DNA of 32,000 nt, from contig JAWDOO010000005.1 of assembly GCA_046533775.1 (NCBI GenBank), positions 7,652-39,651 of the forward strand, written 5' to 3'. This document shows, piece by piece, positions 1 to 32,000 of this stretch. How positions within the stretch are numbered: the stretch's first letter is position 1; every line of letters starts with the position of its first letter. Source of the stretch: Candidatus Nanopusillus sp. Its GTDB lineage: Archaea > Nanobdellota > Nanobdellia > Nanobdellales > Nanobdellaceae. Made by a program: the position numbers and the translations under genes. A model generated the notes under the pieces. The model was not told where the DNA came from and searched no databases. It saw only the letters and a program-made list of their open reading frames with translations.

Positions 1-814
1 CTAAATATGATATAAATGTTATAAAAATGAATCTTATTATATTATCCTTTAATTTCATTAATAATCTAGTTCCAATCCTTGAACCAATTAAAACTCCTAA
101 AGTAACAAAAGGTAGTAAAATAAAGTCTATATAACCTGCTTTGAAATATAAAATTGAAGATGTATCTGCAGTTACTCCTATCATAAAATTACTAGTAGTA
201 GTACTTACTTTTATTGGCAAATTCATTATCAAATCCATTCCCAAAACTTTTAATATACCTGAACCAATTCCCAATAAGCCAGAAACAAAACCTGCAAATA
301 ACATAACAATCCATGCATAACTCCATCTTACTCCATCATAATATATTATTTTTCCATTTTCTTCGTATTTTCCAAATAAATTAAAGAAATATGTAGACTC
401 ATCTGGTTTTGATGGATAATATTTTTTTCTTAAATTCTTTATTATCAAAAATATTGAAGATAATAATAATACAACTCCAAATATTATATAAACAATAAAA
501 AATAGATTATGAGTATATAGATAGTTATTTAAAAGAAATCCAAATATAGCACCAAAAGTTGTAGCAGTTAATAAACTAATTGCTGTATTATCATTAGCAA
601 TTTTTTTCTTTATATATGTTAAAGATGAAGATAAAGATGTTGAAATAGTAGATAATAAAGATATACCAATTGTTAAATATAAAGGATAGTTTAAGAATAT
701 TGTTAAGATTGGAGAAATAATTGTACCACCTCCAAGACCTGTTATAGAACCTATAATACCTGCAAAAATACCAATAATTAATATTAACATTATATCAAAA
801 AATGTATATATCAT
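1..814 (-). CDS. TauE/SafE-family (DUF81) anion-exporter-like membrane protein; C-terminus cut by the window edge
   Basis: It is absent from the ORF track because it runs off the 5' edge. I checked every minus-strand codon in the frame of the ATG (complement of 812-814) down to position 2 and found no stop. The translation begins MIYTFFDIMLILIIGIFAGIIGSITGLGGGTIISPIL. The protein is hydrophobic and multi-TM throughout, with the GxGGG motif typical of TauE/SafE permeases. Confidence 0.7.
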   Translation of the reverse strand, partial: MIYTFFDIMLILIIGIFAGIIGSITGLGGGTIISPILTIFLNYPLYLTIGISLLSTISTSLSSSLTYIKKKIANDNTAISLLTATTFGAIFGFLLNNYLYTHNLFFIVYIIFGVVLLLSSIFLIIKNLRKKYYPSKPDESTYFFNLFGKYEENGKIIYYDGVRWSYAWIVMLFAGFVSGLLGIGSGILKVLGMDLIMNLPIKVSTTTSNFMIGVTADTSSILYFKAGYIDFILLPFVTLGVLIGSRIGTRLLMKLKDNIIRFIFITFISYL

Positions 815-965
815 GGTATTAATAAATTCTTTAAAATATATAGACCTTCATATAAATATATTTTCTTATAATATATCAAGTATCCTTTCTTAATAAATCA
901 TACAATAAAATAATATCAACAATGACCAAAAAGGAAAAATCAAAAAATATATTTAACTTCTTTAA

Positions 966-1817
966 TCATTCTTCTTCAAACTCTTGAGCATTACTCTTTC
1001 TATATTCAGAATATCTCTCAACTTCTTGCATAGCTTTATTTATTTCTTCAATCATTTCCTGAGGTATATTATCTATTTTTACATTATTGATTCCTATCCT
1101 AATATATTTATCCCATTCAATTTTTATTCCATTTTCATTTATTTCCATTGGATGTCTTAATAAACTATGTTTTGTATCCCTCATTTTCCATACAATAATT
1201 GATCTATATAATTTTCCATCTACCTCATCTAAATCCATCCTTACAATCCCATCTACCGCATGTTCAACCCCAGGTCCACCAAATCCTCTCTCACCAACAG
1301 AAATTTGTGAGACAAATATTGCAGTACATCCTAAACCTGCAATTAATCTTTTTAATGACATTACTATAGATCTTGCCATAGCTGGTTTTGTTAAATATAA
1401 TGTAGAAATTGAATCTATAACAACTCTTTTAGCATTTGTATCTTTTATTGCCTGTCTTACTACATCTAATAGTTCATGTATATTATCTAAATCTCTTACT
1501 AAATATCTTTCTCTTTGAGCTGCAGTACCAGTTCCACCTGTAAATGCATCTACAATTGCTATTTTTCCTTCTTCTTCATATTTTGATATATCCCATCCGA
1601 AATTCTTAAAACTCCTTCTTACAGTTACTGGATGCTCTTCCAATGCAACAAATACTCCATTTTCATTATTCTTTAATCCATTATATAGAAATTGTTTACC
1701 CAAAATAGATTTTCCTGTACCAGGTCCTCCACTTAATAATACTACATTTCTTTCTGGTATTCCTCCATATAATATTTCATCAAATCCTGGTATATATGTT
1801 CTAACTTTATATATCAT
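966..1817 (-). CDS. KaiC-like RecA-superfamily ATPase (single KaiC domain, acidic C-terminal tail)
   Basis: The ORF is 966-1847. I place the start at the internal Met (cat at 1815-1817), because the KaiC/RadA-like N-terminus [30 protein letters not shown] (Walker A) follows it directly. A Walker B-like RVVIDSIS is present. The tail is acidic (AQEFEEE). Confidence 0.8.
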
Positions 1818-1831
1818 AATAATAATTTGGA

Positions 1832-1851
1832 ATAAATGTTTAAACATTTAT
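1832..1851. promoter_or_regulatory. Perfect 20-bp palindrome ATAAATGTTTAAACATTTAT in the 59-bp divergent intergenic region
   Basis: Read directly from the sequence; the reverse complement is identical. It lies between the KaiC-like start (1817, minus) and the DsrE-like start (1877, plus). It contains TATA-like TTTAAA/TTATAAAT on both strands. AT-richness raises the chance expectation. Confidence 0.25.
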
Positions 1852-1876
1852 AAATAACAATATTTTTCATATCTTT

Positions 1877-2218
1877 ATGGCAAAATATTTAATACTATTA
1901 ACAAAAGATGATAAAAATACATTGGAAATGGCCTTGGAATTTTCAAAGATATTAAAAATGAGCGGAGCAGAAGATGTAAAAATTTGTTTTACTTTATCAG
2001 GAATTAAAGCTCTAAATAAGGAAAATGAAGAATATAATTTAATTATATCTAAACATTTAGAAGATATGAAAAATTTAAACATAAATATATATGCATGTGA
2101 AAAATGTATGGTAAGATTTAATATACCAGAAGAAAAATTAATATATAAAGATAAAATATTTTCATATGAAGAAATGAATAAATTAGTAGATCAAGGATAC
2201 GCAATAATTACCTTTTAA
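1877..2218 (+). CDS. DsrE/DsrF-like family small protein (putative sulfur-relay or peroxiredoxin-like fold)
   Basis: 113 aa. The pattern KYLILLTKDD..ALEFSKILKMSGAEDVKICFTLSGIKAL....INIYACEKCMVRFNI....AIITF resembles the DsrE-family layout. That layout is an N-terminal beta-strand, a helix, a second strand, a conserved Cys before a helix, and a C-terminal strand. Confidence 0.45.
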   Translation: MAKYLILLTKDDKNTLEMALEFSKILKMSGAEDVKICFTLSGIKALNKENEEYNLIISKHLEDMKNLNINIYACEKCMVRFNIPEEKLIYKDKIFSYEEMNKLVDQGYAIITF

Positions 2219-4463
2219 TTTCTATTATTTTTCCTTCAACATTATCTTTAAACAAATCATCATGTGTACATAATATTATTTGATAATTATCCAAACTTGA
2301 TATTAATTGTGCTAAAGATAATCTTACATTTTCATCTAAAGATTCTGTAGGCTCATCTAATAACAATATATTAACATTTAGATTTAGTATAGAAGCAATA
2401 GCTAATCTTAACGCTAAATCTAATATTTTTATTTGTCCTCCGCTTAATCCAGCTTCATCAATATATTTTTTAATACTCTTTCCATCAATATTTTTAATCA
2501 CATAAATATAAAACAATTTTTCATCTTTTATCTTACTTTCTTTTATATCTATTCCAACATCTATAATATCTTGATATCTATATAATTTCTTAAAATAGTA
2601 TTTAAATGCATTTTCCAGGTTTTTTGATATTTTTTCTCTATTAACTTCTATATATTTTAGTAAAACATTATATAAAGATCTTAAAATATTTATATTTTTA
2701 CTTATGTTCTTTAATTTTTCATTTATATTATTATATATATTTAATTTTTCTTTATAATTTTTTATTAATTCTGGTTTTAAATTTTCATATTTTTTTATTT
2801 CTTTATCAAGCTCATTCAATTTATCTTCAAACTCACTTAAAGAATTTAAATTATTTCTTTTATATATATCTTTTATTTTTTCTAAATTCTTTTTCATATT
2901 TTCTATTTTCATTAAAGAATATCTTATATTATTTATCTCATTTTTTATGCTTTGATATTCCTTTCTTAAATTATCTATAACCTTATCCAATTCATTTTTC
3001 TTTATATAATTTATTGTATCTTTTATTATTTTATATTCATTTATTTGATTTATTTTATAATTTATTTCATTAATTTCTTTTTCAATCCTTATTTTTTCAT
3101 TTTCAATATCAGATAAATTTACTCTATCTTTAATTTTTCCTTGAATATATAAAAAATACTTATATTTATTTTCTATTTCTTGATATAATTTATCTAAATT
3201 ATTTTTTTCATTTTTAAATTTATTTAAATTCTCCCTATCTTTATTTAAATTTTCTCTATATTGATTTAACAATTTTTTATGTAAATCTTCATCCAGAGCC
3301 CTTTTACATACTGGACATTCTGATGTTTCTCTATTTAATATATCTAAATATTCCTCTTCTTCCTTTATTTTATTTTCCAAAATTATAATATTATTTTCCA
3401 ATTCTTTCTTTTTATTATCTATATTTTTTATTTCATTTTCTATATTTTTATATTCTATATATTTTTCTATATTTGAATATATTTCCCTTAATTCTCTCAA
3501 CTTATATTCTAATTCTTTTTCATCAACATTTTCCAAATATTCCAATTCCTTTTTTCTACTTTCCAAATATTCTAACGAACTATTTAACAAATCCTTTGAA
3601 TAATTTTCATATTTAAGATTTTTTCTTTCAGATTCAAGATTTAATATATTATCATATAATTCCTTTTCTTTTTCTTCATATTCTTTTAACTTTTGATTTA
3701 AGTAATTTTCTTGAGTTAGTAAATTATAATCTATACTACTCTCCAATGTTTTTAACTCTAAATAATCTTTATATATATTATCTCTCATTTTCTTTAATTC
3801 TAAATACTTATTAATTTCTTCCAATAATTTTTCAATATCTTTATCTCCAAAAATATTCTTATATAATTCTATATCTTTTAATAATAAATTTCTTTCTTTT
3901 TCTTCATATTCTTTTTCCTTTTCTAAATCTTTTATTAATCCTTCAACTACTTTTAATATTAAAGAATAATATTCTATATCAAATATTTTTTCTAATAACT
4001 TTGTTAATTCAATTTTTCCAGATAAATTAATATATCTACCTAAATCCCCTTGTTTTATATATAATACATCTGTAAATTTTTCAACTCTATTTATATTCAA
4101 TATTTCTTTTATTTTTTTATTAACAATATCTGGCCCAGAAGCTATAACTTTATTTCCTTCATATAATATTGCCTTAGATTCTCCATTATTATTTGAAGAT
4201 CTTATTATTCTGTATAAATTATTTCCATCGGATATTTCTAATTCTACATTTAAATTATATGAACCAATTCTTATTAAAGATGATATATTTGATATATTTA
4301 TACTAGATAGAGAATCTTTTCCAAATAAGCCAAATAATATTGCATGGAATATAGAAGTTTTTCCAACTCCATTTTCTCCTATTATTATATTTTTTTCATC
4401 AAAATTTATCTCTAAATTTTTATGTATTTTAAAATTCTCTAATTTTATTCTATTAATCTTCAT
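2208..4463 (-). CDS. rad50: DNA double-strand break repair ATPase Rad50
   Basis: 751 aa. Motifs: Walker A GENGVGKTS, a long K/E/N-rich coiled coil, a central zinc hook SECPVCKRAL (CPVC), the ABC signature LSGGQ, Walker B LLLDEPT, and CTHD. Its start overlaps the mre11 stop by 4 nt. Confidence 0.9.
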   Translation of the reverse strand: MKINRIKLENFKIHKNLEINFDEKNIIIGENGVGKTSIFHAILFGLFGKDSLSSINISNISSLIRIGSYNLNVELEISDGNNLYRIIRSSNNNGESKAILYEGNKVIASGPDIVNKKIKEILNINRVEKFTDVLYIKQGDLGRYINLSGKIELTKLLEKIFDIEYYSLILKVVEGLIKDLEKEKEYEEKERNLLLKDIELYKNIFGDKDIEKLLEEINKYLELKKMRDNIYKDYLELKTLESSIDYNLLTQENYLNQKLKEYEEKEKELYDNILNLESERKNLKYENYSKDLLNSSLEYLESRKKELEYLENVDEKELEYKLRELREIYSNIEKYIEYKNIENEIKNIDNKKKELENNIIILENKIKEEEEYLDILNRETSECPVCKRALDEDLHKKLLNQYRENLNKDRENLNKFKNEKNNLDKLYQEIENKYKYFLYIQGKIKDRVNLSDIENEKIRIEKEINEINYKINQINEYKIIKDTINYIKKNELDKVIDNLRKEYQSIKNEINNIRYSLMKIENMKKNLEKIKDIYKRNNLNSLSEFEDKLNELDKEIKKYENLKPELIKNYKEKLNIYNNINEKLKNISKNINILRSLYNVLLKYIEVNREKISKNLENAFKYYFKKLYRYQDIIDVGIDIKESKIKDEKLFYIYVIKNIDGKSIKKYIDEAGLSGGQIKILDLALRLAIASILNLNVNILLLDEPTESLDENVRLSLAQLISSLDNYQIILCTHDDLFKDNVEGKIIEIKR

Positions 4464-5599
4464 TTTATTAATTGTTTAAATATAGTTTCTCTTATTCTAT
4501 CCAAATCAGAATTTTTACCAGAATACATCTCCTCAAATAATTCTTTTATATAATTAAACATTTTTATTACTTCTTGCTTATCATTTACAAAAAAAGAACT
4601 ATCTATTATATTATCTATTGTAATTATCTCATTATTTAATTTTATTTCTTCATCTAAAGAATAGGAATCATCTAAGATTAAATATCCAGATTCTATTAAA
4701 TTTTCTAATAGATTTTTTATATTAATATAATAATCTTTCTTATATCTAACTTTAATTTTTATAATTGTTTCTTTAGATTTATTATAAATATCATTCTTTA
4801 ATTTATTTAATCCATAATCATTATTTATTATATCTTCATAAATATATATTGGCCTAACATTTAATTCTTTAAATTCTATATTATCATCTCTTACATAAAA
4901 AAATCCTTTCTTTATATTTTCTTCATCTTTTGATATTTCAGTCCTTTCAGTAGAACCTGGTAATGCAAATATTATATTGTCATGCTTTTCCAAATGTTTC
5001 TTATGAAAATGACCAAATGCATAATAATTAGCTTTAGGAAAATCTTCTGGAGATAAAATCCTCGGTTCTTTGCTATAACCTTCCAAAATACTTTCTGGAA
5101 ATATATTTATTGCACCATGAAACATAAGTATAGTATAACCATTATTTTCAAATTTTAAATTAGATAGATTTTTTTTATAATATGTTCTTAATTGTTCATA
5201 TGATAAATTTGATGGTTCAGATATTCCATAAATATATACATCTTTATATATAAATGGTTCTTTTATATTTGCTTCATATACTAAATCTAATCTTTTTAAT
5301 ATTTCTAAAATATTTTGTCTTAGGCCCTTTGTATCATGATTTCCTTTAATAAATATTAATGGTATTTTATTATCCTTCAATTTAAACAATATATCTAATA
5401 TTTCCAATAAATATTTTGAATCCATTCTAAAATAATCATCAAAAAAATCTCCAGAATGAATTATAAAATCTACCTTTTCTTTAATTGCAAATTCTATAAC
5501 CTGTTTAAATGAATTTAGAAAATCATATTTTCTAATCTCACCATATTCTACTGGAATTTGACATCCTAGATGAGTATCAGAAACATGAACAAATTTCAT
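4460..5599 (-). CDS. mre11: DNA double-strand break repair nuclease Mre11
   Basis: 379 aa with the phosphoesterase motifs in Mre11 order: HVSDTHLG, GDFFD, GNHD, MFHGA, GHFH. It lies directly upstream of rad50. Confidence 0.9.
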   Translation of the reverse strand: MKFVHVSDTHLGCQIPVEYGEIRKYDFLNSFKQVIEFAIKEKVDFIIHSGDFFDDYFRMDSKYLLEILDILFKLKDNKIPLIFIKGNHDTKGLRQNILEILKRLDLVYEANIKEPFIYKDVYIYGISEPSNLSYEQLRTYYKKNLSNLKFENNGYTILMFHGAINIFPESILEGYSKEPRILSPEDFPKANYYAFGHFHKKHLEKHDNIIFALPGSTERTEISKDEENIKKGFFYVRDDNIEFKELNVRPIYIYEDIINNDYGLNKLKNDIYNKSKETIIKIKVRYKKDYYINIKNLLENLIESGYLILDDSYSLDEEIKLNNEIITIDNIIDSSFFVNDKQEVIKMFNYIKELFEEMYSGKNSDLDRIRETIFKQLIK

Positions 5600-6063
5600 T
5601 AAATATTATTGTATAAAAATTTTTTATTTATATTTTCTAGATATTCTTTCAAATAATTTAAAACTATTTCCCTATCCTTTTTATAGTGATCAAAACTTAT
5701 TTTTAATAAAAAGGAATCTTCTGTATAATGTAATTTAATAATTTTATTTAATGTCAAGTCATCTTTATCAATTCTTAGATAAATATTATAATTCTCATCA
5801 AAGTTACAATTATTTTTTATATTTTTAAATTTCAATCCTAAAGAAATTAAATTTCTAAAAAATATATCTATACTATTTTTATTATTAATTTTTATTTCAT
5901 ATACCTCAATTATATTACTTATTAATCCTTTATCTTTATAATTATTTATTTTTATCTTTTTTCTATCTATATCTTTTAATAATAAATCAATCGCATTTAA
6001 TATTCTATTTTTATCATCCCATTCATGTATATTTACCCTTAATAGTACAAAAGAAATCTTCAT
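5599..6063 (-). CDS. Hypothetical 154-aa protein, first gene of the mre11-rad50 operon
   Basis: Its stop shares one nucleotide with the mre11 ATG (TAATG at 5597-5601). It has no motif I can assign with confidence. The N-terminus ISFVLLRVNIHEWDDKNRILNAI is weakly reminiscent of small archaeal DUF54-type RNA-binding proteins, but this is speculative. It is neither HerA nor NurA, judging by size and motifs. Confidence 0.5.
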   Translation of the reverse strand: MKISFVLLRVNIHEWDDKNRILNAIDLLLKDIDRKKIKINNYKDKGLISNIIEVYEIKINNKNSIDIFFRNLISLGLKFKNIKNNCNFDENYNIYLRIDKDDLTLNKIIKLHYTEDSFLLKISFDHYKKDREIVLNYLKEYLENINKKFLYNNI

Positions 6064-6119
6064 AATAGTTATATAAATATATAGAAAAATTTATATATAC
6101 AAAAAATTTTATATTTAAA

Positions 6120-6620
6120 ATGGTAAAAAGAACCCAAGGTTTACCTTTAAATACTATAATTTTAGCAATTATTGCAATAGTTGTACTAGTATTTCTTGTA
6201 TTAATATTCACTGGTGGAATTGGAAAATTTGTTGGACAGACCAGTCAGATAGCTCCTTCATCTAATCAAACAAGTAGCGCGCAATGTTCAGAATATGCAA
6301 CATCAATACAAAGCCAAATGGGAACTTCCACAGATCCATCTACTCAATTAGAAATGTTAGCAAATTCTCAATATGTATTTTCTAACTGCAGCATTTATTT
6401 CCAATATTCATTTACTTTATATAATGGTTCTGAAGTTGTATGTGGACTTGGTCCAAATTACTGTATAAGCCTTTCTAGTTCTAGCTCCAGCTCTAACCAG
6501 GGTTCTAGCTCTAGTTCTAACTCTAATTCTGGTTCTAGTTCCAGTTCCAACTCTGGCTCTAGTTCCAGTTCTTCTTCTTGTACACCTCCAAATGGTATAC
6601 CTGGTTGCCAAATTCAATAA
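6120..6620 (+). CDS. Type IV pilin-like secreted protein with poly-Ser linker and six Cys
   Basis: The N-terminus MVKRTQG/LPLNTIILAIIAIVVLVFLVLIF looks like an archaeal class III (prepilin) signal: a short basic leader, a Gly, then a hydrophobic helix. The rest is S/T/Q/N-rich, with a 37-residue Ser-dominated tract. The protein ends in CTPPNGIPGCQIQ. Confidence 0.6.
   Translation: MVKRTQGLPLNTIILAIIAIVVLVFLVLIFTGGIGKFVGQTSQIAPSSNQTSSAQCSEYATSIQSQMGTSTDPSTQLEMLANSQYVFSNCSIYFQYSFTLYNGSEVVCGLGPNYCISLSSSSSSSNQGSSSSSNSNSGSSSSSNSGSSSSSSSCTPPNGIPGCQIQ
6468..6578 (+). repeat. Imperfect tandem coding repeat (about 24-nt units, GSSSSSNS-like) encoding a poly-Ser tract
   Basis: Read directly from the sequence. 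AGT/AGC/TCT/TCC codons are interspersed with AAC/AAT/GGT/CAG and encode SLSSSSSSSNQGSSSSSNSNSGSSSSSNSGSSSSSSS. Confidence 0.8.
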
Positions 6621-6650
6621 AGATTTATTTTTTATTACTAAATATTATTT

Positions 6651-7289
6651 ATGATAGATAAAAATTATGTTTCATCAATTTTAGGTATATCAAAAACAAA
6701 ATTACAAGAATTAATAAATGAAAAAATAAAACAATATAAAAATTTAATTGATGAAGAAACAGCTATTTTATTGATATTAAAAGAGAGAGGATTAACATTA
6801 GAAGATTTATATAATATAAAAGTAAAAAATCTATATCCGGGATTAAAAGTAAGAGAAATAAAATTAAAGATAAATAAAATATTAATAAAAAAAGATAATT
6901 TAATAATTCTAGAAGCTGGAGATGAAACTGGATTACTTAAGTTAATAATTAAAGATTATAAATGGAAAAGAAAAGAGAATTTATTAAAGGAGAATAATAA
7001 TATAAAAGTAAAAAATGGTGTTGTACTAAATAATTTTGTTCTATCAATATTCATAAATAATATAGATTTAATAGAAAAGATAAATGAAGATATAAATTTA
7101 AATCAAAATTATATATCATATAGATATATAAGATTGTTAAAAGAAAAAGAGAATAATTATATAGTATTGACAGACAATTTTAATGTAATATATTTAGAAA
7201 AAAATATTCAATTGGAATATAATAAAACATATGCAATAAAATTTTATAATAAAAGACCAATTGAAATTATTGAATTAAAATCCTACTAA
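6651..7289 (+). CDS. Replication protein A (RPA)-like OB-fold ssDNA-binding protein (divergent)
   Basis: 212 aa. LIDEETAILLILKERGLTLEDLYNIKVKNLYPGLKVREIKLKINKIL...IILEAGDETGLLKLIIKDYKW matches the archaeal RPA N-terminal layout as I remember it. That layout is a helical lead-in, I-x-D/N-L-x-P-G, then a DETG-containing OB strand. The OB core looks shortened. Confidence 0.45.
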   Translation: MIDKNYVSSILGISKTKLQELINEKIKQYKNLIDEETAILLILKERGLTLEDLYNIKVKNLYPGLKVREIKLKINKILIKKDNLIILEAGDETGLLKLIIKDYKWKRKENLLKENNNIKVKNGVVLNNFVLSIFINNIDLIEKINEDINLNQNYISYRYIRLLKEKENNYIVLTDNFNVIYLEKNIQLEYNKTYAIKFYNKRPIEIIELKSY

Positions 7290-9059
7290 ACTCATTAAAT
7301 TATCTGGATTATTATAGTACATATTCATAATTTCTGCAATCTTTCTATAATTTCTTATGTTATTTTCTAACATATATTCTAATACCCTTATTTTAAATTT
7401 AAAGTTAGTTTCTATATCACTTTTACTCCAATTTCTAATTTCAGCAATTTTATTTAATACATAACTCTCGCCTAGTATATATGAATCATCTTTAGGATTC
7501 CATTTAAATGAAATTATCCTATCAACATCCTTTTTTTCTTTATTAAATCCAAGTATTTCATATATTTTATCTACCCTTCTTACATATTTTCCTTGATATC
7601 TCAATCTCTTAAGAAATATAACTCCATCTAATACTTCTAATAAAGATGGAGGTAAATTAATTGGAGGAGATAATAATCTATCCATTAATGCTTCAAAACT
7701 TTCTGCATGTATAGTACCCAAACCAGCATGACCTGTTGCCATTGCCTGGAATAATATATAAGCTTCCTCACCTCTTACCTCACCTACAATTATATAATCT
7801 GGTCTCTGTCTCAAAGCAGCTTTTAATAGATCAAACATAGTAACTTCACCATATCTATTTGGACCATATCCTGGCCTTGAAACTTCCGATAACCAGTTTG
7901 GATGTGGTAACTTTAATTCTGCAGTATCTTCTATTGATATTATCTTTTTCTCCGGTTTAATAAATAGAGATATTGCATTTAAGAATGACGTTTTACCTGT
8001 AGCAGTTCCTCCAGCTATTAATAATGATCTTCCCTCTTCTATTAATGTCCATAAATATGCTAACATATTAAAGTCGGCAGTTCCATATAATAATAGATCA
8101 ATAGGTGTGAATGGATCTTCTGTAAATTTTCTAATTGTAAATGAGGACCCCCTCCTAGAAATATCTTTTCCAAAGGTTATTTGAATTCTTGCTCCATTGG
8201 GTAAAGCAGCATCTAATAAAGGATTTGCAACAGAAACAATCCTTCCAGTTCTTACAGATAACTTTATTACAAAATTATCCAATTCTTCATCAGAATTAAA
8301 TTGTAAATTTGTTTTTATTTCACCTATTAATGGGTTTCTATGGAATATATATATTGGATAATTTATACCTGTACAAGATATATCTTCTATTAATGGATCT
8401 CTCATTAATGGATCTATTATTCCATAACCAATTGTGTCCCTTATTATGTAATATAATATATATGGTAATTTATTTGGATCTATTTTATATCCTTTTTCTT
8501 TTATTATATTTAAAGATTGTTTTATTATATAATTTTTCATATATTCTTCATTTTTTTCCATTCCTAAAGGAAATTCGGATGTTCTAGCTAAATCATCAAT
8601 TATTGAATTTATAATTTTCCTATCATTTTCATATATAGTAGGTTCTATTACATGATATACAAGTTCTCCATATTCATTATCCCATGATATATCTGCATAT
8701 GCAAATATATATTCTCTACCAAGAATATTCATCTTTGTTAGTGGATATCTAAATTGATTTATATTTTCATTTTTTCCATATAATTCTATAAAAAATTTAA
8801 GTTTATCTCTTTCAGTAATTTTTTTATTTTCTGAAGGTATATTAACCAAACTTATATTATAAACTTTTTTGTTTCTTTTTTTCTTTTTTCTTTTTTCATA
8901 TTTATTATTAGTTAATGGTATATAAATTGGTTGATATTCTTTATTTGTACTCTCTACGATATTTATCTTCTCATTTCTTTCATTTAATTTTCTTTTTATT
9001 TCAATCTTTTTTCTTATTATATCTAGAACATCATCAATAATATCATAAACATTGTTCAT
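7275..9059 (-). CDS. Type II/IV secretion-system ATPase of the archaeal FlaI/ArlI-PilB family
   Basis: 594 aa. Motifs: YHVIEP in the N-domain, Walker A GGTATGKTS, Walker B DYIIVGEVRGEEA, and the His box ATGHAGLGTIHA. It has a Lys-rich insert, KRKKKKRNKK, near the N-terminus. Confidence 0.85.
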   Translation of the reverse strand: MNNVYDIIDDVLDIIRKKIEIKRKLNERNEKINIVESTNKEYQPIYIPLTNNKYEKRKKKKRNKKVYNISLVNIPSENKKITERDKLKFFIELYGKNENINQFRYPLTKMNILGREYIFAYADISWDNEYGELVYHVIEPTIYENDRKIINSIIDDLARTSEFPLGMEKNEEYMKNYIIKQSLNIIKEKGYKIDPNKLPYILYYIIRDTIGYGIIDPLMRDPLIEDISCTGINYPIYIFHRNPLIGEIKTNLQFNSDEELDNFVIKLSVRTGRIVSVANPLLDAALPNGARIQITFGKDISRRGSSFTIRKFTEDPFTPIDLLLYGTADFNMLAYLWTLIEEGRSLLIAGGTATGKTSFLNAISLFIKPEKKIISIEDTAELKLPHPNWLSEVSRPGYGPNRYGEVTMFDLLKAALRQRPDYIIVGEVRGEEAYILFQAMATGHAGLGTIHAESFEALMDRLLSPPINLPPSLLEVLDGVIFLKRLRYQGKYVRRVDKIYEILGFNKEKKDVDRIISFKWNPKDDSYILGESYVLNKIAEIRNWSKSDIETNFKFKIRVLEYMLENNIRNYRKIAEIMNMYYNNPDNLMSLVGF

Positions 9060-9090
9060 ATATTTAATGAAAACTTGGAAAAATATAAAT

Positions 9091-9471
9091 TTAACTTAGA
9101 TATAAAATAGAATTTGAAGAATAATTATTATATTGTAAAAAGAAAGAGTTCAAACCCTGACCATAGATAGGATGAAAATAAGAATTATTATTCAAATTTA
9201 TTGATAATAAATTTCCATTATAAGATATATATACAAAGTTATTAATCGCACTTATTGAAAATTTATAATTTTGTGAAGGTTGACAAAAAAGATTTGCATT
9301 ATATAGATAAGAATAATATATACAAAACTCAACATTTGATTCTATATAATTTAAAACTATTTTATCGTAATTTAATGGATTTGTTATATGATTAAAATAT
9401 AAAATCATTGATTGAGAAATAAAAAATAATATTAAAGTTATTAATACAATTTCTATTGCATTTACTGGCAT
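9091..9471 (-). CDS. Small pilin-like or hypothetical membrane-anchored protein
   Basis: 126 aa. The N-terminus MPVNAIEIVLITLILFFISQ has a Glu early in a hydrophobic helix, as in type IV pilin-like proteins. The rest is N/Y/S-rich. Its ATG shares one nucleotide with the upstream stop (TAATG at 9469-9473). Confidence 0.4.
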   Translation of the reverse strand: MPVNAIEIVLITLILFFISQSMILYFNHITNPLNYDKIVLNYIESNVEFCIYYSYLYNANLFCQPSQNYKFSISAINNFVYISYNGNLLSINLNNNSYFHPIYGQGLNSFFLQYNNYSSNSILYLS

Positions 9472-10313
9472 TATACAATAGAAGCTTGTACATAATAATA
9501 TACTAATTGATTACAAACAGTAGAATTTGGATTATTAACAATACTTAATCCATTATATTGCAAGTTTACATTAATAGAATTTCCATTTGTTGTAATTGAT
9601 GTCTGCCCTGTTGGTTCTATTATTATCCATTCACATTGTCCATTTTGAGGATTATATATTGGTCTACATGATATCTGATATTGTATAACTCTACCTAATT
9701 GGGTTGCTGAAAGTAAACATTCCGGATAATATGATACCCCAGCTATTCCAATATTATATTGAGGAATAAATAATACACTATTATTCTGAACATTTATATC
9801 AAAATCAAAATATTGTGTTATAACGTTATTAGTATTTACTAAAGGCAATATTAGAGTATTATTATTTATATCTTGTATTATTATATTAGAAGAATTTACT
9901 TTAACTACAAGATTTGGAATTCCACATAATTGAATAGAATTATAACCTGATGATGGTATTGGAATTGAATTATTAACATCACATGGAATATATATATTGT
10001 AATTTATTGGAACTACAGAGATAGATGGATTATAGTAAATTGCAGGCGACTGAAATGAATATTGAATTAAATTATTATATATACTCAAAGAACCCTTAGG
10101 TAAATTTAATGTAACCGTTTGAGATCCTCTGCTTTGAACAACAGATGGTATAGCTTCTACCAAAGAAGTTAATTGATTCTGAATATCATTTACTGTAGAA
10201 CTAATTTGAGATTTTTGTATTAGCGGTATACCCCATTCATATATTCCTATTGACAAACCAACTACAATAAGTCCCAACAATAAATAACCAATAAGCTGAG
10301 ATTGTAATTTCAT
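9471..10313 (-). CDS. Pilin-like secreted protein (280 aa) with an N-terminal hydrophobic helix and several N-x-S/T sequons
   Basis: The N-terminus MKLQSQLIGYLLLGLIVVGLSIGIY is a degenerate version of the archaeal QxSxExxxL-type class III signal. The body is beta-rich and N/S/Q-rich, with sequons (NSS, NNT, NNS, NST). It is translationally coupled to the next gene and lies upstream of the secretion ATPase. Confidence 0.45.
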   Translation of the reverse strand: MKLQSQLIGYLLLGLIVVGLSIGIYEWGIPLIQKSQISSTVNDIQNQLTSLVEAIPSVVQSRGSQTVTLNLPKGSLSIYNNLIQYSFQSPAIYYNPSISVVPINYNIYIPCDVNNSIPIPSSGYNSIQLCGIPNLVVKVNSSNIIIQDINNNTLILPLVNTNNVITQYFDFDINVQNNSVLFIPQYNIGIAGVSYYPECLLSATQLGRVIQYQISCRPIYNPQNGQCEWIIIEPTGQTSITTNGNSINVNLQYNGLSIVNNPNSTVCNQLVYYYVQASIV

Positions 10314-10345
10314 TTTATAAAGATATTAAAAAAATTTATTAATTT

Positions 10346-10897
10346 TTATATCCTTTTGTTATAACTTTGCATTGATGAACTTATATAACTTGTACTTTGA
10401 TTAACTTTTATACTCTCTATTTGTTTCTTAAGATTATCTAATAATTCTGCCACTTTTAGATTGGCTTTTTCTAAGTTTTCTATTCTCTTTATTAACTCTA
10501 TATTATCTTCATTTGTTTCTTTTTCTTTTGGCCTTAATAAAGCAGCTTCTTTAAATATATCAAATAAATTCTTTATTTCTTTATATAAATTATTTGTAAC
10601 AACCACCAATTCCGATATTTTTGCCTGTAAGTCTATATTACTTTTTATCAATGAATTTACAATTTCCTTATAAAATGAAGTATCTATGTTTGATTGAGCA
10701 TAATACATTTGAGCTTGAGCTTCTTTTTTAATTATTTGATTTGTCTCAGATGGAGTTGAAACTTGCCTTTTTATTTCTTCAATATTATTCTTTAATTCAC
10801 TTTTTAATGTAGCTAAATCGTCCTTTAAATTTTCTATCTCTTCAACCAATTTTTCAACAGGATCTGTTGGCATAAGTTCATACTCTGACGATGACAT
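10346..10897 (-). CDS. Hypothetical coiled-coil protein (183 aa)
   Basis: Heptad-like, E/K/L/I/N-rich sequence (LVEEIENLKDDLATLKSELKNNIEEIKRQ...). I recognise no catalytic motif. It lies between the thermosome gene and the pilin-like genes on the same strand. Confidence 0.5.
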   Translation of the reverse strand: MSSSEYELMPTDPVEKLVEEIENLKDDLATLKSELKNNIEEIKRQVSTPSETNQIIKKEAQAQMYYAQSNIDTSFYKEIVNSLIKSNIDLQAKISELVVVTNNLYKEIKNLFDIFKEAALLRPKEKETNEDNIELIKRIENLEKANLKVAELLDNLKKQIESIKVNQSTSYISSSMQSYNKRI

Positions 10898-10937
10898 AAA
10901 AAAATAAAAAATTTTGATATTTATAAACTTTTAAAAA

Positions 10938-12599
10938 CTATTCTTCAATTTCTCCTTCTTCTCCTGATTTATTTGATGATCCTTCTCCGCCAGTTGATTT
11001 TCCTACTGCAGCAATAACATCATCTATCTTCAATACCATTATAGCAGCTTCTACTGCAGACTTTATAGCTTGTATAGTTATATTTGCTGGTTCTATTACA
11101 TTTTTCTCCCACATATCTCTAACTTTGCCTTCAATTGCATCAATTCCAGCCCATTTTTTACCTTGTTCATGCAATGCTCTTAATTGTGTCATTGCTTCTA
11201 TGGTATCCATACCAGCATTTTCTGCCAATGCAGCTGGTATTGCTTCTAATGCATCTGCAAATGCTAACATTGCCATTTGTACTTTTGATGATTCCTTTTT
11301 AGCTTCTTTTCTTATTCCTTCTGCTAATTCCATTTCCAATGCACCACCTCCAGCAATCACTTTTCCATATCTAATTACTGTTGCAACATCTTTAATTGCA
11401 TCGTTTATAGATCTTTCAATCTCATCTGCAACATGCTCAGATCCGGCTCTTATTAATATTGTAACAGCCTTTGGATTTTTACATCCAGTTATAAATATCA
11501 TATTTTCATCTGCAACTTTTTTCTCTTCAACCAATTCCGCATATCCCAAATCATTTTCTGATAATTCATCAATGGAATTTATGATTTTTCCACCAGTTGC
11601 TTTCGCTATTTTTTCCATATCTGATTTTTTAACTCTCCTTACTGCTAATATTCCATATTTTGCCAAATAATAAGCTGCTAAATCGTCGACTCCCTTTTGT
11701 ACAAATACAACATTTGCTCCTACTTCTTTTATCTTTTCTACCATTTTCTTTAATATTTCCCTTTCTTTATTCAAAAATTGTTCTAATTGATCTGGAGAAG
11801 ATATATTTATCCTAGCATCCGTTTCTGTTTCTTTAATTTCAATAGCATCACCTATTAATGCTATCTTTGCATTTGAAACAACCTTTGGCATTTCTCCATG
11901 TATTTTTTCTTTATCTATTACTATTCCATCTATTAATGATGTTTCTTCTACACCACCACCTATTTTCTTTTCAATCTTTAATGAATCAAGATCTACAATT
12001 ATTTTCTTTTCTCCACTTGATAGTTCTACAACATCTGTTACTTTTCTAACAGCATCAACAATTATTTTTGCTAATCTATCTGAATAAATTGATGCTATTT
12101 TTGATGATAATGCAGACTTTGCAACCTTTATTAATGTTTCTTCATCATCCATTGATACATTTTGAGCCAATTTATTTACTAATTCTTCAGCAATAACTGC
12201 TGCTTTATTATAACCTTCTATAATAACTGTTGGATGTATATTTTTATCTAATAATTCATCTGCTCTCTTTAATAATTCACCTGCCAAAACTGTAGATCTT
12301 TTAGTACCATCACCAACTTCTTTATCTTGTGTTTTTGCTATTTCTATTATTAACTTAGCAGCTGGATGCTCAACATGCATTTGATCCAATATTGTTGCTC
12401 CATCATTTGTAACAGTTATATCTCCCAATTCATCTACTAACATTTTATCCATTCCTCTTGGTCCTAAAGATGTTTTTAATATTTCTGATACTAATACAGC
12501 TGCCATGATGTTTGATCTCATTGCTTCCCTGCCTATTGTTCTCGCATATTTTTCTGGAGATAATACAACAGGATATAATCCCTTTTTATCTTCTGCCAT
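10938..12599 (-). CDS. ths: Thermosome subunit (group II chaperonin)
   Basis: 553 aa. Motifs: GPRGMDKML, TNDGATIL, EVGDGT, VIAGGGALEMEL, and a C-terminal Gly/Glu-rich tail. Confidence 0.95.
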   Translation of the reverse strand: MAEDKKGLYPVVLSPEKYARTIGREAMRSNIMAAVLVSEILKTSLGPRGMDKMLVDELGDITVTNDGATILDQMHVEHPAAKLIIEIAKTQDKEVGDGTKRSTVLAGELLKRADELLDKNIHPTVIIEGYNKAAVIAEELVNKLAQNVSMDDEETLIKVAKSALSSKIASIYSDRLAKIIVDAVRKVTDVVELSSGEKKIIVDLDSLKIEKKIGGGVEETSLIDGIVIDKEKIHGEMPKVVSNAKIALIGDAIEIKETETDARINISSPDQLEQFLNKEREILKKMVEKIKEVGANVVFVQKGVDDLAAYYLAKYGILAVRRVKKSDMEKIAKATGGKIINSIDELSENDLGYAELVEEKKVADENMIFITGCKNPKAVTILIRAGSEHVADEIERSINDAIKDVATVIRYGKVIAGGGALEMELAEGIRKEAKKESSKVQMAMLAFADALEAIPAALAENAGMDTIEAMTQLRALHEQGKKWAGIDAIEGKVRDMWEKNVIEPANITIQAIKSAVEAAIMVLKIDDVIAAVGKSTGGEGSSNKSGEEGEIEE

Positions 12600-12650
12600 A
12601 TATATATTATATATATAAGACTTATAAGTTTTGGACAGAAAAATTTTTTA

Positions 12651-13154
12651 TTAATTTGATTTTTCCTTATTTTCTATTAATCTTTTTATTTCTCTTATTA
12701 TATTATTAATATCTTCTTCTTTATTGTTATAAAAAACATAATATTCTTTTTTCATTTCCTCTAATTCATCTTCTATAACTTCAAGGTTCATCGCCCATAT
12801 ATTTGTAAAAATCTTATTATATGGATAATTTCTTTCCTTTGATAATCTCTCATATAGTATATTTGGGTCTGTTTTTATAACAATATATAAATCTCCTTTA
12901 TCATACAAATGTGAAAAATTTCCTTCTATAATAATATATTTACTATTTAAATTTCTTATATAATTATCAATTTCTTTAAATAACTTATCTTCATCTACTA
13001 TATATGTTTGTTCAGCTTCATCATATTCTTCATATAAATTATTTTTAATTGCAAAATCATATATATCAATTAAAACAGCATTTATTTCTCTTGCCAATCT
13101 CTTTGCTATTATACTTTTTCCAACACCGGGTACTCCTGTTATACAAATAATCAT
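12651..13154 (-). CDS. Fap7/AK6-type putative adenylate kinase / NTPase
   Basis: 167 aa. MIICITGVPGVGKSIIAKRLA is the P-loop. The layout IIIEGNFSHLY...DLYIVIKTDPNILYERL matches archaeal Fap7-like kinases. There is a 4-nt overlap with the upstream regulator gene. Confidence 0.7.
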   Translation of the reverse strand: MIICITGVPGVGKSIIAKRLAREINAVLIDIYDFAIKNNLYEEYDEAEQTYIVDEDKLFKEIDNYIRNLNSKYIIIEGNFSHLYDKGDLYIVIKTDPNILYERLSKERNYPYNKIFTNIWAMNLEVIEDELEEMKKEYYVFYNNKEEDINNIIREIKRLIENKEKSN

Positions 13155-13897
13155 TTCTTTCTTATTACAAATTCTGTTTTTGGATCTTTATATAATGTAG
13201 ATTTATTTATTGCCATCATGGGTATCCCAAAAAGAGTACTTAATAATCCCTCAAAATATCCTTCCATGAAATATTCTTTTATTTCTACATTTTTTTCCTT
13301 TAATATATCTTCTATATCTTTTAATACTAATGATTCTATAGATGAACTTAATGTAATTAAGAAATCTAATGCTTTAATATCAATAAATATATCTTCTATT
13401 TTTCCAAAACCAAATTTCTCAGTCAACTTAATTATTTCTTTTAGATAATCTTCATTTAAAACTCTCTCTATTCCAGAATACATCTTATATGTAGTAGAAA
13501 TTATAATACCAAATCTTTTTCCGGAATCTCTAATGAAATTTAGATTATTTATTTCTAAGGCTTGTAAATATAAAACCTGAAATATTTCTGATGGAATTAT
13601 TAAGAATTTTATATCAGAAATACTATAAAATTCATTTTTATCTTTTCTAATTAATCTTATTATTGGTGTATTTCCATGAATCATCTCTAAAAAGTTTACA
13701 TCTTCATTTATATACCATATTTTTGCTTTTCCAACAACCCTATAATTTAAATATCCCCTCTCCTTTAATATTTCAAGATGTTTAGATAATGTAATTCTAT
13801 TAATATTTAAGATCTTTGATAGTTCAGATATTGTTAATCCATAAGCATTCTGTTTAAGAACTTCCAATAATTTCTCATCCATATCATTAGTACTCAT
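13151..13897 (-). CDS. Winged-helix transcriptional regulator with a C-terminal V4R-like ligand-binding domain
   Basis: The N-terminal wHTH is LLEVLKQNAYGLTISELSKILNINRITLSKHLEILKERGYLNYRVVGKAKIWY. The C-terminal roughly 170 aa ends in FMEGYFEGLLSTLFGIPMMAINKS....TEFVIRK. This resembles the end of V4R domains with the usual Cys residues replaced. The domain call is tentative. Confidence 0.6.
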   Translation of the reverse strand: MSTNDMDEKLLEVLKQNAYGLTISELSKILNINRITLSKHLEILKERGYLNYRVVGKAKIWYINEDVNFLEMIHGNTPIIRLIRKDKNEFYSISDIKFLIIPSEIFQVLYLQALEINNLNFIRDSGKRFGIIISTTYKMYSGIERVLNEDYLKEIIKLTEKFGFGKIEDIFIDIKALDFLITLSSSIESLVLKDIEDILKEKNVEIKEYFMEGYFEGLLSTLFGIPMMAINKSTLYKDPKTEFVIRKK

Positions 13898-13949
13898 TAA
13901 TATTTTTTAGAATTAGAAAATTTATATATATTTATCAAAAGATTAATAT

Positions 13950-14582
13950 ATGAAAAGAGAAAAAGTTATTAATTTATTAATTTTGGTCATAGCTTTTATT
14001 ATTTTAGTATTAATAATAACTATCAAAGCTAGAATAATAAATTATACAAATAATATTAACAGCGATCAGACATATATATATACAAATTCAAATAATATAA
14101 CAATTGCTGGACCATATAATATTACACAATTAGAATTTATACCAATATATTCAAATATAAGTTTATATAATTCATTAAATAACTATAAATATCAACTATT
14201 TATTTTTGATCCAACATTAAGTGGATATTACAATGCAGAAATCCTCTATATATTAATATATTTATTAAAATATAATAGAAATTTAATATATGCATGTTCT
14301 TTCTACTATAGTAGTTCTGGATGCAAATATTTTCTAGAAAATAATAGTATAAACAATGATTATATTTTTTTATATACTACATATAATAATAATGAAAATT
14401 TGACATATCTTCTACCAAGAAATGAAACATTATTAATATATTTATTACCAACAAACAATTCTTATGGAATAATATTTAATAATCAAAACAATACAGTTAT
14501 TATATATAATAATAATAGTATAATTGCTGAGGAAATGGCTGAAAAATTTATATTGTACTATTATGGAATTATCAATAGTTAA
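13950..14582 (+). CDS. Membrane-anchored extracellular protein, extremely Asn/Tyr-rich with about 10 N-glycosylation sequons
   Basis: 210 aa. It has an N-terminal signal-anchor, KVINLLILVIAFIILVLIITI. Sequons are NYT, NIT (x2), NIS, NNS (x3), NLT, NET and NNT. No family is recognised. Confidence 0.5.
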   Translation: MKREKVINLLILVIAFIILVLIITIKARIINYTNNINSDQTYIYTNSNNITIAGPYNITQLEFIPIYSNISLYNSLNNYKYQLFIFDPTLSGYYNAEILYILIYLLKYNRNLIYACSFYYSSSGCKYFLENNSINNDYIFLYTTYNNNENLTYLLPRNETLLIYLLPTNNSYGIIFNNQNNTVIIYNNNSIIAEEMAEKFILYYYGIINS

Positions 14583-15021
14583 GGGAATATTAAATTATCA
14601 GTTTGGAGATAATATTGGAGATAAAATAATTGAAAAATATAAAGAAAAAATAAAAATTGAAAAAAGCAAAAAAACTGGAAGAATAAGAAGAATATATATA
14701 AATGGTAAATTATTTGGAACAATAGAACCAACAACAGGATTTATTATATTAACATTTTATGGAGGATTAATAGTAAAAGAACTATTAAAATTTCCAAAGT
14801 ATAGGATTGTTGTAAAAGATGAAGCAGCAAAATTTATAAGAGAAGGAAAATCTGTATTTAATAAATTTGTTGAGAATTTAGATGAAAATATATTGCCAAG
14901 GGATATTGTATTAATAGTAGATAAAAATGATAATCTACTAGCAATAGGAGAAAGTCTATTGTCTGGAAAAGAAATTAGAGATTTTAAAATTGGAGTTGCT
15001 GCAAAAGTAAAAAATGTTTGA
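14563..15021 (+). CDS. PUA-domain RNA-binding protein
   Basis: The tracked ORF starts at a TTG (14524). I prefer the ATG at 14563 (MELSIVKGILNYQFG...). The C-terminal half, KFIREGKSVFNKFVENLDENILPRDIVLIVDKNDNLLAIGESLLSGKEIRDFKIGVAAKV, is a typical PUA pattern. Confidence 0.6.
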   Translation: MELSIVKGILNYQFGDNIGDKIIEKYKEKIKIEKSKKTGRIRRIYINGKLFGTIEPTTGFIILTFYGGLIVKELLKFPKYRIVVKDEAAKFIREGKSVFNKFVENLDENILPRDIVLIVDKNDNLLAIGESLLSGKEIRDFKIGVAAKVKNV

Positions 15022-15574
15022 ATATATAATAAAAAAATATTATAGTAAATTAATAGATTATGCAAAAAGGAATAAAATATTAAGAAAAGAATTAATTTTA
15101 TTTATATTTTTTGCAAATATGTTAATATATTCAATACCACTATTTTTATTTAGCTATTATTATATTGTCTTACCATATAATTTTTTGATAAATTATTCTG
15201 AATTTATATCAAAAATATTATATTATTCTCATTTAAATTTCATATTAAAAAGTAATGTTATATATATAAAAAATATAAGTTTTATAATAGATCAGGAATG
15301 TACTGGCTTTAAATCAATATTTGGTATATTTTCTCTAATATTTTCTACACCTATATTAAATATAAAGAAAAAAATATTTTATTTCATTATTTTTTCCCCA
15401 ATATTGTTTATATTAAATATATTTAGATTATGGTCTGTCTTTTATTTTTATTATTTTTTTAATGTTAATCCTTATTTTTTACACAATTTTTTATGGGAGA
15501 TATTTACAACATTATTTTTAATTATTTTTTGGCTAATATTCTTAATAAAAAATAAAAAGGAATTATTCGTTTAA
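15014..15574 (+). CDS. Minimal exosortase/archaeosortase-family transpeptidase-like membrane protein
   Basis: 186 aa, polytopic. The candidate catalytic residues occur in the family order: Cys in IIDQECTGFKSIFG, Arg in LNIFRLWSV, and His in FLHNFLWEIF. Its start overlaps the PUA gene end by 8 nt. Confidence 0.6.
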   Translation: MFEYIIKKYYSKLIDYAKRNKILRKELILFIFFANMLIYSIPLFLFSYYYIVLPYNFLINYSEFISKILYYSHLNFILKSNVIYIKNISFIIDQECTGFKSIFGIFSLIFSTPILNIKKKIFYFIIFSPILFILNIFRLWSVFYFYYFFNVNPYFLHNFLWEIFTTLFLIIFWLIFLIKNKKELFV

Positions 15575-15829
15575 ACTTTCTAAAATTTTCTTAATATTTT
15601 CATATAAATTCTGGCTTATTTTTTCAATATAAATAATATTATTATTTTTTATATAAAATCTTACATGATCCCCAGAATTTAAATTATTTATATCTATAGA
15701 TTTATCGAATGAATAATCTTTCCCATTTATTTCTATTATTACTTTATCCTTCATTATATTCTTTATTTTCCCATATATTATTCCCTCCTTTATATAATCA
15801 AATGATTCATACATAAAAAATATTTTCAT
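15563..15829 (-). CDS. Hypothetical 88-aa protein
   Basis: Its ATG directly abuts the stop of the upstream DUF95 gene (TAAATG). Composition is typical of this genome. No family is recognised. Confidence 0.4.
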   Translation of the reverse strand: MKIFFMYESFDYIKEGIIYGKIKNIMKDKVIIEINGKDYSFDKSIDINNLNSGDHVRFYIKNNNIIYIEKISQNLYENIKKILESLNE

Positions 15830-16630
15830 TTAAATAATATAAGCTTCTATTAATGCTGCTATAAATATAAATAATATAGATAAAACAAATAATGCCAAAG
15901 AATCTGAAAGTATAATTTCCAAAGTTTTTCTATCAAGGTTTTTTATAAATGCTATTGATAAAATATTACCAGCCAATGCTGCTAAGAAATATCCTAAAAA
16001 TTCTAGTATTCCATGCGGTAAGATTTCTAATAAACTAACAGTTGGAATTAAAATAAATTTATATATAATATTATTTGAAATATATTCTGATGCTCTCAAA
16101 CCTAAGAATACACCAATAATTGATGCATTCCATAATAATAAATATATAGATCCAGCACCAAATATTATTGAAAATGAGAAAAATAATAATAATACTGTCA
16201 TATTATTAAATAATATGTATGTAAAGAAACTATTTGGATATATTGCATATCCATAACTTAGAGCAATAACATGTTCTCTTATATCTTCTATTGCCTGTAT
16301 TTGTGGATAAAATAAATTGTAATTTATTAGATAACCTATATAAAATCCAATTATTGATGCAAAAAATATTACAAAAGATATTATAAAATATTCTTTATAT
16401 CTAAAAAATATATTTTTCTTTGATCCTATTTTTTCAGATATTCTTTCATCTTTTTCTATTAATTTATTGTATATTTGAACAAAAGGAACCAGGGATATTG
16501 CAATTATTAATATCCCACCATATGGTCCTGATTTAATTGATAATAATGTAGAAAATACTATTATTAATATACTTAGAAAGAATAATATAAAATAATTATA
16601 CCTTATCTTTTCTATCAGGATATCATACAT
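15830..16630 (-). CDS. SpoIIM-like (DUF95) integral membrane protein
   Basis: 266 aa. Family-typical motifs are FNNMTVLLLFFSFSIIFGAGSIYLLLWNASIIG, EILPHGILEFLGYFLAALAG and AALIEAYI. Confidence 0.7.
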   Translation of the reverse strand: MYDILIEKIRYNYFILFFLSILIIVFSTLLSIKSGPYGGILIIAISLVPFVQIYNKLIEKDERISEKIGSKKNIFFRYKEYFIISFVIFFASIIGFYIGYLINYNLFYPQIQAIEDIREHVIALSYGYAIYPNSFFTYILFNNMTVLLLFFSFSIIFGAGSIYLLLWNASIIGVFLGLRASEYISNNIIYKFILIPTVSLLEILPHGILEFLGYFLAALAGNILSIAFIKNLDRKTLEIILSDSLALFVLSILFIFIAALIEAYII

Positions 16631-17352
16631 AATAAAAATTCTAATTCTATTTTATTTAAATTTGACGGTATTATAATACATAAAGGAGGATCTAAATTTA
16701 TATTTAACAATTCCTTTATTTCTTTATAATATATTTTTTCATTTTTTCTATTTAAATTGGAACATACAATTAACTTAAAATTTTCATTAAAAATTTTTTC
16801 TCTTTTATTATCTATTTCTAATAATCTTTTTATTGCTTCTTTATGATCTAAATACTTATTATTTATTGGATCTAAATCTAATAAGACCAAAGTATGTAAA
16901 TTATTTTTATAATTTCTTATAATATAATCATAAAATTCAGTAGATTCATGAAATGATATCGAAACTGTTCTTCCAAACTTATATAAAAATAATCCTATTT
17001 TTCCTATTTCATCAAATATTGATGAAGAATTTATTATTTTAAATTCTATATTATTTTTCTTACAAAGTTCAATAAAATACATATGGGTAGTAGCAAATAG
17101 TGGATTTCCTGATGTTATTAATATTATTTTCTTATCTTTATTATTTAATATTATCTTTTCTAATTCTAATTCTACAAAATTTCTATCAACAATATTTATA
17201 TCTTTTCTTATATTTAATAAAAATTCTTTTGTTTCTTCATCAATAAAATTTGTATAATATTCTAGAAATATTAAATCTGCACTTTTTATTTCTTCTATTA
17301 ATCCATAAGGTATTTCATCTTTATTTTGTCCCAGTCCAGATAATATAAACAT
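16615..17352 (-). CDS. dphB: Diphthine synthase
   Basis: The ORF extends to 17403, but the family-typical N-terminus MFILSGLGQNKDEIPYGLIEEIKSADLIFLEYYTN starts at the Met at 17352. That is 1 nt after the polD stop. The fold is tetrapyrrole-methylase-like, with TSGNPLFATTH. Confidence 0.8.
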   Translation of the reverse strand: MFILSGLGQNKDEIPYGLIEEIKSADLIFLEYYTNFIDEETKEFLLNIRKDINIVDRNFVELELEKIILNNKDKKIILITSGNPLFATTHMYFIELCKKNNIEFKIINSSSIFDEIGKIGLFLYKFGRTVSISFHESTEFYDYIIRNYKNNLHTLVLLDLDPINNKYLDHKEAIKRLLEIDNKREKIFNENFKLIVCSNLNRKNEKIYYKEIKELLNINLDPPLCIIIPSNLNKIELEFLLCMIS

Positions 17353-17353
17353 T

Positions 17354-20300
17354 TTATAAATTAAAGAAATCTTTAATTTGCTTTTCTTTAGATTGGTTTC
17401 CAAATGTTTGATCTATTTTCATTTTCAATGCTCTTAAACTAGAACTTGTATATTCATCCAATTTCAATTTTTCAGCCAACCATAAACTTGGCTCTAAATA
17501 TTTTACGACGCTGCCATAATGAACTGTCATTACAATTCTTCCACCACATCTATCACATTTTCCACATAATGGAGGCCTTCTAAATCTCTTATTACATTTT
17601 ATACATCTAAATTCTTGTTCAGAAAACTTTCTCAAATTACCTTTAATATCTCTTGCAAAATGTAAATTTATTACCAAGCTTGCAACAGTACTTGGATCTA
17701 CAGATCTTAATAATTTTGCCAATTTTAATTCAAAATTCAATTTTTCCAACATTTCTCCCAAAGATTTATATGCAGAAACCTTATTTCCATTTTCACTAAT
17801 AGAATTTATATCATGCATAAATCCCCAATTTATATATTCCGTTGGTGTATCAATTCTTTCTTTAAATATTTGTATTTTTACAGATTCGGGAGGTTTATAT
17901 TGTAATGATGCTTCATATAATTCTAGTGGATAATTCCAAACAGTATCAAACTTTTGTATCTCATCATCTATTTCCATTCCCTTAACCTTTATTGTAATTG
18001 TTAATGGGGCATCCATAGTTCCTCCTCTTTTATCTGGTAAATATTCCCTAGAAAAGTTTAATAAAGCATCTAATAATAATAATACTGTTCCTTCATCTCC
18101 ATCACAATTTCTTCTAATTGCAGCATGCATCATTGGATGCATAAGTAATGCCTGAGTTCTTGAGAATCCAATTATTCTTCCAACAGTACCTGCAGAGGTA
18201 TGGGGAGCTAAAACAATTAATAGATGACCTAATAAATCTTCCGGTTTCTTTACATTATAATATTTATCCATTTTATAAAATCTTTCCAATTCTTCATCAA
18301 TAAATTTGGCAGTATTTATTAAAGAAATTAAAAATCCATCTTTCTTTAATTTACCACCTTTCTTTAATGGACCAATTGTTGGTAATATAATATCTTGAGG
18401 TTTTAATTCTAATATTTGGTCTTCATTTTCTAATGGATTTCCATAAATATCATGAGTATATCCCAATTCTTTCAATTTTTCTATTGGAGTATATACTAAA
18501 TCTTTTGGCTTAAAATATGTAATTGGTGCTTCTATGGCATCAAATCTTACTGTTCCATCCCTAAATACAAATATACCATATTTTGCCCTTAATATTCCTT
18601 TTTCTAATCTCTCCGGTTGTTTATTTCTTGAACTTAAACCTTCTGGTCCCTTTACTATTTTTGGCAATTGGGAAGCATCTAATCCTAAGTTTTTTAACGC
18701 TGCTTCTATATATTTTGAAATCTGTATCGCATATTTTTTATGCTCTTTTCCATCTTCTGTCTTTAATAATTTTGTTTCTGAATTACAGAATATACATTTA
18801 TTATATGGAACATATATTTTACAATTTGGACAATAATATGTTTTTAAATCTGAAACAATTTTTTGATATTTCATTGATTCTAAAAGATTTCTCATCCTTC
18901 CTCCTTCTTCTCCTACAGGAAATAGGGCCATTATTGAACCTTTTAATTCTCTAATCTTTGCTTTTTCAGGTCTTCCCATTCTAACTCCAATATATGTACC
19001 GACTTTGTCTCTAATAATAACTTTTGATACTTTGTTTATCATTTCATATCCATTTTTTTCATTATTTAATTCCGGAACTTTTTCAAAATATCCTAATTGT
19101 ATATATAATGCTGCTGAATTTGGATATTCAATTATAATTTTATTATTTTCCAATTTATGCTCAATTAATATTTCTTCTAATATATTCTTTATTCTATCAT
19201 TATATTCAAATTCTATTTTATCAGCAATTTTATAATTCTCACCATTTATTTTAATTTCTTTATATGAAACTTTTGCTTTTTCTTTTAAATAATTTAATAA
19301 GTATATAAAGTCTTGTGAACTTATATCCTTCCAGAAATATGTATATTCTGGATGTAATGGAACATTTAATAATATAGATATCTTTAATGAATTAATAAAA
19401 TCAGGTTTATTTTTTAGTGGGTCTCTAATATAATTTTCTAAAGTATTTTTATCAATATTTAAATACTCTGATAATTTTTCTAAATTTTTTATTTCAAATA
19501 ATTTTCTTGGTTTAAACATATCAAAAACTACCTCAAATCCATTTACTTTTTCTTTTGCATTTTTTTCAAATTCCAATATCCACCACTCTTCGCAATATCC
19601 TAACGGAACTAAAGGATGTCCATTATCCAAAAAATCACCATATGTAAATAAAATATCACCCAAAAATAGTATTTTTTCTATTAAATTCTTTTCAATTAAT
19701 TCCTTTGCCTTTTTTTCATCTTTTACTTTTATTACAGAACCATCTTTTAATTTTACTACTGGAGGTTCAATTGTATCTGAAAATGTAACTGCAGAGGCTT
19801 TTCCAGGTCTCTCTACAACAAGTTGAGTCCCCCATGCTAAAAAATTATATGTTAAAATTGCAGCAACTGGATGTATTGAAGAAGCTTCATGACCGTTTGT
19901 CCTTGATTTTCCCATTCTTAATCTAAATCCACCCTTTGCAGATGGTAAAGAAAATATTGGTCTCCCAGCAGTTAATTGTTCTAAATATTTTGCATTCGGT
20001 TTTATTATATCAGAAGAATCTGAAGATCCTCCATGTAATTTTTCTTGCAATTTTTTTAATTCATCTAACCAGGACCAATCTTCTAAATTAAAATCTTTTG
20101 CAATCTTTGATAATTCTTTCCATATTTTTTTAGCCTTTTGACATATACCTTCAGCAAGTACAAGAACTGCTCCCCCTCTTATATAATTTGTTTCAACCCT
20201 TGGTAAATCTTTATATGCAGAAACTTCTATTTTTTCTGTAGGCTCTCCATTTATCTCAATTGGTAGATTTTTAACTGTAAAAGTTATTTCTTCATTCTTT

Positions 20301-20911
20301 GGAGTATACTGTAAATGAGCTACTCTCTTATAATCATAAACTTCAATTATATATCTTTGAATTTCATCTTCTGTAGGATCATATTTTTCATATCCGAATT
20401 TTCTTCTTAAAAAATCAGCAATTACAACTGAAAATGCTTGAGGAGTACCACCAGCAGATCTTACAGGTCCTGCATAGAATACTGAAATATATTCTTTTCC
20501 ATCCATTCTTTTCTTTGCAATTACTTTTACAATTCCTTCCGTTGGAGCGGCTACAACACCCAAAGTATGATATGCAAAACCTGCCCTTAATCCAAGTTCT
20601 ATGGCCCTAATTTTATCTTTAGTTTTATTATATATTTGTTCTGCTACATATTCAGATATTTTTAATATTGTAGAAAATGAAAGTGGTTTATATGCTTTTT
20701 CTATTTCTCTAATTTTTTCTGGTAAATTTATTTCTTTTATAATTGGATCTATTGTTGATAATAAATTAACTACTCTTTCAGCCATATCTTCAGAAATTGG
20801 TATTTCAACATCATTAACTGGATCTAAAGATAGTGATCTCGCCTTTTTTGCAATCTCATAAGCTTCCAATGTTTTTTTCTTAATTTCTAAAAAATATTCG
20901 TTTATATCCAT
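17354..20911 (-). CDS. polC: DNA polymerase D (Pol II) large catalytic subunit DP2
   Basis: 1185 aa. The catalytic motif is NCDGDE (AIRRNCDGDEGTVLLLLD). Zn-finger clusters are YYCPNCKIYVPYNKCIFCN and FRCIKCNKRFRRPPLCGKCDRCGG. It appears uninterrupted, with no intein-like insert noticed. Confidence 0.95.
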   Translation of the reverse strand: MDINEYFLEIKKKTLEAYEIAKKARSLSLDPVNDVEIPISEDMAERVVNLLSTIDPIIKEINLPEKIREIEKAYKPLSFSTILKISEYVAEQIYNKTKDKIRAIELGLRAGFAYHTLGVVAAPTEGIVKVIAKKRMDGKEYISVFYAGPVRSAGGTPQAFSVVIADFLRRKFGYEKYDPTEDEIQRYIIEVYDYKRVAHLQYTPKNEEITFTVKNLPIEINGEPTEKIEVSAYKDLPRVETNYIRGGAVLVLAEGICQKAKKIWKELSKIAKDFNLEDWSWLDELKKLQEKLHGGSSDSSDIIKPNAKYLEQLTAGRPIFSLPSAKGGFRLRMGKSRTNGHEASSIHPVAAILTYNFLAWGTQLVVERPGKASAVTFSDTIEPPVVKLKDGSVIKVKDEKKAKELIEKNLIEKILFLGDILFTYGDFLDNGHPLVPLGYCEEWWILEFEKNAKEKVNGFEVVFDMFKPRKLFEIKNLEKLSEYLNIDKNTLENYIRDPLKNKPDFINSLKISILLNVPLHPEYTYFWKDISSQDFIYLLNYLKEKAKVSYKEIKINGENYKIADKIEFEYNDRIKNILEEILIEHKLENNKIIIEYPNSAALYIQLGYFEKVPELNNEKNGYEMINKVSKVIIRDKVGTYIGVRMGRPEKAKIRELKGSIMALFPVGEEGGRMRNLLESMKYQKIVSDLKTYYCPNCKIYVPYNKCIFCNSETKLLKTEDGKEHKKYAIQISKYIEAALKNLGLDASQLPKIVKGPEGLSSRNKQPERLEKGILRAKYGIFVFRDGTVRFDAIEAPITYFKPKDLVYTPIEKLKELGYTHDIYGNPLENEDQILELKPQDIILPTIGPLKKGGKLKKDGFLISLINTAKFIDEELERFYKMDKYYNVKKPEDLLGHLLIVLAPHTSAGTVGRIIGFSRTQALLMHPMMHAAIRRNCDGDEGTVLLLLDALLNFSREYLPDKRGGTMDAPLTITIKVKGMEIDDEIQKFDTVWNYPLELYEASLQYKPPESVKIQIFKERIDTPTEYINWGFMHDINSISENGNKVSAYKSLGEMLEKLNFELKLAKLLRSVDPSTVASLVINLHFARDIKGNLRKFSEQEFRCIKCNKRFRRPPLCGKCDRCGGRIVMTVHYGSVVKYLEPSLWLAEKLKLDEYTSSSLRALKMKIDQTFGNQSKEKQIKDFFNL

Positions 20912-20963
20912 AAAAATATATTTAAAATAATATTTTTAATTGTTTAAATTCCTTATATTTGAA

Positions 20964-21311
20964 ATGGGAAGTAATTATAAAATTGGTTATTATTATGAGC
21001 AAAAAGTAAAAAAGATATTGGAAAAGGAAGGTTATGATGCATGGAGAACTCCTGGTTCACATTCTGCTATAGATATAATTGCAATAAATAAAGAAGGAAA
21101 GATAAGATTAATACAAGTAAAAAAGAATAAAAGAGATATTGATATAAACAATATTAATTATATTGATTTATATGAATTATATCATTTAGCAGAAAAATAT
21201 AAAGATTCTAATAATGTTGATATTGAATTATGGATATTTTCAAACAATGAATTAAAGAAATATAATAAAGATGATATATTAAAATTGAAAGATATTATTT
21301 CTTTACAATAA
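20964..21311 (+). CDS. hjc: Hjc-type Holliday junction resolvase-like PD-(D/E)xK nuclease
   Basis: The start is placed at the ATG at 20964; the track uses the TTG at 20940. YYYEQKVKKILEKEGYDAWRTPGSHSAIDIIAINKEGKIRLIQVKKNK aligns well with my memory of Pyrococcus Hjc ([29 protein letters not shown]...LCIEVK). The ExK motif reads QVK here. Confidence 0.6.
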   Translation: MGSNYKIGYYYEQKVKKILEKEGYDAWRTPGSHSAIDIIAINKEGKIRLIQVKKNKRDIDINNINYIDLYELYHLAEKYKDSNNVDIELWIFSNNELKKYNKDDILKLKDIISLQ

Positions 21312-22128
21312 TAAAGTATTCATATGGAATATCAAATTCTTTAATAACTTTATATTTTAATTTATATATTATAAATCTTTTAATCTTATATCTCCATGCT
21401 AAACCAAGATTTCTCTTTTTTCCAAGACTTTTCTGAGGAAAAGATATTATTAAATAATCAAAATCTAATTTAGATAATAAATTCCTTGGTGCATAAAAAT
21501 CATATTTTTCCAATATTGGAAATATCTTCCAAAAGAATATATATTGATAATGTCTAAATATTCTATCATCTGGATCTAATAAATCAATTAACCATCCTTC
21601 ATTTTCAATATTTAATTCTTTCAATATTTGATAATTTATATCTAATATTTTTTCAGATATATCTACATAATAATATTTTTTAGGTTTTTGATCTGAGAAA
21701 TAAATTGATATTGGATTCAATCCAGATGCTAAATCTAATATTTCTAATGGTTTTTCAATAAATATATTTTTATATATTTCTTTATAGAAATTTAATCTTT
21801 CAGCAGTAGACCTTGTTAACATTAATAATTCTATTATTTTTTGTTCCAATGTCATTTCATCATTAAATAATATTTTATCTATTTCTCTATCTTCTTTAGG
21901 TGTATATAAACCATATAATTCATGCAAAATTTTTCTTACTTCTTTAAATAATAAATAAAATTCTTCATCATTTTTCAATTGCTTTATACTTTTTATTGAA
22001 GATAATTTTTTATATAAATATTGTTTTTTGCTTAATTCTCTTTTTAATATATTTTCAACTACCTTATCAGATATATTTCTCAATTCCTTCTTATTTTTTA
22101 TCTCATTTATTATTTCAAATAATTCCAT
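21295..22128 (-). CDS. FmrO/ArmA/RmtB-family 16S rRNA (guanine-N7, G1405-type) methyltransferase homolog
   Basis: 277 aa. There are several colinear matches to ArmA/RmtB as I remember them:
- an N-terminal helical part (IKNKKELRNISDKVVENIL; RKILHELYGLYT)
- TRSTAERL
- SAM motif I, ILDLASGLNPISIY (family: LD[FI][AG]CG[LF]NPLALY)
- FWKIFPILEKYD
- IISFPQKSLGKKRNLG (family: [VI]SFP.[KR]SL.G..KGM). Confidence 0.7.
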   Translation of the reverse strand: MELFEIINEIKNKKELRNISDKVVENILKRELSKKQYLYKKLSSIKSIKQLKNDEEFYLLFKEVRKILHELYGLYTPKEDREIDKILFNDEMTLEQKIIELLMLTRSTAERLNFYKEIYKNIFIEKPLEILDLASGLNPISIYFSDQKPKKYYYVDISEKILDINYQILKELNIENEGWLIDLLDPDDRIFRHYQYIFFWKIFPILEKYDFYAPRNLLSKLDFDYLIISFPQKSLGKKRNLGLAWRYKIKRFIIYKLKYKVIKEFDIPYEYFIIVKK

Positions 22129-22832
22129 ATTAATTCAAATTCTTTTCTTTTACATATTTTGCAATTATTACTCTTAACTTTTATTTCTTCTAAATAGAAT
22201 TTATCCCTTATATTAAAATGATATAGTATTCCATCTCTATTTCCAAATACATAATTTATAAATAATTTTAACATTAAAGAAACTGCAAAGATTATTGATG
22301 AAAAATCTACACCAGTAATATCACATGTTAATACATCTTCTTTTCCTTTATATATATCATATAAACAAAATTGTTTAGGATTTATTAAACCAACAAATCC
22401 CTGATCCATAACAACTGAAGCAAATATATATGGCTTATTATAATATACTGATAATTCATTTATTAAATATTTTGATCTAATATTATCAGTACAATCAAAT
22501 ATTATATCTCTATTAAATATTTTATTATTTATTTCTTTATATTTTTCTATATTTATATTATTATCTATTTCTTTTAATCTCTTTTCAATAGAATCTATTT
22601 TTAATTTACCGATATCATCAATTATAAAGTTTTGTCTATTTAGATTTTTTTCTTCTACAATATCAAAATCTACAATTGCCAAATTTTTTACACCAATTCT
22701 CACTAAAAATTCTGATAACCAAGAACCCAAACCACCTAAACCAATAACTGCAACAGATGTTTCTTGTATTTTTTTATTTTTTTCAAATCCAAAAAATTTT
22801 ATTTGAGATATATACCTTGAAACATTATCCAT
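22110..22832 (-). CDS. ThiF/MoeB/UbaA-family E1-like adenylyltransferase
   Basis: 240 aa. The nucleotide-binding motif is VAVIGLGGLGSWLSEFLVRIGVKNLAIVDFDIVEEKNLNRQ. A C-terminal CKIC is present. It overlaps the cdc48 stop by 8 nt and the downstream methyltransferase start by 19 nt. Confidence 0.8.
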   Translation of the reverse strand: MDNVSRYISQIKFFGFEKNKKIQETSVAVIGLGGLGSWLSEFLVRIGVKNLAIVDFDIVEEKNLNRQNFIIDDIGKLKIDSIEKRLKEIDNNINIEKYKEINNKIFNRDIIFDCTDNIRSKYLINELSVYYNKPYIFASVVMDQGFVGLINPKQFCLYDIYKGKEDVLTCDITGVDFSSIIFAVSLMLKLFINYVFGNRDGILYHFNIRDKFYLEEIKVKSNNCKICKRKEFELIWNYLK

Positions 22833-25209
22833 AATACTTATTATCCTTTCCTATCATTCCTTTTCTAAATGTTTCTGCAAATAATTTATAATAATTTTCC
22901 ATTTCTTTTGTTATAGATGGCTTTACTTTTTCTAATGCTGATTTAAAGTCATCCATTGTAATTTTTATATCTTCTTTTTCTAATTCTTTTAATGCTTCTT
23001 CCTCACTTAATCCCTGTTTCTTTTTTAATTCATATGATAATCTTATCCTATTTATTGCAGCTTCTTTTACAAGTAATTCTAAATCAGCACCACTATATCC
23101 TTCAGTAATTCTTGCAATTTCTTCTAAATTAATATCTGGAGCTAACGGCATATTCCTTGTCTTTATTTTTAATATTTCCAATCTTGCATTATAATCTGGA
23201 GGTGGTATATATATTATTCTATCAAATCTTCCAGGTCTTAATAATGCAGGATCAATTATATCTGGTCTATTTGTTGCCGCAATTACAATTACATCACCTC
23301 TTGTAGTTATACCATCCATCTCTGCTAATAATTGATTTACAATACTATCATAAACATTTGTACCTATACTAGAACCTCTTCTTGGTGCTATTGCATCAAT
23401 TTCATCAAAGAATATTACTGCAGGAGCCACTTGTTTTGCTTTTCTAAATATTTCTCTAATCATTTTTTCACTTTCTCCAAACCATTTACTAAATATTTCT
23501 GGACCTCTTACAGCAATAAAGTTTGCTCCTATTTCTGTTGCAATTGCTTTTGCTAATAATGTTTTACCTGTACCTGGAGGACCATATAATAATATACCCT
23601 TTGGAGGTTCAACACCAATTTTTTCATATATTTTCTTGTTTTTTATTGGCCATTCAACAGCTTCTTTCAATTCTAATTTTACCTCCTCCAATCCTCCAAT
23701 ATCATCCCAATGTACCTTTGGTACTTCTACTAATACTTCTCTCATTGCAGACGGTGGTACAACTTTCAATGCAGCCATAAAATCTTCCTCAGTAACAACC
23801 ATTTGATCTAAAATTTCTTGTGGTATATTATTTTCATATTTTTCTATTTCAGGTAATATTCTTCTAATAACATTCATTGCAGCTTCTTTTACTAAAGCAG
23901 CAAGATCTGCACCTACATAACCATATGTAATTGAAGCTAGTTTTCTAATTAATTTATCTTTTTCTTCTTCAGATAATAATACATATTTATCTCCTTCTTT
24001 TTTACCTAGAGGAACATTTCTAGTATGTACTTTTAATATTTGATATCTGCCCTGTTCATTTGGTACAGGAACTTCTATTTCTCTATCAAATCTCCCAGGT
24101 CTCCTTAATGCAGGATCTATAGCTTCTGGTCTATTTGTTGCTGCAATTACAATTACTTTACCCCTTGATTTTAATCCATCCATTAATGTTAATAATTGAG
24201 CTACCAATCTTCTTTCAACTTCTCCGATTGATTCATCCCTTTTAGGAACTATTGCATCAATTTCATCTATAAATATTATTGAAGGTGCATTTTTATTTGC
24301 CTCTTCAAATATATCTCTTAATCTTTTTTCAGATTCTCCAACATATTTTGATACAATTTCAGGACCATTTATTGCAATAAAATATGCTCCACTTTCATTT
24401 GCAACTGCTTTTGCTAATAATGTTTTACCTGTACCTGGAGGACCATATAATAATATACCCTTTGGAGGCTCTATACCAAGTTTTTCAAATAATTCTGGAT
24501 ATTTTAATGGCAATTCTACAAGTTCTCTTACTTTTTGAACAACTTCTTCCATATCACCAATATCTTCATAAGTAACTTCTGGTATTTCTCCCTTCGTTTC
24601 TACAGCATGTGGTAATATTTCTAATTCTGTATTTTCAGTTATAACTACTGCACCTTTTGGAGCTACATTTACAACAGTAAATCTATATTCATTTGAAAAT
24701 CCAAAAGAAGGAAATAAATCTGAAAATATTGAAAATCCAAATTCTTCATCTAATAAATCAAATTTTCTTCTATATCCTGTCAATATAACAATATTGTCTC
24801 CTTTTACAACTGGTCTTCCATCTAATAATCTTTTTATATAATTTAATACACTTGTATTAAATTGGTATATAATTCCTTTTGCTGCTGGAGCTAATACAAC
24901 TTTCTGTGCCTCTCTTACATTAGCTTTCCTTACAGTAACATATCCCCCTAATGTAGCATTTGCATTTTTTCTTATAATACCATCCATCCTAATTATTCCA
25001 AGACCATAATCTTGAGGAGGTAATAATTGAGCAATTGCAACTGTTTTTTTCTTTCCTTCAATTTCAACAATATCTCCAATTCTTATTCCAAGTTCTTTCA
25101 TAGCTTCAGCATCAATTCTTACAATTCCTCTATATAAATCATTTTGAATAGCTTCCGCAACCTTTAATTTTAATTCTTTTTGATTATTTTGGTTATCTTC
25201 AGGTGCCAT
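22825..25209 (-). CDS. cdc48: Cdc48/VCP-like AAA+ ATPase (two AAA domains)
   Basis: 794 aa. It has a Cdc48 N-domain ([25 protein letters not shown]). [13 protein letters not shown] occurs twice. The Walker B motifs are IIFIDEID and VIFFDEID. The second regions of homology are also present. Confidence 0.95.
23545..23607. repeat. 63-bp exact intragenic repeat, copy 1 (cdc48 D2 Walker A region)
   Basis: TGCTTTTGCTAATAATGTTTTACCTGTACCTGGAGGACCATATAATAATATACCCTTTGGAGG is identical at 23545-23607 and 24406-24468. It encodes [21 protein letters not shown] in both AAA domains. Confidence 0.85.
24406..24468. repeat. 63-bp exact intragenic repeat, copy 2 (cdc48 D1 Walker A region)
   Basis: See copy 1. 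The identity includes all synonymous positions. Confidence 0.85.
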
Positions 25210-25286
25210 AATTTCATAATATTATTTTACCTTTTAAACCTAAATTATGAAAAAATTTAAATTATTCAATATGTCTATTTTATTTT

Positions 25287-25622
25287 ATGGCATTGAATAT
25301 TAGAAAGATATCTGAAACTACTAGATCGAAGGTATATACAGAAGATGGATATTTCTTAGGAGAAGTTGAAGATGCAATAATAAGTGATAATAAAATATAT
25401 GGATGGAAAATAAAAGTATTAGATCCAGATTTATCTAAAAGGGGAATTAAGGGAATAATAGCTCCACATCAATTAATAAAAGCAATGGGACAAATTTGGA
25501 TAATATCAAAAGCTGTATATTCTGTAAGATCTACATCAGAAAAAGAAAGTGAAGAAAAAAGTAGTAAAGAAACAACAGAAGGAGAAAATGAAAATAAGGT
25601 AGAAATTGAAAAAGTTGAATAA
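25287..25622 (+). CDS. PRC-barrel domain protein with an acidic/Ser-rich tail
   Basis: 111 aa. KVYTEDGYFLGEVEDAIISDNKIYGWKIKV...IIAPHQLIKAMGQIWII fits the PRC-barrel pattern. The C-terminal tail is E/K/S-rich. Confidence 0.5.
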   Translation: MALNIRKISETTRSKVYTEDGYFLGEVEDAIISDNKIYGWKIKVLDPDLSKRGIKGIIAPHQLIKAMGQIWIISKAVYSVRSTSEKESEEKSSKETTEGENENKVEIEKVE

Positions 25623-25627
25623 ATAAT

Positions 25628-26026
25628 TTATCTATAGGCTGTCGTGTAGTGCTTTCTTGCTTTTGAAGTAGGAGATTTTCTTTGTTCTTTTCTTCTTGGA
25701 TCTGATTTTAACATATATGGATCGTATTGCAAATATAATAATTTTAATTTATCATCATCAAAGTATTTTATTAGACCTTTTGCAATAGCTATTCTAGCTG
25801 CTTCAGCTTTTCCCATATAGCCACCACCCTTTACTTTAATCTTTATATTTATTTTTGAAATATAATCTTCTCCAGCCAATATTAATGGCTCACTTATTCT
25901 CAATCTTGCTAAGAATGGTTCATATACCTGTAATGGAATGGAATTTATTGTAACTTTACCATTACCTTCTTTTATATATGCTCTTGCAATTGCTGTTTTT
26001 CTTTTTGCCGTAACTATTATTGTCAT
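25628..26026 (-). CDS. rps9: 30S ribosomal protein S9 (uS9)
   Basis: 132 aa. GKRKTAIARAYIKEGNGKVTIN and VKGGGYMGKAEAARIAIAKGL are present, with a basic C-terminus. Confidence 0.9.
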   Translation of the reverse strand: MTIIVTAKRKTAIARAYIKEGNGKVTINSIPLQVYEPFLARLRISEPLILAGEDYISKINIKIKVKGGGYMGKAEAARIAIAKGLIKYFDDDKLKLLYLQYDPYMLKSDPRRKEQRKSPTSKARKHYTTAYR

Positions 26027-26052
26027 GTTATATAGATTTATATACTATATTT

Positions 26053-26499
26053 TTAAAATTTTCCGCCAATTTGCCTTGATATATCACCTAAATAATGATA
26101 TTCCTTTATTGTTCCTACCTTTAATCTATTCTGAATTAAAGATTCTTCTATCTTTTCCAATTTTATATCTTTAAATTCTTCTGGCAATCCTAAAAATACT
26201 TTTACCTTTTTAAGAGCATCTTTACCCCTCTTATTTTTTGGTAACATTCCATAAATTACTCTTCTCAATATTTTATCTGGTCTCTTTGGATAAAATGGAC
26301 CCTTTATCCAATCTCCCCTTTCATTTACTTTATGATTCCAATATTTAACTAAATTATTCCATCTTCCAACTAAAATAACTTTTTCAGCATTAAATATATA
26401 TATTTCATATCCTTCTAACAAATATTTAGCAACTCTTGATGCAAACCTCCCTAAAATAGAATCTGTTGCATCTATGTATTTTTTTCCTATCGCTATCAT
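26053..26499 (-). CDS. rpl13: 50S ribosomal protein L13 (uL13)
   Basis: 148 aa. IDATDSILGRFASRVAKYLLEGYEIYIFNAEKVILVG is present. There is a 4-nt overlap with the L18e gene. Confidence 0.9.
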   Translation of the reverse strand: MIAIGKKYIDATDSILGRFASRVAKYLLEGYEIYIFNAEKVILVGRWNNLVKYWNHKVNERGDWIKGPFYPKRPDKILRRVIYGMLPKNKRGKDALKKVKVFLGLPEEFKDIKLEKIEESLIQNRLKVGTIKEYHYLGDISRQIGGKF

Positions 26500-26861
26500 A
26501 TTATTATTTTTATGTTTGAACCTTTTGAATTTGCCTTTAATAATTCTTCTATTGTCAATATTTTAATATCAGACTTTTCCAATTTTTCTTTTGCATTTAA
26601 CGAATACTTCCATGCAGCAACTGTAATTTTTTTATTTATCATACCATAACCAAGTAATTTTCCAGGAACTATAACAATATCTCCATCATTTGTATATTTA
26701 TTCAATTTAGATAAATTTACTTCAACCCTTTTTCTTGTTGGTCTACTTAAAAGTTCTGCTACATACAACCAAAACTTACTATTATTTTTCTTTCCTTCTC
26801 TTTTTAATAAATTTATCAGTTTTCTTAGATAAATATTAGTAGGTCCAGTCCTTTTTACCAT
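26496..26861 (-). CDS. rpl18e: 50S ribosomal protein L18e (eL18)
   Basis: 121 aa. KRTGPTNIYLRKLINLL...RPTRKRVEVNLSKLNKY...IVIVPGKLLGYG is present. It sits in the conserved position upstream of L13-S9. Confidence 0.85.
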   Translation of the reverse strand: MVKRTGPTNIYLRKLINLLKREGKKNNSKFWLYVAELLSRPTRKRVEVNLSKLNKYTNDGDIVIVPGKLLGYGMINKKITVAAWKYSLNAKEKLEKSDIKILTIEELLKANSKGSNIKIII

Positions 26862-26885
26862 TTTTTCATAACTTATAAAAAATAT

Positions 26886-27503
26886 TTAAAAATCATTATT
26901 AAAGTCTTTTGATATCAAAGATCCTGTAGCACCTTCTTCATTCAAATATTTAGATCCTTTCCTTTTATCATATGGTACCTCTGAGGTTTCTGTTTCAATG
27001 AAAACAATCTGGGCAACCTTTGTTTTTGGATATATTTTAATTGGAACTTTATTTACATTAATAATTTCTAATGTTAAATATCCCTTATATCCGGGGTCAA
27101 CATAACCAGCAGAGGTATGTACTATTAAACCAAGTCTTCCAATTGAAGATCTACCATGTATTTGTCCAACAATATTATCTGGTAATTCAATATATTCATA
27201 TACTGATGCTAGAATAAATTCTCCAGGATGAATTATTATTGGAACATTATCGTTTTTTAATATATAAAGATCTGAATATTTTCCTATATGTATTATATAA
27301 TCTTTTGTCTCTACTCTTGTATATATATCATCATAATAATCTTTTACATCTATAACTTCTTTTTCCAATGTTTTAAATACTCTAAATTTATATCCTAATC
27401 TTATATCCAATGATGCTGGACCTATCATATTCTCATCAAATGGTTCAACCTTTATTTTTCCACTTTTTATATATTCCCTAATTTTTTTATCTACTAATAT
27501 CAT
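26886..27503 (-). CDS. dcd: dCTP deaminase (possibly bifunctional dCTP deaminase/dUTPase, archaeal type)
   Basis: 205 aa. MILVDKKIREYIKSGKIKVEPFDENMIGPASLDIRLG and GRSSIGRLGLIVHTSAGYVDPGYKGYLTLEI are present. Confidence 0.9.
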   Translation of the reverse strand: MILVDKKIREYIKSGKIKVEPFDENMIGPASLDIRLGYKFRVFKTLEKEVIDVKDYYDDIYTRVETKDYIIHIGKYSDLYILKNDNVPIIIHPGEFILASVYEYIELPDNIVGQIHGRSSIGRLGLIVHTSAGYVDPGYKGYLTLEIINVNKVPIKIYPKTKVAQIVFIETETSEVPYDKRKGSKYLNEEGATGSLISKDFNNDF

Positions 27504-27512
27504 TATACTTCT

Positions 27513-28202
27513 ATGTACAAATCTATTATAAATTTAATTAAAGAAATTGATTTTCAATTTTGGTGGCCGGTAGATATAAATTATCATAATAAAAATAAAG
27601 GGGATTGGAGAGTAGAAATAATTATAGGAGCAATATTGACTCAAAACACAAAATGGAATCTAGTAGAAAAAAATATAGAATATTTAAAATCAAAAAATTT
27701 TATATTTAGACTAGAAAATATAGATAATTTATCAATTAATGATATAAAAGTTCCATTTAGATTAAGAAAACTTGAAACATTAAAATATCTATCTAATTAT
27801 ATATTAGAAAATTATGGAAATATTGATAATTTTTCTAAATTAGAAATAAATAAAATGAGAGATGAATTATTAAAAATAAAGGGAATTGGAAAAGAAACAT
27901 GCGATGCAATAATATTATATTCATTTGAAAAACCAATATTTGTGGTAGATTATTATACTAAAAAATTTTTTAATAGATTTGAAGAATATGATAAATTGAG
28001 AATTGAAATAGAAAAAATTGTTAATGATAATTTTAATGAAATATATGATTTATTTTTAAATAAATTAAAAAATATGGAAAATAAAGACCTTCCCTTTTTA
28101 TCGGTATATGATCTAAGAAAAAATATAAGTTATGAAGAAAAATTGACAATAATATATAAAGAATTACATGCAATGATTGATATAAAAATGAAAAATCTAT
28201 AA
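27513..28202 (+). CDS. Endonuclease III-related HhH-GPD superfamily protein (no Fe-S Cys cluster)
   Basis: 229 aa. IIGAILTQNTKWNLVEKNIEYLK and the HhH element LLKIKGIGKETCDAIILY...VVDYYTKKFFNR are present. It lacks the C-terminal 4-Cys cluster of canonical Nth. Confidence 0.7.
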   Translation: MYKSIINLIKEIDFQFWWPVDINYHNKNKGDWRVEIIIGAILTQNTKWNLVEKNIEYLKSKNFIFRLENIDNLSINDIKVPFRLRKLETLKYLSNYILENYGNIDNFSKLEINKMRDELLKIKGIGKETCDAIILYSFEKPIFVVDYYTKKFFNRFEEYDKLRIEIEKIVNDNFNEIYDLFLNKLKNMENKDLPFLSVYDLRKNISYEEKLTIIYKELHAMIDIKMKNL

Positions 28203-28305
28203 ATAAATGTTAAAAATAAATTTTATTTAGATAAATACACAAATACTTTGGATTTTCGATACAATTATATCAAAATTAATTAACCTTATGTTTAAATAGT
28301 ATTAT

Positions 28306-29799
28306 ATGAATGAACTTGATATTTTAAGATCTATGGAAAATAAAGAATTTGTAAGATTTATAGCAGAAGAAGTATTACCTAAAATCGGTTATAAATATAT
28401 TACAATTACAGATGGTCCAGGTGATAAAGGTTGCGATGTTATTGCTTTTTATGTTAAACATAGAAAGTGCGTATGTATACAAATCAAAAAGTACTCTAAA
28501 GATAAAAAAGTAGATTCAAAAGAGATTATTTATACAATTAATGGAATGAAAAAATACAGATGCAAAAGAGCGCTTATAATAACAACATCAGATTTCACCC
28601 CTTCGGCATTACAAACAATCTATGAACATAGATTATGGCATCTCAATGGTTCGGAATTAATAAGGATACTGAGAGAAAGACATGTTAGATTACCTATAAC
28701 ATCAGAACTGACATTGAAAAATAATGAGATAGATAATAAAGTATTAATGGAAGAAGAAGCTGAATTTTTCCTTACAGACATAAAAGATGCTGGCGCTTTT
28801 ATGCCCATTTCAATAAGCGAAGCTATAAGGATAGCAAAAAATAAACTTTCTCATTATAAAGAAGTTAAATTAATTTCTGTAAAGGCGCATTTAAAAAGAT
28901 TGTATATTTTTAAGGGAAAAGTAAGTTATAAATTAAAGAGAAGAAGAAGCAGAAGATTTATAATATCCATAGACGGTGATGGAAACATATATTGGGGAAT
29001 ACTAACATTAGTTAAGAACTTAAATTGCGGAGTTGAATATGAAACAAATTCAGAGTTTTACTATAATGCAAGAGACCAAACAATAAAAATAGCTGAAAAA
29101 TTAGTGCCTCAAGGAGCTATAATAACAAAAATAAAACTGGAAGGCCATAAATCAGCATGGGTAGTTTCATATTATATATTAAGATTTAAAGTAGGTCTTA
29201 CTAAAGCGGAAGTTATTGTAGACAGAAAAGGAAATATAAAGAACCTCACCTTTGATCCATTAGATGAAGGAAAAGTAGAAGAATTTTATAAAGGAAAAAT
29301 AGTAAAACAAAACAAAGAAATAAAAGTTATTAGAGAACTTAACGACAATTTCTTAGAAGAGATTACTATTAATGAAGTTGGAGAAGCTATAAAAAGTATT
29401 AAGAGAGTTAAACCTGACTATGCAATAAGTTTAGCTAGAGATTTTTATCATATTAATAAAGGAGAAATTAGATTTGAAGAAGTAAGTGATGGGGTTAAAG
29501 TTGATATCTTCTTTAATAATTATCATCATTTAGCTAAAATAAATAATGAAGGTAAAATTGTTGATAAAGTAGTAGTGCCGGATATAAATACATATGATGG
29601 TACAGAGAAAGGTTATAATAAGAAAAGGAGATGTCTTATAGTTAAAGAGGGAATCGAAATTAAAGTAATCAATGATAGCGGGGTAATAGAAAGAAAAGAA
29701 ATACCTAATGGAATACTATCTAAACTAAAGTTCTTAATAAATAATATAATTACATCTAATTATTCGATAGATACAGATGATCCATTAGAACTATTATAA
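28306..29799 (+). CDS. Mrr-type restriction-endonuclease domain fused to a ~370-aa repeat region (PepSY-like modules), function unknown
   Basis: Residues 1 to about 125 match the Mrr_cat layout: FVRFIAEEVLPKIGYKYITITDGPGDKGCDVIAF...VCIQIKKYSKDKKVDSKEI...RALIITTSDFTPSALQ. This gives D...QxK. The rest shows three or four iterations of a pattern: helix, then strands ending in D/N-x-x-G-x-I. GC is about 30 % by spot counts, higher than the flanking genes. Confidence 0.7.
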   Translation: MNELDILRSMENKEFVRFIAEEVLPKIGYKYITITDGPGDKGCDVIAFYVKHRKCVCIQIKKYSKDKKVDSKEIIYTINGMKKYRCKRALIITTSDFTPSALQTIYEHRLWHLNGSELIRILRERHVRLPITSELTLKNNEIDNKVLMEEEAEFFLTDIKDAGAFMPISISEAIRIAKNKLSHYKEVKLISVKAHLKRLYIFKGKVSYKLKRRRSRRFIISIDGDGNIYWGILTLVKNLNCGVEYETNSEFYYNARDQTIKIAEKLVPQGAIITKIKLEGHKSAWVVSYYILRFKVGLTKAEVIVDRKGNIKNLTFDPLDEGKVEEFYKGKIVKQNKEIKVIRELNDNFLEEITINEVGEAIKSIKRVKPDYAISLARDFYHINKGEIRFEEVSDGVKVDIFFNNYHHLAKINNEGKIVDKVVVPDINTYDGTEKGYNKKRRCLIVKEGIEIKVINDSGVIERKEIPNGILSKLKFLINNIITSNYSIDTDDPLELL

Positions 29800-29900
29800 T
29801 TAATTTTTATAACAGCAAAAATACCTGCTTTTATATCTACTAAATATCAGAGATAATATAAAAATGAAAAATTTAAAGTAATTATTTATACTAAATTTCT

Positions 29901-31235
29901 ATGGACATATATAATTATAACAAAGGTTTTGAGCTATTGAAAAATAGGATAAATATAAAAGATCTTGAAAAAATCGAATATGATAGAGAAGTTATATTAG
30001 CTGGATGGATAATAAATATAAAAAATATTGGAAATATATCTTTTATTATATTAAGAGATCAAACTGGAGATGCTCAAATAACAATAAAAAAAGATATATT
30101 TAACGATTTGGAATTTATTAAAGAATTTTCTTTACATACATTTATAGTAGTTAAAGGAAAATATGTTAAAGGAATTGCAAAAAAATATAAAGAAATTGTT
30201 GCTGAGGAAATTTATTTAATTAGTGAACCTGCAGATAGATTGCCTATAGATGAAAATTCATATTTTGAAAAAAGGATAAATTATAGATGGATCGATCTTA
30301 GAGATCCAAAGAAAAGTTTAATAATTAAGTTAACATCATATGCAGTAAAATATATTAGAGAATACTTATATAATAATAATTTTATTGAAATATTTTCTCC
30401 AAAAATAATAAGCACAGCATCTGAAGGGGGAGCAGAAGTTTTTGAATTAAAATATTTTGATAAAAAAGCTTACTTAGCTCAATCACCACAATTTTATAAA
30501 CAAATGGCAATATGTTCTGGTTTTGAAAAAGTATTTGAAATTGCACCAGCTTTTAGGGCAGAACCTTCTTTTACATCAAGACATTTAACAGAATTTACAT
30601 CTTTTGATGTAGAAATAGGATATATAAGTTCTCATTATGATGTAATGAATATTTTAGAAGAAATTGTAAAATATACAAATAAGAAAATAAAGGAAAATTT
30701 TGAAGATGAAATAAAGAAATATTATAATGTAGATATATTTGTTCCAGAAAATATTCCTAAAATAAAAATGGAAGATGTATATGAAATTGTTGGAAAAAAT
30801 AATATAAAAGAAAATGGAGATATAACATCTGAAGGAGAAAAAATTTTAGGAGATTATATTAAAAAAACATATGATAATGAATTTGTATTTATAATTGACT
30901 GGCCCTGGATTGCAAGACCATTTTATCATATGAAGGGAGAACCAATGAAAAATGGAATGATAACAACAAAAAGCTTTGATCTATTATATAAAGGTTTAGA
31001 AATTTCTACAGGTTCTCAAAGAGAACATAGATATAAAATATTATTAGAACAAATAAAGGAAAAAGGATTAAATCCAGATAATTTTAAATATTATTTAGAA
31101 TTCTTTAAATATGGAGCTCCAACAATGGGGGGATTTGGATTTGGTATTGCCAGATATATAAAACAATTATTAAATATTGAAAATGTAAAAGAAGCAGTAT
31201 TAATACCAAGAGATCCAAATAGATTGGAACCATGA
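29901..31235 (+). CDS. aspS: Aspartyl-tRNA synthetase, archaeal type
   Basis: 444 aa. It has an N-terminal OB anticodon-binding domain (VILAGWIINIKNIGNISFIILRDQTGDAQI). Class II motif 2 is FRAEPSFTSRHLTEFTSFDVE. Motif 3 is GGFGFGIARYI. Confidence 0.9.
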   Translation: MDIYNYNKGFELLKNRINIKDLEKIEYDREVILAGWIINIKNIGNISFIILRDQTGDAQITIKKDIFNDLEFIKEFSLHTFIVVKGKYVKGIAKKYKEIVAEEIYLISEPADRLPIDENSYFEKRINYRWIDLRDPKKSLIIKLTSYAVKYIREYLYNNNFIEIFSPKIISTASEGGAEVFELKYFDKKAYLAQSPQFYKQMAICSGFEKVFEIAPAFRAEPSFTSRHLTEFTSFDVEIGYISSHYDVMNILEEIVKYTNKKIKENFEDEIKKYYNVDIFVPENIPKIKMEDVYEIVGKNNIKENGDITSEGEKILGDYIKKTYDNEFVFIIDWPWIARPFYHMKGEPMKNGMITTKSFDLLYKGLEISTGSQREHRYKILLEQIKEKGLNPDNFKYYLEFFKYGAPTMGGFGFGIARYIKQLLNIENVKEAVLIPRDPNRLEP

Positions 31236-31972
31236 TTGAGTTTTATATTGTATTTGTAGAACCGGAATCTGAAGATAATATAGGTGCATTAGCAAGGGTA
31301 ATGGCAAATTTTGATTTTAAGAATTTAATATTAGTAAATCCGAAAGTAAATCCTTATGGAGATAAAGTAAAAATTGTTGCAAGAGAAAAAGGATGGGAAA
31401 TAATAAAGAATATGAAAATATATAATAGTTTAGATGAAGTAATTGATTTATTTGATATAAATTATGGTACAACAGGGGTTTCTTCAAAGATGGGGAATGA
31501 AGTATTAAGAAATCCATTAACTCCTAGAGAATTTGCAAATTCTATATATAAATATGATGGAAAGATTGGTATATTTTTTGGAAGGGAATCTAAAGGTTTT
31601 AGCAATGAAGAATTAAATAAATTTGATGGAATAATTACAATTCCTGCAAGTGAAGAATATCCAATAATGAATATAACTCATTCTGCAGCGATAATATTAT
31701 ATGAATTATTTATTTCAAAAAATAATCCAATAAGAAAAGTATTTAAATTAATAAATAATCAGGAAAGAAAATATTTATATAAAATGTTTAAAGATTTCGT
31801 AGATGTATTACCTTCTCAGGATTATAGAAAACCATTTATATATAGAGGATTGAGAAATCTAATTGGAAAAGCATTAATTACAAAAAGAGAATATTCTTTA
31901 TTGATGGGAATGCTTAGAATTGCAAAAGAAAATATAGAAAATTGTAGAAAGAATAAAAATCAAACTTTATAA
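31232..31972 (+). CDS. SpoU/TrmJ-like tRNA/rRNA 2'-O-methyltransferase
   Basis: 246 aa. IVFVEPESEDNIGALARVMANFDFKNLILVNPK, IFFGRESKGFSNEEL and NITHSAAIILYEL are SPOUT/TrmJ-type motifs. There is a 4-nt overlap with aspS. Confidence 0.7.
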   Translation: MIEFYIVFVEPESEDNIGALARVMANFDFKNLILVNPKVNPYGDKVKIVAREKGWEIIKNMKIYNSLDEVIDLFDINYGTTGVSSKMGNEVLRNPLTPREFANSIYKYDGKIGIFFGRESKGFSNEELNKFDGIITIPASEEYPIMNITHSAAIILYELFISKNNPIRKVFKLINNQERKYLYKMFKDFVDVLPSQDYRKPFIYRGLRNLIGKALITKREYSLLMGMLRIAKENIENCRKNKNQTL

Positions 31973-32000
31973 AATTTTGTTATTCAAATATCATAATGCC

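Follow-up and report, generated by a model that had tools for sequence, protein, structure and literature searches.

With genomes among the smallest of any cellular organism, Nanoarchaeota live in attachment to crenarchaeal hosts, and the known hosts of the symbionts considered here come from Sulfolobales. Sharing of genes between host and symbiont has been reported for Ignicoccus and Nanoarchaeum and for Thermocladium and clade 2 Nanoarchaeota, in the latter case with four unannotated proteins (PMC6142677). For the modification-dependent nucleases, the active site of MspJI has been described as D-X20-Q-A-K, and DpnI as an N-terminal PD-(D/E)XK catalytic domain with a C-terminal binding domain (PMC3479186).

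The locus described in our study touches both subjects. It lies in a window of 32,000 nucleotides from Candidatus Nanopusillus sp. (the whole stretch of DNA that was analysed) and encodes an Mrr-type nuclease domain fused to a large C-terminal module. As in the gene sharing reported for Nanoarchaeota, the protein is common to a nanoarchaeal lineage and to archaea of the host group; unlike in those reports, the insertion site, the empty alleles, the duplication, the co-transferred putative promoter and the polymorphism are all resolved here. In the literature on the accessions and locus tags of these proteins, and in the statements on horizontal gene transfer in the Nst1/Acd1 and single-cell papers, no mention of the gene was found.

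Insertion site, empty alleles and the cassette

The following features of the locus are used below.

28180..28196, + strand: left copy of a 17-bp direct repeat, ATATAAAAATGAAAAAT, in the last codons of the HhH-GPD gene
28197..28237, + strand: AT-rich stretch at the left end of the insert, absent from L011-L015 and conserved wherever a nanoarchaeal locus is occupied
28238..28305, + strand: 5' region of the cassette (about -68 to -1), with homology to the sequence that precedes the gene in Sulfolobales
28276-28283, + strand: TATA-like box TTAATTAA (-30 to -23)
28306..29799, + strand: open reading frame of 497 aa, Mrr_cat nuclease fused to the C-terminal module
29800..29855, + strand: 3' region of the cassette, with about 55 bp of homology to what follows the gene in Sulfolobales
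29856..29872, + strand: right copy of the 17-bp direct repeat, from which the window is collinear with the empty site rightward
Empty-site sequence: GATATAAAAATGAAAAATTTAAAGTAA

In five related Nanopusillaceae genomes the nuclease gene is missing and the HhH-GPD gene and aspS are found 25 bp apart. One of these is N. stetteri Nst1, whose AspRS (encoded by aspS) is 97% identical to that of the window. At the empty loci (L011 in Nst1, and L012, L013, L014 and L015) all nine flanking genes are collinear with the window, and no trace of the insert was detected by blastn. The empty strain Nst1 equals occupied strains in its closeness to the window, with 95.8% identity over the right flank versus 96.5% for the occupied locus L001. 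These five empty sites prove the insertion: a single event placed the cassette in the 3' end of the HhH-GPD gene in a nanoarchaeon of Nanobsidianus/Nanopusillus type and duplicated 17 bp. The initial annotation had regarded the gene as an accessory one inserted between housekeeping genes, and this is borne out. The contiguity of the flanking genes in relatives, which it had proposed to look for, is what the five genomes display; the presence of the gene at this locus in all relatives, named there as an argument against insertion, is the opposite of what was found. Most nanoarchaea, including the cultured symbiont Nanobdella aerobiophila MJ1, do not have the gene at this locus.

The insert comprises about 1.66 kb between two exact copies of the 17-bp repeat, which has just these two matches in the window (0.12 expected), and the copies coincide exactly with the borders of the sequence that is missing from the empty sites. 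The C-terminus of the HhH-GPD protein is MKNLK* at the empty sites and has become MKNL* in the window, and past the right repeat the ancestral end of the HhH-GPD gene, the 25-bp spacer and then aspS are found. Identical junctions are present in at least 10 independent contigs (JGI, ENA, Logan, NCBI), and the AT-rich left end of the insert recurs with few substitutions in L001, L093, L096 and L100. Occupancy is polymorphic: among equally close strains some are occupied and others have the empty site intact, and in at least one the copy has decayed; the copy in L115 is probably a pseudogene. Hallmarks of an insertion sequence or transposon were not seen, the insert having a single open reading frame and no transposase, and a search for terminal inverted repeats returned only the self-palindromic TTAATTAA motif. 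Target duplications are usually shorter than the 17 bp seen here. Scanning the window with Rfam and for tRNA genes gave no match.

The cassette is self-contained and consists of a putative promoter, one open reading frame and a short 3' region. The 5' region is regarded as a putative promoter from its position and sequence, and the location of the TATA-like box at -30 to -23 predicts a leaderless mRNA. From -40 to -1 the window shares 82-90% identity with the Sulfolobales loci L005, L007 and L110, which exceeds the identity of every 60-nt window of the open reading frame (maximum 0.80; 0.66-0.68 overall). The right boundary of the cassette is ragged in Sulfolobales. The spacers flanking the gene, 103 and 101 bp, had been singled out for their length and are indeed the second and third longest of the 32 in the window (median 7 bp); they are part of the insertion and correspond to the co-transferred putative promoter, the 3' region and the 17-bp duplication.

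The nuclease domain and the C-terminal module

The protein is divided into the following parts.

28324..28668, + strand: Mrr_cat PD-(D/E)xK nuclease domain (aa 7-121)
28435-28437 (D44), 28480-28482 (Q59) and 28486-28488 (K61), + strand: candidate catalytic residues
28681..28800, + strand: acidic, variable, disordered linker (aa 126-165)
28801..29796, + strand: family-defining C-terminal module (aa 166-497)

Pfam Mrr_cat (PF04471) matches residues 7-121 with 63.1 bits (cutoff 21, E=3e-17), and the full-length relatives that were scanned score 68-90 bits each, with the exception of P0041, which is without the N-terminal domain. The Mrr_cat layout read from the letters alone is confirmed by this score, and GDKGCDVIAF, CIQIKKY and ALIITTSDFTPSA are all found. 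D40, D44, Q59 and K61 are invariant in an alignment of 17 sequences of 41-100% identity, with the spacing D44-X14-Q59-I-K61. The AlphaFold model of the domain has a pLDDT of about 67-93 per 10-residue block, and Foldseek relates it with a probability of 1.0 to MspJI (4f0p), AspBHI (4oc8) and AF1548 (1y88), the rmsd to MspJI being 4.2 Å over 121 columns. A match to PDB sequences was not obtained for the nuclease domain alone, and Pfam detected no Mrr_N domain in the window protein. The source databases name the protein 'restriction endonuclease type IV Mrr domain-containing'. Residues 7-121 are a bona fide Mrr_cat domain, and an intact Mrr-type active site is supported. A match to the inactive-nuclease family NA-iREase1 of Pfam (29.2 bits, cutoff 27) was rejected, being overlain by the far stronger Mrr_cat match and the catalytic residues being intact. 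The linker that follows has a pLDDT of about 30 at aa 132-151, a net charge of -5 and the highest column entropy.

By the order of its predicted secondary structure the C-terminal module would consist of four or five units, read here as four helix-plus-antiparallel-sheet units and a fifth all-beta one. It carries a basic motif, GYNKKRRCLIV, and ends in an invariant tail of the pattern YSIDTxDPLxL. It differs between clades at 30% of positions versus 52% for the nuclease domain, and it matches just 11 cluster representatives among 1.84 billion proteins. Its pI is 9.4, which could simply reflect the lysine bias of a thermophile's AT-rich genome. Outside Mrr_cat no Pfam or NCBIfam family was found for the remainder of the protein, in agreement with the initial annotation, which had recognised no catalytic motif there. 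The repeated D/N-x-x-G-x-I turn pointed out in that annotation is real: [DN]xxGx[IV] occurs four times in residues 166-497 (at 223, 306, 413 and 456) with 0.52 expected from shuffles (P=0.002), and every occurrence is a strand-turn-strand hairpin in the confident AlphaFold model (pLDDT 90, pTM 0.71 for the module alone). Comparison of unit against unit by profile (hhalign) was weak, the best pair having P=0.008, which is not significant after multiple testing.

The description of these units as PepSY-like stands in part. PepSY (PF03413) reaches 13.4-22.9 bits against a cutoff of 24 in four of seven family members, with matches to units 1 and 2; the best match, 22.9 bits (E=1e-4), is in an allele of 88% identity, and Pfam gives no PepSY match in the window protein itself. 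Weak matches to latexin, which has the cystatin fold, were also obtained. The structural check that had been suggested yielded a confident model and no fold match exceeding TM 0.2: when the C-terminal model was compared with PDB and BFVD by Foldseek, non-specific beta-rich matches alone were returned (TM at most 0.2), the top one being 3u1w, which we take to be a PepSY-like tandem-repeat protein, at a TM of only 0.2. A profile search of PDB sequences also gave nothing meaningful. In the last 370 aa Pfam detected none of the readers of modified bases (SRA, the Mrr_N winged helix, PUA/EVE/YTH/ASCH and DUF3427), either in the window protein or in its relatives, and Foldseek likewise matched the module to no SRA, winged-helix, PUA, EVE or YTH domain. 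PepSY domains usually act outside the cytoplasm, so a cytoplasmic role in sensing DNA or protein would be unprecedented; in the window protein neither a signal peptide nor a membrane anchor was detected, and the N-terminus is without a hydrophobic segment.

Origin of the cassette and its possible function

The search for relatives returned 34 homologues. Members of a nanoarchaeal clade share 83-87% identity with the window protein and those of a Sulfolobales clade, e.g. from Sulfuracidifex metallicus (WP_054838021.1) and Stygiolobus caldivivus, share 53-58% over the full length, so the gene is not the orphan it had been called. Outside nanoarchaea the family occurs only in higher-GC thermoacidophilic archaea, including Sulfolobales, the taxonomy of most higher-GC contigs being inferred from GC and one MAG label. 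In a neighbour-joining tree without bootstrap the nanoarchaeal sequences form one clade, which stands beside the Sulfolobales clade as its sister and not within it, and the deeper branches are contigs of GC 0.37, 0.44, 0.56 and 0.28. Both allele types co-occur in metagenomes, e.g. Ga0326758, Ga0080005 and Ga0081534.

In Sulfolobales the gene is solitary and lies in variable regions. It is accompanied by a tyrosine integrase and tRNA-Glu in S. metallicus, and elsewhere by VapB/HEPN-NT/PIN toxin-antitoxin genes and PaREP1, by a resolvase and by IS110. An att-type repeat of tRNA-Glu was not found next to the S. metallicus integrase, so the integrase linkage rests on gene context. Across all contexts examined there is no conserved neighbour, and no DNA methyltransferase stands beside the gene. 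Mobile vectors were not found among IMG/VR viral contigs or GenBank phages and archaeal viruses, and PLSDB plasmids gave N-terminal Mrr matches only, at no more than 28% coverage. The inferred donor is an archaeon of Sulfolobales type or a mobile element of such an archaeon. Transfer would have run from the host lineage to the nanoarchaeon, as suggested by parsimony and the unbootstrapped tree, and the physical contact between host and symbiont would have provided the opportunity.

The base composition of the gene is almost fully adjusted to that of nanoarchaea. Its GC is 0.276 against a mean of 0.234 for the window genes (sd 0.050, z=+0.85), lower than that of CDC48 (0.300) and the thermosome (0.321), and its GC3 is mildly raised (0.167 versus 0.118, sd 0.029, z=+1.7); the Sulfolobales copies have GC 0.42-0.45 and GC3 0.45-0.52. 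The gene had been called compositionally distinct on a comparison with its two AT-richest neighbours, and this is not supported against the window genes as a whole; compositional foreignness was rejected as evidence. Between the window gene and the L001 allele dN is 0.073, dS 0.269 and ω 0.27, which indicates purifying selection; the neighbouring genes have ω 0.04-0.12, i.e. the nuclease gene evolves faster.

The best-supported function is a defence-type one, as had been proposed from the fusion of an Mrr-type nuclease to a large uncharacterised repeat module. We read the protein, with a probability of about 0.5, as a putative defence nuclease, Type IV-like and stand-alone, that was obtained from the host lineage. 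It would be a DNA-targeting nuclease of the Type IV or single-protein defence kind, in which recognition of the target may lie with the C-terminal array, which is basic, highly conserved and made of PepSY-like alpha/beta units. The target would most likely be some feature of foreign DNA, with a foreign protein as the alternative. Through the linker, which is acidic and flexible, this array would be joined to the N-terminal Mrr-type D...QxK domain, which is predicted to cut the DNA, and the protein probably acts as an oligomer, as MspJI does. A solitary gene without a cognate methyltransferase is consistent with Type IV systems and not diagnostic of them. PADLOC-DB v2 gave no full-length match, PDC-S02, mREase_IV and LmuA matching weakly (19-27 bits) over the nuclease domain only, and a recognisable defence island was not seen around the nanoarchaeal gene.

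Several other explanations have to be weighed against this defence reading. The cassette may be a selfish nuclease unit that behaves like a free-standing homing endonuclease, cuts the empty site or another specific site and is copied in by repair, so that its distribution would mirror its own spread and not a benefit to the cell. PD-(D/E)xK homing endonucleases exist, and a one-gene unit with a highly conserved putative promoter and roughly defined ends in many unrelated Sulfolobales contexts agrees with such behaviour, as do the presence/absence polymorphism at one intergenic or gene-end site between conserved nanoarchaeal genes and the decayed copies, which fit the cycle of gain, decay and loss of homing genes. 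Homing does not duplicate its target, yet the insert here lies between the copies of a 17-bp direct repeat; one insertion event is common to all nanoarchaeal copies and repeated invasion is not seen; the right boundary is ragged in Sulfolobales; and we know of no Mrr_cat homing endonuclease. The better conservation of the C-terminal module than of the nuclease domain, together with ω 0.27, moreover points to selection on the function of the protein, and we consider the selfish explanation unlikely. If it were true, this would be the first Mrr-type homing-like element. The C-terminal array could also consist of protein-binding or inhibitory units of PepSY/cystatin type, which would make the protein a protein-triggered abortive-infection or toxin effector or a symbiosis factor, for instance by sensing a viral or host protein or by degrading imported host DNA for nucleotides. 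The near-threshold PepSY and weak latexin matches are in line with this, known PepSY roles are protein-directed (peptidase inhibition, partner stabilisation), the family is confined to the host-symbiont community and Nanoarchaeota depend on their hosts for nucleotides. Against it, neither a ligand nor a partner gene nor a secretion signal can be seen, the gene is absent at this locus from most nanoarchaea, MJ1 among them, and a symbiosis-specific role is unlikely because the same protein is found in free-living Sulfolobales; a protein-triggered role of this kind is judged improbable.

It is very improbable that the protein is a housekeeping DNA-repair enzyme which partners the HhH-GPD glycosylase, e.g. 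by cutting abasic or damaged sites. The gene does adjoin the HhH-GPD/3-methyladenine-glycosylase-like gene on the same strand, with Rad50/Mre11, Hjc and PolD nearby in the window, but it arrived as a separate insertion with its own putative promoter, and pseudogenised copies exist. The partnership that the initial annotation had considered is contradicted by synteny, as the HhH-GPD gene stays in place in all nuclease-less relatives, five of which keep it beside aspS, and is absent from the vicinity of the Sulfolobales copies. The chance that a chimeric assembly or contamination has placed host DNA in a nanoarchaeal contig is negligible: host and symbiont DNA are co-extracted and homologues occur in the host order, but the gene has nanoarchaeal composition (GC 0.276, GC3 0.167), only about 57% identity to the Sulfolobales proteins and the same junctions in at least 10 independent assemblies.

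A bolder proposal would be that the cassette moves autonomously between Sulfolobales and their attached symbionts and that the array is a new cytoplasmic class of PepSY-like sensor coupled to an Mrr-type nuclease. This appears doubtful to us. If true, such a cassette would be direct genomic evidence of a DNA conduit across the contact of host and symbiont, the sensor would detect a foreign nucleic-acid modification or a viral protein, and a genome-reduced ectosymbiont would be borrowing the innate immunity of its host. Clean and mechanistically resolved gene flow from a host lineage is rare. Since the empty site, the duplication, the co-transferred putative promoter and segregating alleles are all visible, this locus provides a concrete marker for DNA crossing the contact and can be used to study how, and how often, DNA crosses it and what a minimal genome keeps. 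Further, the family joins a catalytic domain that is well understood to a module of 330 aa that is strongly conserved, has no structural match and is confined to hot-spring archaea, and the ligand of this module could add a new recognition module to the archaeal restriction and defence repertoire, which is poorly charted so far.

Comparison with known systems

The best structural neighbours of the nuclease domain are MspJI and AspBHI (4f0p, 4oc8), modification-dependent Mrr-like enzymes of Type IIM/IV. The window protein resembles them in having a D-Xn-Q-x-K variant of the PD-(D/E)xK site, putative sensor and nuclease modules with a linker, and a solitary gene without a cognate methyltransferase. 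On the other hand, the order of domains is reversed, the nuclease being N-terminal in the window protein, and the sensor of MspJI and AspBHI is an SRA-like domain that flips 5mC, whereas here a 330-aa PepSY-like alpha/beta array without a fold match would take this place. The Mrr_cat match is well above threshold as in E. coli Mrr and the other Type IV enzymes of PF04471, but unlike in that group no Mrr_N domain was detected in the window protein.

The order of modules is the same as in the m6A-dependent Type IIM enzyme DpnI, whose C-terminal domain is a small winged helix with no detected similarity in sequence or fold to the module described here. The nuclease fold recurs in AF1548 (1y88), an Mrr-like nuclease from an archaeon (TM 0.52, normalised to the target), which has 184 aa and is without the C-terminal module. 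PepSY domains (PF03413), which are known from M4 peptidase propeptides and YpeB, resemble the predicted units of the array in the helix, the antiparallel strands and the D/N-x-x-G-x-[IV] hairpin end. On the side of the differences, the scores do not reach the curated threshold, and the window protein lacks both a signal peptide and a membrane anchor. To our knowledge, no fusion of PepSY to a nuclease has been described.

The insertion and its empty sites

The window (24% GC) carries archaeal housekeeping genes, namely Rad50/Mre11, thermosome, PolD large subunit, Hjc, CDC48, ribosomal proteins S9/L13/L18e, dcd, aspS and SpoU methylase. The source organism is a Nanobsidianus/Nanopusillus-group nanoarchaeon of terrestrial hot springs; members of this group are known to live on Sulfolobales and Acidilobus (PMC6142677; PMC3655853). 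The fusion protein has the exact NCBI record MFP3167248.1, 'MAG: restriction endonuclease [Candidatus Nanopusillus sp.]'. Database labels for it read 'restriction endonuclease' or 'hypothetical', nothing more specific, and a literature search by the accessions of the protein and its relatives found no mention.

Features of the inserted gene and its borders (repeats from the alignment of empty and occupied sites)
28180-28196, left copy of the 17-bp direct repeat ATATAAAAATGAAAAAT
-30..-23 of the fusion gene, TTAATTAA box, within the conserved -40..-1 stretch
28306-29799 (+), fusion gene, ORF of 497 aa
29856-29872, right copy of the 17-bp direct repeat ATATAAAAATGAAAAAT

The initial annotation had placed the gene as an insertion between housekeeping genes, and this was borne out by five relatives in which the HhH-GPD glycosylase-like gene is followed by aspS and the fusion gene is absent. 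Species-representative genomes were scanned with the neighbouring AspRS protein, giving five Nanopusillaceae loci (N. stetteri Nst1, Nanopusillus sp. CON-C-r01, Nanoarchaeota YN1, MAG KM4331-08 and Nanobdella aerobiophila MJ1). All five are collinear with the window (CDC48, orf111, S9, L13, L18e, dcd, HhH-GPD, aspS, SpoU), each has a gap of 25 bp from the HhH-GPD stop to aspS, and blastn found no trace of the insert sequence at them. The gene is present at exactly the same site in at least 10 independent contigs (JGI, ENA, Logan, NCBI); the insertion is polymorphic in nanoarchaea. Identity of the right flank to the window is 95.8% in the empty Nst1 and 96.5% in the occupied strain L001, and Nst1 is thus no more distant from the window than carrier strains are.

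The spacers around the gene, 103 and 101 bp, are indeed among the longest, being second and third of 32 (median 7 bp). ATATAAAAATGAAAAAT is an exact repeat with just two copies in the whole window, where chance would give 0.12; its right-hand copy runs on into the ancestral HhH-GPD gene end, and at the left copy the HhH-GPD gene now terminates one residue early. These borders give an insert of about 1.66 kb (28197-29855) with a single gene.

Pairwise comparison of the window with L001 gave dN 0.073, dS 0.269 and ω 0.27 for the fusion gene, against dN 0.005-0.025 and ω 0.04-0.12 for neighbouring genes, and nucleotide identity is 88.5-90.3% in the insert versus 93-96.5% in the right flank. Thus the gene is functional and under selection, its rate of evolution is several times that of its surroundings, and it can be lost. 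Accessory, conflict-related genes typically behave in this way.

Two further copies at this locus are disrupted, with W110-to-stop and three frameshifts in the gene part covered by contig L115 (1-1249) and one frameshift in L098 (187-1679), caused by pseudogenisation or else by sequencing errors in homopolymers. An inverted repeat of 15 nt, TATCAAAATTAATTA / TAATTAATTTTTATA, flanks the ORF at 28268-28282 (promoter core) and 29797-29811 (immediately past the stop codon); since TTAATTAA is its own palindrome, this may be a trivial match.

Other observations in the window concern its longest intergenic spacer (15575-15829, 255 bp), in which neither a tRNA (ARAGORN) nor an Rfam family was detected, and a 166-aa protein (6120-6620, +) with a pilin-like hydrophobic N-terminal segment, a long poly-Ser/Asn tail, an unusual GC2 of 0.53 and no Pfam family. 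Downstream of it lies a gene for a FlaI/type IV secretion-type ATPase (7275-9059), and the 166-aa protein could belong to the cell surface or to a pilus. The FmrO-type 16S rRNA methyltransferase at 21295-22128 (-) is probably the bacterial-type rRNA G1405 N7 enzyme noted by Podar et al. 2013, reportedly common to nanoarchaea and bacteria. An Aenigmatarchaeota MAG (L018 6138-10640) has three tandem aspS-like class II aminoacyl-tRNA synthetase genes, with 40%, 49% and 29% identity to the window AspRS.

Nuclease domain and C-terminal module

The Mrr nuclease recognized earlier at the N-terminus was recovered by Pfam (Mrr_cat, aa 7-121, 63 bits, E=3e-17). D40, D44, Q59 and K61 are invariant in an alignment of 17 family members with identities as low as 41%. 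The AlphaFold model is confident (pLDDT 86), and the solved structures closest to this domain are the archaeal protein AF1548 and the nuclease domains of MspJI and AspBHI. The Mrr-type active site is intact, and profile, catalytic residues and fold all place the domain in the Mrr_cat / PD-(D/E)xK superfamily. PADLOC matches are confined to it. The genome's native small PD-(D/E)xK nuclease is the 115-aa Hjc Holliday-junction resolvase at 20964-21311 (+) (Pfam Hjc 30.7 bits, Mrr_cat 24.4 bits), whose architecture is unrelated to the 497-aa fusion.

An acidic, flexible linker (pLDDT ~30) joins the two halves. The remaining ~370 aa found no match in Pfam, NCBIfam or PDB sequences. The repeat pattern described for this part stands, as [DN]xxGx[IV] occurs four times in aa 166-497 (0.52 expected, P=0.002), each time where the model has the turn of a beta-hairpin. 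For PepSY the similarity falls just short: the window protein has no PepSY match and its relatives remain under the threshold (13-23 bits, cutoff 24, in units 1 and 2). Modelled alone (pLDDT 90, pTM 0.71), the module has four units of a helix followed by antiparallel strands and a fifth, all-beta unit; profile comparison between units is weak. The module is basic (pI 9.4) and is, unexpectedly, the more conserved half, with 30% of positions differing between clades against 52% in the nuclease domain. No known modified-base reader domain was found in the fusion protein, and because of this it falls outside the characterised Type IV families. The protein is an Mrr-family nuclease with an undescribed candidate sensor module.

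The distant members P0041 (527 aa), P0037 (465 aa), P0035 and P0040 apparently consist of the module without the N-terminal Mrr domain and retain the conserved D-P-[LV]-[DE]-L tail; short contigs may have truncated these gene calls, or the modules may truly stand alone.

Family, origin and mobility

The family is tiny, with 34 matches among 5.8 billion clustered proteins, and the module profile found 11 cluster representatives among 1.84 billion proteins. The nanoarchaeal clade shares 83-87% identity with the window protein. Full-length homologues of 53-58% identity occur in Sulfuracidifex metallicus, Stygiolobus caldivivus, a Sulfolobales MAG and many hot-spring contigs (GC 0.39-0.51), and deeper relatives, some of 660-680 aa with ~175 aa extra inside the module, lie on contigs of GC 0.37, 0.44, 0.56 and 0.28; for most metagenomic contigs taxonomy is inferred from GC. 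In a neighbour-joining tree, not bootstrapped, the nanoarchaeal sequences form one long-stemmed clade that is sister to, not nested in, the Sulfolobales clade, with other lineages outside. Transfer from the Thermoproteota side to the nanoarchaeon is the parsimonious reading because of the single insertion site, the absence from other nanoarchaeal genera and the much deeper diversity outside the clade.

Homology between nanoarchaeal and Sulfolobales copies reaches ~68 bp upstream and ~55 bp downstream of the ORF. The -40..-1 stretch is 82-90% identical, exceeding every part of the CDS (0.66-0.68 overall), and the putative TTAATTAA box sits where archaeal genes with leaderless transcripts would have it. 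What was transferred was therefore a cassette of promoter and gene. Both allele types are found in the same metagenomes. The gene had been called compositionally distinct, which the computed values contradict (GC 0.276 vs gene mean 0.234 ± 0.050; GC3 0.167 vs 0.118 ± 0.029). GC3 is 0.15-0.17 in nanoarchaeal copies versus 0.45-0.52 in Sulfolobales copies; the CDS has almost fully adjusted to nanoarchaeal composition since transfer, and the transfer is not very recent. Our main reading, with a probability of about 0.9, is that the host lineage was the source of an accessory cassette gained by horizontal transfer.

In Sulfolobales the gene is always solitary and its neighbourhood differs between loci. 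In S. metallicus (L004/L005 12094-13589) the fusion gene lies 580 bp from a gene for an intact tyrosine integrase of 462 aa, which adjoins tRNA-Glu(CUC), and no att-type direct repeat of this tRNA was found in 13 kb on the far side. Other contexts contain VapB, HEPN/nucleotidyltransferase, PIN and PaREP1 genes, a resolvase, or an IS110 transposase and archaeal ATPases. Across these contexts neither a conserved neighbour nor an adjoining DNA methyltransferase was found, and searches of known viruses, phages and plasmids did not find the gene. The gene thus behaves as solitary, accessory and horizontally mobile. Some 360 bp upstream of the S. metallicus gene (L005 9637-9670) is an inverted repeat rich in GC, CTTCCTCCCCGCCCTAAGGGCGGAGGTTCCC. 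In two metagenomic Sulfolobales contigs (L103, L105) an almost identical copy, 9 bp past the stop, takes the place of the usual 3' flank; it may be a small repeat element at recombination breakpoints around the cassette.

Possible function and comparison with known systems

A defence-nuclease function is tentatively proposed, its chances being even or just short of it. The protein would target DNA as a one-chain nuclease of the Type IV or stand-alone defence kind, in which the C-terminal module may pick the target and the N-terminal domain would make the cut. A selfish homing-like cassette is considered unlikely, and a protein-sensing effector or symbiosis factor is similarly improbable. The HhH-GPD glycosylase had been suggested as a functional partner, but the empty sites contradict this, and a role in repair with it is very improbable. 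An artefact or assembly chimera is practically negligible, given the nanoarchaeal GC3 of the CDS.

The fusion gene is a polymorphic, promoter-carrying cassette common to nanoarchaeal symbionts and the archaeal order hosting them. For Nanoarchaeota, general reports exist of genes shared by host and symbiont (PMC6142677), but neither for this gene nor with a resolved insertion. MspJI and AspBHI, the structural neighbours of the nuclease domain, are modification-dependent enzymes. The active-site motif of MspJI is the glutamine variant D-X20-QAK (PMC3479186); the fusion protein has the same variant with the spacing D44-X14-Q59-I-K61. Its module order, nuclease followed by putative selector, is that of DpnI and the reverse of that in MspJI (PMC3479186).
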